Of a stretch of DNA of 64,000 nucleotides, positions 1 through 64,000 are shown piece by piece. Source of the DNA: Candidatus Woesearchaeota archaeon (GTDB taxonomy: Archaea; Nanobdellota; Nanobdellia; Woesearchaeales; GCA-2687795); contig NZBG01000024.1 in assembly GCA_002687795.1 (NCBI GenBank), positions 4,250 through 68,249 of the forward strand, given 5' to 3'. The notes under the pieces are model-generated. The model searched no databases, was not told the origin of the DNA, and saw nothing but the letters and a program-made list of their open reading frames with translations. The stretch's first letter is position 1. The number at the start of each line of letters is the position of its first letter. The position numbers and the translations under genes were made by a program.

Positions 1-306
1 CGAAGAAAACTTACATATTTTGCCTTTAGCAATCTCTTCAGCAACTGTTAAAGAAACTCTCCAATCCAATAACCCAAACTGTTTCTCTAATTCATGGATT
101 CTTTTGGAAACGCCGGAACCCTTAATCTGAGGGGCAATAGTAGAAATCAACCCTTCAACCCTTTCTGCCATATCCTTAGCGATAGGGATATTAACCTCGT
201 CCTCAGGGTCAAACCCTTTCTTCCTTGCCTCATTAGCAATCCTGTATGCTATGTTAATATCCTTATCAATCTTATTGAAGTAATTCTGGATATTGTTTGT
301 GATCAT
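1..306 (-). CDS. polC: DNA polymerase II (PolD) large subunit DP2, N-terminal fragment; gene continues past the left edge
   Basis: Absent from the ORF track because no stop lies inside the window. Own translation of the minus strand from ATG 306..304: MITNNIQNYFNKIDKDINIAYRIANEARKKGFDPEDEVNIPIAKDMAERVEGLISTIAPQIKGSG... This matches the conserved DP2 N-terminus (YF..I..E...AY.IA..AR.KG.DP...V.IP.A.DMA.RVE.L). It starts 7 nt after the DP1 stop. Confidence 0.8.
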   Translation of the reverse strand, partial: MITNNIQNYFNKIDKDINIAYRIANEARKKGFDPEDEVNIPIAKDMAERVEGLISTIAPQIKGSGVSKRIHELEKQFGLLDWRVSLTVAEEIAKGKICKFSS

Positions 307-312
307 TTTTAA

Positions 313-1785
313 TCAAAACCTCAGCACCTTAACCTCTCTTGTCTTTAAGTTAACAATAGGTACTCTGCATGGCTCAGGGTGATGGCCAACCTTCTCCTGG
401 AATGCAGTCTTTGACTGCCAACAGGAGCCGCAGATAAGGGTGATGTTCCTGTAATTTGAAACTGAAGACTTATGGATATGTCCTGTTACAAAGATATCCG
501 GAATGGAATCAATCACTAAAGGGTCCTTAAACTGCTCAGGGATATACAAGGTTGACGCATGGGTTGGTGCAAGATGCCTTTTTTGTAATAAAAATTTCAT
601 TATTAAGTCAGGCCTATCATAACCTCCTTTGTTTCTTATGTTCTCAACATTAGCAACAAAGTAATCAAAGGAATAACCATGGTAAAGCAATACATCAAAA
701 CCAGGGAAGCCTTCATAAGAGCCAATATTAACCTGTGCAGGGTTAGAAACCATTGTAACATTAGGCAGCTCCCATAAAGGCTTTGCAAAATCCTTGTACA
801 AAACTGGCTGAGGCTCTGCGATTCTCATAGAATCATGATTCCCTGGGCAGATTATCAGTTCTTTTTCCGGGGATATTTTTCTCAACAGTTCAGCACAGTA
901 ATGATACTGCTGGTGGATGTCTTTGATGGTTAATTCATCCTCCTGCCCAGGATAAATCCCCGCCCCATCAATAAGGTCTCCCACTATAAAAAGATATTTT
1001 ATCTTTGCGCTGAGCTCTCTCTGCTTTTCATCGCCCAGGTTGCCGTTGGTCCAGTTTACAAACCTAATGAACTCTTTTTCCATAAAATTGTTAGAGCCAA
1101 CATGCAGGTCAGATATAAAGACCGCATATTCCTCTTCCCTTGATTTTTTTAGTTCTTTGGTAAAAGGAACATCAGGAAATAAAATAGCATCCGCGAAAAT
1201 AAGCCCGTTGTTTATCGGTCCTGATAAGCCTATAACTTCATCTAAAACCAAACCTTTTGCTTTATTAACCAGTTCAGGTTTGTTTATGTGCGCACAAACC
1301 TTAACACATCCAGTGGGATCCTCTAATTCCATAATGACATTCCCGGTTTTTGTGATATTCTTCTCCTTTATTATCCCTATAATAGATACTTTCTCCCTCT
1401 CAGACTTATTCTGAAGCCTGTTTATAGAAACCAGGTTGGATAACTCAGCCCTGTTCTGCAGGATTGAGCTTAATGCACCATACCTCTTATTGAAATACGC
1501 GATAAAATCCTGGACCTTTCTTTTTCTGCTTTCCTCTTCATAGGAAAATAATATCTTTACCTTTTTATCCTCTTTTATTGCCTCAGTTTGCCCTCCCTGC
1601 TGGGCAAGCCTTAAATCCGAGAAAGTTTTAGAGTCAAGAAATAATAGCTTATTGTTTTCTTTGATGATATTATACAGGGATTCGAGCTCTTCTTTAGAGC
1701 TTATCTTATCTAAGACATCATCTGTTACAAGCAGGCCTTTGTCTAATAAGAATCCTATAATCTCTTGTTTAGTTTTCCTTTCCAT
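313..1785 (-). CDS. polB: DNA polymerase II (PolD) small subunit DP1
   Basis: 490-aa ORF with the calcineurin-like phosphoesterase motifs typical of archaeal DP1: FISDLHVGS, GDLIDGAGIYPGQ, PGNHD, GHIHK. Sits between cdc6 and DP2. Confidence 0.9.
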   Translation of the reverse strand: MERKTKQEIIGFLLDKGLLVTDDVLDKISSKEELESLYNIIKENNKLLFLDSKTFSDLRLAQQGGQTEAIKEDKKVKILFSYEEESRKRKVQDFIAYFNKRYGALSSILQNRAELSNLVSINRLQNKSEREKVSIIGIIKEKNITKTGNVIMELEDPTGCVKVCAHINKPELVNKAKGLVLDEVIGLSGPINNGLIFADAILFPDVPFTKELKKSREEEYAVFISDLHVGSNNFMEKEFIRFVNWTNGNLGDEKQRELSAKIKYLFIVGDLIDGAGIYPGQEDELTIKDIHQQYHYCAELLRKISPEKELIICPGNHDSMRIAEPQPVLYKDFAKPLWELPNVTMVSNPAQVNIGSYEGFPGFDVLLYHGYSFDYFVANVENIRNKGGYDRPDLIMKFLLQKRHLAPTHASTLYIPEQFKDPLVIDSIPDIFVTGHIHKSSVSNYRNITLICGSCWQSKTAFQEKVGHHPEPCRVPIVNLKTREVKVLRF

Positions 1786-1804
1786 TTTTTGTGTATATTC
1801 CGGC

Positions 1805-3013
1805 TTAGCTAAGGTTCAAAGACTGTTCAAGCAATGATATTATCTTAGGGAGCATAGAATCAGGGATGGACAAAGATATCTCTCTTGTCCTTCCATACCT
1901 TCCTTTAGAAATCACTTTCACATTCAGTATCCCAAACATATCAAGCTCAGCGATTATATCAGAGATTCTCCTTTGGGTTAAAGGCCTTAAGCTTGAATTT
2001 GAGCAATAACTCTTATAAACCTCATATACTTCCCCAGTAAAGATCACTCCTTTCTTCTTAAGATGCACCTTTATAGTGGCATACAACACCAACTGACATT
2101 GTAAAGGCTGTGTTTTTATTGTATCAAGAACCCTGTCCTTTTCTATCTTATCCTCAGCCTTGTCAAGATGCTTTATATTAACAGAAGGGGATATCTCCCT
2201 CTCAGCTATTTCCCCTGCTACTCTCATGAGCTCTATAGCCCTTCTGGCATCTCCATGCTCCCTTGCCGCATAAGCAGCACACTTTGCTATGACTCCCTGT
2301 TGAACAATCCCTTCCTTAAACGCTTTCACAAGCCTTTGGCTAAGTATATCCTGAATCTGCAGCGCATTATACGGCGGGAAGATGATTTCTTCTTCAGAAA
2401 GCGAACTCTTTACTCTTGGGTCAAGGTTATCTATGAACACCAGGTCGTTTGAAATCCCAATAAAAGACAGCTGGGAATTCTTAAGCTCTTCATTTATCCT
2501 GGTAAGGCTATACAATACTTCATCACCGCATTTCTTAACAAGTTGGTCAACCTCATCAAGTATTAGTATAATCAATTGTTTTTTGCTGTCAATAATATTA
2601 AAGAATGTTTTATACACCTCATCTGTTGGCAGGCCAGTTGTAGGGATATCCTGACCAAGATCTCTTATAAGCTGCGCTATCAGCCTGTATTCTGTATCAG
2701 CTACTCTTTTTAGTTTACAGTTAAGGTATAATATCTTTAGGGAGGTATTTAGCTTTTTTGATGTTTCAAGCAGCTGACTTGTGATATATTTAACAACCAG
2801 TGTTTTGCCTGAGCCTACCTTGCCATATATAAACACATTGGAAGGTTTCTGTTTTTTAAGGCTTGGCGCGAGAATCTCAGCTGTCTGGTCCATCTGCTCA
2901 TCCCTATGAGTAATATCTTCAGGAATATAATTCATCTGAAGCACCTTTTTGTCCTTAAATATGCTATCTCTTGCAAGAAAATTCTCAAAAAATTTTGATA
3001 TTCTTTTTGCCAT
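1805..3013 (-). CDS. cdc6: Orc1/Cdc6 replication initiator (AAA+ with winged helix)
   Basis: 402 aa. Walker A VFIYGKVGSGKT, Walker B LILDEVD, N-terminal YIPEDITHRDEQ signature of archaeal Orc1/Cdc6. C-terminal region is consistent with a winged helix. Confidence 0.9.
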   Translation of the reverse strand: MAKRISKFFENFLARDSIFKDKKVLQMNYIPEDITHRDEQMDQTAEILAPSLKKQKPSNVFIYGKVGSGKTLVVKYITSQLLETSKKLNTSLKILYLNCKLKRVADTEYRLIAQLIRDLGQDIPTTGLPTDEVYKTFFNIIDSKKQLIILILDEVDQLVKKCGDEVLYSLTRINEELKNSQLSFIGISNDLVFIDNLDPRVKSSLSEEEIIFPPYNALQIQDILSQRLVKAFKEGIVQQGVIAKCAAYAAREHGDARRAIELMRVAGEIAEREISPSVNIKHLDKAEDKIEKDRVLDTIKTQPLQCQLVLYATIKVHLKKKGVIFTGEVYEVYKSYCSNSSLRPLTQRRISDIIAELDMFGILNVKVISKGRYGRTREISLSIPDSMLPKIISLLEQSLNLS

Positions 3014-3068
3014 ATGAAAAAAAATGTTGAAAAATATATATAAGTCTTATTGTATTTCAATATACATA

Positions 3069-3090
3069 CCCCTTCATTTCTTTTGGAGAA
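3069..3090 (-). promoter_or_regulatory. ORB-like box, left of the A/T block (reads on minus strand)
   Basis: Plus strand ccccttcatttcttttggagaa. Reverse complement TTCTCCAAAAGAAATGAAGGGG shares the form TTC.C...GAA..GAAGGGG with the two boxes on the right. Confidence 0.45.
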
Positions 3091-3120
3091 TATAATCGGA
3101 CGTTGTGTTTTTCTTTTATT

Positions 3121-3200
3121 TCTTTTCTATATAGAAAATAAATATATATTATATTATATATAATAATTTAATAATAATAAAATAAATAATAAATAAAAAG
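3121..3200. other. A/T-rich duplex unwinding element candidate
   Basis: About 80 nt of nearly uninterrupted A/T (…atagaaaataaatatatattatattatatataataatttaataataataaaataaataataaataaaaag). Confidence 0.55.
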
Positions 3201-3202
3201 AA

Positions 3203-3229
3203 TTCCCTCGTAGAACGTCATGAAAGGGG
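3203..3229 (+). promoter_or_regulatory. ORB-like box, right of the A/T block
   Basis: ttccctcgtagaacgtcatgaaagggg. Its ATGAAAGGGG end mirrors ATGAAGGGG of the left box in inverted orientation. Confidence 0.4.
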
Positions 3230-3299
3230 CAGTGCCTTTGAACAAAAGAAGGAAAAATATCAAATAAAAACATACTTTTTCCAGCAAAAACCCAGCAAA

Positions 3300-3320
3300 T
3301 TTCCATAGGAAGTCAAGGGG
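3300..3320 (+). promoter_or_regulatory. ORB-like box (short dyad plus G-string)
   Basis: tTTCCATAGGAAgtcaaGGGG. The dyad TTCC-ata-GGAA followed by a G-run resembles the archaeal ORB/mini-ORB layout. Confidence 0.45.
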
Positions 3321-3387
3321 TGTCTATAACCTAAAAATACGTGCCCAAATCCCTTTCCCATCGGATAGTGGTAACAAAACCAAAAAG

Positions 3388-3395
3388 TTTATAAA
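3388..3395 (+). promoter_or_regulatory. TATA box candidate for the TrmB-like gene
   Basis: tttataaa starts about 35 nt upstream of ATG 3423 with no SD between them. Consistent with a leaderless or short-leader mRNA. Confidence 0.45.
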
Positions 3396-3422
3396 CAGTA
3401 AAGCGTTTTTCTAAGTAATAGA

Positions 3423-4208
3423 ATGATAATCGATAAGGCGTTTTTAAGCAGGTTAAAGGACTTTGGCCTTAACAGCTATGAGTGCAAATTATGGACAGCA
3501 CTCTTGTCTAGAGGAATTTCTACTGCAGGCGAGTTGTCTGAGATAGCAAATGTGCCAAGGTCAAGAAGTTATGATGTTCTTGAAAGCCTGGAAAAGAAGG
3601 GATTTATAATTATGAAGTTAGGCAAACCAATAAAATATATTGCTGTGAAGCCGGAAGAGGTAATAGAAAGGGTAAAGAAGAATGTTGAGAAACAGGCAAG
3701 TGAAAACATAAGCCTGATTGATAACATAAGGTCCACAAACTTGGTTAAAGAATTAACAACTTTATACAGCCAGGGAATAGAGAAAGTTGATCCAATGGAT
3801 TTCTCAGGCTCCTTTAAGAGCAGGGACAGTATTTATAGCCATATGGAAACAATGATTAAGAATGCAAACAAATCAATTATAATTAATACATCAGAGGCAG
3901 GTTTAAAGAGAAAATTAAGGGCATTTTCAAGGCTGCTTGAGAAAGCAAACAAGAAAGGTATTGGGATAAGAGTAGGGGTTAAGTCTAATGATATTAAAAT
4001 TAATGTTCCAAAACATATAGAATTAAGAAAAAGCAATATCAATGCAAGATTTTGCATAGTTGACGGCAAAGAATTCATTTTTATGTTATCAGATGATAAA
4101 GAGATAAACCCTGGAAATGATGTGGGTGTTTGGGTTAATACAAGCTTCTTTGCATCAGCTGTCCAAGATTTCTTTGAGAATGAATGGAAGAAGATGGGAA
4201 AGATTTAG
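3423..4208 (+). CDS. TrmB-family transcriptional regulator
   Basis: 261 aa. N-terminal wHTH typical of TrmB: LKDFGLNSYECKLWTALLSRGISTAGELSEIANVPRSRSYDVLESLEKKGFI. Confidence 0.75.
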   Translation: MIIDKAFLSRLKDFGLNSYECKLWTALLSRGISTAGELSEIANVPRSRSYDVLESLEKKGFIIMKLGKPIKYIAVKPEEVIERVKKNVEKQASENISLIDNIRSTNLVKELTTLYSQGIEKVDPMDFSGSFKSRDSIYSHMETMIKNANKSIIINTSEAGLKRKLRAFSRLLEKANKKGIGIRVGVKSNDIKINVPKHIELRKSNINARFCIVDGKEFIFMLSDDKEINPGNDVGVWVNTSFFASAVQDFFENEWKKMGKI

Positions 4209-4221
4209 TCTTCTTTATTTT

Positions 4222-5388
4222 TTAAACATTATAATAATCATCTAAAACAATAACCTCCAGTTCTTCTAACTTTTTTGCAATATATAATCTGCCATTTCCA
4301 AGCTCAACAATCTTCCCGGCGAGCTCTTTTCCTTTGTCATTAAGGTTTATTCCCACTAAAGAAATAGTTATCTGATTATTTCTTGCTTTCTCAACAGCTT
4401 CAAGGGTTTCTTTTTCAGGTTCTTTCCCAATGGTTGGCAGGGCATCGGTTATAAGCATTAAATGTTTTGCAGCTGCTTTATCCCTAAACATAACTACAGA
4501 ACTTTCAATTGTAGCTTTAATGTCTGTTTCATTCAATGCCCTGATCTTAGCAACCTCAAATAATAGCTTCAGAAAATCGTTTGTGGGGTTTACAACAGAT
4601 TTGATGGTAGAGCTGAAAACAACCAATCCAACCTTATCCTTATTTTCAATTGCCTTAAACGCTAATGCAATGCCAGCCTTTTTACACATCTCTATCTTTT
4701 TGCCTTTCATAGAGCCTGAAGCATCAAGAGCATAAACAATGTCAGTTTTTCCCTTTGTCTTTCTCTTATAGCCTTTGATATCATCCGCTGTTAATATCTT
4801 ATGGTTTCTTCTTATGGCAAGCTTAAGGCTTTTTCTGATAGCAATATCCCTATACCTAATACCTTTCTTATAGCCTTCTATGTTATCCTTGTCTCCATAA
4901 ACGAAATCTTTCTCATGTTTCTTATCACCTGAACCGGATGGCTTGAATTTATTAAGCTCTTCAAACAATAATATCACAGAAGCAAGCTCAAGGCCTTTTT
5001 GGGTTATATTAGAGTCTTTAATCAGCCCCTCTTCGTTTAATTTATCAATATTATCTTTAACATTGTTCTTTATCTCCCTTTGGAATTCAGGCAGCACAAT
5101 ATTCTTTGATACATAATCAGGGTTGTAGTTTGAAAGAAACCTTATCATGGAATCTCCATAAATCTGTTTTGCTAAAGAGAAATTTTTTATAAGACTTTCC
5201 GCAATATCCCCAGGTATAAAGCTAATGCCCTGATTGATTGCCTGGTTCAGTAATGATCCCTTGCCTATTGTTTCTTTATTTCCCTTGAGAATTTCATCAG
5301 TTATATTCTTATCCAGCTTGTCAAGAATACCTTTCAGATAGCCCTTTTCTTCTTTTAATTCTTTTTGCTTTATGCTACGGGCAACCAC
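4222..5388 (-). CDS. von Willebrand factor A (VWA) domain protein, ChlD-like partner of the upstream ATPase
   Basis: 388 aa. VWA MIDAS start DIVYALDASGSMKG in the C-terminal half. Its start overlaps the ATPase stop by 14 nt. Confidence 0.75.
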   Translation of the reverse strand: MVARSIKQKELKEEKGYLKGILDKLDKNITDEILKGNKETIGKGSLLNQAINQGISFIPGDIAESLIKNFSLAKQIYGDSMIRFLSNYNPDYVSKNIVLPEFQREIKNNVKDNIDKLNEEGLIKDSNITQKGLELASVILLFEELNKFKPSGSGDKKHEKDFVYGDKDNIEGYKKGIRYRDIAIRKSLKLAIRRNHKILTADDIKGYKRKTKGKTDIVYALDASGSMKGKKIEMCKKAGIALAFKAIENKDKVGLVVFSSTIKSVVNPTNDFLKLLFEVAKIRALNETDIKATIESSVVMFRDKAAAKHLMLITDALPTIGKEPEKETLEAVEKARNNQITISLVGINLNDKGKELAGKIVELGNGRLYIAKKLEELEVIVLDDYYNV

Positions 5389-6391
5389 CCGATTTTTTAT
5401 TATCTTTCAGGAATTGTTTGAACTCTTCCTTAAGGAAATCCTTTGGGGTTTGCAGGAATTTAGTTGAGGGCTTTAATCTTATTCTATGCTCAAGAACAGA
5501 TCTGATTGCTTCTTTTATATCTTCTAAGCTAACAGAGGCCTTGTTTTTTAATAATGCGTTTGCCTGCGCCCTTTCATATAATTGGATAGACGCCCTGACA
5601 GACGGTTTTTTCTCAATATTTTCATTTTCCCTTAATGATCTCACAAACAGAATCATTGATTCTAACAGATTTTCAGGGAAATCGGTTAGGCTTTTACCTT
5701 TCAGCTTTAAAATTTCTTTTTCAGTCTCTTTGTTTTCCGGATAATTCATATAAACTATATCAAACCTGTCAAGGAACACATCGCTTAGCTTTTCAGTGCT
5801 ACTATCCTCAGGGTTCATTGTGGCTATAAGGATAAAGTTAGAAGGGATGTCGACATCATAGCTGCCAATGGTAATCTTTCCTTCTTCTAATACCTGTAGT
5901 AAAGCGTTTTGCAGCTTTTCAGGGCATCTATTGATCTCATCAAAGAATAAAATGCCACGATTAGCCTTGAAAACCTTGCCTGGTGTGAACGACTTAGCAT
6001 CCAATGGCCCGAATTTCAAAGCTTTGATAGGGTCTATATCGCCTATTAAGTCTTCAACAGTTAAATCAGGAGAGCCCTGGATCCTCACAAACCTCTGGAC
6101 TCCCTTTATCTTGCCTTTGTTTAACGGCTTCCTTGTTTTGCATTCAGGGCAGATAATATCTTCTGGATCACAGTTAAATGAGCAGTCTTTGATTACTTCG
6201 ATTTCTGGCAAGACCTTTGCTATATTCTTTGCTAATGTTGTCTTGCCAATGCCAGGAGCTCCTGCTAAGATGATATGATGGCTGCTGAGCAAGGCAGACT
6301 TAATGCCTTGTTTTACCTTGTCCTGTCCTAATATATCTGTAAAAGACTCCTTCTGGTTTTGGAACAGGCTCTTTAATTGGTTGGATAACAT
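5375..6391 (-). CDS. AAA+ ATPase of the ChlI/BchI (Mg-chelatase subunit I-like) / MoxR group
   Basis: 338 aa. Walker A LAGAPGIGKTTLAKN, Cys insert CSFNCDPEDIICPECK as in ChlI, Walker B GILFFDEINR, sensor region LIATMNPED...LDRFD. Confidence 0.8.
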   Translation of the reverse strand: MLSNQLKSLFQNQKESFTDILGQDKVKQGIKSALLSSHHIILAGAPGIGKTTLAKNIAKVLPEIEVIKDCSFNCDPEDIICPECKTRKPLNKGKIKGVQRFVRIQGSPDLTVEDLIGDIDPIKALKFGPLDAKSFTPGKVFKANRGILFFDEINRCPEKLQNALLQVLEEGKITIGSYDVDIPSNFILIATMNPEDSSTEKLSDVFLDRFDIVYMNYPENKETEKEILKLKGKSLTDFPENLLESMILFVRSLRENENIEKKPSVRASIQLYERAQANALLKNKASVSLEDIKEAIRSVLEHRIRLKPSTKFLQTPKDFLKEEFKQFLKDNKKSGGCP

Positions 6392-6532
6392 TCTAAGCCT
6401 TAAAAATGAAGGGCGGCTTATAAATTTAATTAAAAAAGCTTTAAAAGGACAGAAGAAGGGGTTTATACAGTTTTAAGTCTAAAATTTCAATAGATTTATA
6501 AATAGTTTTGTATTTTGGAGGTTTATATACTA

Positions 6533-6805
6533 ATGATTATTATATACCTAATTATGAAAAATCTATCAAAAGAGCTAAAATTTGGATTTTTAGACAAGAT
6601 AAAGCTATATTCCACAATAGCTGGTTATGGCTTAAAAAGCCTTTTTGGCGGTTATAGGCCAAAAAAGAGTCATTTGGCGCTATTGGGTATTCTAGCAGCT
6701 GGAGCCGCATTTAGCCAAGAAGATGACTATCAGACAAGGATTCAGCAGGAATTAGGTTATAGATATATGCTTTTTTTAATGATTCTGGTGATAAAGCAAC
6801 ATTAA
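6533..6805 (+). CDS. Signal-anchor fragment, probably the displaced 5' part of the following ORF
   Basis: ggagg lies 12 nt upstream of ATG 6533. A hydrophobic stretch LALLGILAAGAAFSQ follows. The frame ends shortly after a T7 run (6771-6777), and one extra T there would join it to the 6907 ORF frame, which is open from 6763. Confidence 0.4.
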   Translation: MIIIYLIMKNLSKELKFGFLDKIKLYSTIAGYGLKSLFGGYRPKKSHLALLGILAAGAAFSQEDDYQTRIQQELGYRYMLFLMILVIKQH

Positions 6806-6906
6806 ACGTAGGAAATCAAGAAGGAGAGCTTGAATTTATAGATGCAGACAAATACCTTGATAATAATTGGGAACCAGTTACAGCAGAAAAGGATGGAGAT
6901 CCAGAT

Positions 6907-8250
6907 ATGGTTAAAATTAATGGTAGAGCTGCTGTTGAAGGTGAAAAATTAGCTCAAACCTCATATCCTCAAAAGTATGATGATGCTCTATCTAGAATCT
7001 GTGAAATAGCTTTAAGAGAAGGAAGAAGCTCCATTAAAAGGATTGTAAAAGAAATAATTGAAGAAAGAATAAGAGGAGATAATGGTTATGGTTCGGAAAG
7101 CGAAGGTGAAATTACTGTTTATCCATTAAAAGTAACAAGCTTTACTGATTTTAGGAAAAAGTTTGTTGAAGATTTTCTTGAAATTGAAAGATATCCTATT
7201 GAAGATCTTGATTTAGTAAGAATGTCTCTTATGACAGATAAATATGGGGAATCAAGGAAATTTTTTAGAGGATCTGAAAGAGTAATATCAATTAAAGATA
7301 AAGAAAGGAACTTATCATTTGAAATCATATATGACTTAGGTGGAACTGAAACAAATCCTTTTGCAACAGTATGGAACATTCACTCAGTAAGTTTTGGGTT
7401 AGGAGAGCGTTTATTAAGCATTTATTCTGAAGATCCCAAAGGGAAACTTGAAAAGACTGCAAAGGGGTTGCTTGAAAGTGTGCTATACTCTCTTAATCAA
7501 TATGCACTTGAATCTCAGCAAGGTGGCATAGATGAAATATCTGGATTAATGAAAGATTATATGGAAAAGTTAAACAGTACTGTATTTAGTTTAGCTGATA
7601 TGATAGAAACTACATCATATAATCTTTATGGTTGGTCAGTAATGCGTATAGATGAAGATTATGTTGTTGGTGATGAAGAATTTGTTGTAAACAATGAAGA
7701 TGAAGAATATGTTGTTGGTAGTTTCAAAGGAAGTGAAGAATTAAAGATCACACTAGGAGATTATACAATACATATTGTAGAAGATAATTACGAGAGTTCT
7801 GATGGTAATACAATAGGTCATGGAGGACCTCTTAATGTAAGATTAACAGAGGTTAATGTAAGATTAACAGAGGTTAATGTAAGAAAAACTAATGGTGGAA
7901 GAGAAGAATACCATCTATTTTTCGTTGGTAGCCAAAATATTGATGAATATCTGCCAGTTGCATATGAGTTTTTTACTCAGGCAAGAGATGAATTGTATGA
8001 GGCTATAAGACGTTGTAAAGCACTTGGTGAAGGTGATGTATCTAAGAAAAGATCATATGGTGAAACAGAAACTGTTATAGAATCAGATGATTATACTTTA
8101 ACAGCAGAAAATGAAGTTTATCCTGTAAAGCCTTTGAGGAGAACATCTATAGATGTTAAAAAGACAAGCGAAGATTGGATAACTATAAGAATAAGTGCTC
8201 AATATACAGAAGATCATCCAGTAAGGCATTTAGAAAGAGCGTTTAGATAA
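6907..8250 (+). CDS. Hypothetical protein, no domain recognised (true start may lie upstream, see frameshift note)
   Basis: 447-aa ORF with acidic patches (EDYVVGDEEFVVNNEDEEYVVG) and an internal perfect tandem duplication. Confidence 0.55.
   Translation: MVKINGRAAVEGEKLAQTSYPQKYDDALSRICEIALREGRSSIKRIVKEIIEERIRGDNGYGSESEGEITVYPLKVTSFTDFRKKFVEDFLEIERYPIEDLDLVRMSLMTDKYGESRKFFRGSERVISIKDKERNLSFEIIYDLGGTETNPFATVWNIHSVSFGLGERLLSIYSEDPKGKLEKTAKGLLESVLYSLNQYALESQQGGIDEISGLMKDYMEKLNSTVFSLADMIETTSYNLYGWSVMRIDEDYVVGDEEFVVNNEDEEYVVGSFKGSEELKITLGDYTIHIVEDNYESSDGNTIGHGGPLNVRLTEVNVRLTEVNVRKTNGGREEYHLFFVGSQNIDEYLPVAYEFFTQARDELYEAIRRCKALGEGDVSKKRSYGETETVIESDDYTLTAENEVYPVKPLRRTSIDVKKTSEDWITIRISAQYTEDHPVRHLERAFR
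7832..7884 (+). repeat. 21-bp in-frame tandem repeat, about 2.5 copies
   Basis: ttaatgtaagattaacagagg occurs twice perfectly, followed by ttaatgtaaga. Encodes LNVRLTEVNVRLTEVNVRK. Confidence 0.95.
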
Positions 8251-8274
8251 ATAATACTTTCTTTTTCTGGTTAT

Positions 8275-9021
8275 TTACTTACTATTTCTTATCTTCATCT
8301 TCAACCCAGGATATTCTTTTAAACAGAATTCCTTTAAGTTTTCAAGGAACTTCTGAGATGCTGGCTGTATATTCTCCATGTTTTTGTCAACCAGTTCTTT
8401 TTCATTCTCAAACTGCTGAAGAACCCAGATACAATTCAACCCATCTATTAACCCAGCCATCTCAAGCAAATCTTCTTTCTTATATACTAAAGAAGGTACA
8501 ATCACAGTTTTGATTTCTATTTCAACATGATATTTCTTCAACACATTAATGGTTTCTTTTATACCATTCATTATTTCTTCTGTTTTAGTGAAGAACGTCT
8601 TTGAATTTGTAATCCTGGAGAATAGGTCATTGCTAAAAGGAGACTTAAAGTCAAGAGAAATGAAATCCAATAATTCCAGAGAAAGAAGCTCTCTTATCAC
8701 ATTAGGCTTTGAGCCGTTTGTGTCAAGGCCTGTCTTAATTCCCTTGCTTTTGAAATGTTTCGCCAGAGTTATTAAAGCCATCCTCTGCAGGCATGGCTCT
8801 CCCCCAGAGAATATCACAGATTCTATCATGTCTTCATGCTTTTTTATTTCATTGGTTATTATTTTCAGGTCTGTCAAGAATTTCTGTTTGGATTCAAGCA
8901 TCTCAGGATTATAGCAATATTTACATCTAAAGTCACAACCTCCAAAAAAGATAATTGAGCTTAGTTTGCCATACCATTTCGATGTGGATAAGGGCACTAT
9001 CCCACTTATGAATGCTTGCAT
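8275..9021 (-). CDS. Radical SAM activating enzyme (anaerobic ribonucleotide reductase activase / PflA-like)
   Basis: 248 aa. N-terminus ISGIVPLSTSKWYGKLSSIIFFGGCDFRCKYCYNPE carries CX3CX2C. A SGGEPCLQ glycine-rich SAM motif is also present. Confidence 0.7.
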   Translation of the reverse strand: MQAFISGIVPLSTSKWYGKLSSIIFFGGCDFRCKYCYNPEMLESKQKFLTDLKIITNEIKKHEDMIESVIFSGGEPCLQRMALITLAKHFKSKGIKTGLDTNGSKPNVIRELLSLELLDFISLDFKSPFSNDLFSRITNSKTFFTKTEEIMNGIKETINVLKKYHVEIEIKTVIVPSLVYKKEDLLEMAGLIDGLNCIWVLQQFENEKELVDKNMENIQPASQKFLENLKEFCLKEYPGLKMKIRNSK

Positions 9022-9030
9022 TTATATCAT

Positions 9031-9363
9031 TTAGATTGTTTTATTTCCAAGTTTTCTTGGGTCCTGCCAATTATTATCTACTACTATACTATTATTCAGG
9101 AGATCAGGCAGTATATGCTCTATTTCACCGCATTTTACAAATATTCTATCGCTACAAATCGTGAAATCCTTTTTACTATTGCAGACAGCTTTTGTGTATG
9201 TTGAGAAAACTTGCTCTGAAGCATTATTATCTATACTATCAGGTGTATAATTTTCTAGCACTTCTTTTACTACAAAACCTGTGGGTAAGTTTATGTCTTT
9301 TGTTAAGACAAAACCTAAAGCAATTGTCTCAATTATTATAATAAACAGCAGAAGTTTGTTCAT
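9031..9363 (-). CDS. Small membrane-anchored or secreted hypothetical protein
   Basis: 110 aa. N-terminal hydrophobic segment MNKLLLFIIIIETIALGFVL, three Cys in the remainder. Confidence 0.45.
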   Translation of the reverse strand: MNKLLLFIIIIETIALGFVLTKDINLPTGFVVKEVLENYTPDSIDNNASEQVFSTYTKAVCNSKKDFTICSDRIFVKCGEIEHILPDLLNNSIVVDNNWQDPRKLGNKTI

Positions 9364-9532
9364 ATATAAAATAAATGAAGAGAATTATAAAAATGTTTTT
9401 CTTATACCAACCTGTTTTGCATTAAAATATATTATATGATAAAAATATATTAGTATACAAAAAGGTAACATTTATATATTAGCTTATAATTTAATTTTAT
9501 ACTATTATATTTAAAATCAAGAGGTGAAGATA

Positions 9533-9829
9533 ATGGATCTTATTGTTGAGAACGCATTAAAAAATAATTCTAATAATTTCAATTCAGACAACATGGAGAT
9601 TGGCAAGGCTAATATTAAGGTTATTGGTGTTGGCGGCGCAGGCAATAACATGGTTAATTGGCTCTATAAAAAGGGAATACGGGGAGCTGAGATTATTGCA
9701 TGCAATACTGATAAACAACATCTTGACGCTACTGAAGCTGTAAATGCTTTTGTCAGGCCTAGACTCTATAAAGTTGCCAGATACATCCAGGGTGATAATG
9801 AACAACAGGAACAGGTTATGGTTGGTTAA
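9533..9829 (+). pseudogene. ftsZ: FtsZ N-terminal remnant (about 69 homologous codons, then unrelated tail)
   Basis: SD gaggtga lies before ATG 9533. KANIKVIGVGGAGNNMVNWLYKKGIRGAEIIACNTDKQHLDATEA matches the archaeal FtsZ G-box region. Homology stops near 9739, and both other frames hit stops at once. The convergent kinase gene occupies the space where about 300 more codons would be needed. Confidence 0.7.
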
Positions 9830-10352
9830 TCCTTTTAATAACCTCTTCACTAACCTTCTCAGCAGGCATACCGGTTGTGCCAACAATAATATCATACTGC
9901 TTTTTATCATAACAGTCCAGGCTGTAATATTTTTTGTACCTTAACCTCTCGCTTTTTATCCTCCTCTTTACATTTTCCATTGTTTTATTCAAGGTTAAGT
10001 TTTCTTTTTCTTCTTTTCTCCTGCAGTTGAAGATTCTTTCAGCAGCTGTTTTTAAATCAACCTCTAAAAACACTTTGACAGAATTTGGGATGAAATGAAA
10101 CCCAAGCCTTGAGTCAATAACAAAATTATCTTCACTCTTGCCCAACTCAATCTGCCTTTTATCAAGCTCTTCATCAACCCATCTCTCTTTTTCAGCAATT
10201 TTGCCAAGCTCCAGCAAAGAAATCCCTTTTTTCTCAGCAATCTCTCTCATAAAATCTCCAATTGAATAATGTTTCAGCTTAAGCTTTTTTGCTATGAGTT
10301 TAGCAACACTGCTCTTACCTGAGCCGGGTTTTCCGGAGATTGTGATGATCAT
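9816..10352 (-). CDS. cmk: Archaeal-type cytidylate kinase
   Basis: MIITISGKPGSGKSSVAKLIAKKL P-loop and an overall length of about 178 aa. ATG at 10352 is preferred over the track start 10385 because a TATA-like tttttatattt lies about 28 nt upstream of it. Confidence 0.7.
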   Translation of the reverse strand: MIITISGKPGSGKSSVAKLIAKKLKLKHYSIGDFMREIAEKKGISLLELGKIAEKERWVDEELDKRQIELGKSEDNFVIDSRLGFHFIPNSVKVFLEVDLKTAAERIFNCRRKEEKENLTLNKTMENVKRRIKSERLRYKKYYSLDCYDKKQYDIIVGTTGMPAEKVSEEVIKRINQP

Positions 10353-10414
10353 AAGCTTAGCTTTGCTATCCAAATATAAAAACATTTTTATTATAAACTA
10401 ACATTTTCCTTATT

Positions 10415-11158
10415 ATGACACTATATATCATAGGATTAGGTTTAAACAATGAAAAAGACATAACCCTAAAAGGCTTGGAAGCAGTAAAGGGTTCAGATTA
10501 TGTTTACTTAGAGAACTATACTTCTGCTTTAAACTGCTCTGTTAAAGATTTAGAAAAGCTTTATGGAAAAAAGATAATCTTAGCAGACAGAGACCTTATA
10601 GAGAATAAGGCAGAGCAGACAATCCTTAAGGATGCAAAGAGTAAGAATGTTTCTTTGCTTGTGATTGGAGAGCCTTTAAGCGCAACCACGCATATTGATA
10701 TTATGTTAAGGGCAAAGGAACTGAAAATTAAGGTAAATATAATCAACAATGCCTCTATTCTTACAGCAGCCGGTATAACTGGGCTGCAATTATACAAATT
10801 TGGGCAAATCACTTCCATACCTTTTGATAACAAAGATATTAAAACACCAGTAGAAGTTCTAAAAAAGAATCAAAAAGCTGGACTGCATACATTGTTTCTA
10901 TTAGACCTCAACCCTGAAAAGAAAGAATTCCTTTCAATAAACAAGGCTTTGGAATATCTTGTTAGGAATAAAGTAAGCAAAGAAACCTTGTGCATAGGCT
11001 GCGCAGCCCTTGGCTCTGAATCACCGGAAATAAAGGCTGGGAAAATAAAAGAAGTTCTAAAAGCAAAGTTTAAGAAATATCCTCAATGCCTGATTATCCC
11101 AGGAAAGCTGCATTTCATGGAAGAGGATGCCATGGAAATATATTCTATTTCTACTTAA
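10415..11158 (+). CDS. dphB: Diphthine synthase (diphthamide biosynthesis methyltransferase)
   Basis: 247 aa. MTLYIIGLGLNNEKDITLKGLEAVKGSDYVYLENYTS tetrapyrrole-methylase-fold N-terminus typical of Dph5/DphB. Confidence 0.85.
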   Translation: MTLYIIGLGLNNEKDITLKGLEAVKGSDYVYLENYTSALNCSVKDLEKLYGKKIILADRDLIENKAEQTILKDAKSKNVSLLVIGEPLSATTHIDIMLRAKELKIKVNIINNASILTAAGITGLQLYKFGQITSIPFDNKDIKTPVEVLKKNQKAGLHTLFLLDLNPEKKEFLSINKALEYLVRNKVSKETLCIGCAALGSESPEIKAGKIKEVLKAKFKKYPQCLIIPGKLHFMEEDAMEIYSIST

Positions 11159-11384
11159 AATAGCTATACTTTGAAACCGGTGCATAAGTCATTGAAATCA
11201 GCGAAGCAACAAACATCAATGTGAACACAAAGCAGAATGCAAATCCCCATGCTTTACTAATATCATAAATCCAGAATGCAGACAGAAGAAAACCTATTAT
11301 GCTTGTTATCATAAATCCCCCGGTTAGAGGAGTAATTATTCGTTTTGAAACATGTTTTTTACCCTTTAATTTCATAATGAACAC
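11151..11384 (-). CDS. Small two-TM membrane protein, hypothetical
   Basis: 77 aa with two hydrophobic helices (ITSIIGFLLSAFWIY, AFCFVFTLMFVASLI). Confidence 0.4.
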   Translation of the reverse strand: MFIMKLKGKKHVSKRIITPLTGGFMITSIIGFLLSAFWIYDISKAWGFAFCFVFTLMFVASLISMTYAPVSKYSYFK

Positions 11385-11430
11385 CTCTTTTTTGCAGATA
11401 AGAAACTTTATTGTTTATAAATCTTTGTTC

Positions 11431-12465
11431 TTATTCTACAACCTCAATCTTCAGCTTCTCCAAATCGCAGAAATCAGAAGCAAAATTATAAGCGCCTGCA
11501 TTAAGGAAAACCAACTTATCACCAACTTTAGGTTCTTTTAGATAAACCCTATACCTGAACATATCCATTGAGCATGGTGTAATCCCTTTAATAACATAAG
11601 GCTTGCCCTCACCTTTAGGAAGCTCACCCTCAACAACCAATTTAACAGGAACGATTAACGCATCTAGGTCAGTATTATAAACAGAAGCATTCACTGTTAT
11701 ATTATTCTCATAGATTCCTTTAATATATGTGATAAGCTTAACTGCCGGCGCGGCAATAAACCTGCCAGGCTCAATAATCATCTGGATATTATTTTCTTTT
11801 AACCAATCCCTGAACTCTTTAATCTTGTCAAATATTGTTTTGATTACATCTTCATTAGTATTAGCATAAACTGAAGGCAGCCCACCTCCAATATTAACAA
11901 AATCAAGCAAGCCCCATACATCCTCTTCAATAATGTTCGATAACTCCTGTTTAAGGTTCCATTCCCCTATGTTCTGTGTTTTCCTATGGAAATGGATACC
12001 AAGCCTTTCAATATTCTTGTTATTTCTTAATTCTTTTACCTTTTTGTTGATAATTTCAGAATCCATGCCAAACACAAAATATCTTTCAGTTCTTATTGTA
12101 TATTCCTTAAGCTTCATCCTCAGCAAAAGTTTGACCTTAACATTATTATTCCCTAAGAACTTTGTCAATTCATCAAGGTCAGGCAGGTTATCAACAGCAA
12201 AGAATCTTATTCCATCATCAGTGAGGCTCTTTATTTCATCCTGGTTCCAGGCCTGCGCAAGGAATATAACCCTTGATTTGTCTGAAACATGTTTCAGCTC
12301 GTTAACCAGATGGACGCTAAACATGCAACCGGTTTCTTTCCCCAGGAGCTTTGTAACCTCCTGGTTGGTTTTAGAGCTGTATGAAACTATATCAGCAGCA
12401 TCTTTAACCTTGTTATACTGTTCCAATAGCTTGCTTTTAGATAAAATGAATTTAGCTTTTTGCAT
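11431..12465 (-). CDS. PLP-dependent decarboxylase, Orn/DAP/Arg decarboxylase (alanine-racemase fold) family, short form
   Basis: 344 aa. PLP-lysine context SYSSKTN, glycine loop NIGGGLP, EPGRFIAAPA, and C-terminal CSMDMF motif. Substrate not assignable by eye. Confidence 0.65.
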   Translation of the reverse strand: MQKAKFILSKSKLLEQYNKVKDAADIVSYSSKTNQEVTKLLGKETGCMFSVHLVNELKHVSDKSRVIFLAQAWNQDEIKSLTDDGIRFFAVDNLPDLDELTKFLGNNNVKVKLLLRMKLKEYTIRTERYFVFGMDSEIINKKVKELRNNKNIERLGIHFHRKTQNIGEWNLKQELSNIIEEDVWGLLDFVNIGGGLPSVYANTNEDVIKTIFDKIKEFRDWLKENNIQMIIEPGRFIAAPAVKLITYIKGIYENNITVNASVYNTDLDALIVPVKLVVEGELPKGEGKPYVIKGITPCSMDMFRYRVYLKEPKVGDKLVFLNAGAYNFASDFCDLEKLKIEVVE

Positions 12466-13453
12466 CTTTCTTATATTCTTCTAAAGTTTTCTTCTTAATT
12501 TCCTTACTTTCCTTTGGCTTAAGCAAGCCTTCTTCATCAAGCTGTTCCAAAGCATTAATCATAGCCAATGGAAAAGTAATAGTAACATCTCCAATAACTG
12601 TTGCAATATCGCTATCATCCTTAACCTTGCCCCATGACTTAGCTTCCTGTGTAGTAGCCCCGCTCATACTTCCTGAAGACTTATGCGCAGTAGTCATATA
12701 CACAGCATAATTAGCCCCTCCATTAAGCAAAGTGCTAAGGATTGCATGATGCTTAGAAATGCTTCCACCTAGTGCAATAACACCCTTCTTCTCATCATAG
12801 CTTGTAACAAACAAAATGTTTCCAAAATCCTTAACAACATCAACAACAAAATCCTCATGCTTTTGCTGGAACAAATAAAGGTGAAACCCGAAAGCGCCAT
12901 CAGTGATTGCGGGGCAGAAGATAGGAACATTGTTTTTTGCAGCCTGGTAAAGTATAGAGCTTTCATCATTTAACATCAAGCCAATCTCCTTTAACATGTC
13001 TGATACAGTCCATCTCTTTTGTTTCTTGTAAAGCTTGCCAAGAATATCTTTTATCATATCCTCAAAATGCATATAGCTTTCGTTCTTGACAAGGATATTG
13101 CCTATCCTGTTAATGCCTTTCTCATGTAATTCAACATCATCTGCTTCAAACCCACCAATGCTGAACTTCTCTCCGGAGGCTTTCATTATATCCTCTTCAA
13201 TGCCCCCTACTGTTGTCACAATAACATTTGCCATCCCAAGCTTTATAATCTGGGCAAAGAAGCCTCTCAAGCCAGAGGTTACCATGTTAGATGTAAAAGT
13301 AAGAAATATCTTAGCATTATCCTTCTTCATCTTAACAATAACATCAGAAGCCTTGCCCAGCTCAATGCTTTGGTAGCCAAGGTTCCTGTAATTACTAACC
13401 AGCTCCCTGACTTTCATTCCCTTTTTCCATTTAAAATCGTTGATAAGTTCCAT
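12452..13453 (-). CDS. dys: Deoxyhypusine synthase
   Basis: 333 aa. FLTFTSNMVTSGLRG, GGSISKHH and AITDGAFG regions fit the DHS family. The stop overlaps the decarboxylase start by 14 nt. Confidence 0.85.
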   Translation of the reverse strand: MELINDFKWKKGMKVRELVSNYRNLGYQSIELGKASDVIVKMKKDNAKIFLTFTSNMVTSGLRGFFAQIIKLGMANVIVTTVGGIEEDIMKASGEKFSIGGFEADDVELHEKGINRIGNILVKNESYMHFEDMIKDILGKLYKKQKRWTVSDMLKEIGLMLNDESSILYQAAKNNVPIFCPAITDGAFGFHLYLFQQKHEDFVVDVVKDFGNILFVTSYDEKKGVIALGGSISKHHAILSTLLNGGANYAVYMTTAHKSSGSMSGATTQEAKSWGKVKDDSDIATVIGDVTITFPLAMINALEQLDEEGLLKPKESKEIKKKTLEEYKKDAKS

Positions 13454-13623
13454 GTTAAAAACCTCACAGATGATAATATATTAACTAAAAAGATGAGAAA
13501 TAGCTCTATAAAAACCTTTGATTAAAGCCTGAATAAATATAATGGTATATTGAATTCATACTTTATAAAAACAGTCTTTGGTTTATAAAATTATTGGTAA
13601 ATCACTCTAAGATATACCTAAAA

Positions 13624-14439
13624 TCACTTCAAGACCCTCTGCACTCTCTCACACTTTATTCCAACTTTTTCTAAGAGTTCAACAACTTTTTGTTTATAAT
13701 GACCAAGACCTTTCCAGTCCAAGAGCACAATCTCAACCTTAGGAACAGTTCTCTCAACAGCATGTTTTAACAAATTTTCATCAAGAAATTCTAACATATA
13801 TTTGGGACAGACATGCCCAACAGCATACTCTGTCCTGAGCATTATTTTGTTTGCAGCCTGATTATAATGGCTTCCTCCTATAACAAAACAGGATTTTCCT
13901 TCTTTGATATCTTTGCTTAAAACATCCATAATAGTTTTAGCGATTATGTTGCCTGAATCCTTATTCTCCCATTCCTCTAAAGAAGAGCCAATCTCGATAA
14001 AGAAGCATGGCTTGTTTAGGAAAGGGCCATGATGGGTGCATTCCATTGTGATTTCATGCTCAGTGTCTTTAGCATTTTGGTTTAGTCTAACAAAGGCCTC
14101 CTTCAGAAAAAGAGCTGGCGCAACACAAAGCTCCTTATCCTTGCCGCCAGCTTCAGCCTTGCTCCAGTTCCCGGGCGCATGGCAGCTTAAAGAGCTAACG
14201 CCTTTAGCGCTCTGATGCTTTGTTGCGAACACAAATAAATCTGCTACAATCTCCTTATCAATATTCTCATAGTGAATAGATTCCTTCTTTGCTATGTAAA
14301 GCTGGATGTTATTCAATTGGTAAACATTGCTATCATCAAACTTCTCATCCAACTCCTTAAAGCCAAACAAATTAACCAGGGAATCTTTAATGTTCAACCC
14401 AGCAGGATCTTTCTCTGAAACAATGATCGCAAACTTCAT
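13624..14439 (-). CDS. dtdA: D-aminoacyl-tRNA deacylase, archaeal type (DtdA)
   Basis: 271 aa. MKFAIIVSEKDPAGLNIKDSL start, HAPGNW and CTHHGP motifs of the archaeal tRNA_deacylase family. Confidence 0.7.
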   Translation of the reverse strand: MKFAIIVSEKDPAGLNIKDSLVNLFGFKELDEKFDDSNVYQLNNIQLYIAKKESIHYENIDKEIVADLFVFATKHQSAKGVSSLSCHAPGNWSKAEAGGKDKELCVAPALFLKEAFVRLNQNAKDTEHEITMECTHHGPFLNKPCFFIEIGSSLEEWENKDSGNIIAKTIMDVLSKDIKEGKSCFVIGGSHYNQAANKIMLRTEYAVGHVCPKYMLEFLDENLLKHAVERTVPKVEIVLLDWKGLGHYKQKVVELLEKVGIKCERVQRVLK

Positions 14440-14470
14440 AAGTATAGTAAAATAAGCTGGTTAATAAAAA

Positions 14471-15118
14471 TTGTGTTATTATGATTTCTTAGACGCCATA
14501 TTTAAATATGATGATTGGTTTTTCTATGTTATGTTAAAGCAATTAGGGCTTTTTGAAGATTTAGAGATGTCTGTGGAAGAAACGCCTAAGTTGAACATTA
14601 AAAGAAATTATGGCATGCTGATGGAAGATTTGAATATGTTCAGTTATTGGGAATTGATGCGCATATATTTTGGTTATCATAATATCTCCTTGCCTCATGA
14701 GATGATGTTAAGCTCAGATAGTCCTGAGATATTGGTTATCATGCAGGCAGCGGCTATGGTAAAGAAAAAGCATGGGCTTTTTCAGATTCTTAAGAATATG
14801 CCTATTGAGGATATAGTTTCCGGGATGAATGATATTATATACGGAAAATCAGCAGGTGCAGGAATATATAAACGTGCGGGCCACACACCCCATCTTGATA
14901 GGAGGATAAGCCAGAGAAAAAGATTATTATCTCTTGATAGAGAGGTTAAAGAGGCATTCCTAAGGTCGTTTAGAAGGGATTATGTTTGTTCTTTTGAAGA
15001 AGGTTCTACTGGCAGATTCGAAGATGTTGGAACTAAAAGTAATTATAAAAAAAGTATATTTAAGTTTATTAAGGAAATGTATAGAGAAAATACTCAAAAA
15101 AACAACATCCTAATCTAA
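14471..15118 (+). CDS. Hypothetical protein
   Basis: 215-aa ORF with a TTG start in the track; internal ATGs are possible starts. No motif recognised. Confidence 0.4.
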   Translation: MCYYDFLDAIFKYDDWFFYVMLKQLGLFEDLEMSVEETPKLNIKRNYGMLMEDLNMFSYWELMRIYFGYHNISLPHEMMLSSDSPEILVIMQAAAMVKKKHGLFQILKNMPIEDIVSGMNDIIYGKSAGAGIYKRAGHTPHLDRRISQRKRLLSLDREVKEAFLRSFRRDYVCSFEEGSTGRFEDVGTKSNYKKSIFKFIKEMYRENTQKNNILI

Positions 15119-15129
15119 TCCAGGATAAT

Positions 15130-15137
15130 TTTATAAA
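15130..15137 (+). promoter_or_regulatory. TATA box candidate
   Basis: tttataaa starts 30 nt upstream of ATG 15160. Confidence 0.45.
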
Positions 15138-15159
15138 CTCATAATTCTTCCCTAAAACA

Positions 15160-15858
15160 ATGAATAATCTTCTTGACATCTATAACAAACTCTATAAGAA
15201 GTTTGACTCTCAGGGCTGGTGGCCCACAACCAAAGAAGGAAGCATCAAACCTTCTTACCATAACAAAGAGCCGTTAACAGAAACCCAAAGGCTTGAGATA
15301 TGTTTTGGGGCGATCCTTACACAGAACACCAACTGGAAGAATGTGGAGAAAGCCATAATTAATCTTAACAAAGAGAAGCTGATAGATATAAGAAAGATAA
15401 ACAAAATAAACCAGGAAAAACTGGCTGGCTTAATAAAAAGCGCGGGCTACTTCAACCAGAAAGCAATTAAGCTGAAGATATTCTGTGCACACCTTTTAGA
15501 AAACTATAAAGGAAGCTTTAATCTGTTATTCAGCAAAAAAATAAAAGAATTAAGAGAGGAGCTCTTATCAATAAAAGGCATAGGTCCTGAGACAGCTGAC
15601 TCGATAATCCTTTATGCGGCAGAGAAACCAATATTTGTGATAGATGCCTATACAAAGAGAATCATGTCCCGGCTTGGGTATTACAATGAAAAGACGGGTT
15701 ATGATGAATTACAGAATTTGTTTATGAAAAACCTGCCAAAGGATGCTAAGTTGTTTAATGAATATCATGCATTACTGATAGAGTTTGGAAAGCAATATTG
15801 CAAGAAGAAAACGAATTGTAATAATTGTTTTATAACTGCATTATGCAAATGTAATTAA
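15160..15858 (+). CDS. Endonuclease III-related HhH-GPD DNA glycosylase-like protein
   Basis: 232 aa. GAILTQNTNWKNVEKAI, HhH IKGIGPETADSIILYA, FVIDAYTKRIMSRLG. C-terminal Cys cluster CKKKTNCNNCFITALC has C-X6-C-X2-C-X5-C spacing. Confidence 0.75.
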   Translation: MNNLLDIYNKLYKKFDSQGWWPTTKEGSIKPSYHNKEPLTETQRLEICFGAILTQNTNWKNVEKAIINLNKEKLIDIRKINKINQEKLAGLIKSAGYFNQKAIKLKIFCAHLLENYKGSFNLLFSKKIKELREELLSIKGIGPETADSIILYAAEKPIFVIDAYTKRIMSRLGYYNEKTGYDELQNLFMKNLPKDAKLFNEYHALLIEFGKQYCKKKTNCNNCFITALCKCN

Positions 15859-15868
15859 AAACATAATC

Positions 15869-15880
15869 TTTATAAATAAT
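15869..15880 (+). promoter_or_regulatory. TATA box candidate (tttataaataat)
   Basis: The same 12-mer recurs at 32897 and 37708. Here it starts 30 nt upstream of ATG 15899. Confidence 0.5.
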
Positions 15881-15898
15881 CCTCCCCTTTTGATTCCC

Positions 15899-16294
15899 AT
15901 GGCAACAAAGAAGGCTTCGGTTGGCTCATTACAGAAGGGTTCTTATATTATTATAGATGGTCATGCATGCAGGGTAGCAGATACCCAGACTTCAAGACCA
16001 GGAAAGCATGGGCATGCAAAAGTGAGAATGAGCGCAGTGGGCTTGATAGATGAAAAGAAGAGAATAATAGTTATGCCAGGCCATGATCAAGTTGATGTTC
16101 CAATCGTAGAGAAAAAGATTGCCCAGGTGTTATCTGTCCAGGGAGATACAGCAAGCGTTATGGACACACAAAGCTATGAAACCTTTGATTTAAAAGTGCC
16201 TGATGATTTAAAGGATAGTTGTGTAGAGGGAATCAAAGTTTTATACTGGGATATTTTAGGCGAGAAGGTAATGAAACAGACAAGAGCAGAATAA
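15899..16294 (+). CDS. eif5a: Translation initiation factor 5A (aIF5A)
   Basis: Hypusination loop TSRPGKHGHAKVRM. ATG 15899 (MATKKASVGSLQKG) is preferred over the TTG at 15890. Confidence 0.9.
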   Translation: MATKKASVGSLQKGSYIIIDGHACRVADTQTSRPGKHGHAKVRMSAVGLIDEKKRIIVMPGHDQVDVPIVEKKIAQVLSVQGDTASVMDTQSYETFDLKVPDDLKDSCVEGIKVLYWDILGEKVMKQTRAE

Positions 16295-16320
16295 TACATA
16301 CTAATAGGAGGTTAGAAGAT

Positions 16321-16479
16321 ATGGCAAAGTTTCCAGAGGCTCAGGCAAGAATATTTAAGAACAAGTTTGTATGCAGGAAGTGTAAGACTGTTATAAGAAC
16401 TTCTAATACGCTTGTTTTACAGGGTAAGGTTAAATGCAAGAAGTGCCATGGCAAGGCATTAAGGCCTCTTAAAAAATAA
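16321..16479 (+). CDS. rpl40e: 50S ribosomal protein L40e
   Basis: MAKFPEAQARIFKNKFVCRKCKTVIRTSNTLVLQGKVKCKKCHGKALRPLKK, with a CxxC...CxxC zinc ribbon. ggagg lies 9 nt upstream of ATG 16321. The longer track ORF (16219) overlaps aIF5A and is not needed. Confidence 0.8.
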   Translation: MAKFPEAQARIFKNKFVCRKCKTVIRTSNTLVLQGKVKCKKCHGKALRPLKK

Positions 16480-16481
16480 AA

Positions 16482-17669
16482 ATGGATATACAATCAATCT
16501 TTGCTGTGCTTTTTATAATTTTTCTTAGCTTGTTTATTCTTGTAAAAAGGAAGAAGATGCAGTTCCAGAAGATTCTTACGCCTTTTATATACTTTGCAAT
16601 GTATAAAACAAAGCTGGGGCTGAAGCTCATGGATTCCATTGCAAAGAAATTCTCTAAGCCATTAAAGTATATAGGATATCTTGGTATAATGGTTGGTTTT
16701 ATTGGGATTGGCTTTCTGGGCTGGTCTCTGGTGAGCAATATACACAACCTTCTTACATTGCCCTCTGCGCCTGCGGGGGTTGGCATTATACAGCCTTTCA
16801 AGGCTGGTGTAAAAGGCACGGTTTATGTGCCCTTCTTTTACTTTATAATCTCTATATTTGTGCTGGCGATTGTGCATGAGTTTTCCCATGGCATAATGGC
16901 AAGGCTTCATGGTATTGAGATAAAGTCAAGCGGGTTTGCGTTCTTAGGGGTATTAGTTCCTATAATACCCGCTGCCTTTGTGGAGCCTGATGAGGAAAAG
17001 CTGAAAGAGAAGGATAGGAAGGCTCAGCTTTCCATATTTGCTGCAGGGCCGTTTGCTAATATATTATTGGCATTTGTTGTTTTATTGTTTTCCTGGGCTA
17101 TAGCAGCGCCTATTGCAAACTCTGTTACAGAGTTTGATGGGGTTTTGATAACCGGATTAATGGAAGGAGAAGAATATCCTGCTGAGCAGGCAGGCATATC
17201 AGAAGGCGAAGTTATAACCAATGTTAATGATATGCCTATAACCACTGTTGCAGATCTAAGCAAGGCATTGGAAGGAAAATCTCCTGGAGAGACAGTTTCT
17301 CTTGCAACAAACAAGACAGGATATTCTCTTACCTTAGCTCCAGACCCAAAGAATGAAAGCAAACCTTATCTTGGGGTGTATATCCGGGATAATATAAAGA
17401 TAAAGGAATCTTTCATACAAAAGTATGGGAGCATAACCCCAAAAGTTTTATTCTGGTTCTTTGGCCTGCTTTCATGGCTTTTCATACTAAACCTTGGCAT
17501 AGGAATCTTTAATCTTATCCCAATAGGCCCAATAGATGGAGGCAGGATGATGCATGTAACTCTTGAGAAATTCTTTGAGAAGGAAAAAGCAAAGAAGATA
17601 TGGAAGAGTATTAGCTTCTTATTCCTGATGCTTGTTATAACTAATTTTGTGATAGTTTTTATTAAGTAA
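16482..17669 (+). CDS. Site-2 protease (M50 family) with PDZ domain
   Basis: 395 aa, multiple TM helices. HEFSHGIMARLHG (HExxH), PDZ-like middle segment, NLIPIGPIDGG (NxxPxxxxDG). Confidence 0.85.
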   Translation: MDIQSIFAVLFIIFLSLFILVKRKKMQFQKILTPFIYFAMYKTKLGLKLMDSIAKKFSKPLKYIGYLGIMVGFIGIGFLGWSLVSNIHNLLTLPSAPAGVGIIQPFKAGVKGTVYVPFFYFIISIFVLAIVHEFSHGIMARLHGIEIKSSGFAFLGVLVPIIPAAFVEPDEEKLKEKDRKAQLSIFAAGPFANILLAFVVLLFSWAIAAPIANSVTEFDGVLITGLMEGEEYPAEQAGISEGEVITNVNDMPITTVADLSKALEGKSPGETVSLATNKTGYSLTLAPDPKNESKPYLGVYIRDNIKIKESFIQKYGSITPKVLFWFFGLLSWLFILNLGIGIFNLIPIGPIDGGRMMHVTLEKFFEKEKAKKIWKSISFLFLMLVITNFVIVFIK

Positions 17670-17670
17670 A

Positions 17671-18114
17671 TTAAACCTTACTTATAGCTTTATCAATAAC
17701 AGAAAGATCTTTAATCTTTGATGAAGATATCTTATCCTTGATTTCCGCTATTCTTTCAATATCTTCAATAATAAAATCAGAAAAGGAATCAATAAAAGGA
17801 TGTTTCCAGTCTTTAACCAGGTTTCCTTCAAAACTAATATTAGACCTTCTATGGTGGCTATCTTTAGGAAGCACAACAATAACAGGCTTCTTAAAATATT
17901 TTGCAACAACTATCTCCTGTGAAGTTCCTGTTCCTAACTTTTCTTCAGCATTAATAACAACTAAATCAGATTCTTTTATTCCTTTACAATCTTTTCCGAA
18001 TACAACTATAGAAGCGCTTCTATCTGAGACAAGTTCAAGAGGGTTAATAAAATCAGCATCAAAATGTTTCTTCAGAACTTCTATATACCTTTCTCTCCAG
18101 TGATCATACTTGGG
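17671..18114 (-). pseudogene. Nucleoside 2-deoxyribosyltransferase-like Rossmann protein lacking its 5' end
   Basis: Own translation: (stop)PKYDHWRERYIEVLKKHFDADFINPLELVSDRSASIVVFGKDCKGIKESDLVVINAEEKLGTGTSQEIVVAKYFKKPVIVVLPKD... The pattern D...I..SDLVV...GTGTS.EI..A....KPV fits the NDT-like family. No ATG/GTG/TTG occurs until the GTG at 17874, and a TAG lies directly 5' of PKY. Confidence 0.5.
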
Positions 18115-18836
18115 CTAAAAAGTTAGAGATTAATAAGAAATTTATTACAAATATCTCAAAAAAGCCTAAAAGTAAGATATATCATAAAATAGTTATTGAA
18201 GCTGCTATTAATCGGAGTATACTAAAACTAATCTTTGATTTACTAATCCCTAAAGTAAAGGATTTATGCTTAAAAAATCAAAACTTAGCTAAAGCTTACC
18301 TAAGGGGTATTATGGCAGCTGAAGGTTTCCCGAGATATAATCACCTAACAAGTTCTAGAACAGTTCACTTAAAGATGAAACCTAAAGAAGAGATAGAATA
18401 TATTAATAAATTATTCAAATTATTAAACATTAAATGTTCCATAGTGTGTTCTAAGTCTGATAATGAGTGGATTTCTTGTGTTAGTGGGCAATCAGAATTA
18501 AGAAAATTATCTGATTTTGATATTTTTAAATTAACAAAAGAAAGGAAAAATAGGTTCAATGAAATGATTATAAGTTACAAAAGAGAACAAACTAAGATAG
18601 GAGAAGTAACTGAATTTTATCTAACTAAATTAAAGGATTTTCAAGAAGAAGCAACTGCACCGAAATTAGCCAGGTTTATTAGGAGGGGTAGAACAAGAAC
18701 AATAAATGTATTAAGAGGATTACAAAAAGAAGGACTGATAGAAGGAAAGAGAATAAGAAAAACCGGTAGACCTTTTGTTTTTGAAATTACAGAAAAAGGC
18801 AATAAATTACTTGATAATTTTTCCAAGGGCCTCTAA
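18111..18836 (+). pseudogene. LAGLIDADG-type homing-endonuclease-like remnant fused to a C-terminal winged-helix domain
   Basis: The frame is open from 18051, but the first start codon is ATG 18312, which lies inside the motif AYLRGIMAAEGF (second LAGLIDADG-like box, 18294-18329). The upstream in-frame sequence WAKKLEINKKF...ILKLIFDLLIPKV looks like the end of a first half-domain. The C-terminus KLARFIRRGRTRTINVLRGLQKEGLIEGKRIRKTGRPFVFEITEKG is wHTH-like. Confidence 0.4.
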
Positions 18837-20279
18837 TCTTTCTCCATTTAAGAATCTTTTAAGAATCCCTTTTAAATCATTTATTTTAATCCTAATTTGA
18901 TGAGTACTATCTCTGGATCTCAATGTAACCGAATCGTCTTTAAGTGACTCAAAATCTATCGTTATTGCTGCGTAAATCCCTATTTCATCAGCTCTCGCAT
19001 ACCTACGGCCAACACTTGCGCTCTCATCATATTGACAAACGAACTCTCCTTTTAAGTCATCATAGATATCCTTAGCTTTCTTAACAATATCTGGTTTATT
19101 CTTAACCAAAGGAAAAATCCCAACCTTAACAGGCGCTAACTTAGGATGCAGCTTTAAAACAACATTGCCTCTTTTCTTATCATTATTATAAGCATCAAAC
19201 ATAAAAACAAGAAAAGTTCTCTCAACACCAAGTGAAGGCTCAGCAACAACATAAGGCACAACCTTCTCCTTCCTTTCTTCATCATAAACTGAAAGATCCT
19301 GCCCTGAAAACTTCATATGCTGCTTGAGGTCAAAATCTGTCCTGTTAGCAATGCCCTGCAGCTCTTTCCAGCCGAACGGGAACTCATACTCAAGATCCCA
19401 TGTATCTAAAGCATAATGGCTTTTTTCTTCCTGCAGATGCTGCCTTACTCTTAACTTAGCGGAATCAGCTCCTAATTCAACAAACCATCTATGTTCAGCA
19501 GCAAGCCAGTAAGCATGCCATTTGGTCTTAATGATTTTCTTATCCAAAGCAGCTTTAACCTTCATCAACTTTGGCTTGCTCTTCTTCTTCTGCATATCAG
19601 AACTATAAACCAGCAATTCATAATCCAAAACCTCTTTTAGGTAAGGGCAGCTGTTAACAGCCTTTGGATGGATGAAATATTCTATCTCCATCTGTTCAAA
19701 CTCCCTGCACCTGAATAAGAAATCTCTGGGGGATATCTCGTTTCTGAACGATTTTCCTATCTGGGCAATGCCGAAAGGAAGCTTTAACCTTGAGTTTTCC
19801 ATAACCAGCTTAAAATCAGTGAACATTAACTGTGCTGTCTCAGGCCTTAAATAAGTTTTAACAGAGTCACCTTTAATTACCCCAACCTGGGTTGTGAACA
19901 TTGGGTTAAACTCTCCTTTGTTTTCAAACTCTCCCCCGCATTTCTCGCACTTGACCTTGCCTACTTCATGCTTATCAAGCTTGGTCTTATTCCCGCACTT
20001 TCTGCATACAACAGCAATATCAACAAAACTGCCCACATGTCCTGATGCTTCCCAGACTTTGGGGTTAGTTATAATGCTTCCATCAACCCCTACAATATCC
20101 TCTCTTGACTGCACATGATAATTCCACCAGTTATTCTTAATATTATTCTTTAGCTCTGTGCCTAATGAGCCAAAATCCCAGAAGCCTGCGATACCTCCAT
20201 AAATATCGCTGTTAGGATAAACCAAACCCTTCTTCTTGCAGAATGTTGCCATCTCCTGAATAGAGATTTTATCAGCCAT
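18807..20279 (-). CDS. glyS: Glycyl-tRNA synthetase (archaeal/eukaryotic class II type)
   Basis: 490 aa. N-terminus FCKKKGLVYPNSDIYGGIAGFWDFGSLG, motif 2 FRNEISPRDFLFRCREFEQMEIEYF. Zinc-ribbon insert CRKCGN...CEKCGG. Confidence 0.9.
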   Translation of the reverse strand: MADKISIQEMATFCKKKGLVYPNSDIYGGIAGFWDFGSLGTELKNNIKNNWWNYHVQSREDIVGVDGSIITNPKVWEASGHVGSFVDIAVVCRKCGNKTKLDKHEVGKVKCEKCGGEFENKGEFNPMFTTQVGVIKGDSVKTYLRPETAQLMFTDFKLVMENSRLKLPFGIAQIGKSFRNEISPRDFLFRCREFEQMEIEYFIHPKAVNSCPYLKEVLDYELLVYSSDMQKKKSKPKLMKVKAALDKKIIKTKWHAYWLAAEHRWFVELGADSAKLRVRQHLQEEKSHYALDTWDLEYEFPFGWKELQGIANRTDFDLKQHMKFSGQDLSVYDEERKEKVVPYVVAEPSLGVERTFLVFMFDAYNNDKKRGNVVLKLHPKLAPVKVGIFPLVKNKPDIVKKAKDIYDDLKGEFVCQYDESASVGRRYARADEIGIYAAITIDFESLKDDSVTLRSRDSTHQIRIKINDLKGILKRFLNGERLEALGKIIK

Positions 20280-20360
20280 AAGGGTAAGATAAAAGAATTA
20301 GCTTATAATATTTTCTATTGGTAAATACAAAATAATCAAAGAATAAGAAAAAAATACTGC

Positions 20361-20729
20361 TTATCTCTTTCTTCTCTTGCTCTTCCTTGCAGAACGCTTT
20401 TCCTTTTTAGCAGCCTTCTTTCTCCTGGTCTTCGCTTTCTTTACGATTTTCTTTGCTAAAGGTCTTGCACTTCTGACAGCTTTCCTCACAATAGGTTTTG
20501 CTTTCTTTATAACTCTTTTTGCTAATGGTTTTACCCCTTTGATTGCTTTTTTTATTTCTTTCTTAACTTCTTTTTTCTCTTCGCCTATCCCAGCAAGTAA
20601 CTGGTCAATGATATATTCTCCTCTGTCTTCACTTTTTTTGCCGATAGTGTAAAGTTTCTTAGCTTTCTTTTTACCTAGAGAAAAAGCTCCTAATCCAACA
20701 AGAAAAACCTTTTTAATTCTATTAAGCAT
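20361..20729 (-). CDS. Small protein with a phasin-like N-terminus and an extremely basic K/R tail
   Basis: 122 aa. VFLVGLGAFSLGKKKAKKL, then repeated KPLAKRVIKKAKPIVRKAVRSARPLAKKIVKKAKTRRKKAAKKEKRSARKSKRRKR. Confidence 0.5.
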   Translation of the reverse strand: MLNRIKKVFLVGLGAFSLGKKKAKKLYTIGKKSEDRGEYIIDQLLAGIGEEKKEVKKEIKKAIKGVKPLAKRVIKKAKPIVRKAVRSARPLAKKIVKKAKTRRKKAAKKEKRSARKSKRRKR

Positions 20730-20788
20730 CTATACCACCTCTTTTATCTTATGATTTGGATTCTTTATGTTTATAAAGTTTTTGTTTT

Positions 20789-20822
20789 ATTCCAATTTTG
20801 GATATGTAACCAAAATTGGAAT
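20789..20822. repeat. 13-bp perfect inverted repeat with 8-nt spacer
   Basis: attccaattttgg atatgtaa ccaaaattggaat. Lies between the OB-fold gene stop and the TATA-like tttataaag of the basic-protein gene. Confidence 0.9.
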
Positions 20823-20859
20823 GACAGAAAATCCGTTTAGAAATTATAGGATTTTCGCT

Positions 20860-21147
20860 TTACTGTTCAACTATCTCTAACTTACCGAACTTTCCAGTGG
20901 ATAGTTGTTTCTCGCCCTGCCATTCACCAACATAGCCATTGACGATATGGACTTTATCCCCAACTTTTACTTTATCTATATCATCATTCCAAAGGGTTAG
21001 CTTAATCTCGCCTGTATCATCCTTCGCAGTAGCATTAGCCACCCTTCCTGCCTTGCCGAACTTTTCAAACTCTCTTATGGGGCTTATTTCAGTTATTTCT
21101 ACTACAATATCCACTTCGCCTTCTCTGGCTTTTAAATCTTTTATCAT
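20860..21147 (-). CDS. Single OB-fold nucleic-acid-binding protein (SSB/RPA-like)
   Basis: FGKAGRVANATAKDDTGEIKLTLWNDDIDKVKVGDKVHIVNGYVGEWQGEKQLSTGKFGKLE is a typical OB-fold. ATG 21147 is preferred because gaggtgg lies just upstream; the track start is GTG 21168. Confidence 0.65.
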   Translation of the reverse strand: MIKDLKAREGEVDIVVEITEISPIREFEKFGKAGRVANATAKDDTGEIKLTLWNDDIDKVKVGDKVHIVNGYVGEWQGEKQLSTGKFGKLEIVEQ

Positions 21148-21259
21148 ATTTCCCACCTCTGTCAACACTAAGGGTTTTGTTTATGTTTATAAAATTATTG
21201 GAACCTTATTTTATTTAATATCCAAAAAGTATTTAAAACAACATAGTTTATCGCTTTTT

Positions 21260-21826
21260 ATGAGAATCATTGATAAAGAAGAATTTACCTTGAATAAAGA
21301 AAGAATAATGAAAGAGATAGAAAAGGGAGCTGTTTTCATACACCCAACGGATACCATCTACGGTTTAGGGTGCAACGCCTTAATACCTGAAGCTGTAAAA
21401 CGGATAAGAAAAATCAAAAACAGAAGCGACAGGCCATTCTCAGTCATTGTGCCATCCAAAGAATGGATACTTAGCAATACAGAATGTTCAAAAGCTGACT
21501 GGTTGGAAAAACTTCCTGGCCCGTACACCTTAGTCTGCAAACTAAAAAACAAATCAGCTGTCGCTGAAGAAACAATACCTGACATTAACTCCTTAGGCAT
21601 GAGAATCCCAAAGCATTGGTTCAGCAAAATCTCAGAAAAGCTCAACATACCAATAGTATCGACCTCAGCAAACTTAATTGGCGGGGATTTTATGACCTCG
21701 CTTGAAAACCTCTCTCAGGAAATAAAATCTAAAGTAGACTTCATAATTTATGAAGGAGAAAAGTCAGGCAAGCCTTCAAAAGTAGTTGATCTCACTAAGG
21801 AAAAAGTAGACATACTCAGGCCATAA
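21260..21826 (+). CDS. YrdC/Sua5-family threonylcarbamoyl-AMP synthase (YrdC domain only)
   Basis: GAVFIHPTDTIYGLGCNA, RIRKIKNRSDRPFSVIV, PGPYTLV, VSTSANLIGG. The first 107 codons of the track ORF (from 20939) are antisense to the OB-fold gene, so ATG 21260 is used. Confidence 0.8.
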   Translation: MRIIDKEEFTLNKERIMKEIEKGAVFIHPTDTIYGLGCNALIPEAVKRIRKIKNRSDRPFSVIVPSKEWILSNTECSKADWLEKLPGPYTLVCKLKNKSAVAEETIPDINSLGMRIPKHWFSKISEKLNIPIVSTSANLIGGDFMTSLENLSQEIKSKVDFIIYEGEKSGKPSKVVDLTKEKVDILRP

Positions 21827-22488
21827 TGAAAGAAAAGAAACTAGGAAAAATAAAAGCCTCAACAGCAGAAGGGAAAAACAAGAAATTAAAGATACTTGCT
21901 GCTGGGGACATACACGGAGATACAGGATTAGCAAAGAAGTTAGCTGAAAAGGCTGAGAAAGAAAAAGTTGATCTTGTAATACTCTGCGGAGACTTAACTC
22001 AAGGAGAAAGCTCTACTTCTAATATAATAGGTCCTTTTGTTAAGAAGAAAAAAAAAGTTGTTCTTATACCTGGCAATCATGAGACTATTGCAACAGCGGA
22101 TTTCCTTGCTGAGTTGTATGATGTTAGGAACCTGCACGGCTATTATATAAAATACAAGAATGTGGGCTTGTTTGGCTGCGGCGGAGCCAACATTGGATTG
22201 TTCCAGTTAGGTGAGGATGAGATATTTAAGTCGCTTAAGAAAGGGTTTGAAGGCGTGAAGAATTCGCCTAAGAAGGTAATGATCACGCATGTGCATCCAA
22301 AGGGTACAATAATGGAAAAATTCACTAAGCTTTTTCCTGGTTCTGGCGGCGTTAAGAAAGCTGTGGACAAGTTTAAGCCAGACCTGCTGCTTTGCTCGCA
22401 TGTACATGAGGCTGAAGGCATTGAAGAGAAGGTAGGCAAGACAAAAGTCATCAATGTTGGAAGGCAAGGCAAGGTTATTGAGGTTTAA
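21826..22488 (+). CDS. Calcineurin-like metallophosphoesterase
   Basis: 220 aa. AAGDIHGD, CGDLTQ, PGNHE, THVHP, CSHVHE. The start overlaps the previous stop (TAATG). Confidence 0.75.
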   Translation: MKEKKLGKIKASTAEGKNKKLKILAAGDIHGDTGLAKKLAEKAEKEKVDLVILCGDLTQGESSTSNIIGPFVKKKKKVVLIPGNHETIATADFLAELYDVRNLHGYYIKYKNVGLFGCGGANIGLFQLGEDEIFKSLKKGFEGVKNSPKKVMITHVHPKGTIMEKFTKLFPGSGGVKKAVDKFKPDLLLCSHVHEAEGIEEKVGKTKVINVGRQGKVIEV

Positions 22489-22558
22489 ATTAATTCTTGG
22501 CAATTTTAAAAACATTTAAGTATCTGTTCTTCAGAATTAATATAAAAAGGGGTTATAA

Positions 22559-24277
22559 ATGGAATCAATCTTTTTAGAGCTTAGCATTGTTATTGCAATT
22601 GCATTGATATTAGCTTTTTTAATGAAGCTAATCAGACAGCCTTTGATTATTGCCTATATCTTCAGCGGCATAGTTGTAGGACCAATGTTCCTGAACCTGG
22701 TGAAGTCCCAGGACACGCTTGTTGCATTCTCACAGATGGGGATTGCATTCTTATTGTTCATGCTTGGTTTAAACCTTAACCTTGAGGTATTAAAAGAGGT
22801 TGGTTTAGTAGCGTTCATAACAGGAATAGGGCAGGTGCTATTTACCTCTGTTATAGGTTATTTGATTGCGATTAGCTTTGGTTTTTCTTCTCTATCAGCA
22901 ATTTATATTAGTGTAGCCTTAACCTTTAGCAGCACAATAATTATAGTTAAACTATTATCAGACAAGAATGATTTAGATACCCTTTATGGAAGAATTTCTA
23001 TTGGATTTTTAATAGTCCAGGATATCGTTGCAATCTTTATATTAATGTTTTTATCAGGATATGTTTCGGGTGTTTCTATTCCTTCCCTCCTTACAACAAC
23101 GTTTCTGAAAGGAATAGGCTTTATTTTAATCCTATTCATAATCACCCGGTATATTTTATATAGGTTGCTCCATAACATTGCAAAGTCCAAGGAATTATTA
23201 TTTCTGTTTGCTATTACCTGGTGTTTTGTGATCTCAGTTGCTTCCTCTTATCTCGGTTTCTCGATTGAGATAGGTGCATTACTTGCCGGAATAAGCCTGG
23301 CTTCTTCGCCTTTCCATTATGAGATAAGCAGAAAAATAAGACCTCTGAGAGATTTTTTCATCATCCTTTTCTTTGTGGCATTAGGCTCGCAGATGACCTT
23401 TTCAATAACCAGTTTGATGGTGCCTGCGATTGTTTTATCTGTATTTGTTTTGATTGGAAACCCTTTAATAGTAATGACCTTAATAGGCCTTTTTGGTTAT
23501 AAGAAACGAACCGGCTTTTTGGCAGGGCTCACAGTTGCCCAAATAAGCGAATTTTCATTAATACTTGTTGCATTAGGCCTAAAACTGGGCCATTTATCTC
23601 CAGAAATAGTTTCTATGGTTACAGTTATAGGTATTATAACCATAACAGGCTCTACATACATGATTCTCAAAGGAAATCATTTGTATAATTCTCTCTCTAA
23701 GTACCTGGGCATATTTGAAAGAAAAAATACAGAGATAGAGGAATTATCATACCATAACAAAAAAGAGAAATATGAGGTAATCCTGTTTGGTTATAATAGA
23801 ACTGGGTACAGCTTAGTGGGAAAACTGCAAAAGATGAAAAAGAAACTTTTGGTTGTTGACTTCAACCCGGATATAATCAAGAGGCTTGCAAAGGAAAATA
23901 TTCATTGCAAGTATGGGGATGCAAGCGATACTGAGCTTTTAGATGAACTGCCTCTAAACAAAGCCCATATGGTAATATCAACTATCATAGATACAGAAGT
24001 AAACCTGCAGCTAGTAAACAAAATCAAAGAGATAAACAAGAAAGTAATCATCATCATCAAAGCAAACCAGATAGACGAGGCATTGGAATTATATGATGCT
24101 GGTGCAAATTATGTTATATTGCCGCATTTCTTAGGAGGGGAGCATGCCTCACTCTTAATTGAAAAATATAGAGGCAATATTGGCAAATTCTTAAAGGTAA
24201 AGTTAAATCATATAGAAGAGTTGAAGAAAAGAAAAGAGTTCGGCCATGAGCATCCTAAGCATGAAAGACACCACTAA
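22559..24277 (+). CDS. CPA2 (Kef-type) cation/proton antiporter with C-terminal TrkA-N (RCK) domain
   Basis: 572 aa. About 12 TM helices, then a Rossmann-like segment VILFGYNRTGYSLV...DASD. Confidence 0.8.
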   Translation: MESIFLELSIVIAIALILAFLMKLIRQPLIIAYIFSGIVVGPMFLNLVKSQDTLVAFSQMGIAFLLFMLGLNLNLEVLKEVGLVAFITGIGQVLFTSVIGYLIAISFGFSSLSAIYISVALTFSSTIIIVKLLSDKNDLDTLYGRISIGFLIVQDIVAIFILMFLSGYVSGVSIPSLLTTTFLKGIGFILILFIITRYILYRLLHNIAKSKELLFLFAITWCFVISVASSYLGFSIEIGALLAGISLASSPFHYEISRKIRPLRDFFIILFFVALGSQMTFSITSLMVPAIVLSVFVLIGNPLIVMTLIGLFGYKKRTGFLAGLTVAQISEFSLILVALGLKLGHLSPEIVSMVTVIGIITITGSTYMILKGNHLYNSLSKYLGIFERKNTEIEELSYHNKKEKYEVILFGYNRTGYSLVGKLQKMKKKLLVVDFNPDIIKRLAKENIHCKYGDASDTELLDELPLNKAHMVISTIIDTEVNLQLVNKIKEINKKVIIIIKANQIDEALELYDAGANYVILPHFLGGEHASLLIEKYRGNIGKFLKVKLNHIEELKKRKEFGHEHPKHERHH

Positions 24278-24279
24278 AA

Positions 24280-26184
24280 ATGGAGCGAAAACATGAGCTA
24301 AAAAAGGTATTGAGTTTTAGAGCTATTCTTCTTATTACCATTAATTCCATCATGGGCACAGGAATCTTCTTCCTGCCTGCAGTTGGCGCCAAGTTTGCAG
24401 GTCCTGCCTCAATCCTGTCATGGGTGTTGCTTTCTATAGTGGCTATCTATATAGGAATGTGCTTCGCAGAGCTGTCTTCAATGTTCCCGAAGGCTGGCGG
24501 CGTTTATGAGTTCTGCAAACAGGCTTATGGCAGATTCTGGAGCTTTATAATTGGCTGGATAACATTAATTGCAGGATATATAACAATTGCAATGTTAATT
24601 GTTGGTGCAATACATTACTTAGTGCCGGTAGATATCCCATGGATAAAAATATCTACTTCTTTGCTGTATATATTTGTCTTCAATTATATAGCATTTAGGG
24701 GCATGAAAACCTCAGCTTTTATGCTGGTAACATTTGCATTCATTACCCTAGGCACCCTTTTTGCCTTAATCATCCCCGGCTTGTTCAGGCTTAACATTGC
24801 CAATTTCAGCCCTTTTTTCGTATTCCCTGCGTCCGCGACCTTTGTGGCAATATTTTTCATAGCCGAGACATTCTTTGGCTGGGAAACCGCTACATTCCTG
24901 GCTGGGGAAACAAAAGACAGCAAAAAGGTTATGCCAAAGGCTCTGATTTACAGTACAGTTATAATTGCAGTTATATGCATCCTGTTCGTGGTTACATCAT
25001 TAGGTGCTATTAACTGGAGCATATTTGGCGAATCATCAACCCCGCTTTCAGATTTGGGGAAATTACATTATGGCAATATAGGGGTTCCTGTCTTTACTAT
25101 ACTTGTTTATTTGGCGATAATAGGCTCTGTGGCTGGTTGGATTGTTTCTGCGCCAAGATTAATACTGGCAATGGCTGAGGATAAGCTTTTCCTGTCCCAG
25201 TTCTCTAAGGTTCATCCAAAGTATTTCACGCCTTACAAGGCTATTTTATTCCAAACAATAGTAACTGTAATACTGGTATTTATTGCTTCAGGCTCTTATA
25301 ATACACTGCTAAGGCTGCTCGTTCCTCTTGTGTTAATCATGTATTCAGCTGTATTATTAAGCCTGGTTATATTAAGGTTTAAGAAACCGGATATTGAGCG
25401 CTACTATAAAGCGCCCTTTGGGAAGATAGGTCCTTTCTTTATAATATTAATAAACATATTTCTGCTTGTTATGTGGCTGAAAGAGTCTGAAGGCTCATTG
25501 AACACTTTATTATTAGGTCTTTCTTTTGTGTTAATAGGTTTTCCATTGTACTTCCTTCTTGAGATGTACTATAATCCCAAAACCATTGTAAAAGTAAATA
25601 ATTTTTTGGCTTATATTGCATATCTTACAGAAAAGATAACACTTCCTGTAAAGGTAAGAAAAGAACTTTTAAGGTTACTGGGGAATGTTAAGTGTAAAAG
25701 TATCTTAGAGTATGGATGTAATGTTGGCACTTTAACAATGCATTTAGCTGATGCGGTTAGTCCTAAAGGAAAGATTTACGCAACTGACGAATCAAAACAC
25801 GCTTTACAAATTCTCCAGAAAAGGATTATTAAAAAAGGTCATAAACATGTTAAAATACATTTAGACAGGCCGAACAGAATTCACCCAAATGTTCCAAAAG
25901 TCGATGCAGCAATCTCTGTTGGTATGATTGGCTCCTTGCAAAAAGAAGAAAAGGTGTTAAAGGAGTTGAATCAAAGATTAAGGATTGGTAGCAGGATTGT
26001 TTTCCTGGATTTTGATAAATTCTTTGATGTAATACCCAATGTGGAATGGCTATCGAAAGATAAGAATATCAGGAAGGTTTTTAGCAAGTGCGGGTTTAAG
26101 GTAAGTGTTATAAGGAAGCAAGGCTTTGCATGGCAGTATATATATATTCATGGAAAAAAAGTAAAGAATATAAAACTAAAATAA
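24280..26184 (+). CDS. APC-superfamily amino acid/polyamine permease fused to a C-terminal class I methyltransferase-like domain
   Basis: 634 aa. N-terminal about 440 aa are polytopic, with LITINSIMGTGIFFLP typical of APC permeases. C-terminal about 190 aa carry SILEYGCNVGTLTMHLA (motif I-like), IYATDES and GSRIVFLDF. Confidence 0.65.
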   Translation: MERKHELKKVLSFRAILLITINSIMGTGIFFLPAVGAKFAGPASILSWVLLSIVAIYIGMCFAELSSMFPKAGGVYEFCKQAYGRFWSFIIGWITLIAGYITIAMLIVGAIHYLVPVDIPWIKISTSLLYIFVFNYIAFRGMKTSAFMLVTFAFITLGTLFALIIPGLFRLNIANFSPFFVFPASATFVAIFFIAETFFGWETATFLAGETKDSKKVMPKALIYSTVIIAVICILFVVTSLGAINWSIFGESSTPLSDLGKLHYGNIGVPVFTILVYLAIIGSVAGWIVSAPRLILAMAEDKLFLSQFSKVHPKYFTPYKAILFQTIVTVILVFIASGSYNTLLRLLVPLVLIMYSAVLLSLVILRFKKPDIERYYKAPFGKIGPFFIILINIFLLVMWLKESEGSLNTLLLGLSFVLIGFPLYFLLEMYYNPKTIVKVNNFLAYIAYLTEKITLPVKVRKELLRLLGNVKCKSILEYGCNVGTLTMHLADAVSPKGKIYATDESKHALQILQKRIIKKGHKHVKIHLDRPNRIHPNVPKVDAAISVGMIGSLQKEEKVLKELNQRLRIGSRIVFLDFDKFFDVIPNVEWLSKDKNIRKVFSKCGFKVSVIRKQGFAWQYIYIHGKKVKNIKLK

Positions 26185-26191
26185 ATAAAAT

Positions 26192-27133
26192 ATGATAGAA
26201 CTAACAACTATTTTCATATTAATAGCAAGTGTACTCATAGTAGTCAAATCAGCGGATTTAATTATTAAATCAACATCAAACATGGCGAAAGAGTTTGGTG
26301 TTACAGAGTATTTTATTGGATTTGCTGTTGTAGCAATTGGAACCTCTCTCCCGGAACTGGTTACAGCAATCTTTGGCTCTATTGCAAAGCAGAGTAATCT
26401 TATCTTAGGAAATCTTATAGGAGCAAATATAATTAATGCTACCCTTGTTCTCGGTTTAATGGCTATTATTGGAAGAAGAATTAAGATTGAGGGGAATATG
26501 TTTAGAACATTTGATGAAACTTTGTTTATGACTCTGGGGATTGTTTTGTTGCCATTAATTCTAGGTTTAAATGGTGTAATATCAAGGCTGGAAGGCATAA
26601 TACTTCTAATTGCTTTTGGGTTTTATATATCTAGATTAATAAAAAGAGAAGAAACATTTAGGCATAAGAAACATATTATTATAAAGGAGATACGCAAAGA
26701 GATTATTATATTTTGTTTAGCGCTTCCTCTTTTATTGTTTTCAGCAAAATTTTTGGTTTCATCAGCTGTTGAGGTTGCAAAAGCATTAAATATTTCTACT
26801 TATGTTATTGGTATTACGGTTGTTGCTTTAGGCACAACAATACCTGAACTAACTGTTGAAACAAGGGCCATACTAAGGGGTAAGAGGGGTATTGGCTTTG
26901 GGAATGTTATAGGTTCTATTATTGCGAATATATCAATGGTATTAGGAATAGCAGCAATAATAAACCCTATTATCTTTATGCCAACTATTTTTATTACTGC
27001 AGCTTTATTTATGGTTACCTCAACATTTGTTGCATTACTTTTCCTCCAGAAAAAGGAAGTAACATGGAAAGAAGGCTTAGCCTTGATATTTCTTTATTTG
27101 ACTTTTATAATCTCTGAAGTTATTATTCTGTAA
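26192..27133 (+). CDS. Ca2+/Na+ antiporter (CaCA family, YrbG/NCX_Mj-like)
   Basis: 313 aa. Two alpha-repeat signatures, GTSLPELVTAI and GTTIPELTV, with GNLIGANIIN and GNVIGSIIAN. Confidence 0.85.
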   Translation: MIELTTIFILIASVLIVVKSADLIIKSTSNMAKEFGVTEYFIGFAVVAIGTSLPELVTAIFGSIAKQSNLILGNLIGANIINATLVLGLMAIIGRRIKIEGNMFRTFDETLFMTLGIVLLPLILGLNGVISRLEGIILLIAFGFYISRLIKREETFRHKKHIIIKEIRKEIIIFCLALPLLLFSAKFLVSSAVEVAKALNISTYVIGITVVALGTTIPELTVETRAILRGKRGIGFGNVIGSIIANISMVLGIAAIINPIIFMPTIFITAALFMVTSTFVALLFLQKKEVTWKEGLALIFLYLTFIISEVIIL

Positions 27134-27134
27134 T

Positions 27135-28541
27135 TCAACCCTTCATAACACCCATAGGCTCTAACCTAACAACTTTCTTAGAAATATCAGCATTATGCAC
27201 AGTATCAATCACAGCCTCAACATCCTTATAAGCCTTAGGCGCTTCCTCAGCAAGAGATTTAAAGTTTGTAGCCTTTGTGACAATTCCTTTATTCTGCAGA
27301 AGCTCATTACTAATCTTCTCTCCTCTAAACTGGTTTATTGCAGCATGCCTTGACATCGCCCTTCCAGCACCATGCGCAGAGCTTCCAAAACTTTTCTCCA
27401 TTGCAGTCTCAGTACCTTTCAGTATATAAGAAGCTGTGCCCATACTGCCAGCTAATAAGACCGGTATATCAGGGAATGCTCTTGTGGCTCCTTTCCTATG
27501 TACATATAATTTTCTTTTCCTGCCGTTAATAGTATATTCTTCTAATTTAACAACATTATGACAGATTCCATAGACAGTATGCATATCCATATCTTCCCAG
27601 CCTTTGTTGAAAACCTTTTCAAAGGTTTCCCTTATCCATTGAGTCATAACAAGCCTGTTAGTAAAGCTATAGTTAACAGCAGCTTTCATTGCAGCAAAGA
27701 AATCCTGTCCTTCATTTGATTTTGCAGGCGCGCATACAAGCTGCCTGTCAGGAAGCCATATCTTATACTTCTGAACAGCTTTCTCTTGTATCTTTAAGTA
27801 ATCAGAAGCAACCTGGTGGCCCAGGCCTCTTGAGCCGCAGTGCAGCATTATCAAGACCTGGTCTTTATCATTGATTCCCCATTCCTTTGCTTTATCATCA
27901 AAGATATCTGTTACCTTCTGGATTTCAAGAAAGTGGTTGCCAGCCCCCAAAGTTCCAAGCTGTGGAGCCCCCCTCTTCTTAGCCAAGTCTGAAACCTTTT
28001 TTGGATCAGCGCCTTCCATCCTACCATTCTCTTCAATATGCTTTAGATCCTCTTTAACGCCATAATCATTCTCAACAGCCCACTCACAGCCGTTAACCAA
28101 AACCTCATTCAGTTCATCAGGATTTAATCTTAACTTTCCCTTGCTTCCAACACCGCATGGTATAGCAGAAAAAAGAGCGGGAACTAACTCATTCAGCTTT
28201 TCCTTAACCTCTTCATACGAAAGGTTTGTTCTTATGGAGTTTATGCCACAGTTTATGTCAAATCCGCATAAGCCTGCGCTGATTACCCCCTCCTCAGCAT
28301 CAAAAGCAGCAACAGCGCCCATTGGCAGGCCGTAGCCGAAGTGGGCATCCGGGAGTGCAACAACCGGTTCTATAGCCCCAGGAAGGCAGCATACATTGCT
28401 AAGCTGACCAATGGTATCGTCTTCCATAGCATCAAGCAACTTCTTGTTGGCAATTACTTTGCCTGCCACTTTCATCTCTTTTCTTGCTGTTTTTGGCAGT
28501 AACCATTCGTAATCGTTTATTGGCTGAAGTTTTTCTTTCAT
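27135..28541 (-). CDS. rtcB: RtcB RNA 3'-phosphate ligase (tRNA-splicing ligase)
   Basis: 468 aa. GFDINCG, GAGNHFLE, HCGSRGLGH, SSAHGAGR. No intein-sized insertion. Confidence 0.9.
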   Translation of the reverse strand: MKEKLQPINDYEWLLPKTARKEMKVAGKVIANKKLLDAMEDDTIGQLSNVCCLPGAIEPVVALPDAHFGYGLPMGAVAAFDAEEGVISAGLCGFDINCGINSIRTNLSYEEVKEKLNELVPALFSAIPCGVGSKGKLRLNPDELNEVLVNGCEWAVENDYGVKEDLKHIEENGRMEGADPKKVSDLAKKRGAPQLGTLGAGNHFLEIQKVTDIFDDKAKEWGINDKDQVLIMLHCGSRGLGHQVASDYLKIQEKAVQKYKIWLPDRQLVCAPAKSNEGQDFFAAMKAAVNYSFTNRLVMTQWIRETFEKVFNKGWEDMDMHTVYGICHNVVKLEEYTINGRKRKLYVHRKGATRAFPDIPVLLAGSMGTASYILKGTETAMEKSFGSSAHGAGRAMSRHAAINQFRGEKISNELLQNKGIVTKATNFKSLAEEAPKAYKDVEAVIDTVHNADISKKVVRLEPMGVMKG

Positions 28542-28628
28542 AATGCTGGTAGGTATTTGCTGAAACTTATAAAGATTTTCGTTTTCATACCAAAAGCTTT
28601 TAAAACTCCTTTATTCTTTTAAGCTAAA

Positions 28629-30149
28629 ATGAGTAATAAGGATATAATAAACAGATTACACAACTTTGAAAGAAAAGTATTGCCTTTGCTGGATAGGTTT
28701 GATAATACAAAAGAGCTTAGCAAGGAAACAGGTCTTTCAGAGATAGAAGTAATGAGAGCATTCCAATGGCTGGGGAATAAGGATATTCTTAAGATTAAGC
28801 AGGAATTAAAGGAAGTGGCTGAGCTGGAAGAAAACGGGAAAAAATACATTGAAGAGGGCCTGCCTGAGAAAAGATTTCTTTCATGCCTTGAAGGCAAAAC
28901 ATCATTAACACAAATAGGGGAAAAGGCTAACCTATCAAAAGAGGAATTAAACTCCTGCTTGGGAATCTTGAGAGGGAAGGCAGCAATATCATTAAAGAAG
29001 GAAGGCGAGGATTTAACCATAAAGATCACAGAACAGGGAAAGAAGCTGTTAGAGAAAGGCTTTCTTGAAGAAGAGTTTCTTAAAAGAGATTTTCCTTTGG
29101 ATATAAAGTCGCTTAAAGAGGAAGAAGTGTTTGCTTTGGATAATCTTAAGAAAAGAAAGGACCTGATAAGAGTCCAGGTAGTTAAGCTGAAAAAGGCAGA
29201 GCTTACACCTCTTGGGAAAGAGCTGTTAAAGGAAGATATAAAGAAAGAAGAAATATTTGACAGGCTTACTATACCCATGCTCAAAGATGGCTCATGGAAA
29301 GATAAGAGGCTTAGAGCCTATGACATTAAGATAAATGTTCCAAAAAAATATCCCGGTAGAAAGCAGCCATACAGAAGGTTCTTGGAAACTGTAAGAAAGA
29401 AGTTCAGTTCATTGGGCTTTACAGAGATGACAGGACCCACAGTTGAGACAGACTTCTGGAACATGGATGCATTGTTCATGCCCCAGTTCCATTCTGCAAG
29501 AGATATCCATGATGCATACTATATCAAAGAGCCAAAATATGGAGAGCTTGATGAAGCATTAATGAAAAAGGTAAAACAAGCTCATGAAAACGGTTTCAAT
29601 ACTGGCTCCAAAGGCTGGCAGTACAAGTTTGACACTAAAAGAACGCACAGGCATCTGCTAAGGACACAGGGAACAGCATGCTCAGCAAGGATGTTAACCT
29701 CAGAAAATCTTAAGATCCCTGGCAAATACTTTGCATTAGTGCGCTGCTTCAGATCAGATGTAATAGATGCAACGCATCTTGTTGACTTTTACCAGACAGA
29801 AGGCATTATCTTAGAAGAAGGCCTTAACTTCAGGCACCTAAAAGGAGTGCTTAGAATGTTCGCTGAAGAGTTCTGTGAAACAGACCAGATCAAGATTGTG
29901 CCGGGCTATTTTCCTTTCACAGAGCCATCAGCTGAGCTGCATGCAAAGCATCCTGAGCTTGGCTGGATAGAGCTGGCTGGTTCAGGCATTTTCAGGCCAG
30001 AGATGTGCAAGCCTTTAGGCATAGATGTTCCTGTTCTTGCGTGGGGCATTGGGATTGACAGGATTGGCATGTTCAAGCTTGGCATAAAAGATATAAGGCA
30101 GTTATTCTCACAGGATTTGGAGTTTTTAAGAAACAGCAAGATTGTTTAA
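28629..30149 (+). CDS. pheS: Phenylalanyl-tRNA synthetase alpha subunit (archaeal)
   Basis: 506 aa. N-terminal wHTH repeats, class II core with FRSDVIDATHLVDFYQTEG and GIGIDR. Confidence 0.9.
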   Translation: MSNKDIINRLHNFERKVLPLLDRFDNTKELSKETGLSEIEVMRAFQWLGNKDILKIKQELKEVAELEENGKKYIEEGLPEKRFLSCLEGKTSLTQIGEKANLSKEELNSCLGILRGKAAISLKKEGEDLTIKITEQGKKLLEKGFLEEEFLKRDFPLDIKSLKEEEVFALDNLKKRKDLIRVQVVKLKKAELTPLGKELLKEDIKKEEIFDRLTIPMLKDGSWKDKRLRAYDIKINVPKKYPGRKQPYRRFLETVRKKFSSLGFTEMTGPTVETDFWNMDALFMPQFHSARDIHDAYYIKEPKYGELDEALMKKVKQAHENGFNTGSKGWQYKFDTKRTHRHLLRTQGTACSARMLTSENLKIPGKYFALVRCFRSDVIDATHLVDFYQTEGIILEEGLNFRHLKGVLRMFAEEFCETDQIKIVPGYFPFTEPSAELHAKHPELGWIELAGSGIFRPEMCKPLGIDVPVLAWGIGIDRIGMFKLGIKDIRQLFSQDLEFLRNSKIV

Positions 30150-30150
30150 G

Positions 30151-30726
30151 ATGATCAACAAAAAAGAATTCAAGGCCATAAGAGAAGAACTGGAGAACTA
30201 TGATAAGCAGAGAGAGGTTCTTATTAAAGAAAGCAGGACACTGCTGAAGCTTTCAAAGCAAATCATATATTCTGTTCATAGGGGCAACATGGAAGAGACA
30301 GAAGAGTTATTGAAAGATGCAAGGGATGAAAAGGCTAAGCTTGACAAGATCACCAGGAGAGCTGAATCGCTCAGCATGGAACACTCATATTCTGATGCTT
30401 TGCAGGAGTATACAGAAGCTTTGTGTTATTCAGGTTTTGTAAGCTCAAAAAAGCTGCCTTCAAGAAAAACAATTGGCGTCAACAGCGAAGATTATTTAAT
30501 GGGCTTATGCGACCTAACAGGAGAGCTTGGCAGGAGAGCAGTTTCTTTAGCAACTAAAAGGAAGTTTAAGGAAGTGGAAGCAATCAAGAAGTTAGTGGAA
30601 GATATTTATGGCGAGTTTCTAAAGTTTAATCTAAGGAATAGTTCTCTCAGGAAAAAGAGCGACTCGATTAAATGGAACCTTAAGAAGATTGAAGAGATTA
30701 TGTATGATTTGAGGAAACATCACTAA
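30151..30726 (+). CDS. Translin-family protein (COG2178-like)
   Basis: Helical protein with EYTEALCY and YLMGLCDLTGELGRRAV (Y..G..D..GEL.R signature). ATG 30151 follows the pheS stop. Confidence 0.55.
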   Translation: MINKKEFKAIREELENYDKQREVLIKESRTLLKLSKQIIYSVHRGNMEETEELLKDARDEKAKLDKITRRAESLSMEHSYSDALQEYTEALCYSGFVSSKKLPSRKTIGVNSEDYLMGLCDLTGELGRRAVSLATKRKFKEVEAIKKLVEDIYGEFLKFNLRNSSLRKKSDSIKWNLKKIEEIMYDLRKHH

Positions 30727-30730
30727 CAGA

Positions 30731-31699
30731 ATGCAAGATTTACCAAAGGCATCATCAATTGTAATCAAAGATTGCATGAACACTCAACCTGATGAAAGAG
30801 TTCTGATCATTATTGACAAAAACAAATTGAACATAGGCAAAGCTCTCTTGCAGGAAGCAGAAAAGACCACAAAACATGCAAGGCTCACAGAAATCCCAGT
30901 AATGAAATACAACGGCCAGGAGCCACCAAAAGATGTTGCCAAGGAGATGCTTAATTCTGATGTGATCCTGATGGCAACCTCAAAATCCTTATCACACACA
31001 GAAGCAAGGAGAAAAGCATCTGAAAAAGGCGCAAGGATCGCTTCCATGCCTGGAATAACAGAAGACATTATGAAAAGAACCCTTGCTGTAGATTATAGTA
31101 AGATAACAGAAAGAACCAACAAGATAGCAGCTGAATTAAACAAGGCTTATGAAACAAAGGATTGGGTAAAAATCACCACAAAGCAAGGCACTAATATAAA
31201 GATGAAAGTAAGCAGGAGGATAAAGCACATTGATGAGAACAGGTATCATAAGAAGGGTAAGTGGGGCAACCTGCCTGATGGCGAAGCATACTTTGCTCCT
31301 TTGGAAGGCTCTTCAAAAGGAGTTTTCATTGTTGATGCTTCCATGGCAGGCATAGGAAAGCTGAAAGAGCCTGTAAAGATAGAGGTTAGGGAAGGCTATG
31401 CCACAAAGATAGAAGGAAAAGAAGAAGCAGAGAAATTAAAGAGGTTATTGCAAAGCTTTAATGATAAATCAGTTTACAACATTGCAGAGCTTGGCATTGG
31501 TACTAATGACAAGGCAATCATAACCGGAATTGTCTTAGAAGATGAAAAGGTTCTTGGGACTGCTCATATAGCCTTTGGCAATAATGTTTCTTATGGGGGT
31601 TCTGTTAATGCACCCTGCCATCTTGACGGAGTTTTCTTTAAGCCAACGATTGTTGTTGGAAATAAAAAAATCATGGAAGATGGGAAGCTTTTGGTCTAA
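30731..31699 (+). CDS. Aminopeptidase, AmpS/M29-like
   Basis: 322 aa. GNLPDGEAYFAP, ELGIGTN, EDEKVLGTAHIAFG resemble the COG2309 leucyl aminopeptidase (aminopeptidase T) family. Confidence 0.5.
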   Translation: MQDLPKASSIVIKDCMNTQPDERVLIIIDKNKLNIGKALLQEAEKTTKHARLTEIPVMKYNGQEPPKDVAKEMLNSDVILMATSKSLSHTEARRKASEKGARIASMPGITEDIMKRTLAVDYSKITERTNKIAAELNKAYETKDWVKITTKQGTNIKMKVSRRIKHIDENRYHKKGKWGNLPDGEAYFAPLEGSSKGVFIVDASMAGIGKLKEPVKIEVREGYATKIEGKEEAEKLKRLLQSFNDKSVYNIAELGIGTNDKAIITGIVLEDEKVLGTAHIAFGNNVSYGGSVNAPCHLDGVFFKPTIVVGNKKIMEDGKLLV

Positions 31700-31738
31700 T
31701 CAATAGCTTTAAAAACAAACTCTCATTTAAAATTCTTC

Positions 31739-32854
31739 ATGAGAAAAAACAGAATACTCTTAACTATCATAATGTTCCTTGTATTCCTTGGCTCAGGATT
31801 GTATAGTGTATTCATACCTATATTCCTGTTAAAACAGGGAGTTTCTTTTGCCTACATAGTTGTTTATGCTATGAGCTATTGTTTAGGGGGCATTATTGCA
31901 GGCATGCTATTTAACTATGTGATACATAAGTTCAGTATTAAGCTGCCCTTTATAGCAACATGCATATTTGAGCCTGTTATAATATTTACCCTGAGTTTTT
32001 ATTCAAACTTTAGGCTGCCTGTTTGGGTTTATGGCTTGTTGTTAGGGATTTTCCAGTTTATGTTTTGGTGTTCTGTGAATGTAATAACATTAAAAGCAAC
32101 TGAAAGGCATAAAAGAGGAAAACAACAGGCATTTATACTTTCATCTTTATGGGTTGCAAAGATAATTTCTCCTTTTGCGGGGGGTGCGATCATTCATTAC
32201 TTAGGCTATAGTTATCTTTATGTGATAGGCATTGCAATTGTTTTATGCTCCTGTGTACCGGTTATGCTTCTAAAACAGGAAGTGGTTGTAAAAAGAAAAA
32301 CGGTTTTCTTCCCTTCGTTAAAAGGAGATATAGGCGTGTATATGATTGTTTCATTTTTCAGAGGAATCAGCTTTTCAGCGTTGTTTTTCTTCTGGGTGCT
32401 TTATATCTATAATCTTTTAGGCACAGAGCTTAAGGTTGGCTCTTTTTCTTCATTAGGCTCTTTGCTTGGGCTGTCAGCAGTTCTTATAACCGGTTATTCA
32501 ATTGACCATTTCAGAAAGGTTTTGACCTATGCATCAAGCCTTTTACTGTCTTCAGTTTCATGGCTCTTTTCAGTATTCAACAGTTCTTTTATTGGAATCT
32601 TTATATTAAACCTGACAAACAGCTTTGTCCATCAGACAACAACAGTAACCAATAATGTGTTGTTCCTGCATGAAATAGAAGACAAAGATGTACCTGCATA
32701 TACAGCGGAAAGGCAGATAGCCTTTTCTATGGGAGCTGTTATTCTCTGCCTGTTCGCTTTCTTCAATAGCTTTAGGCTCTTATTTGTTATAAGCTCTTTG
32801 GGATATGTTATAGCCTTGCCGTTTGTGTTCAGGCTGAAGAACGTAGAGAATTAA
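31739..32854 (+). CDS. MFS-type transporter (putative)
   Basis: 371 aa. About 10-12 hydrophobic helices arranged in two halves. No specific motif confirmed. Confidence 0.45.
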   Translation: MRKNRILLTIIMFLVFLGSGLYSVFIPIFLLKQGVSFAYIVVYAMSYCLGGIIAGMLFNYVIHKFSIKLPFIATCIFEPVIIFTLSFYSNFRLPVWVYGLLLGIFQFMFWCSVNVITLKATERHKRGKQQAFILSSLWVAKIISPFAGGAIIHYLGYSYLYVIGIAIVLCSCVPVMLLKQEVVVKRKTVFFPSLKGDIGVYMIVSFFRGISFSALFFFWVLYIYNLLGTELKVGSFSSLGSLLGLSAVLITGYSIDHFRKVLTYASSLLLSSVSWLFSVFNSSFIGIFILNLTNSFVHQTTTVTNNVLFLHEIEDKDVPAYTAERQIAFSMGAVILCLFAFFNSFRLLFVISSLGYVIALPFVFRLKNVEN

Positions 32855-32896
32855 TATCAACTGATTGTTATTTTCTAATTGTAAACACTAATAAGG

Positions 32897-32908
32897 TTTA
32901 TAAATAAT
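32897..32908 (+). promoter_or_regulatory. TATA box candidate (tttataaataat)
   Basis: Starts 30 nt upstream of ATG 32927. Identical 12-mer to 15869 and 37708. Confidence 0.5.
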
Positions 32909-32926
32909 CCTGCCTTCTTTTCTGAT

Positions 32927-34024
32927 ATGGCACCAATTGAGCCGATAAACGATAATAAGGTATATGCAGCGTCTCATTATCATACATATACTATGTCCTG
33001 CTTTTGCAGAGACAGAATCAGAAAACAGGAATTTGTACCTGGGATGGCTTCATTATTATACAAAAGAGCAAGAGAAAATAATCTGCGTTATATAACAGTT
33101 ATAGATAATGTTGATGAAAATCATTATGGTTTCTTCTTTAAGGCAATTGAAGAGAATCCAGAGATATTCGGTGCAGGAACAGTGGCAGTTCCTTATAGAG
33201 AAACCCAGTCATCTGAGAATACAATCTTTACAGTGTTTGAAGAGGGAAAGGTTAGGACTCATATTATAAGGGCTGCAGAGATTGGTACAGATTTAGGAGA
33301 AATTGTCCTTGTAGGATGCGGGAAAGAAATAAAACACAGGCTTGACCATTGGGATCATCTGACAAACTGTGCTTTCAGCAGAATAGGGGAAGGTTATGTT
33401 AACAACAGGTTAAGACCATTAAAAGATATTCTAAAATATTACCTTGAAGAAAGCCTTTGGGCTTTCATTCCCCACCCAGATTTTTTCATTGGAGGGATAT
33501 TCTCAGGTTTTGAGGGAGATTCTGAGAAGCAGAAAGTTCTCCCTGAGCTTGATATAACAGGCAAACTCCAAAGAGGAGAGATTGGTTATGAAGCCTGGAG
33601 CGCTTCTGCTGCATGGTTTAAGAAATCAGGCGGAGCTTCTCTTGGTGATTTATTAGAGGCAGAGCTCCCTAAAGGAATAGTGGGAGATGATGCCCCCTTC
33701 GGCGCTATAGGCCATAACAGGATGGAGTTTAATCCAGGAGACTTAGCTTTAGACAAAGTAGAATACCCGCATATCGAGGACAGGGATGATTATTATAGGC
33801 ATGAGGAAGAGTATGGAGCATTAGTTGAAACAGAAATCAACAGGCTTTTCCAGGAAATTAAAGCAGGGCATTTCGATATAACAACAAACCGGACACCTCT
33901 TCATCTAATGGTAAAGAAGCTTCTTCCCAGCATAGGATCTCGTGTGCTTGCAAAAAAGCTTAAATTGCCTTTCTTCATAGAGCAGGTTTCAGTCAGCCAT
34001 AATTCTTCAAAAATTCCTTCTTAA
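32927..34024 (+). CDS. Hypothetical protein, weak PHP-type metal phosphoesterase resemblance
   Basis: 365 aa. ASHYHTY near the N-terminus, FIPHPDF, GDDAPFGAIGHN. The order of His/Asp motifs recalls PHP domains but is not conclusive. Confidence 0.3.
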   Translation: MAPIEPINDNKVYAASHYHTYTMSCFCRDRIRKQEFVPGMASLLYKRARENNLRYITVIDNVDENHYGFFFKAIEENPEIFGAGTVAVPYRETQSSENTIFTVFEEGKVRTHIIRAAEIGTDLGEIVLVGCGKEIKHRLDHWDHLTNCAFSRIGEGYVNNRLRPLKDILKYYLEESLWAFIPHPDFFIGGIFSGFEGDSEKQKVLPELDITGKLQRGEIGYEAWSASAAWFKKSGGASLGDLLEAELPKGIVGDDAPFGAIGHNRMEFNPGDLALDKVEYPHIEDRDDYYRHEEEYGALVETEINRLFQEIKAGHFDITTNRTPLHLMVKKLLPSIGSRVLAKKLKLPFFIEQVSVSHNSSKIPS

Positions 34025-34035
34025 ACTTATTAGAA

Positions 34036-34593
34036 TTATTCTCTTATAGCTTTCTTGATTTTCTCAAGAATCAGCCCAAACTTTTTAAACCCAAACTCGG
34101 CATTGATATGCCCCGCTTTATCAAGCGCGATAAGTTCAGCCCCAAGCTTACCCGCCAACTTCTCTCCTTCTTCGAAAGGCACATAAGGGTCATCCTTTGA
34201 GTTAATAACCACAAATTTGCTGCAATTGTTCTTTATTTTATCCCAATCAAAATCTTTTTCTACAAACGTCTTGTTAAACTTATCAAAATCATTATTCAGC
34301 AAACTAACAAACCCAGCAACAAAAAAACAAGCCTTAACCTTAACATGAATCTTCTCTAAAACACTCAAAACAAACGCAGGCCCCAAGCTATGCGCAACAA
34401 ACATTGTATTCTCATCGATTTTATCTAAATAAGAACCAAACATTCCCATCCAGGAATCTAAATTCATTTTTTCTGGTTCAGGAAACCTTGGAACAAAAAC
34501 CTCATAACCTAGCTTCTCCAGCTCTGATTTCAGCCAGGGAAACCAATTCCCTTCAGGGCTTCCTCCTGTTCCATGTATGATGAAAGCTTTCAT
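34036..34593 (-). CDS. Alpha/beta serine hydrolase, YdeN/RBBP9-like
   Basis: 185 aa. MKAFIIHGTGGSPEGNWFPWL, nucleophile elbow AHSLG, C-terminal GHIN. Confidence 0.65.
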   Translation of the reverse strand: MKAFIIHGTGGSPEGNWFPWLKSELEKLGYEVFVPRFPEPEKMNLDSWMGMFGSYLDKIDENTMFVAHSLGPAFVLSVLEKIHVKVKACFFVAGFVSLLNNDFDKFNKTFVEKDFDWDKIKNNCSKFVVINSKDDPYVPFEEGEKLAGKLGAELIALDKAGHINAEFGFKKFGLILEKIKKAIRE

Positions 34594-35684
34594 TGCTTAT
34601 AACCCTTCAAAAACTCCTTCTTAAACTCACTAAACTTCTTTGCCTTAATACTCTTCCTAACCCTCTCCATCAGCCTCTGCATAAAATAAAGGTTATGATA
34701 AGTAGTATACCTCATATAAACATGCTCACTAATCCTCATCAAATAATTGATATACGCCCTTGAAAAACTCTTACAAACATAACAATCGCAATCCTCATCC
34801 AAAGGCTTCTTATCAAACTTATACTTGCTATTCCTTATCTTCAGCTTTCCTTTCCATGTAAAAATAGTTCCATGCCTTGCATTCTGCGTGGGGAAAACGC
34901 TGTCAAAAATATCAACACCCTTGCTAATGCACTTCACCAAATCCTCAGGTGAGCCAGTGCCCATCAGATACTTTGGCTTCTCTTCATCAATATGCTTAAG
35001 CGAGCAGTCAAGCATCTTATACATAACATCCTTAGGCTCTCCTAAACATAATCCCCCAATAGCCATTCCATCAAGCTTCAGCCCATTAACAAACTTTGCA
35101 GACTTCTTCCTTAAATCTTCATAAAACCCTCCCTGGCAAATCCCAAACAAAAGCTGCTTCTTATTCTTATGAGCCTTGACACACTCTTCAGCCCATTTAT
35201 GCGTTCTTTTCATACAACCCTTAGCTTTTTCATAGCTTCCTCCATACTCAACAACATCATCAAGCACCATAGCAACATCAGAACCAACTCTCGACTCAAT
35301 ATCCATAATCATCTTAGGCGTTAACAAAATCTTCTTCCCATCAAAAGGCGACTTGAAAAGAATGCCCTCATCATCAGTATTAAGAATAAAAGATTCTCTC
35401 AAAACCTGAAACCCTCCGCAATCAGTAAAAACAACGCCCTTAAACTTCATAAACTTATGAATCCCCTTAAACTTCTCAATCGCGTCAAGCCCCCTGCTGA
35501 GATAAAGCACAAACGCATTAGAAATAATTACCTTAGCCTTCATCCTCTCCAAATCCTCAAACGAAGCATGCTTAACAGTAGCCTTAGTAGCAACAGGCAT
35601 AAAAAAAGGAGTCTCAACACTCCCATGAGCAGTCTTCAGCACGCCAACCCTTGCATTCTTATCTTTATGCGATATCTTGAACAT
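34590..35684 (-). CDS. tgtA: tRNA-guanine transglycosylase, catalytic TIM-barrel only (archaeosine type likely)
   Basis: 364 aa. TPFFMPVAT, DCGGFQ, GGLCLGE, YLMGTGSP, zinc site CDCYVCKSF...H. Lacks the C-terminal PUA-containing domains of long ArcTGTs. Confidence 0.8.
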   Translation of the reverse strand: MFKISHKDKNARVGVLKTAHGSVETPFFMPVATKATVKHASFEDLERMKAKVIISNAFVLYLSRGLDAIEKFKGIHKFMKFKGVVFTDCGGFQVLRESFILNTDDEGILFKSPFDGKKILLTPKMIMDIESRVGSDVAMVLDDVVEYGGSYEKAKGCMKRTHKWAEECVKAHKNKKQLLFGICQGGFYEDLRKKSAKFVNGLKLDGMAIGGLCLGEPKDVMYKMLDCSLKHIDEEKPKYLMGTGSPEDLVKCISKGVDIFDSVFPTQNARHGTIFTWKGKLKIRNSKYKFDKKPLDEDCDCYVCKSFSRAYINYLMRISEHVYMRYTTYHNLYFMQRLMERVRKSIKAKKFSEFKKEFLKGYKQ

Positions 35685-35729
35685 AGAAATAAGAAATACT
35701 GCGCTGTTTTATAACCTTTTCCAAACAAA

Positions 35730-36290
35730 TCAATACTCATGCCCAGGACATAAAACCTTATAACCAATCTTCTTAATCTTATCCAAAGATTCTTTCATCA
35801 ACTCAGGAGCAGAAGTAGGCAGATCAGTTCTCCCTATTCCATTATAAAACAATGTATCCCCAGAAAATAATATCTTCTCCTTAATATAAAGCAAACAGAT
35901 AGAGCCCCTTGTATGGCCCGGGGTATTTATTATCTTAAATCCTTCCAGCTTCCCTAATGGACTAAGCTCAACACTTAACTTATTGCCATAATCAACACTA
36001 GCCCCTTTGGGATCCTTCCTGAAATCCTCAATCTCTCCAGAAGAAGCAAAAAACTTAGCATTCCTGAACAAATCAGGATTACCTGTATGATCATAATGCA
36101 AATGAGTAAAAATAACCTTCTTTATCTTATCCAGATCAACAAGCCTTGACAACCCTTTCCTAACAATCCCTTTATAGGAATCGCTTCCTGTATCAACAAC
36201 AATCTTCTCCTTAAAATCAAGAAAATAAACATTAGAATCTGCCTTAATCTTAAAAATATTATTCGCAACCTTTTCCGTATACATGTTCAA
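35730..36290 (-). CDS. MBL-fold metallo-hydrolase
   Basis: 186 aa. THLHYDHTGN (HxHxDH), TPGHTRGS, CPGH. Confidence 0.75.
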   Translation of the reverse strand: MNMYTEKVANNIFKIKADSNVYFLDFKEKIVVDTGSDSYKGIVRKGLSRLVDLDKIKKVIFTHLHYDHTGNPDLFRNAKFFASSGEIEDFRKDPKGASVDYGNKLSVELSPLGKLEGFKIINTPGHTRGSICLLYIKEKILFSGDTLFYNGIGRTDLPTSAPELMKESLDKIKKIGYKVLCPGHEY

Positions 36291-37576
36291 TACAAAAAGC
36301 TCTCAGGGAGAATCCTTTTATTGATTTCACCATGATAATTGGTCAGCATCATCTCTTTAACCTTAGCCAGCTCCTTTGTACTGGCCAGAACCCAGCCAAG
36401 CTTGATGTAAGCAACCTCAGGCAGCATATCCTCAGCAAATATGCACTTAAGCTCTATTGACAGCTTTCTCAAATTTGTATAAACATAAGGATGAACCCTT
36501 CCATACAATGTTTGCGATGCAATCACAACAGGAACCCCTTTATCAATAGCTTTTTTCAATTTAGGTATCAGGGAATACTTCGGATCAGAAGTAGGCACAT
36601 GGCCAAGCGCAGTGGCGGCCACAACAATCCCTTTATAGCCTTTGTTGATATAGAAATCTATAATCTCTGGCTCCATGCCAGGATAAACCTGCACCAAAGC
36701 AACCTTTTCCTCAAATTCCTTATCAGCCTTCACCTTTAAATCTGACTTCTTCTTATAATCATTATTGGTGATTTCTATCTTTCCATTGCTAAATACCTTA
36801 GCCAAAGGAGGCTCATTAACAGGCCTGAACGCATCCCTTCTTGAGGTGTGCATCTTCCTTATCTTTGTGCCCCTTATCAATAAGCAGTAATCATCATTTG
36901 TTGTGCCATGCATGCAGCTAACCACTTCAGCAGCATTAAACTTAGCGGCTGCAGTAACCGCACACCCTAAGTTCATAAAAGCATCCGAGCTTCCCCTGTC
37001 AATAGACCTTTGCGCAGCGGTTATAATAACCGGCTTGTTAAGGCCCTTCAATAAAAAGGATAAAGCAGCTGATGCAAAATGAAGCATATCTGTGCCCATT
37101 GTTATAACAACACCATTGGCATCACCATTCAGTTCCTTCTCAGCCTCTTTGGCAATAGCTATCCATTCTTTTGAGGTCATATCTTCAGTCATAACACTCA
37201 TTATCTTCCTTGCCTTGATATTCGCAGTGTCCTTAAGCTCAGGGTACATATCAACAAAGTCTTCTGCTGTATAGTTTGCATGGGTTCCTCCTGTTCTGTA
37301 ATCAACCTTGGAAGAAATAGTTCCGCCTGTGCTTAGTATGGCAACAGTTGGAAGGCTTTTATTGAACTTTATCCTGGCTCTTTTATCTTTTTTCTTGGTA
37401 TAGCCTTCTAACAGTTCAACCTTCTTGATCCTTTTATTATCAATGCCAATATTATACCCATTATCAAGCTTAACTACTGTGATATCTTTATCAAGGATAT
37501 CAGGTCTTGGCATTAGGATGCCTTCAACCTTCTCTTCATCTGTTATTATTCTTACTTTATCTCCTGGGTTTGGCAT
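36287..37576 (-). CDS. gatD: Glutamyl-tRNA(Gln) amidotransferase subunit D
   Basis: 429 aa. N-terminal GDKVRIITDEEKVEGILMP barrel, asparaginase motifs STGGTISS and MGTDML. No gatE is adjacent. Confidence 0.85.
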   Translation of the reverse strand: MPNPGDKVRIITDEEKVEGILMPRPDILDKDITVVKLDNGYNIGIDNKRIKKVELLEGYTKKKDKRARIKFNKSLPTVAILSTGGTISSKVDYRTGGTHANYTAEDFVDMYPELKDTANIKARKIMSVMTEDMTSKEWIAIAKEAEKELNGDANGVVITMGTDMLHFASAALSFLLKGLNKPVIITAAQRSIDRGSSDAFMNLGCAVTAAAKFNAAEVVSCMHGTTNDDYCLLIRGTKIRKMHTSRRDAFRPVNEPPLAKVFSNGKIEITNNDYKKKSDLKVKADKEFEEKVALVQVYPGMEPEIIDFYINKGYKGIVVAATALGHVPTSDPKYSLIPKLKKAIDKGVPVVIASQTLYGRVHPYVYTNLRKLSIELKCIFAEDMLPEVAYIKLGWVLASTKELAKVKEMMLTNYHGEINKRILPESFLY

Positions 37577-37615
37577 GCTAAAAAATCACCCCTATGATTT
37601 TTGGCACCTGAAAAT

Positions 37616-37643
37616 CTTAGATTTTCATGGTTTTTAATCTAAG
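37616..37643. repeat. 8-bp inverted repeat (hairpin or operator candidate) in the gatD / coiled-coil divergent region
   Basis: cttagatt ttcatggttttt aatctaag. Confidence 0.8.
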
Positions 37644-37707
37644 TCTTCTTTTGTTAATATATAAACTTTTTCACTCTACACATACTATTACCCAGATACA
37701 ACAAAAC

Positions 37708-37719
37708 TTTATAAATAAT
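37708..37719 (+). promoter_or_regulatory. TATA box candidate (tttataaataat)
   Basis: Starts 34 nt upstream of ATG 37742. Confidence 0.45.
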
Positions 37720-37741
37720 ACACAACCAAAGAAGTACTGGA

Positions 37742-39325
37742 ATGGGAGCTAGAAAAAGGGGGTTGGATATTGTTTTAGAGCAGCCGCCAGAACCTCCGCC
37801 AGAGCTTAAGGGGGCAGGTCTTGGGGGTGTGAAGAAAATATTTGGTTTTGGTAGAAGGAAGGCTATAGAGCCATTGCCGGTTTTTGATAAGGGATTAAGC
37901 AGGAAAGTAGAGAAGCTTAATGAAAAGAAAGTAAAACTAGAGCAACAAGTAAAGGATTTAAAGGCAGCAAAAAAAGTTCTGTTAAAGGAAGTTAAGGATT
38001 ATGGGAAATTAAGGAATAAAAAAGGAAGCCCAGTTAAAGAAGAATTGAAGATAACCGAAAGGGATGGTTCTTTTTCTAATACACAAAAGGAATTGGCTGA
38101 AAGAAGAAAATTATTAGCAATGGACAGGAAGAATATAGAAAAAAAGATAGAGCTCCTAACCAAGAAACAGGAGCAGCTGGTTCAGCAGTCTAAGGATTTT
38201 GAGGCTAAGGATAAGCTGTTTAAGGAGGATGAGCAGGCGCTTAACCAGAAAGAGGATGAGCTTCTTGGGAGCATTAAAGAGCTTGAGAAGGACAGGGCTT
38301 TGTTAGCGGAAAAAGAGACTGGAATAATTCTAAAAACAAAAGAAATCAAGGAGAATAAAAATCTGCTGGATAGAGAAGAAAAAAAGGTAGATAATAAGCT
38401 TAAGAGCCTCCATAACAAGAAACAGGAAATCAGGGAAGATATGGCTATGTTAATAGAGAGCAAGAAAGAGATTGAGCAGGGTTTTATTAATAAGCAAACC
38501 CAACTGGAGAAACTGGAGAAAAAATGGGCGGAAAAGGAAAGCTCGTTTAAGAACAGCCAGCTTATGCTGGGAGAGTTAAGAAATATGTTTCTAAGCAGGG
38601 TTAAAATGGTTGAAGAAGGTGTAAGAACCCTTGAAAAAGAAGAAAAGAACATTATTAATAATATTAACCTGCTGGAGAAAAATAAAAGTATTCTAAGCAG
38701 CAAGGAACAGGAAATTATAGATCGGATAGAGCTATTAGGACAGACAAAGCTCTTCCTTAAAAACAAGGAAAAAGAGCTGAAGAAGAGGGAAGATATTGTT
38801 AACAAGGCAAAAGAATATGAGAGGAAGATGCCCGAGATAATACAGAGCATTACCATGCTTAAAAAAGAGCATATAATTGAAAAAAGAAAGCTTGGCAAGA
38901 TTACCACAGAGATCATGGCAAAGCTTGGGTTATTGAAGGACAGAGAGATTAGGTTAAGGGAGAAAGAGACATTATTGGGCAGAAAGGAACAGGAATTAAA
39001 ACAAAGAGGAACTGCGCTGACCAAGGAAAAAGAGCTCACAGATGAAGAAAAGTTCCATCTTTATATTAAAAAAGAAAGCAATCTTCCTGAGATAGGAGGC
39101 ACTGCAGAAGATGAGATGTCTCAGGCACATATGGAAATAGGTCCTTTGGTTACCAAAGCAAGGGAGTTGATCAGGACAAGAAACACAGCAGAAGCCATGA
39201 AGATAATCTCACAGATAGAATATATCCATGATAGGTTAGGCAAAGGCGATGAAGACAGAAGGAAGATTAATTATGATCTTATAGAACTGAAGACTGATGT
39301 TAAGCTGGCTGGGTTAGGCGGTTAA
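37742..39325 (+). CDS. Long coiled-coil protein, K/E-rich, function unknown
   Basis: 527 aa. Proline-rich N-terminus (EQPPEPPPELKGAGLGG), then about 400 aa of heptad-like K/E/L sequence. The C-terminus ends KLAGLGG. Confidence 0.6.
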   Translation: MGARKRGLDIVLEQPPEPPPELKGAGLGGVKKIFGFGRRKAIEPLPVFDKGLSRKVEKLNEKKVKLEQQVKDLKAAKKVLLKEVKDYGKLRNKKGSPVKEELKITERDGSFSNTQKELAERRKLLAMDRKNIEKKIELLTKKQEQLVQQSKDFEAKDKLFKEDEQALNQKEDELLGSIKELEKDRALLAEKETGIILKTKEIKENKNLLDREEKKVDNKLKSLHNKKQEIREDMAMLIESKKEIEQGFINKQTQLEKLEKKWAEKESSFKNSQLMLGELRNMFLSRVKMVEEGVRTLEKEEKNIINNINLLEKNKSILSSKEQEIIDRIELLGQTKLFLKNKEKELKKREDIVNKAKEYERKMPEIIQSITMLKKEHIIEKRKLGKITTEIMAKLGLLKDREIRLREKETLLGRKEQELKQRGTALTKEKELTDEEKFHLYIKKESNLPEIGGTAEDEMSQAHMEIGPLVTKARELIRTRNTAEAMKIISQIEYIHDRLGKGDEDRRKINYDLIELKTDVKLAGLGG

Positions 39326-39663
39326 TCAAACTTAACTATATCCCCTTTTTCTATTTTATATCTCTCAGCACCACCTTCCTCAATCTCAATGATATAATTG
39401 CAGTTTATGGCTCTAAGCAGAGTAAAAGGCTTTGCGTTCTCTTTGATGTAAATAACCTCTTTATTTTTGTTAAGATAAATCACATCAATAGGAAAGAACA
39501 CAAAGAACATGTGTATGGAAACCCTTTTTTCTTTGCTGAACAAAAATATTAATGGCTTATCTATCTTCCTGGAAAACATCAGGCCTTTAGCTTTTGAAAA
39601 TATATTTCTGCAATATCTTACATCCTTTGATATTACAATGTTCTTGGTTTTGTTGATAAGCAT
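39322..39663 (-). CDS. DUF192 (COG1430) family protein
   Basis: 113 aa. AKGLMFSRK...PLIFLF...IHMFFVFFPIDVIYLNKNKEV pattern. Confidence 0.6.
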   Translation of the reverse strand: MLINKTKNIVISKDVRYCRNIFSKAKGLMFSRKIDKPLIFLFSKEKRVSIHMFFVFFPIDVIYLNKNKEVIYIKENAKPFTLLRAINCNYIIEIEEGGAERYKIEKGDIVKFD

Positions 39664-39701
39664 TTGGAAAAGATTAAATATCTTGTAGTTTAAATTATTT
39701 T

Positions 39702-40157
39702 ATGCTGTTTAAAACACATTTAGCTTTTGGGTTCTTAGTCTGGTTACTTATAAGACCTTATTTTAGTATTAATAAGTATCTATTGTTGGCGGTGGTTTTA
39801 TTAGCAAGTGTTCTTCCTGATATTGATAAAAGCAATTCTAAGGTTGGAAGCAAGATAAAACCAATTTCTTTTTTAATCGAAAAAATATTTGGCCATAGGA
39901 AACTTTTTCACAGCTTATTTTTATGGGGAATTATCAGTGTATTTGTCTGGTATTTTTTGGATAAGGGTTATGCTGGTGCAATCCTGATTGGAACTACATC
40001 GCATCTAATTGCTGATGGCCTTACAAAGCAGGGAGTTAATTTCCTTTATCCGGTTTCCCAGTTTAGAATAGCGGGGTTTATTGAGACAGGCTCTTTGTTT
40101 GAGATAATCTTTTTAATGCTTGTCTTGGGATTAATTGTTATAGCGTTCTTATTCTAG
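39702..40157 (+). CDS. Membrane-bound metal-dependent hydrolase, YdjM/DUF457-like
   Basis: 151 aa. MLFKTHLAFGF, LPDIDK, HRKLFHS, HLIADG. Confidence 0.6.
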   Translation: MLFKTHLAFGFLVWLLIRPYFSINKYLLLAVVLLASVLPDIDKSNSKVGSKIKPISFLIEKIFGHRKLFHSLFLWGIISVFVWYFLDKGYAGAILIGTTSHLIADGLTKQGVNFLYPVSQFRIAGFIETGSLFEIIFLMLVLGLIVIAFLF

Positions 40158-41894
40158 TGCATCATATTGTTTTCTTTCTGTTTTTAAGCTATATCCCTTT
40201 GTTCGTTGGCGCAGTTTTTCTAAGATTGATGAGTAGTTACTCTTTCTGTAAATAGACTTCCACTTTCCTATTATCTTTCCAGCAACCGCATTGCAGAAGG
40301 TTGTTCTCCAGTCTCTTTTTATTGCCTTCCAAGCTTTTTTCAGAGGCGTGTAGAATATATTCCCTAAAGGTGATACTCTCTCTTCGAAGAAGGATTTCTC
40401 TTTTTTTGTTAGGTTGCTAAAGAAATTTTTTACATAAGATGTGCTGAATCTTAATGGGAATCCAAGGGTATTGGCAGTCCAGTTGATCCATCTGCCATAA
40501 TTCAACACTTTGCCTAATGCATTTCCCATATATTTTCTTTCCATGAGCTCAATAGGAGTATCCTGAAGCCTGCGGGGATCTATTCCTTCAGGTGTGGAGT
40601 CATAACAAAGGAAACCTCCATCATATTTATCCCAGCCTGCCTGGCTTAATGGTATAAGCCTTCCTTCTCTGTCAAGCTTTTCTCTAAGCTCAGTGCCAGC
40701 CAAAGGTACAGCATTGAATACCTGTATTGTATCTATTCTGCCCTTTCTGAAGAATTGTCTATATCTTTTTGTCTTTTCTTCTAAGGTTAAATCTGATTTG
40801 TATTTTGAATCTTTAAAGGTTGGATAACCGAAAATGAACATTCCATGTATATAGAAATTCTTTGCCAGTTTTCTTGATCTTTCAACAAGTTTCTTTACAG
40901 TAACACCTTTGTTCATAGCCTTCAGTTCTTCATCTATTGGGCTTTCATAACCCACACATACAGTGGTTACCCCCGCATATCTCATTGCTCCTAAAAGCTC
41001 ATCATTGTCTGCTTTGTCAATCCTTATCTGCGTGGTTATAGTTACTCTCTTCTTAGGTTTCCTTTCTCTTAGAAAATCGCCTAAGGCAGCAAACATTTCT
41101 ATTGAGCTGTCAGACTCTTGCGCAGCATGATCATCTACAAGAAAGAATCTGTAATATCCTAAATCAATAGCTGATTCTACCTGGTTAAGAAGCTTTTCAA
41201 TACCCCTTTTTCTGTATTTATCTTTAACTGCACAAAATTCGCAGCCATGGTTACAGCCAACACCCCAGCTTATCGGAATGGTGCTCCATCTTTTTTCTAT
41301 GGATTCTATCAGTTCAATATTAGGATCTTTTAGCCCGCTTAATTCTTCAGCTGTCATGGGGCTTCTCTCTCCGGTGAACACATATTCTCCATTATTCCCA
41401 AAAAAGCTGAGACCCAGGATTTGCTCAAGATTCCTTTTATAGCCTTCTATGATATTTCCATCTTTGCCTATTATTGCATCAACTATGGGCTGCATTACCT
41501 TTTCCCCATCGCCATGCACAATAATATCTATTCCCGAGGTTAGAGCTTCCATTGGCATATTTTCTACATGCTTGCCTCCTGCAATAGTTACTACCCCAAG
41601 TTGTTGGTATTGCTGGGCAACAGAATAGAGCCTTGGGACTGAAATGCTCATCCCGCCATAGAACAGAGCCATCTTTACTGGCCGTGCTTTTTGTAACTCA
41701 AGATGGTCAGGCAGGCCTTCAGGATCAACAGGACCATTGTAATTATTTTCATCAATTATATAAATATTATGCCCTTCTATCTGGCTCATAACATAAACCA
41801 ATCCTAATGAGGTTATTGTCTCTTTGCTGAATACCTGTTGCTTAGAATGTATTGGGTATTGTGGTATAACTCCTATGATTGTTGCTTGTGGCAT
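40149..41894 (-). CDS. B12-binding-domain radical SAM protein
   Basis: 581 aa. N-terminal cobalamin-binding-like Rossmann segment (VVTIAGGKHVENMPMEALTSGIDIIVHGDGE). Radical SAM cluster WGVGCNHGCEFCAV (CX3CX2C). Confidence 0.75.
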   Translation of the reverse strand: MPQATIIGVIPQYPIHSKQQVFSKETITSLGLVYVMSQIEGHNIYIIDENNYNGPVDPEGLPDHLELQKARPVKMALFYGGMSISVPRLYSVAQQYQQLGVVTIAGGKHVENMPMEALTSGIDIIVHGDGEKVMQPIVDAIIGKDGNIIEGYKRNLEQILGLSFFGNNGEYVFTGERSPMTAEELSGLKDPNIELIESIEKRWSTIPISWGVGCNHGCEFCAVKDKYRKRGIEKLLNQVESAIDLGYYRFFLVDDHAAQESDSSIEMFAALGDFLRERKPKKRVTITTQIRIDKADNDELLGAMRYAGVTTVCVGYESPIDEELKAMNKGVTVKKLVERSRKLAKNFYIHGMFIFGYPTFKDSKYKSDLTLEEKTKRYRQFFRKGRIDTIQVFNAVPLAGTELREKLDREGRLIPLSQAGWDKYDGGFLCYDSTPEGIDPRRLQDTPIELMERKYMGNALGKVLNYGRWINWTANTLGFPLRFSTSYVKNFFSNLTKKEKSFFEERVSPLGNIFYTPLKKAWKAIKRDWRTTFCNAVAGKIIGKWKSIYRKSNYSSILEKLRQRTKGYSLKTERKQYDALE

Positions 41895-42012
41895 GTTATT
41901 AGTTTAGAACTTCTTCTTTTTTATAAATCTTGCTTTCTGAACTACTGCTGAGAACCTTTTTAGTTAATACATCACCATAATACTTAAATTTTCATCAGGA
42001 TTACTGAATAAA

Positions 42013-42372
42013 ATGATTGTTATAAAGGCCAACACTGATTTTGGCTTTAGATTAGAGGCTTTTTTAGAAGGAGAACCATCCCCAGTAGGTGTATATAATG
42101 TACCTTTTGATAAGTCCGGGGACATAACCCATGGAACCATTGAATCTAAGTTGCCGCATCATGGCATACCAAGGGGCTTGATATGCAGAGTTGCAAAGGA
42201 GATTCAACAAACATCTGAACAAGAGCATAGGGAGATTACAGATAAAGTGTCTTTAGTAACGAAGCGCTCATATCACTTATCCCACATTTTTGAGGAATTA
42301 GGGTATAGGAAAACCACATATTCTGATTTTCTAGTTTTATCTAGAACATACAGACCTTCTCATCCTAATTAA
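42013..42372 (+). CDS. Hypothetical protein
   Basis: 119-aa ORF, no motif recognised. Confidence 0.35.
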   Translation: MIVIKANTDFGFRLEAFLEGEPSPVGVYNVPFDKSGDITHGTIESKLPHHGIPRGLICRVAKEIQQTSEQEHREITDKVSLVTKRSYHLSHIFEELGYRKTTYSDFLVLSRTYRPSHPN

Positions 42373-42411
42373 AATGCTGTGATAACTATCAAACATCCTT
42401 TTTCATAGTTT

Positions 42412-42481
42412 TGACCAGTGGGTTTCCCGCTTACACGCCTTCTAACCAGTAAATTCTTAACTTCAGCATACCCACTGGTCA
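42412..42481. ncRNA. Candidate structured RNA element (12-bp perfect stem, 46-nt loop); strand and identity unknown
   Basis: tgaccagtgggt (42412-42423) pairs perfectly with acccactggtca (42470-42481). The surrounding 265-nt gap looks G+C-enriched relative to other intergenic regions. Confidence 0.25.
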
Positions 42482-42637
42482 CTGGACAACCCCGCGTAAG
42501 ATATATAAATAACCTTTACCTTACCATATCTGTTGCTTAACCGCAACCACTCCAATCCCTGGAGCTGGAAATAACATTTCTGGGCTCATAACCAAGGGGA
42601 TTTGAAACAAAAAGCGAAAAGCAAGGAGGTGTCTCAA

Positions 42638-42922
42638 ATGGAGACCAAAAATACAGAAGATACAGGCAAGAATATGCCTGAAAAGAAGTTTAGGGCTGGT
42701 GCAGTATGCGCCACAATATGGGAAAATATGGGCAAAACAAAGGAAGGTGAGCCCACTGCATACAAAACGATTTCTGTGGAAAGAAATTATAAAGACAAGA
42801 ATGATGAATGGAAATCAACAAACTCTTTCAGAGTTAATGATCTTCCAAGGTTGTCTTTGGTTCTGAGCAAGGCATATGAGCATGTTGCTCTCAAAGATAT
42901 GACATCAAGCAATCTTGCCTAA
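42638..42922 (+). CDS. Small conserved-looking protein, possible PC4/YdbC-like nucleic-acid binder (weak)
   Basis: aaggaggtg lies 8 nt upstream of ATG 42638. KFRAGAVCATIWEN...YKTISVERNYKDKNDEWKSTNSFRVNDLPRLSLVLSKAYEHV has the beta-beta-beta-helix feel of PC4-like ssDNA binders. No firm motif. Confidence 0.3.
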   Translation: METKNTEDTGKNMPEKKFRAGAVCATIWENMGKTKEGEPTAYKTISVERNYKDKNDEWKSTNSFRVNDLPRLSLVLSKAYEHVALKDMTSSNLA

Positions 42923-42994
42923 ACCCTAACATTTTATTTTTTTATTTTTAATTTATAAAAATCAATATATAATAAAAACCAAAAGGTGATTATC

Positions 42995-43978
42995 ATGGAA
43001 AAAAAAGAAGAACCTGAGCAAAAAAGCCAGGAAAAAAAAGAACCAAGTATAGAAAAGCTTCCGGGCATTGGAGCTGCAACCGCGGAAAAGTTAAAGGAAA
43101 GCGGTTATTCTGAGGTGCTTAGCATTGCAGTAGCATCTCCCGGTGAGTTGTGCGATGCAACCGGTGTAAATGAAGCAGCTGCAAGAAAAGTTATTCAAGC
43201 TGCAAGAAGCATGATGGAAATGGGCTTTGAATCCGGCACAGAACTATTAGAAAGAAGGAAAAAGGTTATCAAGATAACCACTGGCTCTAATGCTGTTGAC
43301 GAAATCTTGGGAGGCGGCTTTGAAACTGGCTCAATAATAGAAGCCTATGGAGCTTATGGAAGCAGCAAGACCCAAATAGCTCATCAGTTAGCTGTAAACG
43401 CCCAGCTTCCTCTAAGCAAGAAAGGAGCAGAAGGCAACGTTGTCTACATTGACACGGAAAACACATTCAGGCCTGAAAGAATAATCCAGTTTGCTGAAGG
43501 CATAGGCATTGACCCTAAAAAAGCCCTTGACAACATAAAAGTTGCAAAAGCATTCAACTCTGACCATCAAATGCTCTTAGCGGAAAAGATTGAAGAGTTA
43601 ATCAGTAAAAGCCTTAATGTAAAGCTAGTCATTATTGATTCATTGACAGCTCACTTCAGGGCAGAGTTCATAGGCAGGGGAACATTAGCAGAAAGGCAGC
43701 AGAAAATCAACAGGCACATGAAAGTATTGTCAAAGCTTGCAGACACGCACAATCTGTGTGTTTATGTAACAAACCAGGTCATGGCAAAGCCTGACACATT
43801 CTTTGGAGACCCAACCGAAGCAATCGGCGGCCATATTGTTGGCCACAACAGCGCTTTCAGGATTTATTTGAGAAGAGGCAAGAAAGGAACAAGAGTTGCA
43901 AAGCTTGTAGATTCTCCTAACTTGCCTGAGAACGAAGCAGTATTTAATATAACAGAAGCTGGAATTAGGGATGTTTAA
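42995..43978 (+). CDS. radA: RadA recombinase
   Basis: aggtga precedes ATG 42995. HhH LPGIGAATAEKLKESGY, Walker A GAYGSSKTQIAHQL, Walker B LVIIDSL, C-terminal GGHIVGH. Confidence 0.9.
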   Translation: MEKKEEPEQKSQEKKEPSIEKLPGIGAATAEKLKESGYSEVLSIAVASPGELCDATGVNEAAARKVIQAARSMMEMGFESGTELLERRKKVIKITTGSNAVDEILGGGFETGSIIEAYGAYGSSKTQIAHQLAVNAQLPLSKKGAEGNVVYIDTENTFRPERIIQFAEGIGIDPKKALDNIKVAKAFNSDHQMLLAEKIEELISKSLNVKLVIIDSLTAHFRAEFIGRGTLAERQQKINRHMKVLSKLADTHNLCVYVTNQVMAKPDTFFGDPTEAIGGHIVGHNSAFRIYLRRGKKGTRVAKLVDSPNLPENEAVFNITEAGIRDV

Positions 43979-43999
43979 TTTTCTTTTTTCTTTTTCTTT
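43979..43999 (+). terminator. Oligo-T tract after radA (archaeal terminator candidate)
   Basis: ttttcttttttctttttcttt follows the radA stop codon directly. Confidence 0.4.
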
Positions 44000-44001
44000 G
44001 A

Positions 44002-45188
44002 TTAACCCTTCTTAAATATTTTCCCAAGATAAGAAAACCATCCAAAACATTTCCCTTTATAAGCTTTCTTTAAGAACCCACATTTCAAGGGTTTGCACTC
44101 ATTCCCTTCAGTAAACTCGTTATCTTCACATTCAAGCTCAACACATTCATGGTCTAAAATCTGTTCATTTTCATAACATTCTAACTTAACACATTCATGT
44201 TCAAAGGCAAACTCATCTTCTTTGCATTCTAATTTAATGCATTCATGTTCCCCAAGGTATTCATCATCCTCGCATTCCAGTGAAATACATTCATGCTCAA
44301 CCAACTGTTCATCTTCCTTGCATTCCAATGAAATACATTTATTCTCAGAGCATTCTTCATCTTCTTTGCAAACACTGCTCTCGCAGCATTCATAATCATA
44401 ACATGTATTGTTCATTGGATATTGGCATTCATCGCATTCCGACTTTGAGCAGGTACCTTCTTCACATATTTCATCAGTGAAACAATCTTCATTCCTGTCG
44501 CAGGATGGCATCTCTATACAATTCGCCCTTTCCCTTAAATTATACTTTGCTCTTTCACAGCCATCGTATGATACTATAAACCTTGATACATTAAGAGGGG
44601 TTTCCCAGCTCATTATGAAGCGGTTCTTTGTTTTGAACTGCCTTACTACCATATCAGTCTCATTAAACTCTTTACTGAGAATATCAGGAGCATGCGTATA
44701 TGTTTTCTTTTCCTTTGTTTCAGCATCATACCTTAATGTATAGGGCTGGTTAAACCTTAAAGAATTATCTTTATCTATCTTGAAATTATTGGCAGTAAAC
44801 TTGGCATAGAAGGTATCATTTCTTTTATAGCAGTAGTCCACAGACATATTGAATATCCTGCAGCTGAACTTAAACGCAGGGCATTTTGCAGTAGATTTCC
44901 TTCTCCCGATAACAACAGTATACCTTGTTGGTTTACTGCTTACAAACAAAGCCTCCTCTGAACGGAAGCGAAATTTATTGTCTTCATACTCAGTCCAAGT
45001 TCCATCAACCTTAAAATAAGGATCTTTTGAGCTCTTTTTCCTTGCAGATACCAGCCCCTTTGATTTTCCAGAGACACCAGTTATAAGGATAGAGCCATCA
45101 TCATTACATTTGATAGAGGCTGCGTAGGAGAAAGTAGACAAAACAAAAAAAACAAGAAAAAACTAAAAACTAAAAATAGTTTTTTCAT
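44002..45188 (-). CDS. Secreted cysteine-rich protein with a 16-aa tandem CxxLEC repeat; the signal peptide is out of frame by one base in this assembly
   Basis: The track ORF is 44002..45141 (TTG start). An ATG at 45188 overlaps the upstream stop (TAATG) and encodes MKKLFLVFSFFLFF..., one frame off. One extra A in the A8 run (45145-45152) or the A6 run (45157-45162) restores MKKLFLVFSFFLFFFVLSTFSYA/ASIKC. Confidence 0.6.
44080..44337 (-). repeat. 48-bp coding tandem repeat, about 5.4 copies
   Basis: CISLECKEDEQLVEHE / CISLECEDDEYLGEHE / CIKLECKEDEFAFEHE / CVKLECYENEQILDHE / CVELECEDNEFTEGNE / CKPLKC. Confidence 0.9.
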
Positions 45189-47800
45189 TATTCCGTGTTT
45201 CCTTCTTCAGAAGGTTTTGGTTCTTCAAATGACTCCTCTTCGAACTCTTCTTCAAAGTCTTCAGACTCTTTTTCTTCGAAAAACTCTTCTTCTTCAAAAG
45301 GTTCCTCATCAAAACCCTCCATCTCTTCAAAGGGTTCTTCTTCAAATTCTTCCTCCTCGAAAAACTCTTCTTCATCTTCTCCAATTTCTTCCCAGTCATC
45401 AAATTCCTCTCCTTCTAGACCTCCTTCCAGTTCATTTATTTCACTATATAAGTCTTCAATCTGCTCCTCCTGGAACTGGTCATTCAAAGAGCTGCATGCA
45501 TCATCTCCAACATAATTATCGCTCTCATCAAAGCAGTAATCAGGAGCTGTCCCATGATCAACTTCACCCTGGAAGAACTCTTCGTGCAATGCGCTGCATG
45601 CGTCATTTCCTATATACTCACCATCCTCATAACAATAATCAGGAGGCCCTCCTTCTCCTGGCCCTCCTTCACCGCCAGGACCTCCCCTCTCATCATTCCT
45701 TCTACTACACTCTTCATCACCAACATATTCCCCACTTTCATCAAAGCAGTATTCAGGAGCAGTTCCAAATTTTCCTTCGCCTCCATACAACTCTTCTATT
45801 ATAACTGCGCATTTCAATTCTCCTATAAATCCCATCCCTTCTCCTTCAAAGCATTCATCAGGTGATGCGCCATACCTCTCTTTCATCATATTATGGCACT
45901 CTTCCCAGTTGCTTGCGCCAAGGCTAACACACCCTGGATCAATCCTTTTCATACATTCCTCATCACCAACATACCATCCAATTTCATCCAGGCACTCTGG
46001 AGGTGAAGGCCCAAATTCACCTTCTTCTCCTTCTTCACCCCAGCCCATTATACCTGCGCATTCTTCATGGCCAATAAACATATCTCCTTCCACGCACTCA
46101 TCAGGATGGGCTCCAGCATATTCTACTCCTGTCAGTTGCTTGCAATAATCTCCCCCTATGTATTGCCCTTCTCTAAAGCATTCTTCTGGGGGCCTTCCCA
46201 TCATATCCCACATTGCCTCCTCACATGCATGCATTCCAATATACTGTCCATTATCCATGCATTCCCTTGGCATTGTGTTGGAATCTCCTCCCTCATCACC
46301 CCACATGCCTTCACAGTCATCAAATGTTGTTCCCCCAGCTTCAGCGCATTCAGGGTTTATTGCAGCAATGCATTCTTCATCTCCGATGTAATTATCATTT
46401 TCATCAAGGCATTCTGGTGGTGTTGGGCCATATATATCACCCATGATTTCCTCGCATTCTTCTTTTGAATAGGCACCAGCTTCTTTGCATTCAGGGGGTA
46501 GTATTATTTCCATGCATTCTTCTTCTGTGGTTGCTCCAGCTTCTAGACATTCAGGAGGCAGCATAATTTCCATCATAATTTCCTTGCATTCTTCTCTTGA
46601 ATAGGCACCAGCATCTTTGCATTCTTGCGGCAGCATTATGTCCATGCACTCTTGCTCTCCTATAAAAATGCCGTCTTCATCAAGGCACTGCAGTGGAGTA
46701 GGGCCATATATCTCAACCATAATTTCCTCGCACTCCATTGGACCTATAAACTCGCCATTCTCCATACATTCATCAGGCGGAGACCCATAAATTTCAAACA
46801 TCAGTTCCTCGCATTCTTCTTGTGTAGTTAGGCCTTCTCTCACGCATTCAGGAGGCATAAAATCATCAAACATCTCTCTTTCTTTTTCTCTTACATGCTC
46901 TGTAAATTCTTTATCTTCAAACCCTTCAGGCATTTCTATTGTATCTAGCTCATCACAAGCCCTTTGATTAAATTCAAACTCGCATTCAATTGCTAAAGGG
47001 ACAGCCTTTTCGCACACTTTTCTATGGCTTTTAACAGGTATCTTGCTGCAATCGCACTCTCTTGGATCAATAAAGCATTGTGCCATTCCATCCATAATTC
47101 CTTCTTTTGCTTTTTCTTCCCTGTCTTTTAGATCATCCCCTATATATTCATCCAGCCAGTCAAGGGCATTATCAATATCACATCTTGGCTCTGCTTCCAT
47201 TAGCTTCCAGTCCTGCAAAGCAAGTTTTTCGCATAAATTCTGGATTTTTGCAGCAAGCTCAACTGCCATCTTATTTTTATCTGCCTGTGTGCTTTGCGCA
47301 TCAATCATACTTTTAACTTCATCCCAGTCAGCTGGCATTGATTCTTCCATCTCCTTTAATATCGCATTAATAGCAGCCATCCTTTCATTTGTTTCGTTTT
47401 GTAAATCAGGGCTTGCTTCCTGTTCTATAATTGTAGAAATATTATGTGCTCTTGCCAAAGCTTTCTTAGTTTCATCTGGTTTATTCTTATCAACCATTAG
47501 CTTTGCTTCTGCAACCTTTTCTTCAGTAACCTTTAAGGCAAACTCTGCCTTATCCTTCCCCTTCTTTAAGGTAAGCCTGACATCATCTATAAACGTGTCA
47601 ACAACATAAAGTGGGCTGTCAGGAGTTATGCCTGCCTTATTTTCTATGATTTCTTCCTCAATAAACATTTCCTCGTCTTCAAAATCCTCAAAAGCACTTT
47701 CATCAAGAGTAGCCTCTCTGGCAAACATATCATCCTGCGCATAAACAATACCAATACATAGAATTAATATTAATAAGAACCATTTCTCCATTTTTCTCAT
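45188..47800 (-). CDS. Large secreted acidic protein: DUF5667-like helical N-domain, about 17 two-cysteine modules, poly-E/F tail
   Basis: 870 aa. Signal peptide MRKMEKWFLLILILCIGIVYA/QDD. ITPDSPLYVVDTFIDDVRLTL...KVTEEKVAEAK resembles the PxSPLY...ERLAEA module. Residues about 316-770 hold interleaved PPEC.EAGA..EEC and P.EC.D..G.[FY][IV]G..EC units. The tail is EEEFFEEEEFEEEPFEEMEGFDEEPFEEEEFFEE. Confidence 0.7.
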   Translation of the reverse strand: MRKMEKWFLLILILCIGIVYAQDDMFAREATLDESAFEDFEDEEMFIEEEIIENKAGITPDSPLYVVDTFIDDVRLTLKKGKDKAEFALKVTEEKVAEAKLMVDKNKPDETKKALARAHNISTIIEQEASPDLQNETNERMAAINAILKEMEESMPADWDEVKSMIDAQSTQADKNKMAVELAAKIQNLCEKLALQDWKLMEAEPRCDIDNALDWLDEYIGDDLKDREEKAKEGIMDGMAQCFIDPRECDCSKIPVKSHRKVCEKAVPLAIECEFEFNQRACDELDTIEMPEGFEDKEFTEHVREKEREMFDDFMPPECVREGLTTQEECEELMFEIYGSPPDECMENGEFIGPMECEEIMVEIYGPTPLQCLDEDGIFIGEQECMDIMLPQECKDAGAYSREECKEIMMEIMLPPECLEAGATTEEECMEIILPPECKEAGAYSKEECEEIMGDIYGPTPPECLDENDNYIGDEECIAAINPECAEAGGTTFDDCEGMWGDEGGDSNTMPRECMDNGQYIGMHACEEAMWDMMGRPPEECFREGQYIGGDYCKQLTGVEYAGAHPDECVEGDMFIGHEECAGIMGWGEEGEEGEFGPSPPECLDEIGWYVGDEECMKRIDPGCVSLGASNWEECHNMMKERYGASPDECFEGEGMGFIGELKCAVIIEELYGGEGKFGTAPEYCFDESGEYVGDEECSRRNDERGGPGGEGGPGEGGPPDYCYEDGEYIGNDACSALHEEFFQGEVDHGTAPDYCFDESDNYVGDDACSSLNDQFQEEQIEDLYSEINELEGGLEGEEFDDWEEIGEDEEEFFEEEEFEEEPFEEMEGFDEEPFEEEEFFEEKESEDFEEEFEEESFEEPKPSEEGNTE

Positions 47801-47839
47801 TTTTTAACACCTCTTTTTGTAACAATAAATTAGACTTTG

Positions 47840-47861
47840 CAGTATACTAATATGTATACTG
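47840..47861. promoter_or_regulatory. 8-bp inverted repeat between the TATA-like box and SD of the 870-aa gene (operator candidate)
   Basis: cagtatac taatat gtatactg. On the minus strand it is preceded by tttatatgcc (rc of 47861-47870) and followed by agaggtg, 8 nt before ATG 47800. Confidence 0.4.
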
Positions 47862-47886
47862 GCATATAAATGTTTTTATTAGAAGT

Positions 47887-49596
47887 CTATAAGCCTAATT
47901 CAACATCCTGTTCATACTTTTTCCTAAACTTCAAGGCATGCTCAGCCTTCTGCAGTTCCCTGCCAAGATAGATTGCATGGTCAGTCTTATAAATCTGCCC
48001 AACATGAGAAATCTTCAAACCGATATCCAAGGCAGTCTTCCCTTCAAACCTCTCAAGCTCCTGATTACTCTCTTTATCAACATGGGTAAGCACAATATTA
48101 TTATCTTTTACCTCAATAACATAATTCCCTCTTGCATCATTGTAATCAATCTTCTGTTTTCTAAACTTAGCAAGCGTATCCTCAACCTGCTGATAATAAT
48201 GATTATAGATATGCGCGCTTCCTGAAGTGATAGTAAGAATTCCAGGCTTAACTCCTATTTCATCAGCAATCCTTTTCTGTATTGCAGCGCATCCATAAGC
48301 ATTCTCAGGCCAGCCCTGAGTCATGTCATGGCTTCTGAAGAACACAAACAGGTTAAGCTTTTCATCATGAATCAATGCCTGTAGGAATACAAGGCATGGG
48401 CTGCTCTTATGCTTTCTCATCAGCTCATCCTGGGCATGCCATGTAATTGCCACAACATTCTTTGACTTAGGGTCTCTCTTAAGAACCTCAATCATATCCT
48501 GCAGTTGGTCAATCTCACAGCATTCCTTTCCAAGCTTGTTTTTCTTATAAATTAGATTTGCATCTAAATGTGAACCTTGGCCAAACTCAAAATCCTTATA
48601 CTCCTTAGAACTAACCAACTCCTTGATTTCCTCAGCAGAAGGATAATAATAAGCCCTCAGCTTATTCCCATAAGTATAAGCCTTGCCTTCAGGCAGTATA
48701 GGAGACAAAATCTCTTTCTTATAAGCCTCAATCTTTTCATTTGTTAATGGAACAAGGAAAGGGTTATATGATAAATCAATGTTCTGCGGGTCATGTATAA
48801 CAGCAACCATATTATTGATTTCTTTGATCCACCTGTCAGTCTCTGCATTCATAAGGTTATCCTTTCCATACCTATAGATATTATGTATGATCTCAACCCA
48901 GGTTTCAGGAATTGTACTGCAATGCACAACCAAAGGTCCCCCTTCATATTGCATAGCAACCTTTGACTTTTCATATTCAAAGGTGTATGGCTGCTCAATA
49001 AAAGGCTCTTTCCTCTCAAGCATCCTAATCAAGTCGTTTGCTTTCTCAATCTTCTCCTCAAAGCTTGCATCAGGCATATCCTTATTCAAATCAATAAGCT
49101 TTACATTATCTTTAACCTTCATAACCATCTCAGTAGGAATATTCTTATCAATATACACAGAATTCTCAAACCCTGGAACCTTTCTGTTTTCATCAATGCC
49201 TTTTTCAAAGAAAGCCCTTAATGCATTAGCGCTTGTAAGCTCAACCCCTTCATCACTCTTAGCAGTGCCATCTCCGGACTTGGAAGAATACTCCTCACCC
49301 AGCATTATGATATATCTTATGTAAGGATTGCCTAAAATATTCCTTAACATCCCTGTAAGTCCTGATGGTGTGTAAAAGTTAGTGGCAATCGCAAGATTCT
49401 CCTTATCAAGCCTGGGAATAACAGCGTCCCTCATAGTCCATAAGAAAGTCACAGCAACATTAGGCAAATCAGAAGCATTGTTTTTTCCTGATTCCTTAAA
49501 CAGATGATAAGCAACCCTGTCCTTGACAGCAACAGGCCAGCCAAGACTGCCATCACTGCCTTTTAAGACCTTAATATCATCAATATTCAGGCTCAT
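47887..49596 (-). CDS. Thymidylate-synthase (ThyA)-family enzyme with a long N-terminal MtrA-like extension
   Basis: 569 aa. The C-terminal half has ThyA signatures: KSSPCLVFLQ (catalytic Cys), FFRSHD, GWPENAYG, SGSAHIYNHY. The N-terminal 200 aa (GWPVAV..., NILGNPYIRYIIMLGEE, ANALRAFFEKGIDENRKVPGF, VKLIDLN) parallel MtrA as I recall it (GWP..., NPNIRYLLVTGSE, SLHANGVKDNRISGA, VDVVNLL). Confidence 0.65.
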   Translation of the reverse strand: MSLNIDDIKVLKGSDGSLGWPVAVKDRVAYHLFKESGKNNASDLPNVAVTFLWTMRDAVIPRLDKENLAIATNFYTPSGLTGMLRNILGNPYIRYIIMLGEEYSSKSGDGTAKSDEGVELTSANALRAFFEKGIDENRKVPGFENSVYIDKNIPTEMVMKVKDNVKLIDLNKDMPDASFEEKIEKANDLIRMLERKEPFIEQPYTFEYEKSKVAMQYEGGPLVVHCSTIPETWVEIIHNIYRYGKDNLMNAETDRWIKEINNMVAVIHDPQNIDLSYNPFLVPLTNEKIEAYKKEILSPILPEGKAYTYGNKLRAYYYPSAEEIKELVSSKEYKDFEFGQGSHLDANLIYKKNKLGKECCEIDQLQDMIEVLKRDPKSKNVVAITWHAQDELMRKHKSSPCLVFLQALIHDEKLNLFVFFRSHDMTQGWPENAYGCAAIQKRIADEIGVKPGILTITSGSAHIYNHYYQQVEDTLAKFRKQKIDYNDARGNYVIEVKDNNIVLTHVDKESNQELERFEGKTALDIGLKISHVGQIYKTDHAIYLGRELQKAEHALKFRKKYEQDVELGL

Positions 49597-49665
49597 TTTA
49601 TAATCAGGAAAAATCAGAATTATTTAAATAAAGTTGTGATGGAAAATATATAAAATAGAATTGTT

Positions 49666-50157
49666 TTATTCATCCTTATACTTAACCAAAGGAACCAGCT
49701 CTTCGCTCAGAACTTCACCGGAAGAGCTGTCAATCTTAACATTCAGTGTGGATAAGGCGCTGGTGATATATGTAATGTTCCATACCTGTCCTATACCAAG
49801 CTTCTGCAGTATAACAATGATCTTTGTAGAATCAACCTTATACTTCTCTGCCCTTAATTTGTTTGTAATCCCCAATGCTTCCTCAAGGCTTACCTTAACC
49901 TTATCAAGCTCAAGCCCAAAAACATCTGTTTCCTCTTTCTTAAAAACCTCCTGTTCAGGTATTATCTCCATATTATTCTCAGTCAGCTTAAAGGTTGTAA
50001 TATTATCCTTTTTCTTACTATAATAACCAGCCTGCCATTCTTCTTCTCCCGGGAGAATCTTAAACAGGTATGAAAGAAAGCTCTCTTTATTCTTCTTTCT
50101 CCATTCATTGAACTCAGGGAATTTCTCCAGTTTCTTAGGGATTTCTTCAGGTTTCAT
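49666..50157 (-). CDS. Hypothetical protein, weak PepSY-like C-terminal half
   Basis: 163 aa. EEALGITNKLRAEKY...VWNITYITSALSTLNVKIDSSSGEVL. Confidence 0.35.
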   Translation of the reverse strand: MKPEEIPKKLEKFPEFNEWRKKNKESFLSYLFKILPGEEEWQAGYYSKKKDNITTFKLTENNMEIIPEQEVFKKEETDVFGLELDKVKVSLEEALGITNKLRAEKYKVDSTKIIVILQKLGIGQVWNITYITSALSTLNVKIDSSSGEVLSEELVPLVKYKDE

Positions 50158-51130
50158 TTAACTTATCAAGCTCCTTTTTCAAATCATGCTCAAGCCTTGC
50201 GCCAACCTGCTCCACTACTTTTGCGCCAAAATAAGAGCCTATCTTACCGCATTTTTCTATATCATAATCTTTGCATAACCCATATAAAAAACCTGCAGCA
50301 AAAATATCGCCTGCCCCAGTGGTATCAACAGCATTAGCTTTGAATGCATTTACTTTATGGGTGTTTCCTTTATGTTTGATAATAGAACCTTTATCTCCCA
50401 GCTTTACAACAGCAGTCTCAACCTCTTCAGCTATCTTATGCAGAGCCTCTTCAGGCTCTAAGCCAGTGAATGTCTTTGCTTCTTCTTCATTAGCAAAAAC
50501 AATGTCTGTGTAATCTCTTATTATTTTCTTAAAATCTTCAAGGTTCCTTCTTATTAATGCAGGGTCGCTTAAATCAAGTGAGACCTTAACATTATTCTTT
50601 TTAGCAATATCCATTGCATGAATACAGGCTTCTTTAAGAGCAGGGTCTTCTAACATATACGCTTCTATATGCAGTATTTTGCTTTCAGCTATCTCCTCTT
50701 CCCTGATATGTTCCTTTCTAAGCTCTAAAGCTGCGCCAAGATGTGTTGCAAATGTTCTCTCGCTGTCATCTGTTATAAAGGTTATAACATGCCCTGTCTT
50801 TCTGTTGTTTCTGGTAACATGTGGTATGATTCCATCCTTTACAAGATCATTTTCAAATGAGTTTCCATGTTCATCATGACCAATAACACCGCAGAATGCA
50901 GATTTCCCGCCAAGCTTTGCCAGGCCAACAGCAACATTAACAGCTGAACCACCTGGAGAGGTTTTGATTACCTTATCCTTGATCCCTTCTGTTAACCTTA
51001 TCGAATGCTCTTCATTAACAAGGTGCATTTCTCCCTTTTTGAGACTTAAAGCTGCTAAATTCTCATGCCCAGTTTCAGTAAAAATGTCCATCAAAGGGCT
51101 TCCGATTGCATAAATATCATATTTTTTCAT
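50147..51130 (-). CDS. PfkB-family sugar/nucleoside kinase
   Basis: 327 aa. GGSAVNVAVGLAKLG and VDTTGAGDIFAAGFLYG (anion-hole/ATP motif). Confidence 0.8.
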   Translation of the reverse strand: MKKYDIYAIGSPLMDIFTETGHENLAALSLKKGEMHLVNEEHSIRLTEGIKDKVIKTSPGGSAVNVAVGLAKLGGKSAFCGVIGHDEHGNSFENDLVKDGIIPHVTRNNRKTGHVITFITDDSERTFATHLGAALELRKEHIREEEIAESKILHIEAYMLEDPALKEACIHAMDIAKKNNVKVSLDLSDPALIRRNLEDFKKIIRDYTDIVFANEEEAKTFTGLEPEEALHKIAEEVETAVVKLGDKGSIIKHKGNTHKVNAFKANAVDTTGAGDIFAAGFLYGLCKDYDIEKCGKIGSYFGAKVVEQVGARLEHDLKKELDKLNET

Positions 51131-51645
51131 CTTGAGTACACAACAAACATATTTCCATTAACCTCGATTATCTTCCTTTTGTCCATGCTTTTGATTAAGG
51201 AGTAAGGCCCGGTCAGGATTAGCTTGCCTTTTAGCTCTTTAGCCAGCTTTCTCTCAAATTTATAGTCCAAACTGCCGGGAAAGCAATATATTATATCAAA
51301 CTTGCTGATGTCAAGCTCATAAAAGTCTTTGTTAATGAAGTTACAGTTTAGCTTTAATTCATCTTTAATCTTTAGGCTTGTTTCATAAAGCCCTTTATCA
51401 GCCTCTACCCCGGTCGCGTTTGTGAACAGGCTTGCGATTGCAGTAACCCTTCCATCGCCTGAGCCTAAGTCAAGGAAATTATTGCAATGCCTTAACCTTA
51501 GCTTCTTAAACAGCTCAAACACCTCTTCACATATAGATATTCCCCAGTAACCAGCTGATGTATCTTTTACAGGAAAACCTCCTTTTTTTAAGAAAGAATC
51601 CGTATATTCCCTGTACTTTTGGAAAACAAGAGAAACTTCGTTCAT
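51127..51645 (-). CDS. Class I SAM-dependent methyltransferase
   Basis: 172 aa. Motif I FLDLGSGDGRVTAIA, followed by GVEAD. 4-nt overlaps with both neighbours. Confidence 0.65.
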   Translation of the reverse strand: MNEVSLVFQKYREYTDSFLKKGGFPVKDTSAGYWGISICEEVFELFKKLRLRHCNNFLDLGSGDGRVTAIASLFTNATGVEADKGLYETSLKIKDELKLNCNFINKDFYELDISKFDIIYCFPGSLDYKFERKLAKELKGKLILTGPYSLIKSMDKRKIIEVNGNMFVVYSR

Positions 51646-52212
51646 TTACTTTTTTTCTTCCTTTTGTTCAGGTTTATTTTCTTCTTTTGGTTCTTCTTGT
51701 TTAGGCTCTTCCTTCTTTGGGGTTTCTTCAGGCTTTTGTTCCTTTGGCGCTTCCTTTGCTTCTGGTTTCTTTTCTTCTTTTTTCTCTTCTTTAGTTTCTT
51801 TTTCAGGAGCTTTTTCCTCTTTCTTCTCTCCTTCTTTGCTTCCAAACACATCAGCCAGCTTCTTACTTCCTGCCTTTACAACATTCAGGTTTATTTGAGA
51901 GATATTAGCATGAACCGTGTTCCCGCAAACGGTTTTTCTCTGTTTTATGCCTTTTTCTTTCTTTTTCAGGCCAACACCGCTAACAGCTAATATCTTTTTC
52001 CTTGCTGAGCCTCTTACATCCCTTCTCATAGGAAAGCCTGATGAATCAGAACCACCGGTTATTAGCAGTTCATAGCCTGTAAGATTGATTATTTCTCCCT
52101 TTATTTTATCGCCTATTGATTTCCCGATAAATGTCTTGCTATCAGGCTCGTTTATGACTGTTTGATAGCTTTTACCGGTTTTCTCTGATATTGTAAGCTT
52201 GAAATCTACCAT
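51646..52212 (-). CDS. rps6e: 30S ribosomal protein S6e with a K/E/P-rich C-terminal extension
   Basis: MVDFKLTISEKTGKSYQ..., GYELLITGGSDSSGFPMRRDVRGSARKKIL, KGIKQRKTVCGN. The last 65 aa are (K/E/P) low complexity. Confidence 0.85.
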   Translation of the reverse strand: MVDFKLTISEKTGKSYQTVINEPDSKTFIGKSIGDKIKGEIINLTGYELLITGGSDSSGFPMRRDVRGSARKKILAVSGVGLKKKEKGIKQRKTVCGNTVHANISQINLNVVKAGSKKLADVFGSKEGEKKEEKAPEKETKEEKKEEKKPEAKEAPKEQKPEETPKKEEPKQEEPKEENKPEQKEEKK

Positions 52213-52263
52213 TGTATATCACCATACATAGAAATTGAATGTTCATTTAAATAGTTTTGGGAT

Positions 52264-52587
52264 TTACCACCATTTGAGCAGGGTATCAGGCTTGCATGTT
52301 TTAACCTGTTTATTGAAGAATGGGTAAATCCTGCAGTTATCAGGCCTTAGCTTATAGATCCCGCACAAGTACTTGTCACCCTTATTATAAGAAAAGATGC
52401 ATCTATTGTTCACCCTTTTCATGCTGTCTTTTATAACAGAATCAGGCTCCATGGGATCTTCTACAAGAAAGGATTCTTTCTTATGCCCTGCTTTCTCTAT
52501 CCTTTTGATATCGTCCTTGGAAACCTTGACAATCAGCTTGCAGCATTCACCGCAGTGCTTGCATTTGAAGCTTCTTTTGGTTGGCAT
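52264..52587 (-). CDS. YkgJ-family cysteine-cluster (zinc/iron-chelating) protein
   Basis: 107 aa. CKHCGECCKL ... CIF...CGIYKLRPDNCRIYPF. Confidence 0.65.
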   Translation of the reverse strand: MPTKRSFKCKHCGECCKLIVKVSKDDIKRIEKAGHKKESFLVEDPMEPDSVIKDSMKRVNNRCIFSYNKGDKYLCGIYKLRPDNCRIYPFFNKQVKTCKPDTLLKWW

Positions 52588-52643
52588 GAGAAATAACTTA
52601 GCATAATTAATATTTAAGTTAATCGGATTTTAGAATTATAAGC

Positions 52644-53402
52644 CTATTTCTTTGTCATGCTTTTAATATATTCCAATAGTTCCATAGGCACAGGCATTAT
52701 AATGGTGCTGTTCTTCTCTGATGAGATATCGCTCATTGTCTGGAACAATCTTAACTGTAAAGCTGCTGGTTCTGATCCAATAGTTTTACCTGCATCTGCA
52801 AGCTTTTGAGCAGCCTGCTGCTCTCCTGTTGCGAGAATAATCCTTGCTCTTCTATCTCTTTCAGATTCCGCCTGATGAGCCATAGCCCTTTTCATAGTCT
52901 CTGGCAGCTCGATATCCTTAATCTCTATCTTCTTAACCTTGATACCCCAGGGATCAGTATCCTTATCAACAATAGTCTGTATCTTACTGGAGATATCTTC
53001 TCTCTTCTGCAGGATTTCATCAAGCTCAAACTCGCCAACAATATTTCTCATAGTTGTCTGAGCTAACTGGCTAACTGCATAGCCAAAATGCTCAACCTCA
53101 ATAACAGCCTTCTCAGCAAACTCCACCTTATAATAAAGCACTGCATTAACCTTTAGGCTCACATTATCCTTAGAAACGCATTCCTGACTTGGCACATCAA
53201 CAGCCTTAATCCTCATATCAATCCTGTCCCAGGTCTGGATTACCGGAATAACAATCTTCAGCCCTGGCTTAAGGACGCCAGAAAACTTGCCTAATGTAAA
53301 AAGAACGCCCCTTTCATACTGCTTAACAATCTTTAGGCTTGCTAATATGATTAGAACAATAGCAACAAGAATTGTATACCATAGGTTGGCAAAAAGAATC
53401 AT
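52644..53402 (-). CDS. SPFH/band-7 (stomatin/prohibitin-like) membrane protein
   Basis: 252 aa. N-terminal TM, IVKQYERGVLFTLGKFSGVLKPGL, AEKAVIEVE, and a coiled C-terminal region with EAERDRRA-like QAESERDRRARIIL. Confidence 0.85.
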   Translation of the reverse strand: MILFANLWYTILVAIVLIILASLKIVKQYERGVLFTLGKFSGVLKPGLKIVIPVIQTWDRIDMRIKAVDVPSQECVSKDNVSLKVNAVLYYKVEFAEKAVIEVEHFGYAVSQLAQTTMRNIVGEFELDEILQKREDISSKIQTIVDKDTDPWGIKVKKIEIKDIELPETMKRAMAHQAESERDRRARIILATGEQQAAQKLADAGKTIGSEPAALQLRLFQTMSDISSEKNSTIIMPVPMELLEYIKSMTKK

Positions 53403-53444
53403 TTTAGAAAAGGTAAGGCAAGGTTGTTAATATAATTTATGTTT

Positions 53445-54620
53445 TTATTCTATGCAATCTAAAATATTGTTCAGGTTATCTTTTATTCTCTCTTTTTTAT
53501 ATTTAGCTGCATATTTTCTTATTAGGCTTCTGCTCACCTTAACCCTTTTTTTCTTTAATAAGTCCTGGACATTACTAGATGAAACAAACTGAACAAATTG
53601 GGTAACATTCTTAGGCTTTAAACTCTTATGACATCTCTCAAAATCAAGCAAAGTAACTTTCAAACTCTTCCCAATAATAACATGCTTAACAGGATGATGC
53701 ATCTCTTCCTTATTAACACCCAACTTATCTAAAACAAACATCTGCCCAAAAACATTCTTAATAATATCAATAACTTCTTTCTTCTTTGCTTTCCTGATAA
53801 AATCAAGGATAAAATCCCCTTCAATATAATTATAAGCAAAATATTCTTTATCTTTAAATAATAATTTAGGGCCAATTCTGGCTTTGTTAAGCTTCTTCAA
53901 CCAATCTGTTTCATTGCTTATCCTTCCAACAGCTTCACTCTCAGGATTCTTTATTTTAATGGTAACCTTCTTTTTCTTATACAATGCTGTGAACAACAAC
54001 CCTCTATGGCCTTTTGCTAAATATCTTATATTGCTGAACCTTTTCTCAAGCTTTTTCAGGATATTAGATTTAGACAAAAGATAAACATACAGTTTCTCAA
54101 AGAAGAAGCTTTTCTCTTCCAACAACTTTGATTCCAACAGATTCCTATTAATAAACTGCTCAACCTTTTCCTTGTTGGTAAGGGAGGAGAATAACAATAG
54201 AACCTTTCCATTAGGCTTTAAATGCTCATTAACTTCCACCAAAAACCTTTCAATAACTTCATACCCTTTCTTTCCCCCATCAAGGGCTTTATCCTTATCC
54301 ATTTTATCTTCAGGAAGATACGGCGGGTTAAACACAATAAAATCAAACTTACCCTTAACATTCTTAAACAAATCACTCTTAACAAACCTAATCTTCTTAT
54401 TCTTAGCATTCTTCTTACAATATTTAACAGCTTTCTCATCAATATCAACACCAACAACCTTCTTAGCCTTTTTAGCAGCCTCAACAGCCAATATCCCTGA
54501 GCCTGTGCCAATGTCTAACACAAGGCCTTTAGAATATTTACTAACATATTTCTTTAATAAAAGAGAGTCTTCCCTTGGTTTGTAAATCATTTTATAATAT
54601 ACACTCTCTGCAGTCAGCAT
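53445..54620 (-). CDS. HemK/Mtq2-like N5-glutamine methyltransferase fused to a COG2112-type kinase-like domain
   Basis: N-terminal half: YKPREDSLLL, VLDIGTGSGILAVEAA, FIVFNPPYLP. C-terminal half: YLAKGHRGLLFTALYKKKKVTIKIK, NYIEGDF, HHPVKHVII...LLDFERC...PKNVTQFVQFV. An alternative ATG at 54590 lies 1 nt after the HxlR stop. Confidence 0.6.
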   Translation of the reverse strand: MLTAESVYYKMIYKPREDSLLLKKYVSKYSKGLVLDIGTGSGILAVEAAKKAKKVVGVDIDEKAVKYCKKNAKNKKIRFVKSDLFKNVKGKFDFIVFNPPYLPEDKMDKDKALDGGKKGYEVIERFLVEVNEHLKPNGKVLLLFSSLTNKEKVEQFINRNLLESKLLEEKSFFFEKLYVYLLSKSNILKKLEKRFSNIRYLAKGHRGLLFTALYKKKKVTIKIKNPESEAVGRISNETDWLKKLNKARIGPKLLFKDKEYFAYNYIEGDFILDFIRKAKKKEVIDIIKNVFGQMFVLDKLGVNKEEMHHPVKHVIIGKSLKVTLLDFERCHKSLKPKNVTQFVQFVSSSNVQDLLKKKRVKVSRSLIRKYAAKYKKERIKDNLNNILDCIE

Positions 54621-54951
54621 TTCTGCAAATAGTATTCTTGGTTTTCCATCTCAATGCCCATTTCTTAATATCCTTTATTATCTTAATAAAATCCTCTCCA
54701 CTTTTTGTTAAAGAGTACTCACACTTTATTGGAAAGATATTTGTATCAATCTTCTTTATTATTAATTCTTCTTTCTCCAGTTCTTTTAATCTTACTGATA
54801 AGATTTTAGGAGTTATACCTGGCAAATTATTCTTAAGCTGAGAATATCTCTTCTGTTTTTGTTTACCTCTATATAGCTCTAATAATATAAGCAATGTCCA
54901 TCTTTTTCCTATAAAATTCGTAGTTTTGTATATTGTGCAATCCTTATCCAT
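54592..54951 (-). CDS. HxlR-family transcriptional regulator
   Basis: 119 aa. IGKRWTLLILLELYRG...RYSQLKNNLPGITPKILSVRLKELEKEELI. Confidence 0.85.
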   Translation of the reverse strand: MDKDCTIYKTTNFIGKRWTLLILLELYRGKQKQKRYSQLKNNLPGITPKILSVRLKELEKEELIIKKIDTNIFPIKCEYSLTKSGEDFIKIIKDIKKWALRWKTKNTICRNADCRECIL

Positions 54952-55034
54952 AGTATACTTTTGGAAACTAATACCTATTTATATAAGTATCGTTTTACTA
55001 CCTAATATATAAAAGATATCAAGTGAAACATCAC

Positions 55035-55256
55035 ATGGCAACAATAAATGAGCTTGGCGAGATGGCTATAAAAGATGTGATAGAGAAATATCCTAAGATA
55101 GGAGAAGTATTGGATAAACATGAAATTGGTTGCACAACTTGTAAGATAGGCATTTGTAAATTTAAAGATGTTGTGAAGATTCATTACTTGCCTAAGGAAC
55201 AAGAAGAAATAATATTCAATGAAATAGCTAAAATACTAAAACAAACTGGAGGTTGA
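55035..55256 (+). CDS. DUF1858-like small redox-disulfide domain protein
   Basis: IKDVIEKYPKIGEVLDKHEIGCTTCKIGICKFKDVVKIH resembles the ScdA-N / hybrid-cluster-associated disulfide domain. ATG 55035 is preferred over GTG 55023. Confidence 0.45.
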   Translation: MATINELGEMAIKDVIEKYPKIGEVLDKHEIGCTTCKIGICKFKDVVKIHYLPKEQEEIIFNEIAKILKQTGG

Positions 55257-55260
55257 TAAA

Positions 55261-55725
55261 ATGGCAGATATACCATGTGGCTGTCCTGGATCAGCAATGC
55301 AGGACTTTAGAGATAAAAAAACAAAAGAAAGTAAAACATCAGCAAGACAGGAATCAGAACTAAAGCAATGGCCTATACAGCTTCATTTGGTTGGACCTGG
55401 TGCACCATACTTTGAGAATGCGGATTTGGTAATAACAGCGGATTGCGTGCCATTTGCATATGCAAATTTCCATTCTGATTTCTTAAAAGGAAGGCCAGTT
55501 GTTATTGGATGCCCTAAATTAGATGAAACAGAAGATTACGCAGAGAAGATTGGAGAGATAATTAAGGCTGGGAATGTAAAAAGTGTTACTATAATACATA
55601 TGGAGGTTCCATGCTGTTTTGGATTGCAAAGCATAGTTGAAGAAGCTGTTGAAAAGTCAGGCAAAAAGATTTCTATAAAGCAGGAAATAATTACGGTTTC
55701 TGGAGAAAAACAAAATGCCCAATGA
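55261..55725 (+). CDS. Uncharacterised CGCPG/QWPIQL Cys-rich (Fe-S-type) protein, short paralog
   Basis: 154 aa. IPCGCPGS, ELKQWPIQLHLV, ITADCVPFAY, VIGCPKLD, MEVPCCFGL. Collinear with the C-terminal half of the 56532 ORF. Confidence 0.6.
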   Translation: MADIPCGCPGSAMQDFRDKKTKESKTSARQESELKQWPIQLHLVGPGAPYFENADLVITADCVPFAYANFHSDFLKGRPVVIGCPKLDETEDYAEKIGEIIKAGNVKSVTIIHMEVPCCFGLQSIVEEAVEKSGKKISIKQEIITVSGEKQNAQ

Positions 55726-56002
55726 TGAAGAACATACCAAGTTAAGCAGGCTTAGAACAGGCAAATCTTTTATAGAACTTCATAAATGGATGAATGAGGA
55801 TTACAAAAATCCTGATATTCATCCTAAAAGGCATGATATTATCAAAATTCCTCAAAATCTGGAGATTGTAAGAGAAAAGTTTGGGAATAAAGCAGTTGAA
55901 GAATTTTTGTATCATATAAAAGAAGATTATGAGAAAAATATTGTATATAAGGTATTTAAAACTTTATCAGCAATCAAATGTATGTTTTTTTCATTTAGTT
56001 GA
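55715..56002 (+). CDS. Hypothetical protein
   Basis: 95-aa ORF overlapping the previous stop by 11 nt. No motif recognised. Confidence 0.35.
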   Translation: MPNDEEHTKLSRLRTGKSFIELHKWMNEDYKNPDIHPKRHDIIKIPQNLEIVREKFGNKAVEEFLYHIKEDYEKNIVYKVFKTLSAIKCMFFSFS

Positions 56003-56015
56003 TTAAGAGGATAAA

Positions 56016-56563
56016 ATGAACCTGACTAATGATTTGGCAGAAGAACATAAGTTAATAAAAAGAATGATTAATGTATTAGAGAATGCTGTAAACAGGCTTG
56101 AGAAAGGAGTAACTATGGAACCAGCTTTGTAAGAAATTTTGCAGATAAATTCCATCACGCAAAAGAGGAAGATATTTTATTCAAAGAGATGATTAAGAAA
56201 GGCATGCCTGAAAAAGACAGTCCTGTTGAGGCTATGCTCATAGAACATGAACAGGGAAGGGATTTTGTTAAAGGCATTATAAAAGCAAATGAAGAATTTA
56301 AAAAAGGCAATAAAAACATTGTGAATGAAATAATCAAAAATGCAAGAGGTTATATAGAATTATTAAGAGAGCACATTGAAAAAGAAGATGATATTTTATA
56401 TCCTCTTGCAGAGAGAATGTTTACCAAAGATGAAAAGGATAAACAGCTTAATGAATTTAAAAAAGCTGAGTTAAAAAAAGGTGGAAAAGAAACTGTTAGG
56501 AAATATAAAGACCTTGTAATAAATCTTGAAAATGTCAAAAAGAAACATAATAAAAATAGATGA
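56016..56563 (+). pseudogene. Hemerythrin (HHE cation-binding) domain protein, split by a 1-nt frameshift (or sequencing error)
   Basis: aagagg lies upstream of ATG 56016. MNLTNDLAEEHKLIKRMINVLENAVNRLEKGVTMEPAL(stop at 56130). The next frame continues FVRNFADKFHHAKEEDILFKEMIKKGMPEKDSPVEAMLIEHEQGRDF...EKEDDILYP. One extra T in ttt 56126-56128 joins the two parts. Confidence 0.7.
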
Positions 56564-57350
56564 AGATAAATGCAACGGCTGCGGCAAATGTATCCCAAAC
56601 TGTCCTGAAGGAGCTCTCCAAATTATAGACCATAAAGCCAGATTAATCAGCGACTTATTCTGTGACGGCTTAGGAGCTTGCATAGGCCACTGCCCTGAAG
56701 GAGCGATAACAATAGAAGAAAGGGAAGCAGAGCCTTACGATGAAAAGAAGACAATGGAAAACATAGTGAAGCATGGAACAAACACAATCAAAGCTCATCT
56801 AAAACATCTCAAAGATCATGGGGAAACAAAGCTGCTCAATGAAGCAATAAACTTTCTAAAAGAAAAAAATATAGAAGTACCAATGGAGGAAACTAAGATG
56901 GAAGAAGATTTACCCTGCGGCTGTCCAGGAACGCAGATAAGAGAATTAAAACCAAAAACCAATCAACCAGCTTCTGAACAGGAATCAGAGCTAAGACAAT
57001 GGCCAATACAGTTAAACCTATTGCCTCCATCTGCGCCCTTCTTTCAGGACTCAGACTTGTTAATAGCAGCAGACTGCGTTGGCTTTGCAAACCCAAACCT
57101 CCAAAGCCAATTGATCAAAGGAAGATCAATAGCAATAGGATGCCCCAAGCTTGATAATGTAGAAGGGTACAAAGAAAAAATAAAAGGAATTATAGAAATG
57201 AATAATCTTAACACAATAACAGTTGCAATAATGGAAGTACCGTGCTGTTATGGTTTGTATAATGTTGTTGAAGAAGCCTTGAATGAATCTGGTAAAAGGA
57301 TTACATTAAAGAAAATTATTGTTGGGGTTGATGGGAGCGTTAAAGGATAG
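56532..57350 (+). CDS. 2x[4Fe-4S] ferredoxin domain fused to a CGCPG/QWPIQL domain, long paralog
   Basis: CNGCGKCIPNCPEGAL and CDGLGACIGHCPEGAI, then LPCGCPGT, ELRQWPIQLNLL, IAADCVGFAN, AIGCPKLD, MEVPCCYGL. Confidence 0.7.
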   Translation: MSKRNIIKIDEDKCNGCGKCIPNCPEGALQIIDHKARLISDLFCDGLGACIGHCPEGAITIEEREAEPYDEKKTMENIVKHGTNTIKAHLKHLKDHGETKLLNEAINFLKEKNIEVPMEETKMEEDLPCGCPGTQIRELKPKTNQPASEQESELRQWPIQLNLLPPSAPFFQDSDLLIAADCVGFANPNLQSQLIKGRSIAIGCPKLDNVEGYKEKIKGIIEMNNLNTITVAIMEVPCCYGLYNVVEEALNESGKRITLKKIIVGVDGSVKG

Positions 57351-57404
57351 ACTATTACATTTAAACGCAAATATTATATACATATATTGTTCTTAAATCA
57401 AACA

Positions 57405-57950
57405 ATGAACCAAAAACAGATAGGCACAATCCTTATCATAGCCGGAATCCTGCTAGCTAGCCTCATATTCTGGATAAAGATCAAGGATGACATTGCTATT
57501 AGGCAAATCATCATGCAGCAGGGAGGCTCATGTTACCTTGATGACGGTACATGTCTTCATGAAGACAGGGATTATATAGTTTACATTATAGGTTGGGTTC
57601 TTTCAGCTGCCTTAACCATATTAGGAGTCTATTTGATATTCTTTGACAAAACTCAGGAAATCCTAGCAGAGCACCAAGAAAAAGTCTCCTCAGCATTAGA
57701 AGAAGCCAAAAAGCAGGAAAAAGATAAAGATGAATTCCATGCATTCCTCAGCAGCTTCAACGAAGATGAGCAAAACATACTAAAATCAACCAAAGAACAG
57801 GATGGCATAAAACAATCTACATTAAGATACAGAACAGGCATCTCAAAAAGCACATTATCATTAACTCTTAAATCATTGGAAGAAAGGGATATAATCTCAA
57901 GAAAGCCTTCAGGAAAAACCAATGAAGTGTTTTTGAGGAAGAAGTTCTAA
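57405..57950 (+). CDS. Membrane-tethered winged-helix (MarR-like) regulator with an extracytoplasmic Cys/His loop
   Basis: TM1 IGTILIIAGILLASLIFWI, loop GGSCYLDDGTCLHEDRD, TM2 IVYIIGWVLSAALTILGVYLIFF. A cytoplasmic linker and wHTH IKQSTLRYRTGISKSTLSLTLKSLEERDIISRKPSGK follow. Confidence 0.6.
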   Translation: MNQKQIGTILIIAGILLASLIFWIKIKDDIAIRQIIMQQGGSCYLDDGTCLHEDRDYIVYIIGWVLSAALTILGVYLIFFDKTQEILAEHQEKVSSALEEAKKQEKDKDEFHAFLSSFNEDEQNILKSTKEQDGIKQSTLRYRTGISKSTLSLTLKSLEERDIISRKPSGKTNEVFLRKKF

Positions 57951-57957
57951 AAACATC

Positions 57958-58002
57958 TCTAAACGTTCCAGGACAATAATTCTCTGCTTCTAAACGTTCC
58001 AG
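57958..58002 (+). promoter_or_regulatory. Two copies of a 14-nt direct repeat upstream of the cop operon (operator candidate)
   Basis: tctaaacgttccag at 57958-57971 and 57989-58002 (31-nt periodicity). Each contains the palindromic core aacgtt. They lie between the regulator stop and the attaataaat TATA-like box of copZ. Confidence 0.5.
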
Positions 58003-58070
58003 CCATTTATTTTTCATTCGAATGATATTAATAAATGTCTTATTATCTCATTAAATGGAGGTTGATAATA

Positions 58071-58277
58071 ATGAAAAACATAACATTAAACGTAAAAGGC
58101 ATGCACTGCTCAAGCTGTGAAATTCTAATCAAAGATAGTTTGGAAGAAACTGAAGGCATAAGTAATGCAGAGGTTTCACATAAAGACGGAACCGCAGAAG
58201 TCAGTTTTGATGAGTCAAAAACAGATGAAGAGTTAATCAAAACAATTATCGCTAAAGAAGGATACAATGTTGAATAA
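58071..58277 (+). CDS. copZ: Heavy-metal-associated (HMA) copper chaperone
   Basis: ggaggt lies 9 nt upstream of ATG 58071. MKNITLNVKGMHCSSCEILIKDSL... has GMxCxxC in a 68-aa ferredoxin-like fold. Confidence 0.8.
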   Translation: MKNITLNVKGMHCSSCEILIKDSLEETEGISNAEVSHKDGTAEVSFDESKTDEELIKTIIAKEGYNVE

Positions 58278-58279
58278 AC

Positions 58280-59788
58280 ATGACAAATAACAATATAATC
58301 AAGCAGGAATTCATCGCAGAAGGCACAACCTGCGAGAGCTGCGCTGAAATAATAAAAAGACAGGCATTAAAGGTTGATGGTGTTGAAGAAGCAGAGTTTG
58401 ATTACGCAACAGAAACAGGGTCTGTTATCTTTGATGGAACAAAAACTAATACTGATGATATACTTTACAAAATAGAAGAAAAGGGTTATACATGTTATCT
58501 TCTTGATGAAGAGAAATCTAAGAAAAGCAAGAAACCTATTGGCTGGATATTTGCTATTATAGGATTTCTTGTGGCAGGATATTTTATCTTAAGACTGGTT
58601 GATGGTATAAATCTGCCCCAAATAAGCCAGAATATGGGATATGGCTTATTGTTTATAGTGGGATTATTAACAGGCTTCCATTGCATAAGCATGTGCGGCG
58701 GTTTCGTTGTTTCATATACAGCTAAAAATGCGCAAGAAGGAAAAAGTTCGCATAAATCCCATTTGATGTATGGTATTGGAAAAACTTTATCTTATACACT
58801 TATAGGAGCTATTTTCGGCTTAATAGGTTCAATCATAGCCTTTACGCCAATGATGAGAGGAATTGCTGGATTACTTGCAGGTTCATTTCTAATATTATTC
58901 GGACTAAAAATGCTGAATATTATTCCAGCCCTAAGAAAGATACAGTTCAAAACACCAAAATTCTTATCAAAGTTTGTTGGCAAAGAGTCTCAGAGACAAT
59001 CAAGCCCTTTGGTAATAGGGTTATTAAACGGTTTCATGATTGCCTGCGGCCCACTACAAGCCATATATATCATGGCAGCCGGTACAGGCAGCATACTTGA
59101 AGGCGCCAAACTCTTATTCGTATTTGGTCTAGGAACTCTTCCAGCCCTGTTAGGATTTGGCTATTTTGCAAGTTACCTTTCAAGCAAGATGACTCATAAA
59201 ATCCTTAAAGCATCAGGAGCTATTGTGATTATCTTAGGCCTTGTTATGGTTAACAACGGCTTAGTTTTAACAGGCACTGGTTATGACTTTAAGTCTATGG
59301 TTGATTATGTTACTGGCGCAAACAGCATAACAGGCAGCACAGTGGGAACAAAATCAGAAAATACACCATTATTAAACAAAGGTTTCCAGGAAATCAGGAT
59401 GGAGGTTAACAGGTATGGCTGGAAGCCTGATAAATTTGTTTTGAAGAAAGGAGTTCCTGTTAGATGGATAATTGAAGGAAAAGAAATCAATGGATGTAAT
59501 AACGCTATCCAAGTACCAAAATACGGATTAAACTTTGATATTAAAAGAGGAGAGCAAGTGATAGAATTTACCCCTAAAGAAGAAGGCACAATTAGATGGA
59601 GCTGTTGGATGGGCATGATCCCCGGAACTTTTATTGTTAAAGATGATATTGATTTAGGCAATGAAGAAGCTGTTCAAAAAGAGTTGGCTGCTGTGCCTGA
59701 ACAGCAAAAAGGCTCCTGCGGCGGAAGCTGCGGCAGTCCTACATGCGGAGCTGCAACAGGAGGGGGCTGCGGCTGCGGTGGAAGATAA
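58280..59788 (+). CDS. HMA domain + DsbD_2/TauE-like membrane domain + cupredoxin-like domain fusion with a Cys/Gly tail
   Basis: 502 aa. EGTTCESCAEIIK (HMA), membrane core with GFHCISMCGG and MIACGPL. The C-terminal beta domain reads EIRMEVNRYGWKPDKFVLKKGVPVRWII...INGCNN...WSCWMGM. The tail is GSCGGSCGSPTCGAATGGGCGCGGR. Confidence 0.65.
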   Translation: MTNNNIIKQEFIAEGTTCESCAEIIKRQALKVDGVEEAEFDYATETGSVIFDGTKTNTDDILYKIEEKGYTCYLLDEEKSKKSKKPIGWIFAIIGFLVAGYFILRLVDGINLPQISQNMGYGLLFIVGLLTGFHCISMCGGFVVSYTAKNAQEGKSSHKSHLMYGIGKTLSYTLIGAIFGLIGSIIAFTPMMRGIAGLLAGSFLILFGLKMLNIIPALRKIQFKTPKFLSKFVGKESQRQSSPLVIGLLNGFMIACGPLQAIYIMAAGTGSILEGAKLLFVFGLGTLPALLGFGYFASYLSSKMTHKILKASGAIVIILGLVMVNNGLVLTGTGYDFKSMVDYVTGANSITGSTVGTKSENTPLLNKGFQEIRMEVNRYGWKPDKFVLKKGVPVRWIIEGKEINGCNNAIQVPKYGLNFDIKRGEQVIEFTPKEEGTIRWSCWMGMIPGTFIVKDDIDLGNEEAVQKELAAVPEQQKGSCGGSCGSPTCGAATGGGCGCGGR

Positions 59789-59812
59789 AAACTAAAAGAG
59801 GCATGATAAAAA

Positions 59813-60676
59813 ATGGAACATGAAACCCATAAAGAACATGAGAGAGAGCATGGAACACATAAACCTAAGCATGAGGTTCATCATAGGCATAGGAAAGATA
59901 ATAAAGTTGGTTTGGATAAGTTATTGATAATAGGTTTTGCAATAAATATTCTCTTGATGCTGTTTGTCTTAACTCAGCTTTCAGGTTTATCAAATAAGAT
60001 TGAAAGTTTATCGATTTCTGGTTCAGAGATAAAAACCGGTGAAGATACAGCCCCACAGGGGGCGCAGGCACCAACGCCTTCTCCTGAGTCAGAGCCTCAA
60101 GCAGACCTATCAGCTATAGCAGATGATGACCCTTCCATAGGACCCGATAATGCCAAAGTAACTGTGGTTGAATTTTCAGATTTTGAATGCTCTTACTGCG
60201 GCGCAGCAGCTGGAACTCATGAAGGATTAGTGAGCCAGTTTAAGTCCCGTGACCCAACTTGGGAAGCGCCAGTCCCAAAGCTGAAAGAGCTTGCTGAACA
60301 GGGAAAAATAAGGCTTGTGTATAGGGATTTCCCATTAAGATTTCATCAAAACGCACAAAAAGCTTCAGAAGCTGCCGAATGCGCAGACGAGCAAGGCAAA
60401 TTCTGGGAATATCATGATAAGATTTTTGAGAATCAAGGGAGTATAGATGTTGCTTCCTTAAAAAAATACGCTTCTGACCTCGGCCTTAATACAGCTAAGT
60501 TCAATGAGTGCCTTGACTCAGGGAAAATGGCTGATGAGGTTACAAAAGACCTTAATGATGGCGCTAAACTAGGAGTGAGCGGAACACCAGCATTCTTTAT
60601 TAATGGAAAATTGATTTCAGGAGCGCAGTCGTTTTCAGCATTTAAGTCTATAATTGACCAGGAATTAGCAAAATGA
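59813..60676 (+). CDS. DsbA-family thiol:disulfide oxidoreductase, membrane-anchored, with a His-rich N-terminus
   Basis: 287 aa. MEHETHKEHEREHGTHKPKHEVHHRHRK, TM LLIIGFAINILLMLFVL, Pro/Ala linker, VVEFSDFECSYCG (CxxC), GVSGTPAFFING. Confidence 0.8.
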   Translation: MEHETHKEHEREHGTHKPKHEVHHRHRKDNKVGLDKLLIIGFAINILLMLFVLTQLSGLSNKIESLSISGSEIKTGEDTAPQGAQAPTPSPESEPQADLSAIADDDPSIGPDNAKVTVVEFSDFECSYCGAAAGTHEGLVSQFKSRDPTWEAPVPKLKELAEQGKIRLVYRDFPLRFHQNAQKASEAAECADEQGKFWEYHDKIFENQGSIDVASLKKYASDLGLNTAKFNECLDSGKMADEVTKDLNDGAKLGVSGTPAFFINGKLISGAQSFSAFKSIIDQELAK

Positions 60677-61014
60677 TTTTAGGAAAATTAATTTTTTATT
60701 TTTTAGGGATTTTTATGGTTTTGTTAGTAATTAATGGGTGTTCAGGTCAAGGTAAATATGATGATTTTGCCCAATGCCTGACAGAGAAAGGAGTGAAGAT
60801 GTATGGAACAGAATGGTGCAGCCATTGCCAAAATCAAAAGAAAGCTTTTGGCAAGTCTTTTGGATATGTTGACTTTGTTGACTGCGATGTTGATAAAAAC
60901 GAGTGCTTAGCAGCCGGGGTAACAAGCTACCCTACCTGGAGAATAGATGGGACTAATTATCGCGGTGAGCAACATTTTCCCAGATTAGCCCAATTATCAG
61001 GGTGCAGTACTTAA
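60673..61014 (+). CDS. Thioredoxin-like secreted protein or lipoprotein (VKOR-associated Trx type)
   Basis: ATGA overlap with dsbA. Signal and lipobox-like VLLVINGCSG. YGTEWCSHCQNQKKAFG...VDCD...C...GVTSYPTW. Confidence 0.7.
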   Translation: MILGKLIFYFLGIFMVLLVINGCSGQGKYDDFAQCLTEKGVKMYGTEWCSHCQNQKKAFGKSFGYVDFVDCDVDKNECLAAGVTSYPTWRIDGTNYRGEQHFPRLAQLSGCST

Positions 61015-61043
61015 AATAAAGATTAATTGGATGAAAATTAAGA

Positions 61044-61491
61044 ATGAAAAAAATAATTACAGAAGTCTTATTGGTTATGATTTTAGGGGTCTTTTTGGCG
61101 GGTTGCACTTCAAGCACAAAAACACCCACAGGAAGCGCTGTTGTTAGTGATGATTATATAAGGATCTCTCTCTGAGGTATCATCAAAAATGGAGAAATAT
61201 TCTTTTGATGCTGGAGGTGTAAGAGTAAAGTATTTTGTTGTAAAAGGCACAGACGGCAATGTAAGGACAGCCTTTGATGCCTGTGATGTCTGCGGTGGTT
61301 CGCAAGGATACTCTCAAAGGGGTAGTGATGTAGTATGCAACAAATGCAGCAGAAACTTTAAGATTAATGCTTTGGGCAGTGAAAACCTTGGTGGTGGCTG
61401 CTGGCCATCCTTTTTAGAGCATAAGATTGAGGGAAATAATGTGTTAATAAAGAAATCTGACATAGTGGCAGGAGCTTTTAGGTTTAGATGA
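61044..61491 (+). pseudogene. DUF2318-like Cys4 metal-binding lipoprotein, split by a frameshift in a (TC)4 tract (or sequencing error)
   Basis: MKKIITEVLLVMILGVFLAGCTSS...DDYIRISL(stop 61173-61175). The next frame, open from 61162, reads SLSEVSSKMEKYSFDAGGVRVKYFVVKGTDGNVRTAFDACDVCGGSQGYSQRGSDVVCNKCSRNFKI...GGCWP. Removing 1 nt or adding a TC unit at 61165-61173 fuses the two. Confidence 0.65.
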
Positions 61492-61541
61492 AAGCATTAA
61501 TATAATTAATAGTAAATAAAATAGTCTAATCTATCCAAAAA

Positions 61542-63734
61542 ATGAAAACAACAAACCTCCAAATAACCGGGATGCACTGCGCAAGCTGCGCGACTATAAT
61601 CAATAAATCTTTAACAAAAGCAAAAGGCGTAAAAGAATCTAATGTAAACTTCTCCACAAACAAGGCAACTGTGCTTTTTGATGAAACGCAGCTTTCAGAA
61701 GAAGTTATAATGAAAATAATTGAGGATAAAGGCTATAAAGCCATGCTTAGCACAGGAAAAGATGATTTTAAAAAACAGGAACTTATGCAAAAAGAGGAAA
61801 TCAAAGGTCTAAGAAACAAATTCATTCTAAGCCTTATTTTTGCTATTCCAGCTTTTATTATTGGCATGGTATTCATGTGGCTTGACATAATGGTTCCATA
61901 CCAGGATTATATTCTTTGGTTCTTAGCAACACCTATCCAGTTCTATGTTGGCTGGCAGTTTTATAAGGGAACATGGGCTGCTTTAAAGAACAAGACTGCT
62001 AACATGGATTCGCTTGTTGCTCTTGGCACAAGCGCAGCTTACTTATTCAGCGTCTATGCAGTGTTATTTAAGCCGGAACTTGGCCAGTATTTTGAGACAT
62101 CTGCAATTCTCATAACCTTAGTCATAATGGGTAAGCTCCTTGAAGCCATAGCAAAAGGGAAAACCTCTGAAGCAATCAAAAAGCTTATGGGCTTATCCCC
62201 CAAAACAGCAACAGTAATAAGAAAGGGAAAAGAGATTAAGATAAAGATTGACGATGTTGTTGAAGGAGATATAATCATAGTCAAACCAGGAGAAAAAATT
62301 CCAGTGGATGGAAATATAGTAGAAGGCATTTCATCTGTTGATGAAAGCATGATTACCGGGGAAAGCATGCCGGTTGAAAAGAAGAAAGGTGACATAGTAA
62401 CAGGAGCTACAATCAACAAGCACGGCAGCTTCAGGTTCAAGGCAACAAAAGTTGGAGAAAATACAACATTGTCAAGAATTGTTAAATTAATTGAAGAAGC
62501 CCAAGGAAAAAAGGCTCCAATACAAAGATTTGCTGACGTTGTATCCTCATATTTTGTTCCTGTTGTGATAGGCATATCAATTATAACTTTTTTAACCTGG
62601 TACTTTGGATTTGGCAAAGAGATTCAGTTTGCTTTGATAACCTCAGTAGCAGTCCTTGTTATTGCATGCCCATGCTCTTTAGGTCTTGCAACCCCAACAG
62701 CAATCATGGTAGGAACAGGCAAAGGCGCTAAAAAAGGAATCCTTATCAAAGGCGGAGATGCCCTTGAGACAGCTCACAAGCTAAGTTCCATCATCTTTGA
62801 CAAGACAGGAACAATAACAAAAGGCGTTCCAGAAGTAACAGACATAATGCCAATAAACATAGGCTCTGAAAATAAATTACTTCAACTGGCAGCAAGCATA
62901 GAAAAAAACTCTGAGCATCCTTTGGCAGAAGCTATTGTAAACAAAGCAAAACAGGAAAAGCTGGCTCTTAAAGAGCCTAAAGCTTTCAAGGCAATACCTG
63001 GCCATGGCATAAAAGCAAAACTGAACAGGATCCAATACTACTTTGGCAATGCGAAACTTATGGCTGATAATAAGATTAATATTAAGAAGTTAAAAGCCAA
63101 GATAGAAAGCCTTGAAGAACAGGGAAAGACTGTTATGGTTATCTCAGACAAGAAAAAAGTTCAGGGTATTATAGCTGTTGCAGATACCATCAAGGAAACA
63201 TCAAAAACTGCTGTTAACAAGCTGCAGGATATGAAAATCTTTGTTTATATGATAACAGGCGATAATAAAAGAACCGCTAATGCAATCGCTAAACAAGCTG
63301 GAATAAACCATGTGTTTGCAGAAGTTTTACCAGAGGATAAAGCTAATTATGTAAAGAAGCTTCAGAAAAAAGGAAAGGTTGCGATGGTGGGGGATGGAAT
63401 TAACGATGCTCCTGCATTGGCTCAGGCTGATATTGGAATTGCCATGGGTTCAGGCACAGATGTTGCCATGGAAACAGGCAACATAGTGTTAATGAGAAAC
63501 GATCTTTTAGATGTGCCAAGGTCTATCAAACTAAGCAAATTAACAATGTCAAAGATAAGGCAGAACATGTTCTGGGCATTGTTTTATAACACTTTAGGCA
63601 TACCACTCGCTGCAGGAGTGCTTTACCCTTTCACAGGCTGGCTCCTTTCCCCTATTATAGCGGGAGCAGCAATGGCAATGAGCAGCGTGAGTGTTGTAAG
63701 CAACTCTTTGCTGCTCAAGTATAAGAAGTTATAA
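61542..63734 (+). CDS. copA: Copper-translocating P1B-type ATPase
   Basis: 730 aa. N-terminal [18 protein letters not shown] in [32 protein letters not shown]. Confidence 0.92.
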
Positions 63735-63752
63735 TCCCTATCCTTCTCTCAC

Positions 63753-64000
63753 TTAATCCACTGAAAAATAGAATATGCGCACAAAAAGATAGATTAGGTA
63801 CAACACTATCAAATAAACTCCTCCTCCTTTTCCTAACTTTCCTTTTGTTCTAATCAGGTATAATAACAACAAAGCAGCCGTTATAGTTTCCATTGGTAAG
63901 TCCCAATATATCAATGGCCTTGGCACCCAATATGTGGAGATAAGCGCTCCTCCTCCGATAGCCACCAAAGGATTGGTTATATTGCTTCCAATCAATGTCC
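63753..64000 (-). CDS. Sodium/calcium exchanger (CaCA)-like membrane protein, C-terminal part; gene start lies beyond the right edge
   Basis: GSNITNPLVAIGGGALIS resembles the alpha-2 repeat (GSN..N) of CaCA proteins. The frame stays open to the window end. Confidence 0.45.
   Translation of the reverse strand, partial: TLIGSNITNPLVAIGGGALISTYWVPRPLIYWDLPMETITAALLLLYLIRTKGKLGKGGGVYLIVLYLIYLFVRIFYFSVD

Follow-up and report, generated by a model that had tools for sequence, protein, structure and literature searches.

I report that a gene on the minus strand of a marine archaeal genome fragment encodes 17 consecutive two-cysteine units of one repeat family, which is new, of a known general kind and absent from the catalogues searched. 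Essentially all its occurrences are in DPANN archaea and CPR bacteria, in proteins that are exported or anchored, and its host protein here is tentatively read as a Sec-exported, extremely acidic, elongated structural protein of the cell surface or extracellular space. The analysed stretch (the window) comprises 64,000 nucleotides, and an earlier sequence-only reading of it had called the open reading frame 45188-47800 of 870 aa. This call is confirmed on the minus strand, the product being identical to GenBank MAG08443.1 ('hypothetical protein CMO89_03145', Candidatus Woesearchaeota archaeon); the observations of that reading hold, and its interpretation is supported in part. The source sample of this organism, one of the marine Woesearchaeota (DPANN), is from Tara station 037, mesopelagic. 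From N to C terminus, MAG08443.1 consists of a putative signal peptide, an acidic linker, a DUF5667 domain, a helical region with eight cysteines, the 17 units and a Glu/Phe tail:

47801..47886, minus strand: upstream intergenic region with promoter-like and ribosome-binding elements (read from sequence)
47738..47800, minus strand: putative signal peptide, residues 1-21, MRKMEKWFLLILILCIGIVYA then QDD (n/h/c layout, homologue N-termini)
47633..47737, minus strand: acidic N-terminal linker, residues 22-56 (AlphaFold2 pLDDT 50-61)
47342..47632, minus strand: DUF5667 domain, residues 57-153 (Pfam PF18915)
46856..47341, minus strand: helical extension with 8 conserved Cys, residues 154-315 (alignment, AlphaFold2)
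45476..46855, minus strand: 17 two-cysteine mini-domains, residues 316-775 (Cys spacing, HMMs)
Type A pairs, C-x10-C, n=6, at residues 319-330, 394-405, 418-429, 438-449, 485-496, 624-635
Type B pairs, C-x11-13-C, n=11, at residues 345-357, 372-385, 464-477, 514-526, 541-553, 569-581, 603-616, 650-664, 685-698, 723-735, 756-769
45191..45475, minus strand: Glu/Phe-rich C-terminal tail, residues 776-870 (composition); stop codon 45188-45190
44002..45188 (gene also given as 44002..45141), minus strand: gene of a second secreted Cys-rich protein, MAG08442.1

Signal peptide, helical head and tail

Upstream of the gene, TTTATAT at 47870-47864 and an A-rich stretch before it resembling BRE can be read as archaeal promoter elements, and GAGGTG at 47813-47808, 7 nt upstream of the ATG, as a putative ribosome-binding element; two copies of AGTATAC lie at ~47849-47867. 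The predicted signal peptide has a basic n-region, a 13-residue hydrophobic core and a V-Y-A end, as in a Sec-type layout, and residues 5-22 (H5-22) are modelled by AlphaFold2 as a solitary helix. Equivalent N-termini are present in nearly all homologues with a conserved ...[VF][FYS]A-Q end, and on the strength of this Sec-like N-terminus the protein looks secreted, as had been proposed. Residues 1-55 as a whole are poorly conserved among close orthologues (mean identity 0.34).

The domain first described as 'DUF5667-like' turns out to be a true member of PF18915 (E 4.4e-15; 56.3 bits, above the curated gathering cut-off of 27; profile positions 1-98 of 99), and it is the only match in a Pfam scan of MAG08443.1 at E <= 1. 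It is modelled as four long helices with pLDDT 90-97. The DUF5667 family model, itself uncharacterised, covers residues 57-153 only, and the region that follows and the repeats are without a family model. The eight cysteines of that region (C190, 207, 242, 249, 251, 263, 273, 282; motif DPRECDCSxIPV...LAIxCEFE...AC) are all invariant in a 29-sequence alignment (A6), which makes it the best-conserved part of the family, with an identity of 0.76 among close orthologues. It is modelled as entirely helical (pLDDT 84-97) and has no match in Pfam, NCBIfam or PDB. In the full-length model the head exceeds pLDDT 90, and the DUF5667 domain and 8-Cys region would together form a long helical bundle.

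With 29% D+E and a net charge of -189, against window medians of 13% D+E and pI 9.0, the strong acidity is specific to MAG08443.1 within the window. The 95-residue E/F/D tail seen in the sequence-only reading is borne out by 46 E, 6 D and 13 F (55% acidic); it ends in ...EEPKPSEEGNTE and is modelled as a helix up to ~residue 815, with pLDDT < 50 beyond. The low-complexity tails of homologues are of other kinds (D/Y/N-, P/S- or G/S-rich), and 39/100 of them share a conserved C-terminal motif, xTGxxI...F[LF]xYYF[KR], which is absent from MAG08443.1. This protein shows neither a recognisable anchor nor a transmembrane segment, so that release into the medium is possible. PGF-CTERM and other sorting domains of NCBIfam gave no match in MAG08443.1 and six tailed archaeal homologues, and the class of sortase-anchored archaeal surface glycoproteins and S-layer proteins, which is marked by such a C-terminal domain with signature motif, transmembrane helix and basic end, was therefore set aside for MAG08443.1.

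One repeat family with loop variants

Residues 316-775 contain 34 cysteines, that is 17 consecutive pairs, and both cysteines are invariant in every unit. The sequence-only reading had estimated about 6 EAGA-type and about 11 G-x-[FY]-[IV]-G copies, and the numbers are exactly 6 (first Cys at 319, 394, 418, 438, 485, 624) and, by listing of the Cys pairs, exactly 11. However, its spacings of C-x9-C and C-x10/11-C were one residue short of the true C-x10-C and C-x11-13-C, and the units are intermixed rather than alternating (A B B A A A B A B B B B A B B B B). In each unit a conserved helix, C-E-x-I-M-x-E-x-Y-G-P, carries on from the second Cys, giving a true period of ~24-30 aa. Types A and B share the consensus P-x-E-C / loop / [DE][DE]-C-E-x-I-M-x-E-[xK]-Y-G, with 85% Glu before the first Cys and 62% before the second, the type-B loop being x-E-[DN]-G-x-[FY]-[IV]-G-x-[ED]-E. 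Aligned with hhalign, the two profiles match over 25/27 columns (probability 91.7%, E 8e-7), and what had been taken for two interleaved modules is one repeat family with loop variants, of which C-x7-C and C-x15-C are further classes across the family.

That the repeat is not a chance pattern follows from a unit HMM built from distant homologues alone, with MAG08443.1 and the five relatives nearest to it left out: it picks the MAG08443.1 frame at E 2e-33, whereas all other six-frame ORFs of the window score E > 0.5. An independent type-A HMM finds the array at E 8e-36. In 90/100 homologues the mature protein has an even number of Cys, which is also a trivial consequence of duplicating two-Cys units. 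At the DNA level the copies share only 60-85% identity and thus go back to old duplications, and close orthologues carry 13-17 units each, which indicates that array length is tunable. Among orthologues the loops (identity 0.62) are not hypervariable with respect to the frame (0.72), suggesting a structural rather than a variable role.

The structure prediction of the array that the sequence-only reading had proposed gave a confident mini-domain fold, residues 314-500 being modelled by AlphaFold2 with mean pLDDT 88.7. Type A appears as helix-loop-helix and type B as a β-hairpin plus α-helix, the [DN]-G of its loop forming a β-turn within the hairpin; the 'stacked disulfide hairpins' first envisaged are thus replaced by mini-domains of a loop or β-hairpin with an α-helix. 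Intra-unit disulfides between the cysteines of each pair are plausible, with indirect support from the invariant pairs, the even Cys numbers and the DsbA-like and DsbD_2 genes of the window: the Cys of P-x-E-C would probably bond to its partner, which lies one turn into the next α-helix, and so staple the helix-loop-helix (type A) or the β-hairpin-helix (type B). The mesopelagic setting at Tara station 037 may be low in oxygen, so that extracellular disulfides can less readily be taken for granted. The pTM is low (0.46-0.54), which leaves a rod-like order of units no more than a proposal.

No significant match to the repeat was obtained in Pfam, NCBIfam, PDB sequences and profiles, or Foldseek searches of PDB and BFVD, in agreement with the initial remark that no family could be named. 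The Helicobacter cysteine-rich proteins (Hcp) and Sel1-like proteins consist of 36-aa α/α repeats, each cross-linked by a disulfide. They resemble the present array, by analogy only, as secreted tandem short helical repeats with one disulfide staple each, but differ in length (36 aa vs ~25-30 aa), Cys placement and loop structure, and Sel1 (PF08238)/Hcp gave neither a Pfam hit at E <= 1 nor a PDB sequence, profile or fold match. C2H2 zinc-finger arrays (ββα, ~28 aa) are similar to the modelled type-B units in size and β-hairpin/α-helix topology, and the type-B cysteines, at the hairpin and first helical turn, lie near the positions of C2H2 zinc ligands. Such arrays are the top Foldseek hits, at a non-significant E of 0.56 (TM ~0.15); a C-x2-4-C/H-x3-5-H set and a conserved His are absent, and MAG08443.1, being extracellular and acidic, is not expected to bind DNA. 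Thrombospondin type-3 repeats, including TSP3_bac, are likewise short, acidic, Cys-containing and extracellular. However, PF18884 and PF02412 have no hit in MAG08443.1 and the DxDxDG motif of TSP type-3 and EF-hand repeats is absent. Antistasin (PF02822), Pacifastin (PF05375) and six-Cys EGF-like classes found no Pfam match in MAG08443.1, and twin CX9C (CHCH) domains, in which each of two helices bears a C-x9-C motif and two disulfides link the helices, were set aside as well, as a unit of MAG08443.1 has one Cys pair, spanning the loop as C-x10-13-C, and no Pfam hit was obtained.

Distribution and a paired neighbour gene

The repeat is rare, with 195 clusters among 1.84 billion representatives. 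The survey of the module, also suggested by the sequence-only reading, found it in DPANN DUF5667 proteins and in membrane-anchored CPR surface proteins with Ig-like and TSP3 domains. A homologue search returned 100 matches, and the best of those that run the full length share 50-68% identity with MAG08443.1 across 80-91% of the query. MAG08443.1 belongs to a family of DPANN hypothetical proteins with which it is collinear across head, 8-Cys region and repeats, the layout of signal peptide, DUF5667, 8-Cys region, Cys-pair repeats and low-complexity tail being common to them. The gene, which sits among housekeeping genes, is apparently single-copy, the 46 loci lying on 46 different contigs, all from DPANN MAGs.

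Among 42 other repeat-bearing proteins, 36 contain Big_13 and 30 TSP3_bac, others Big_7, Big_6 or LRR_5. The proteins of Parcubacteria/Minisyncoccia type (CPR) carry 10-18 tandem C-x10-C units of the form M-P-P-E-C-x-x-A-G-x-x-T-x-E-E-C-x-K-I-M-F-x-K-Y, which the window repeat block matches with E down to 8e-64, and those recovered in the homologue search end in a transmembrane anchor. In contrast to MAG08443.1 they are bacterial and membrane-anchored, and lack the DUF5667 head, type-B loops and strong acidity. Acidity is thus a trait of the lineage and not of the repeat itself.

The gene of MAG08442.1 adjoins that of MAG08443.1 directly, and its product (379 aa as called, 30 Cys, at least five 16-aa C-x4-C-x10-C repeats) has no match in Pfam, NCBIfam or PDB. 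In the present assembly a frameshift interrupts its signal peptide: an ATG at 45188-45186, overlapping the stop of the MAG08443.1 gene (TAATG), opens MKKLFLVFSFF... in another frame, and P0253, of the same 90%-identity cluster, has the intact counterpart MKKLFFIISFFLILFILSTLSYA then ASIKC. Homologues of MAG08442.1 adjoin a DUF5667 gene in loci L001-L005 and L007 and in 18/46 genome loci, co-directional or divergent, and this adjacency is kept over ~35-70% identity and three gene arrangements. The 'undescribed extracellular system' that had been suggested is borne out by half: MAG08442.1 is a conserved, likewise secreted and Cys-rich neighbour in Woesearchaeota, but the family itself is already in public databases as ~100 'hypothetical' DPANN proteins. 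Possible disulfide machinery is encoded ~12 kb from the MAG08443.1 gene, namely a DsbA-like thioredoxin (59813..60676) and, at 58280..59788, a membrane protein of DsbD_2/CcdA type.

Possible role

An extracellular surface role, as first suggested, is the most reasonable reading. In the reading that I tentatively prefer, the 17 strung units would make a protease-resistant, length-tunable stalk or spacer, stapled by the putative disulfides. The same repeat takes such a place in CPR proteins, where it separates distal Ig-like/LRR domains from a proximal TSP3-Big_13-transmembrane anchor. The acidic low-complexity tail may be the cell-proximal or cation-bridging end, and MAG08443.1 would probably work with adjacent MAG08442.1 in the architecture of the cell envelope or in contact with other (host) cells. 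For large Cys-rich extracellular proteins of CPR bacteria, an attachment role has been proposed (PMC4736985). A stronger version, in which the unit is an undescribed extracellular mini-domain, a disulfide-stapled counterpart to the ββα topology of zinc fingers, exchanged between DPANN and CPR as both radiations of ultra-small episymbionts, and in which MAG08443.1 and MAG08442.1 form a host-contact apparatus in Woesearchaeota, seems unlikely to me.

Alternatively, Cys pairs with flanking Glu, or the bulk carboxylates, could bind Ca2+, Fe, Cu, Zn or others, making the protein a metal buffer outside the cell, a nucleator of biominerals or a metal-dependent matrix instead of a stapled stalk. The charge of the protein and its tail, the conserved Glu beside both cysteines (E-C ... 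E-E-C-E), the Ca-binding TSP3_bac repeats beside the units in CPR proteins, the copper ATPase and HMA-domain genes in the window and the shared ββα topology of the non-significant zinc-finger hits are all compatible with this. However, two Cys per unit with no conserved His fall short of a canonical tetrahedral site, no Pfam metal-binding family is hit, the CPR units are not notably acidic, and the metal genes are ~12 kb off and not conserved neighbours. The Ca2+ or metal binding put forward earlier gains no specific support, DxDxDG/EF-hand and TSP3 patterns being absent and [DN]-G being modelled as a β-turn, and I regard it as improbable. The missing anchor would also suit a soluble effector released onto a host or competitor, such as a multi-headed inhibitor or decoy like tandem disulfide-rich inhibitors, of which small disulfide-stabilised units are typical; Antistasin modules (PF02822) even follow the repeats in two homologues (P0016, P0017), and a faint Pacifastin module (PF05375) occurs in a third (P0034). 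Nevertheless, the units match no inhibitor family and their loops are conserved, not diversifying, and the tails of 39/100 homologues together with the CPR anchors point to surface retention as ancestral, which leaves such an effector very improbable.

An S-layer or main envelope lattice of Woesearchaeota, perhaps built with MAG08442.1, would fit an acidic, secreted, apparently single-copy protein that is widespread in DPANN and encoded in housekeeping surroundings, as well as the five N-x-[ST] sequons of MAG08442.1, several of them conserved in its family. Known archaeal S-layer proteins are β-rich, though, unlike the all-α head and mini-repeats found here, the models of PGF-CTERM and other sorting domains find no match, and the 870-aa protein has two sequons only, so that I hold this explanation to be improbable.

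DPANN and CPR organisms are believed to depend on attachment to other cells as their way of life, and their contact molecules are almost unknown for most lineages. The repeat offers a concrete handle on this, as it is confidently foldable and suited to a family model, metagenome survey and expression, and the pairing with MAG08442.1 gives a two-component hypothesis. If the units are true zinc-free one-disulfide ββα/αα modules, they would be very small stable building blocks for protein designers; if their function is purely structural, they would still provide a useful annotation for ~200 protein clusters labelled 'hypothetical'.

Layout of the 870-aa protein and its gene

The gene and its own upstream signals, the latter two as read from the sequence, are:
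45188..47800, minus strand: open reading frame of 870 aa, translated from the window
47870-47864: TATA-like box TTTATAT
7 nt 5' of the ATG: ribosome-binding site GAGGTG

The gene is real, and all elements that the sequence-only reading had listed for its product are found in it. The protein is identical to GenBank MAG08443.1 ('hypothetical protein CMO89_03145 [Candidatus Woesearchaeota archaeon]'), encoded on a 70.9-kb contig, and a fragment of it is also present in Tara Oceans sample TARA_037_MES_0.1-0.22. It starts with a signal peptide of the Sec type (MRKMEKWFLLILILCIGIVYA, followed by QDD), a form that is kept among the homologues. A lipobox at Cys15 was rejected, as its context (L-I-L-C) is wrong and Cys15 is not conserved. 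The suspected DUF5667 domain spans residues 57-153 (Pfam E 4.4e-15, above the curated cut-off), and a Pfam scan of the protein at E <= 1 returned no second family. The 34 Cys of residues 316-775 make up 17 consecutive pairs, in the two classes of unit counted earlier:

Type A, 6 units: C-x10-C, loop x-E-A-G-A-x-T-x-E-E
Type B, 11 units: C-x11-13-C, loop x-E-[DN]-G-x-[FY]-[IV]-G-x-E-E

The Cys spacings first proposed were thus one residue too short, and the two units do not alternate, their actual order being A B B A A A B A B B B B A B B B B. As each unit runs past its second Cys into a conserved C-E-x-I-M-x-E-x-Y-G-P segment, the repeat period is about 24-30 aa. An HMM of the type-A unit, built from distant homologues only, matched the 870-aa reading frame with E 2e-33, and all other six-frame open reading frames of the window with E > 0.5; judged by sequence, the repeats are far beyond chance. 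The last 95 residues form the predicted acidic tail (46 Glu, 6 Asp and 13 Phe). With 29% D+E and a net charge of -189, against a window median of 13% D+E and pI 9.0, the acidity is a property of this protein and not of the proteome; the median pI rules out a proteome-wide acidic ('salt-in') bias.

The window is archaeal: around the locus lie genes for RadA, ribosomal protein S6e, GatD and a protein of the tRNA-guanine transglycosylase (TGT) family. Over the full 64 kb (1-64000), scans for tRNAs and Rfam families came back without a match, rRNA included. AGTATAC occurs twice, 5 nt apart (47849-47867), downstream of the TATA-like box and ahead of the start codon; each copy contains the palindrome GTATAC, and the pair may be an operator site. 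The gene directly upstream (47887-49596, minus strand) encodes an unusual 569-aa fusion of an MtrA-like N-terminal region, a partial thymidylate synthase domain and a C-terminal PterinBD-DUF4346 domain; the MtrA-like match (26.5 vs 25 bits) is 'below the Pfam cut-off margin'. Elsewhere, 20361-20729 (minus strand) encodes a 122-aa protein of pI 11.4 whose C-terminus is rich in Lys and Arg, and 37742-39325 (plus strand) a 527-aa protein with 19% D+E and still higher K+R, without a Pfam match.

Loop variants on a single scaffold

What had been described as two modules is in fact one scaffold with varying loops. In consensus tables (457 type-A and 131 type-B units) the two types have the same frame on both sides of the loop, [LM]-P-P-E-C ... 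[DE]-[DE]-C-E-x-I-M-x-E-K-Y-G-P, their profiles align over the whole length, in 25 of 27 columns (probability 91.7%, E 8e-7), and there are further loop lengths, which together lead to this conclusion.

Loop classes of the repeat unit in 100 proteins
C-x7-C: 161 copies, loop EGLSxEE
C-x10-C: 471 copies, type A
C-x11-C: 183 copies, type B
C-x12-C: 42 copies, type B
C-x15-C: 47 copies, loop LDAGLDGSGRDDWKK

Type-B loops are observed in archaeal proteins only. Close orthologues of the 870-aa protein have 13-17 units. Among orthologues the identity is 0.62 in the loops vs 0.72 in the frame, which rules out hypervariable binding loops; as the loops are about as conserved as the frame, there is no sign of diversifying selection of the variable-adhesin type, and a structural role under purifying selection seems to fit these sequences better. 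A recent repeat expansion is ruled out as well, the DNA copies being only 60-85% identical.

In the AlphaFold2 model of the 870-aa protein, made with a 100-sequence alignment (mean pLDDT 76.7), residues 55-340 form a long all-helical bundle (pLDDT > 90) of DUF5667 and an 8-Cys helical region, whose eight Cys are invariant in a 29-sequence alignment of the family (A6). The repeats reach pLDDT 74-90, and residues 314-500 modelled separately 88.7; the C-terminal tail is disordered. The modelled type-A unit consists of a short helix (P-E-C-x-x), a loop and a helix of 10-12 residues starting from T/S-x-E-E-C, whereas the type-B unit starts with a turn, followed by a β-hairpin of two strands, which [DN]-G closes, and a helix as in type A. 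In both, Cys1 lies ahead of the loop or hairpin and Cys2 within the first turn of the helix, as would be expected of a staple inside the unit, and a disulfide is predicted. Owing to the low pTM (0.46-0.54), the mutual arrangement of the units is uncertain. Reading the type-B loop as an EF-hand (DxDxDG) was rejected for its ill-fitting register and because the model has a β-turn there.

That the protein belongs to no nameable family holds for the repeats and the 8-Cys region, which are without match in Pfam, NCBIfam, PDB (sequence and profile) and Foldseek PDB/BFVD. NCBIfam has nothing for the 870-aa protein, and Pfam and NCBIfam together gave DUF5667 alone for this protein and the adjoining gene product; with six archaeal homologues, one CPR protein and the related neighbour protein P0233, NCBIfam likewise returned no relevant model for the repeat or the C-terminal tail. 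The sole phmmer match in PDB sequences, E-selectin (E 0.06), is a spurious alignment of Cys-rich stretches, and PDB profile searches with alignments A6 and A5 gave low-complexity or coiled-coil noise or nothing. Foldseek found nothing significant for the full model (best E 0.18, to generic helical bundles such as spectrin and α-catenin) or the repeat block (best E 0.56 in PDB, 0.38 in BFVD). The top PDB matches of the repeat block, also non-significant, were tandem C2H2 zinc fingers; these are alike in size and topology of the ββα unit, but their ligand set is absent from the repeats, so the likeness is one of analogy, not of membership. In Helicobacter, the cysteine-rich Sel1-like proteins consist of α/α repeats, each bridged by a disulfide. 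They too are only analogous to the 17-unit array, Sel1 not being matched. Full-text literature searches (DUF5667, PF18915, Woesearchaeota/DPANN cysteine-rich surface proteins) found no description of the family. The only related statement is a general one, which notes large Cys-rich extracellular proteins in CPR Peribacteria and proposes a role in attachment or rigidity (PMC4736985).

The adjoining secreted gene and thiol-disulfide genes

A second gene for a secreted Cys-rich protein, here called the neighbour, adjoins the 870-aa gene:
44002..45141, minus strand: 379-aa neighbour as called, directly downstream of the 870-aa gene
44117-44370, minus strand: tandem repeat of 48 nt (16 aa) within it, …LECKEDEQLVEHECISLEC…

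Its product contains 30 Cys. An N-terminal domain of 230 residues bears conserved N-x-[ST] sequons, at least five C-x4-C-x10-C repeats of 16 aa are present, and Pfam, NCBIfam and PDB gave no match; two distant homologues (P0248, P0249) carry an extra C-terminal transmembrane helix. As called, it starts with TTG and lacks a signal peptide, the called frame just before the TTG reading FFLVFFVLSTFSYA followed by ASIKC (window 45140-45190, minus strand). The proper start is the ATG at 45188-45186, which overlaps the TAA of the 870-aa gene (TAATG) and opens MKKLFLVFSFF... in another frame. Within a T-run at about 45140-45175, a frameshift of one base interrupts the signal peptide; the near-identical P0253, from the same 90%-identity cluster, has MKKLFFIISFFLILFILSTLSYA followed by ASIKC... 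intact. Inserting or deleting one base in this run would give back the signal peptide found in P0253 and all neighbour homologues, and the frameshift is likely a homopolymer assembly error, or else real.

Neighbour homologues lie next to a DUF5667 gene in 18 of 46 genome loci. They also adjoin one in metagenomic loci where the DUF5667 protein shares no more than 32-68% identity with that of the window, and are absent from the Pacearchaeota loci. The position of the neighbour varies: some loci have it upstream in the same direction, in others the two genes diverge, and in the window it is downstream. Adjacency that outlasts such rearrangement argues for a functional link between the two genes.

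About 12 kb from the 870-aa gene lies a further group of genes:
58280-63734, plus strand: three-gene cluster

Its products are a membrane protein with HMA and DsbD_2 (CcdA-like) domains and a Cys/Gly-rich tail at its end, a DsbA-like thioredoxin whose N-terminus is rich in His (MEHETHKEHEREHGTHKPKHEVHHRH...), and a P-type ATPase of the copper type; the cluster joins extracytoplasmic thiol-disulfide chemistry to metal handling. Given the DsbD_2/CcdA-type and DsbA-like genes, extracytoplasmic thiol-disulfide machinery appears to be present in the organism.

Distribution and possible function

For the full 870-aa protein 100 homologues were listed, the collinear ones from Woesearchaeota, Pacearchaeota and Nanoarchaeota. 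Scanning one genome per GTDB species with the 29-sequence alignment as query gave 46 loci, all in DPANN MAGs. Five of the MAG records with a DPANN-type DUF5667-repeat gene (L018, L022, L029, L031, L039) are titled 'uncultured Methanosarcinales archaeon', and three (L018, L029, L031) also contain a Woesearchaeota-type neighbour, which suggests mislabelled taxonomy or bin contamination.

The repeat block alone matched 195 clusters at E <= 1e-3 and 91 at E <= 1e-10 in an exhaustive search of 1.84 billion representative proteins. Among the 42 matches outside the first homologue list, Big_13 is found in 36 and TSP3_bac in 30, others having Big_7, Big_6 or LRR_5, and DUF5667 in only one. The Parcubacteria/Minisyncoccia-type proteins of the homologue list have 10-18 tandem C-x10-C units, located after N-terminal Ig-like domains and before TSP3, Big_13 and a transmembrane C-terminus. 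The repeat is restricted to exported proteins of DPANN and CPR, and by this distribution is a mobile extracellular module common to two ultra-small, presumably episymbiotic radiations; in clearly anchored CPR proteins it takes the stalk position.

Of the 100 listed homologues, 39 end in a low-complexity linker and a conserved tail, [IVAP]-T-G-x-x-[IV]...[DN]-x-F-[LF]-x-[YF]-[YF]-F-[KR] (in short, xTGxxI...F[LF]xYYF[KR]):
P0002, P0022, P0034, P0087, P0091 and others: carriers of the tail, for example at L001:10540-10619 and L006:12770-12847

For a transmembrane helix this tail is too short and polar. It matched no NCBIfam sorting-domain model, and may be a so far undescribed signal for anchoring or sorting in DPANN. 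The 870-aa protein is without it.

Established for the 870-aa protein are the export signal, a confidently folded helical head, a disordered acidic tail, 17 homologous mini-domains each with an invariant Cys pair, and a conserved secreted partner gene. The reading I tentatively prefer, while granting it slightly less than an even chance, is that of a stalk protein, at the surface or extracellular, stapled by disulfides and acting in cell contact or in the architecture of the envelope. An intra-unit disulfide would staple each unit, the array would form an extended, protease-resistant stalk whose length is tuned by unit number, and in most family members the linker and conserved tail would be the cell-proximal end. 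The 870-aa protein, which is without this conserved tail, may be attached through its partner or through bridging cations, or else be released.

Alternatively, the acidic protein may serve in binding metals or cations, as its charge had suggested to the sequence-only reading, or it may be a lattice protein of the S-layer type; both seem to me unlikely, and to the same degree. That it is a released effector or inhibitor is less probable still. The general kind to which the protein belongs is already known, namely the Cys-rich tandem-repeat extracellular protein of an ultra-small symbiont, and the protein family is already in databases as 'hypothetical'. The repeat itself is undescribed in the resources searched; it is no field-changing surprise, and merits a family model and use as a structural target.

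Follow-up and report, generated by a model that had tools for sequence, protein, structure and literature searches.

The stretch of DNA analysed here (the window; 64,000 nucleotides of a Candidatus Woesearchaeota archaeon contig) was found to contain, at positions 47887..49596 of the minus strand, an uninterrupted open reading frame for a 569-amino-acid, three-domain protein of the thymidylate synthase family, with its stop codon at positions 47887-47889. The protein contained an MtrA-like N-terminal domain of the Rossmann-type alpha/beta kind in residues 1-215 (48952..49596, minus strand; PF04208 and a family profile against the PDB), followed by a minimal methanogen-type ThyA catalytic core in residues 216-484 (48145..48951, minus strand; PF00303, TIGR03283, PDB and Foldseek matches) and by a small beta-beta-beta-alpha-alpha domain, PterinBD-DUF4346, in the C-terminal residues 485-569 (47890..48144, minus strand; PF14251). 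All three domains exceeded their Pfam cut-offs. The first-pass annotation of the window had described a two-part protein, a ThyA-family enzyme with an MtrA-like extension of about 250 amino acids; an HMM scan of the two halves recovered PF04208 in the N-terminal part and PF00303 in the C-terminal part, whereas the extension was found to span about 215-220 amino acids, since the TIGR03283 match begins at residue 223, and the third domain (PF14251, residues 487-564) had been missed.

More than 250 full-length homologues with 60-84% identity were found to carry the three Pfam domains in common, and the identical protein was found on four independent metagenome contigs, by which a read-through or assembly artefact was ruled out; the fusion proposed in the same annotation is genuine, and it is conserved, with several hundred full-length relatives. 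The neighbouring genes in the window encode a PfkB kinase, S6e, a methyltransferase and Cys-rich secreted proteins, and no nucleotide or folate partner gene was found in the local neighbourhood within the window. The full-length structure model had a pTM of 0.58 and was too uncertain for reading inter-domain contacts, and the full-length Foldseek search was dominated by ThyA and was uninformative on the other two domains.

The core was found to match PF00303 with 75.7 bits (cut-off 24.3) in residues 358-482, a partial match to profile positions 105-231 of 266, and TIGR03283 with 152.4 bits, a score under the equivalog cut-off of 174.55, in residues 223-470, which span profile positions 2-200 of 201. 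By its sequence, the closest family of the core is therefore that of TIGR03283, yet the core is not a member by the NCBI criterion. The thymidylate synthases of the PDB matched the core with an E-value of 2.6e-12, and the top Foldseek matches were all ThyA (E 5e-13), so that profile, PDB and structural matches agree on the C-terminal part as a ThyA-family catalytic domain; the motifs SSPCLVFLQ, FFRSHD, GWPEN and SAHIYNHY, which had first suggested this assignment, were all present in the translation. The phylogenetic tree of the core included one canonical outgroup.

The predicted nucleophile, Cys401 in SSPCLVF (codon 48394..48396, minus strand), was aligned with Cys146 of E. coli ThyA; it lies opposite the PPCH motif in solved ThyA structures as well as in a canonical ThyA and was invariant across 26 diverse family members. 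It is followed by the presence of the dUMP phosphate and uracil motifs R421-S422-H423-D424 and W429-P430-E431-N432 (48301..48336, minus strand), which correspond to E. coli R166, S167, D169 and N177 in the alignments to solved and canonical ThyA. The whole dUMP-binding set R166, S167, D169, N177, H207 and Y209 was found as R421, S422, D424, N432, H462 and Y464. In the broad family, D424 and N432 showed no variation, and conservation of R421 and S422 was 90% or higher; H462 (equivalent to H207) is Gln in most relatives. N432 is the equivalent of the uracil-selecting Asn177. The catalytic residues were conserved in relatives down to about 25% identity, and the general base equivalent to Y94 of the methylene/hydride ThyA mechanism was retained, as was the catalytic Cys.

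The fold of the core is common with that of canonical ThyA (PF00303; E. coli, L. casei and human TS; EC 2.1.1.45), in which the Cys, Arg166, Ser167, Asp169, Asn177, His207, Tyr209 and the YGxxxR motif all have matches in the core, whereas His147 is replaced by Leu, Gln165 is replaced by Phe and one dimer-partner Arg is lost; the close subfamily has Asn or Ala at the position of this second dimer-partner arginine (E. coli R127). Alignment to canonical ThyA was poor in the N-terminal half of the core, where E58 and R21 could be assigned at motif level only and where no IWxEW-like tryptophan motif (Trp80/Trp83) was seen before YTYG. The core ends near profile position 231 of 266, and the DUF4346 domain follows directly, with no canonical C-terminal closing segment seen. 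The methanogen-type thymidylate synthase (TIGR03283, thy_syn_methano) has a likewise minimal ThyA fold, some 200 amino acids long, in which the folate-side elements of the N- and C-terminal parts of canonical ThyA are absent, as they probably are in the window protein; the latter differs by insertions in the core and by two flanking domains of about 300 amino acids together. The biochemistry of the methanogen-type ThyA is poorly known (PMC9012536).

The N-terminal domain was found to match PF04208 in residues 79-182 with an E-value of 5.6e-6 and 26.5 bits, a marginal pass at the cut-off of 25, and the MtrA subfamily model NF002126 of NCBIfam with an E-value of 1.5e-9; it clearly failed the MtrA equivalog TIGR01111 (24.2 bits against a cut-off of 249). 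A profile of 18 N-terminal domains, which contained 46 invariant columns and was thus strongly conserved, matched the MtrA structures 5LAA (E 3.4e-11), 8Q3V (8e-8) and 5L8X (1.6e-6) in the PDB, and among distant relatives of the domain the PF04208 score rose to 73.5 bits. The likeness of the first 200 or so amino acids to MtrA, which the first-pass annotation had drawn from motif pairs, is thus statistically real, and the alignment to 5LAA recovered the same pairs, NPxIR..G.E, NG(V/I)D..R and V.(L/I)(I/V)DL. On these matches the domain is to be read as a homologue of MtrA and not as an orthologue. The homology with MtrA (PF04208; 5LAA, 5L8X, 8Q3V) spans about 100 residues and includes NPxIR, G-x-(D/E), NG(V/I)D and two residues of the MtrA nucleotide-tail pocket, Gly57 and Asn64, which were retained as G79 and N86. 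MtrA has a membrane anchor, an mtr operon (mtrA-H) and a methanogenesis context, whereas the three-domain gene is without all three, and its N-terminal domain leads into the ThyA core and not into a transmembrane helix. The search for close stand-alone homologues of the domain gave nothing but fragments of the same fusion, cut off at the ends of contigs.

The residues around cobalt were found to differ. In MtrA, His84 is the cobalt ligand and Glu54 is its hydrogen-bond partner (PMC4915002). The HMMER alignment to 5LAA placed the GSEVQGH motif of MtrA opposite GEEYSSK of the window protein, so that the position of His84, the lower axial cobalt ligand, is occupied by K106 (codon 49279..49281, minus strand) and that of Glu54 by T76. 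The position equivalent to His84 was found to contain K, R, S, T or N and never His among 29 family representatives, and S in 62, T in 13 and H in none of 82 relatives from named genomes; the equivalent of Glu54 was Ser or Thr in the relatives examined. The meander motif GAIPF(Y/F)xEN of MtrA lies opposite ENSVYIDKN, in which the final Asn alone is retained, and the family version of this consensus is N(S/A)VY(I/F)DKN. Corrinoid binding through the MtrA histidine was thereby ruled out, and corrinoid binding in the MtrA mode appears unlikely because no aligned relative keeps His84 or Glu54 (no His in 111).

The C-terminal domain was found to match PF14251 with 66.8 bits against a cut-off of 29.6 in residues 487-564, covering profile positions 2-86 of 86, and was the only copy of DUF4346 in the window's genome (about 76% complete). 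It occupies the place of the C-terminal folate-closing segment of canonical ThyA, and the residues H540, G545, E547, A551, Q563 and D564 were nearly invariant. The same domain matches the C-termini of the TIGR00284 (DHPS-like) and NF002128 (MtrA-family) models, by which DUF4346 is linked to pterin enzymes. The AF2 model of the domain had a pLDDT of 90.9; with this model Foldseek gave generic beta-beta-beta-alpha-alpha matches only (best E 0.15), and a sequence-profile search against solved structures gave no relative.

The three-domain layout was kept in DPANN archaea, CPR bacteria, Thaumarchaeota MAGs and cultured Chloroflexales, and a collection of about 186,000 species genomes gave 368 occurrences of the gene. 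In the class of the window's organism, 38 of 251 genomes (about 15%) contained the three-domain form and 107 contained ThyX, with an overlap of 0 of 38 where 16.2 were expected (Fisher p 7e-11, for genome counts that are not phylogenetically independent). Full-length canonical ThyA co-occurred with the three-domain form in one of the 38 genomes only. In the class, the three-domain gene thus fills the slot of the thymidylate synthase. The exclusivity is not universal, since among 31 named genomes outside the class with a distant three-domain gene six were found to contain canonical ThyA together with DHFR, and three to four to contain ThyX. The short stand-alone core paralogues that coexist with ThyX were all without the cysteine, so the exclusion of ThyX is specific to the Cys-bearing three-domain form; a search with custom HMMs around 15 short ThyA paralogues of the class, out to about 10 kb, gave neither an MtrA-like nor a DUF4346 gene, as a split module would have. 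In the window's own genome, neither ThyX nor a further ThyA match was found. ThyX (PF02511) holds the same genomic niche, is mutually exclusive with the three-domain form in the class and, like it, occurs in FolA-less genomes, whereas its fold is unrelated and the window protein contains no Thy1 domain and keeps the cysteine nucleophile of ThyA.

Canonical ThyA is often accompanied by folA, whereas the three-domain gene does not travel with it: of the 39 class genomes with canonical ThyA, 27 contained FolA-type DHFR and the other 12 were without FolA, and among the 38 three-domain genomes a single one contained it, in a search that covered the FolA type among the known reductases (FolA, FolM/PTR1, DmrA, DmrB, DmrX and flavin-dependent types). 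This one genome (G065) is also the sole class genome that combines the three-domain gene with canonical ThyA, FolA-type DHFR and SHMT, and it carries its own SHMT-ThyA-DHFR cluster in addition to its three-domain gene. Among the 31 named genomes, DHFR was found only alongside canonical ThyA (6/6) and in none of the 21 that have the three-domain gene as their sole candidate, among which are large free-living Chloroflexales. A control-validated probe search of five Chloroflexales genomes (4.4-6.7 Mb) with the three-domain gene found SHMT and no canonical ThyA, ThyX or DHFR; the cultured Oscillochloris trichoides DG6 was also found to carry the gene. PF00186 (DHFR) had no match in the window protein even at E <= 10, and none in its own genome.

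Among the relatives, orthologues adjoin tmk (thymidylate kinase), ndk and dcd (dCTP deaminase), and some relatives were fused to dCMP deaminase, one of them also to a nucleoside deoxyribosyltransferase domain. In the window's own genome, again about 76% complete, ndk was found, and dcd and tmk were not found by a low-power single-sequence tblastn.

Taken together, the homologies of the domains, the conserved residues, the distribution among genomes and these gene contexts lead us to infer that the protein is probably the organism's only thymidylate synthase, with a ThyA-like core and with two accessory domains that form or complete the site of a pterin cofactor or hold the cofactor. The invariant N432, the exclusion of ThyX, the dCMP deaminase fusions and the adjacency of tmk, ndk and dcd point to ordinary dTMP synthesis. 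The dUMP would be held by R421, S422, D424, N432, H462, Y464 and the Y309-G310 motif, Cys401 would attack its C6, and transfer of a one-carbon unit to C5, with a reduced pterin as its carrier, would yield dTMP. The minimal methanogen-type core is permanently built between DUF4346 and an MtrA-derived Rossmann-type domain that has lost the cobalt ligands and keeps the two tail-pocket residues G79 and N86. By their association with the core, the accessory domains probably form, complete or replace the site of the one-carbon pterin cofactor, or hold the cofactor on the enzyme. The bifunctional DHFR-TS of protozoa and plants is likewise a TS permanently fused to an N-terminal alpha/beta domain, with a similar total length, whereas the window protein contains no DHFR domain and has instead an MtrA-family N-terminal domain and an extra C-terminal DUF4346 domain. 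The T. cruzi DHFR-TS was among the Foldseek matches through its TS part. No published description of the three-domain architecture was found in a full-text literature search.

Among the other explanations, the one that we consider possible, though distinctly less probable than a thymidylate synthase of ordinary cofactor logic, keeps dTMP as the product and gives the MtrA-like/DUF4346 module the role of freeing the minimal ThyA core from FolA-type DHFR, either by re-reducing the dihydropterin on the enzyme or by taking the hydride or reductant from another donor, so that the pterin would never be oxidised. This would be a third mechanistic class of thymidylate synthase, functionally like ThyX or the DHFR-TS fusions and made from unrelated parts, and it would be in use in DPANN archaea and CPR bacteria, in some Thaumarchaeota, and in free-living Chloroflexales, Oscillochloris trichoides among them. 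ThyX is known for its occurrence without DHFR, and the FolA-less phyletic signature of the three-domain gene, seen both in the class and in the 31 named genomes, is the same as that of ThyX; the Rossmann-type N-terminal domain with its partly retained nucleotide-tail pocket (G79, N86) also fits. The difference between ThyA and ThyX has been described (PMC9012536). However, the absence of FolA is not diagnostic, because 12 of the 39 canonical-ThyA genomes in the class and thyA-containing genomes reported in other lineages (PMC11974145) are also without folA, and the DHFR evidence covers the FolA type only. Moreover, reduced folates may be imported by DPANN cells, the window protein showed no motif for flavin, NAD(P)H or another redox cofactor, and DUF4346 gave no structural analogue hinting at redox chemistry.

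Of the ideas raised in the first-pass annotation, an unusual handling of the one-carbon carrier may apply; a modified-pyrimidine activity is improbable. The protein would then be another C5-pyrimidine-modifying enzyme of the ThyA fold, such as a dUMP or dCMP hydroxymethylase adapted by the accessory domains; ThyA-fold hydroxymethylases (e.g., MilA, 5JNH) are structural neighbours at similar scores, the folate-side residues of the core are unlike those of canonical ThyA, and the core scored below the TIGR03283 equivalog cut-off. Against this, the homologues of the dCMP hydroxymethylase type contain Asp in place of Asn177 for cytosine selection, whereas Asn432 is invariant in the three-domain family and favours uracil; with the exclusion of ThyX complete and that of canonical ThyA near-complete in the 251 genomes, such an activity would leave the cells without dTMP synthesis, also in ordinary free-living Chloroflexales that contain no other thymidylate synthase, and the deaminase fusions and the tmk, ndk and dcd neighbours fit the main dTTP pathway. 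Still more improbable is a cobamide-dependent third route to thymidylate, in which the MtrA-like domain would bind a corrinoid, His-off or through another ligand, and pass a methyl group on to dUMP. The domain is truly homologous to MtrA and keeps Gly57 and Asn64 of the tail pocket, and on this likeness the first-pass annotation had linked it to corrinoid or C1-carrier handling; the loss of His84 and Glu54 in all 29 and 82 relatives and the changed meander consensus speak against a corrinoid role. The catalytic Cys and the Y94-equivalent base of the methylene/hydride mechanism are kept, the 15 short paralogues of the class have neither an MtrA-like nor a DUF4346 gene within 10 kb, and we know of no precedent for cobamide-dependent thymidylate synthesis.

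Thymidylate synthesis is essential and a classic drug target, and two forms of the enzyme are thought to exist, ThyA, which needs DHFR, and the flavin-dependent ThyX, which needs no DHFR. The three-domain protein, read as the probable sole thymidylate synthase of its organism, would place a third architecture in this slot, with the folA independence of ThyX and the cysteine chemistry of ThyA. If the accessory domains merely bind the cofactor, the annotation of hundreds of proteins now named 'hypothetical' or 'DUF4346' would be corrected and DUF4346 would gain its first functional hint. If they alter the redox logic, the textbook picture of two enzymes would be revised, and DNA synthesis in many reduced genomes with thyA and without folA would be accounted for. 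As the gene occurs in Oscillochloris trichoides DG6, the question lends itself to study in a cultured organism.

The 569-aa uninterrupted ORF at 47887..49596 on the minus strand was found to encode a ThyA-family enzyme with a widely conserved, uncharacterised three-domain architecture. In Pfam, MtrA (PF04208) was matched at residues 79-182 with 26.5 bits (cut-off 25), followed by Thymidylat_synt (PF00303) at residues 358-482 with 75.7 bits and PterinBD-DUF4346 (PF14251) at residues 487-564 with 66.8 bits; all three scores exceed the curated cut-offs. The first-pass annotation of a ThyA-family enzyme behind an MtrA-like extension was borne out for both domains, the extension measuring about 215-220 aa instead of about 250; the third, C-terminal domain had been overlooked. 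The closest NCBIfam model to the core was TIGR03283, the methanogen-type thymidylate synthase, the entire 201-position profile of which aligned to residues 223-470 with 152.4 bits, short of the 174.55 bits set for an equivalog.

Over 250 full-length proteins with 60-84% identity to this one were found to share the three domains. Even the members with only 27-40% identity covered residues ~45-567 and had all three domains, which argues against a read-through artefact as the origin of the fusion. The source names of close homologues were Woesearchaeota, Nanoarchaeota and Aenigmarchaeota, which marks the source as an archaeon of the DPANN type, and the same 569-aa protein was carried by marine-metagenome contigs. 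An exhaustive search of cluster representatives returned 155 at E <= 1e-30. The scan of species-representative genomes returned 368 loci of the family, the hosts of which included cultured Chloroflexales (Oscillochloris trichoides DG6, Ca. Viridilinea mediisalina and Ca. Chlorohelix), Anaerolineae, one Planctomycetota MAG, the CPR groups Kerfeldbacteria, Saccharibacteria and Microgenomates, and, among archaea, Woese-, Pace-, Aenigm-, Micr- and Marsarchaeota and Thaumarchaeota MAGs, the three-domain content being confirmed for six of these. In a quick tree of the core with one canonical ThyA as outgroup, and with clades taken without regard to support values, all three-domain forms fell into a single clade, within which bacterial and archaeal members were interspersed. 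Some members were found to contain an added C-terminal dCMP deaminase, one of them also with a nucleoside 2-deoxyribosyltransferase domain. Extended forms were P0088 (919 aa), P0034, P0036, P0079 and P0109 (735-770 aa), P0131 (733 aa) and P0147 (837 aa), the last of which seems to be built with a tandem pair of ThyA-DUF4346 units. The family was publicly annotated as 'thymidylate synthase', 'DUF4346 domain-containing protein' or 'hypothetical', and no description of the architecture was found in a full-text literature search.

A profile of 18 N-domains matched essentially only the three solved MtrA proteins in the PDB (5LAA, E 3.4e-11; 8Q3V, 8e-8; 5L8X, 1.6e-6), and distant relatives scored 51-73 bits against PF04208. 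The alignment also returned the motif pairs given in the first-pass annotation, so the proposed MtrA likeness of the first ~200 aa was upheld; judged by these profile matches, it exceeds chance. In MtrA, His84 is the cobalt ligand and forms a hydrogen bond with Glu54, the most conserved segment is the meander GAIPF(Y/F)xEN, and Gly57 and Asn64 are among the contacts of the nucleotide tail (PMC4915002). The N-domain retained the latter two as G79 and N86, whereas K106 and T76 occupied the positions of His84 and Glu54 and the meander read ENSVYIDKN. Histidine at the His84 position was found in none of 29 family representatives and in none of 82 relatives from named genomes (Ser in 62, Thr in 13, other in 4 and a gap in 3), two of the latter containing a histidine one position earlier. 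With 46 invariant columns across 18 sequences, the domain was under strong constraint. It is an MtrA-derived Rossmann-type domain, in which cobalt binding in the MtrA manner is unlikely because His84, Glu54 and the meander residues are lost.

The residues of the core were assigned from alignments with thymidylate synthases of solved structure and with one canonical ThyA that a related genome encodes. It was found to contain C401 (E. coli C146), R421, S422 and D424 (R166, S167 and D169), N432 (N177), H462 (H207; Gln in most relatives), Y464 (Y209) and Y309-G310..R314 (the Y94 'YGxxWR' motif), with C401, D424 and N432 invariant down to ~25% identity. Unlike canonical ThyA, the core contained Leu for H147 and Phe for Q165, the close subfamily had lost one of the two dimer-partner arginines (SKN/SKA in place of DRR), and no 'IWxEW' tryptophan motif was seen in the poorly aligning N-terminal half. 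The C-terminal ~50 residues of canonical ThyA were missing, and DUF4346 started at that point. The full-length AF2 model was of moderate quality (pLDDT 74.8, pTM 0.58), and every Foldseek match to it was a ThyA-fold protein. The DUF4346 domain was modelled with confidence as beta-beta-beta-alpha-alpha (pLDDT 90.9) and has the conserved polar residues H540, Y543, E547, Q563 and D564; no relative of solved structure was found by sequence, and the best match by fold reached only E 0.15. In NCBIfam, DUF4346 also matched the C-termini of the DHPS-like TIGR00284 and the 390-aa MtrA-family NF002128, so that its known partners are all pterin-linked enzymes, an association and no proof of pterin binding.

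Inside the window, the gene neighbourhood was uninformative for function. By eye only, two AT-rich stretches resembling TATA elements, TTTATATA and TTTATTTAAATA, were seen in the 70-bp spacer 5′ of the start codon (49597-49666), as would fit an archaeal promoter of the gene's own. Directly downstream on the minus strand was an 870-aa very acidic protein (45188-47800) with a signal-like N-terminus, Pfam DUF5667 and dozens of Cys pairs at regular intervals, followed by a 379-aa protein with 'ECxxLECxEDE' repeats (44002-45141, minus strand). Ribosomal protein S6e (51646-52212, minus strand) contained a C-terminal tail of ~60 aa of almost pure Lys/Glu/Pro and was overlapped in another frame by a probably spurious 69-aa Lys/Arg-rich ORF. 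In the source assembly (0.93 Mb, 39 contigs, ~76% complete), no ThyX, FolA-type DHFR, SHMT, FolD, dCMP deaminase or second DUF4346 was found.

Five queries were run over the same 251 genomes of the class and their co-occurrence was tabulated, the DHFR query being of the FolA type. The three-domain gene (38 genomes) never overlapped with ThyX (107 genomes; 16.2 expected, p 7e-11), and canonical ThyA (39) overlapped with DHFR (34) in 27 (p 1e-20), both p-values being only indicative as the counts ignore shared ancestry. One genome, G065, accounted for the single overlaps of the three-domain gene with canonical ThyA, DHFR and SHMT (21 genomes). SHMT was found in just 13 of the 107 ThyX genomes, a general absence in the class, and its absence is therefore uninformative on the three-domain enzyme. 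The three-way partition is clear, and the three-domain protein belongs in the thymidylate-synthase slot. The gene contexts of orthologues agree with this, with thymidylate kinase directly adjacent, NDK adjacent or dCTP deaminase ~1 kb off. In G065, a separate SHMT-ThyA-DHFR cluster (G065:C4:3507-6190, locus L091) lay away from the three-domain gene (G065:C1:98699-99394), and this sole such overlap may represent replacement in progress or recent transfer. Nine genomes of family f52 (G072, G094, G124, G142, G176, G186, G191, G196 and G246; 0.4-0.6 Mb) contained full-length canonical ThyA, with no FolA-type DHFR, ThyX or three-domain gene found, a further instance of thyA without folA. The ThyX of the class was often found as two Thy1 domains in one open frame of 450-630 aa (for example G026:C2:11944-13176, G166:C1:648595-649896 and G250:C2:31664-32911), which looks like a tandem-fused ThyX-ThyX protein common in the class.

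Outside the class, a concatenated probe (SHMT 1-419, ThyA 420-709, DHFR 710-864, ThyX 865-1108; sequences from G065 and G177, both also positive controls) was run against 31 named genomes that carry a distant form of the three-domain gene, its single sequences being less sensitive than a profile. No canonical ThyA, DHFR or ThyX match was returned for 21 of the 31, including eight of eight Chloroflexota, five of which, Chloroflexales of 4.4-6.7 Mb, returned SHMT only. Canonical ThyA together with DHFR was found in 6 of the 31 and ThyX in 3-4; exclusivity is therefore strong, not universal. DHFR without canonical ThyA was never seen among the 31 with this single-sequence probe.

The class was also found to contain stand-alone core homologues of ~215-235 aa, best matched by TIGR03283 (115-128 bits) and forming a separate clade in the core tree. 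At 15 of these short paralogues (L098-L112, for example L098 at 9725-10384 plus, L099 at 3552-4223 minus and L100 at 9670-10338 plus; genomes G014, G137, G081, G095, G031, G212, G143, G222, G207, G064, G073, G232, G015, G043 and G187), no MtrA-like or DUF4346 gene was found within ~10 kb. The catalytic Cys was replaced by Gly, Ser or Ala/Ser-Trp in 15 of 15, with the motifs SRRA, RSND, GWPxN and SAH(I/V/L)(F/Y) retained. ThyX was present in 16 of 25 genomes with a short paralogue, and co-occurrence with canonical ThyA was also seen. Since the short paralogues coexist with ThyX and lack the Cys, the ThyX anticorrelation is specific to the Cys-bearing three-domain enzyme; the short forms are probably not thymidylate synthases. 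One Patescibacteria genome contained, besides the three-domain gene and ~1 kb away from it on the other strand, another ThyA-fold ORF with a length of 300 aa or more (locus L055, starting at 1629, minus strand), which the core tree placed among the Cys-less short paralogues.

Two roles raised in the first-pass annotation were not sustained. A corrinoid relay via the MtrA-like domain is unlikely because the cobalt ligands are replaced, and a hydroxymethylase or other modified-pyrimidine activity is unlikely given the invariant Asn432, the complete exclusion with ThyX and near-complete exclusion with canonical ThyA in the class, and the dCMP-deaminase fusions. That the MtrA-like/DUF4346 module also frees the enzyme from the need for DHFR is suggested by the FolA distribution, yet it is doubtful: FolA was missing in 12 of the 39 class genomes with canonical ThyA too, the query covered only the FolA-type reductase, and genomes with thyA and no folA are reported in other lineages (PMC11974145).

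The biochemistry of ThyA is little known in methanogens (PMC9012536). In the proposed mechanism of the three-domain enzyme, Cys401 would perform ThyA-type covalent catalysis on dUMP, the N-domain and DUF4346 would supply or replace cofactor-side elements missing from the minimal core, and these accessory domains may bind or retain the one-carbon pterin. From the homologies, conserved residues, phyletic pattern and gene contexts, we infer that the three-domain protein would serve as the sole thymidylate synthase of the organism.
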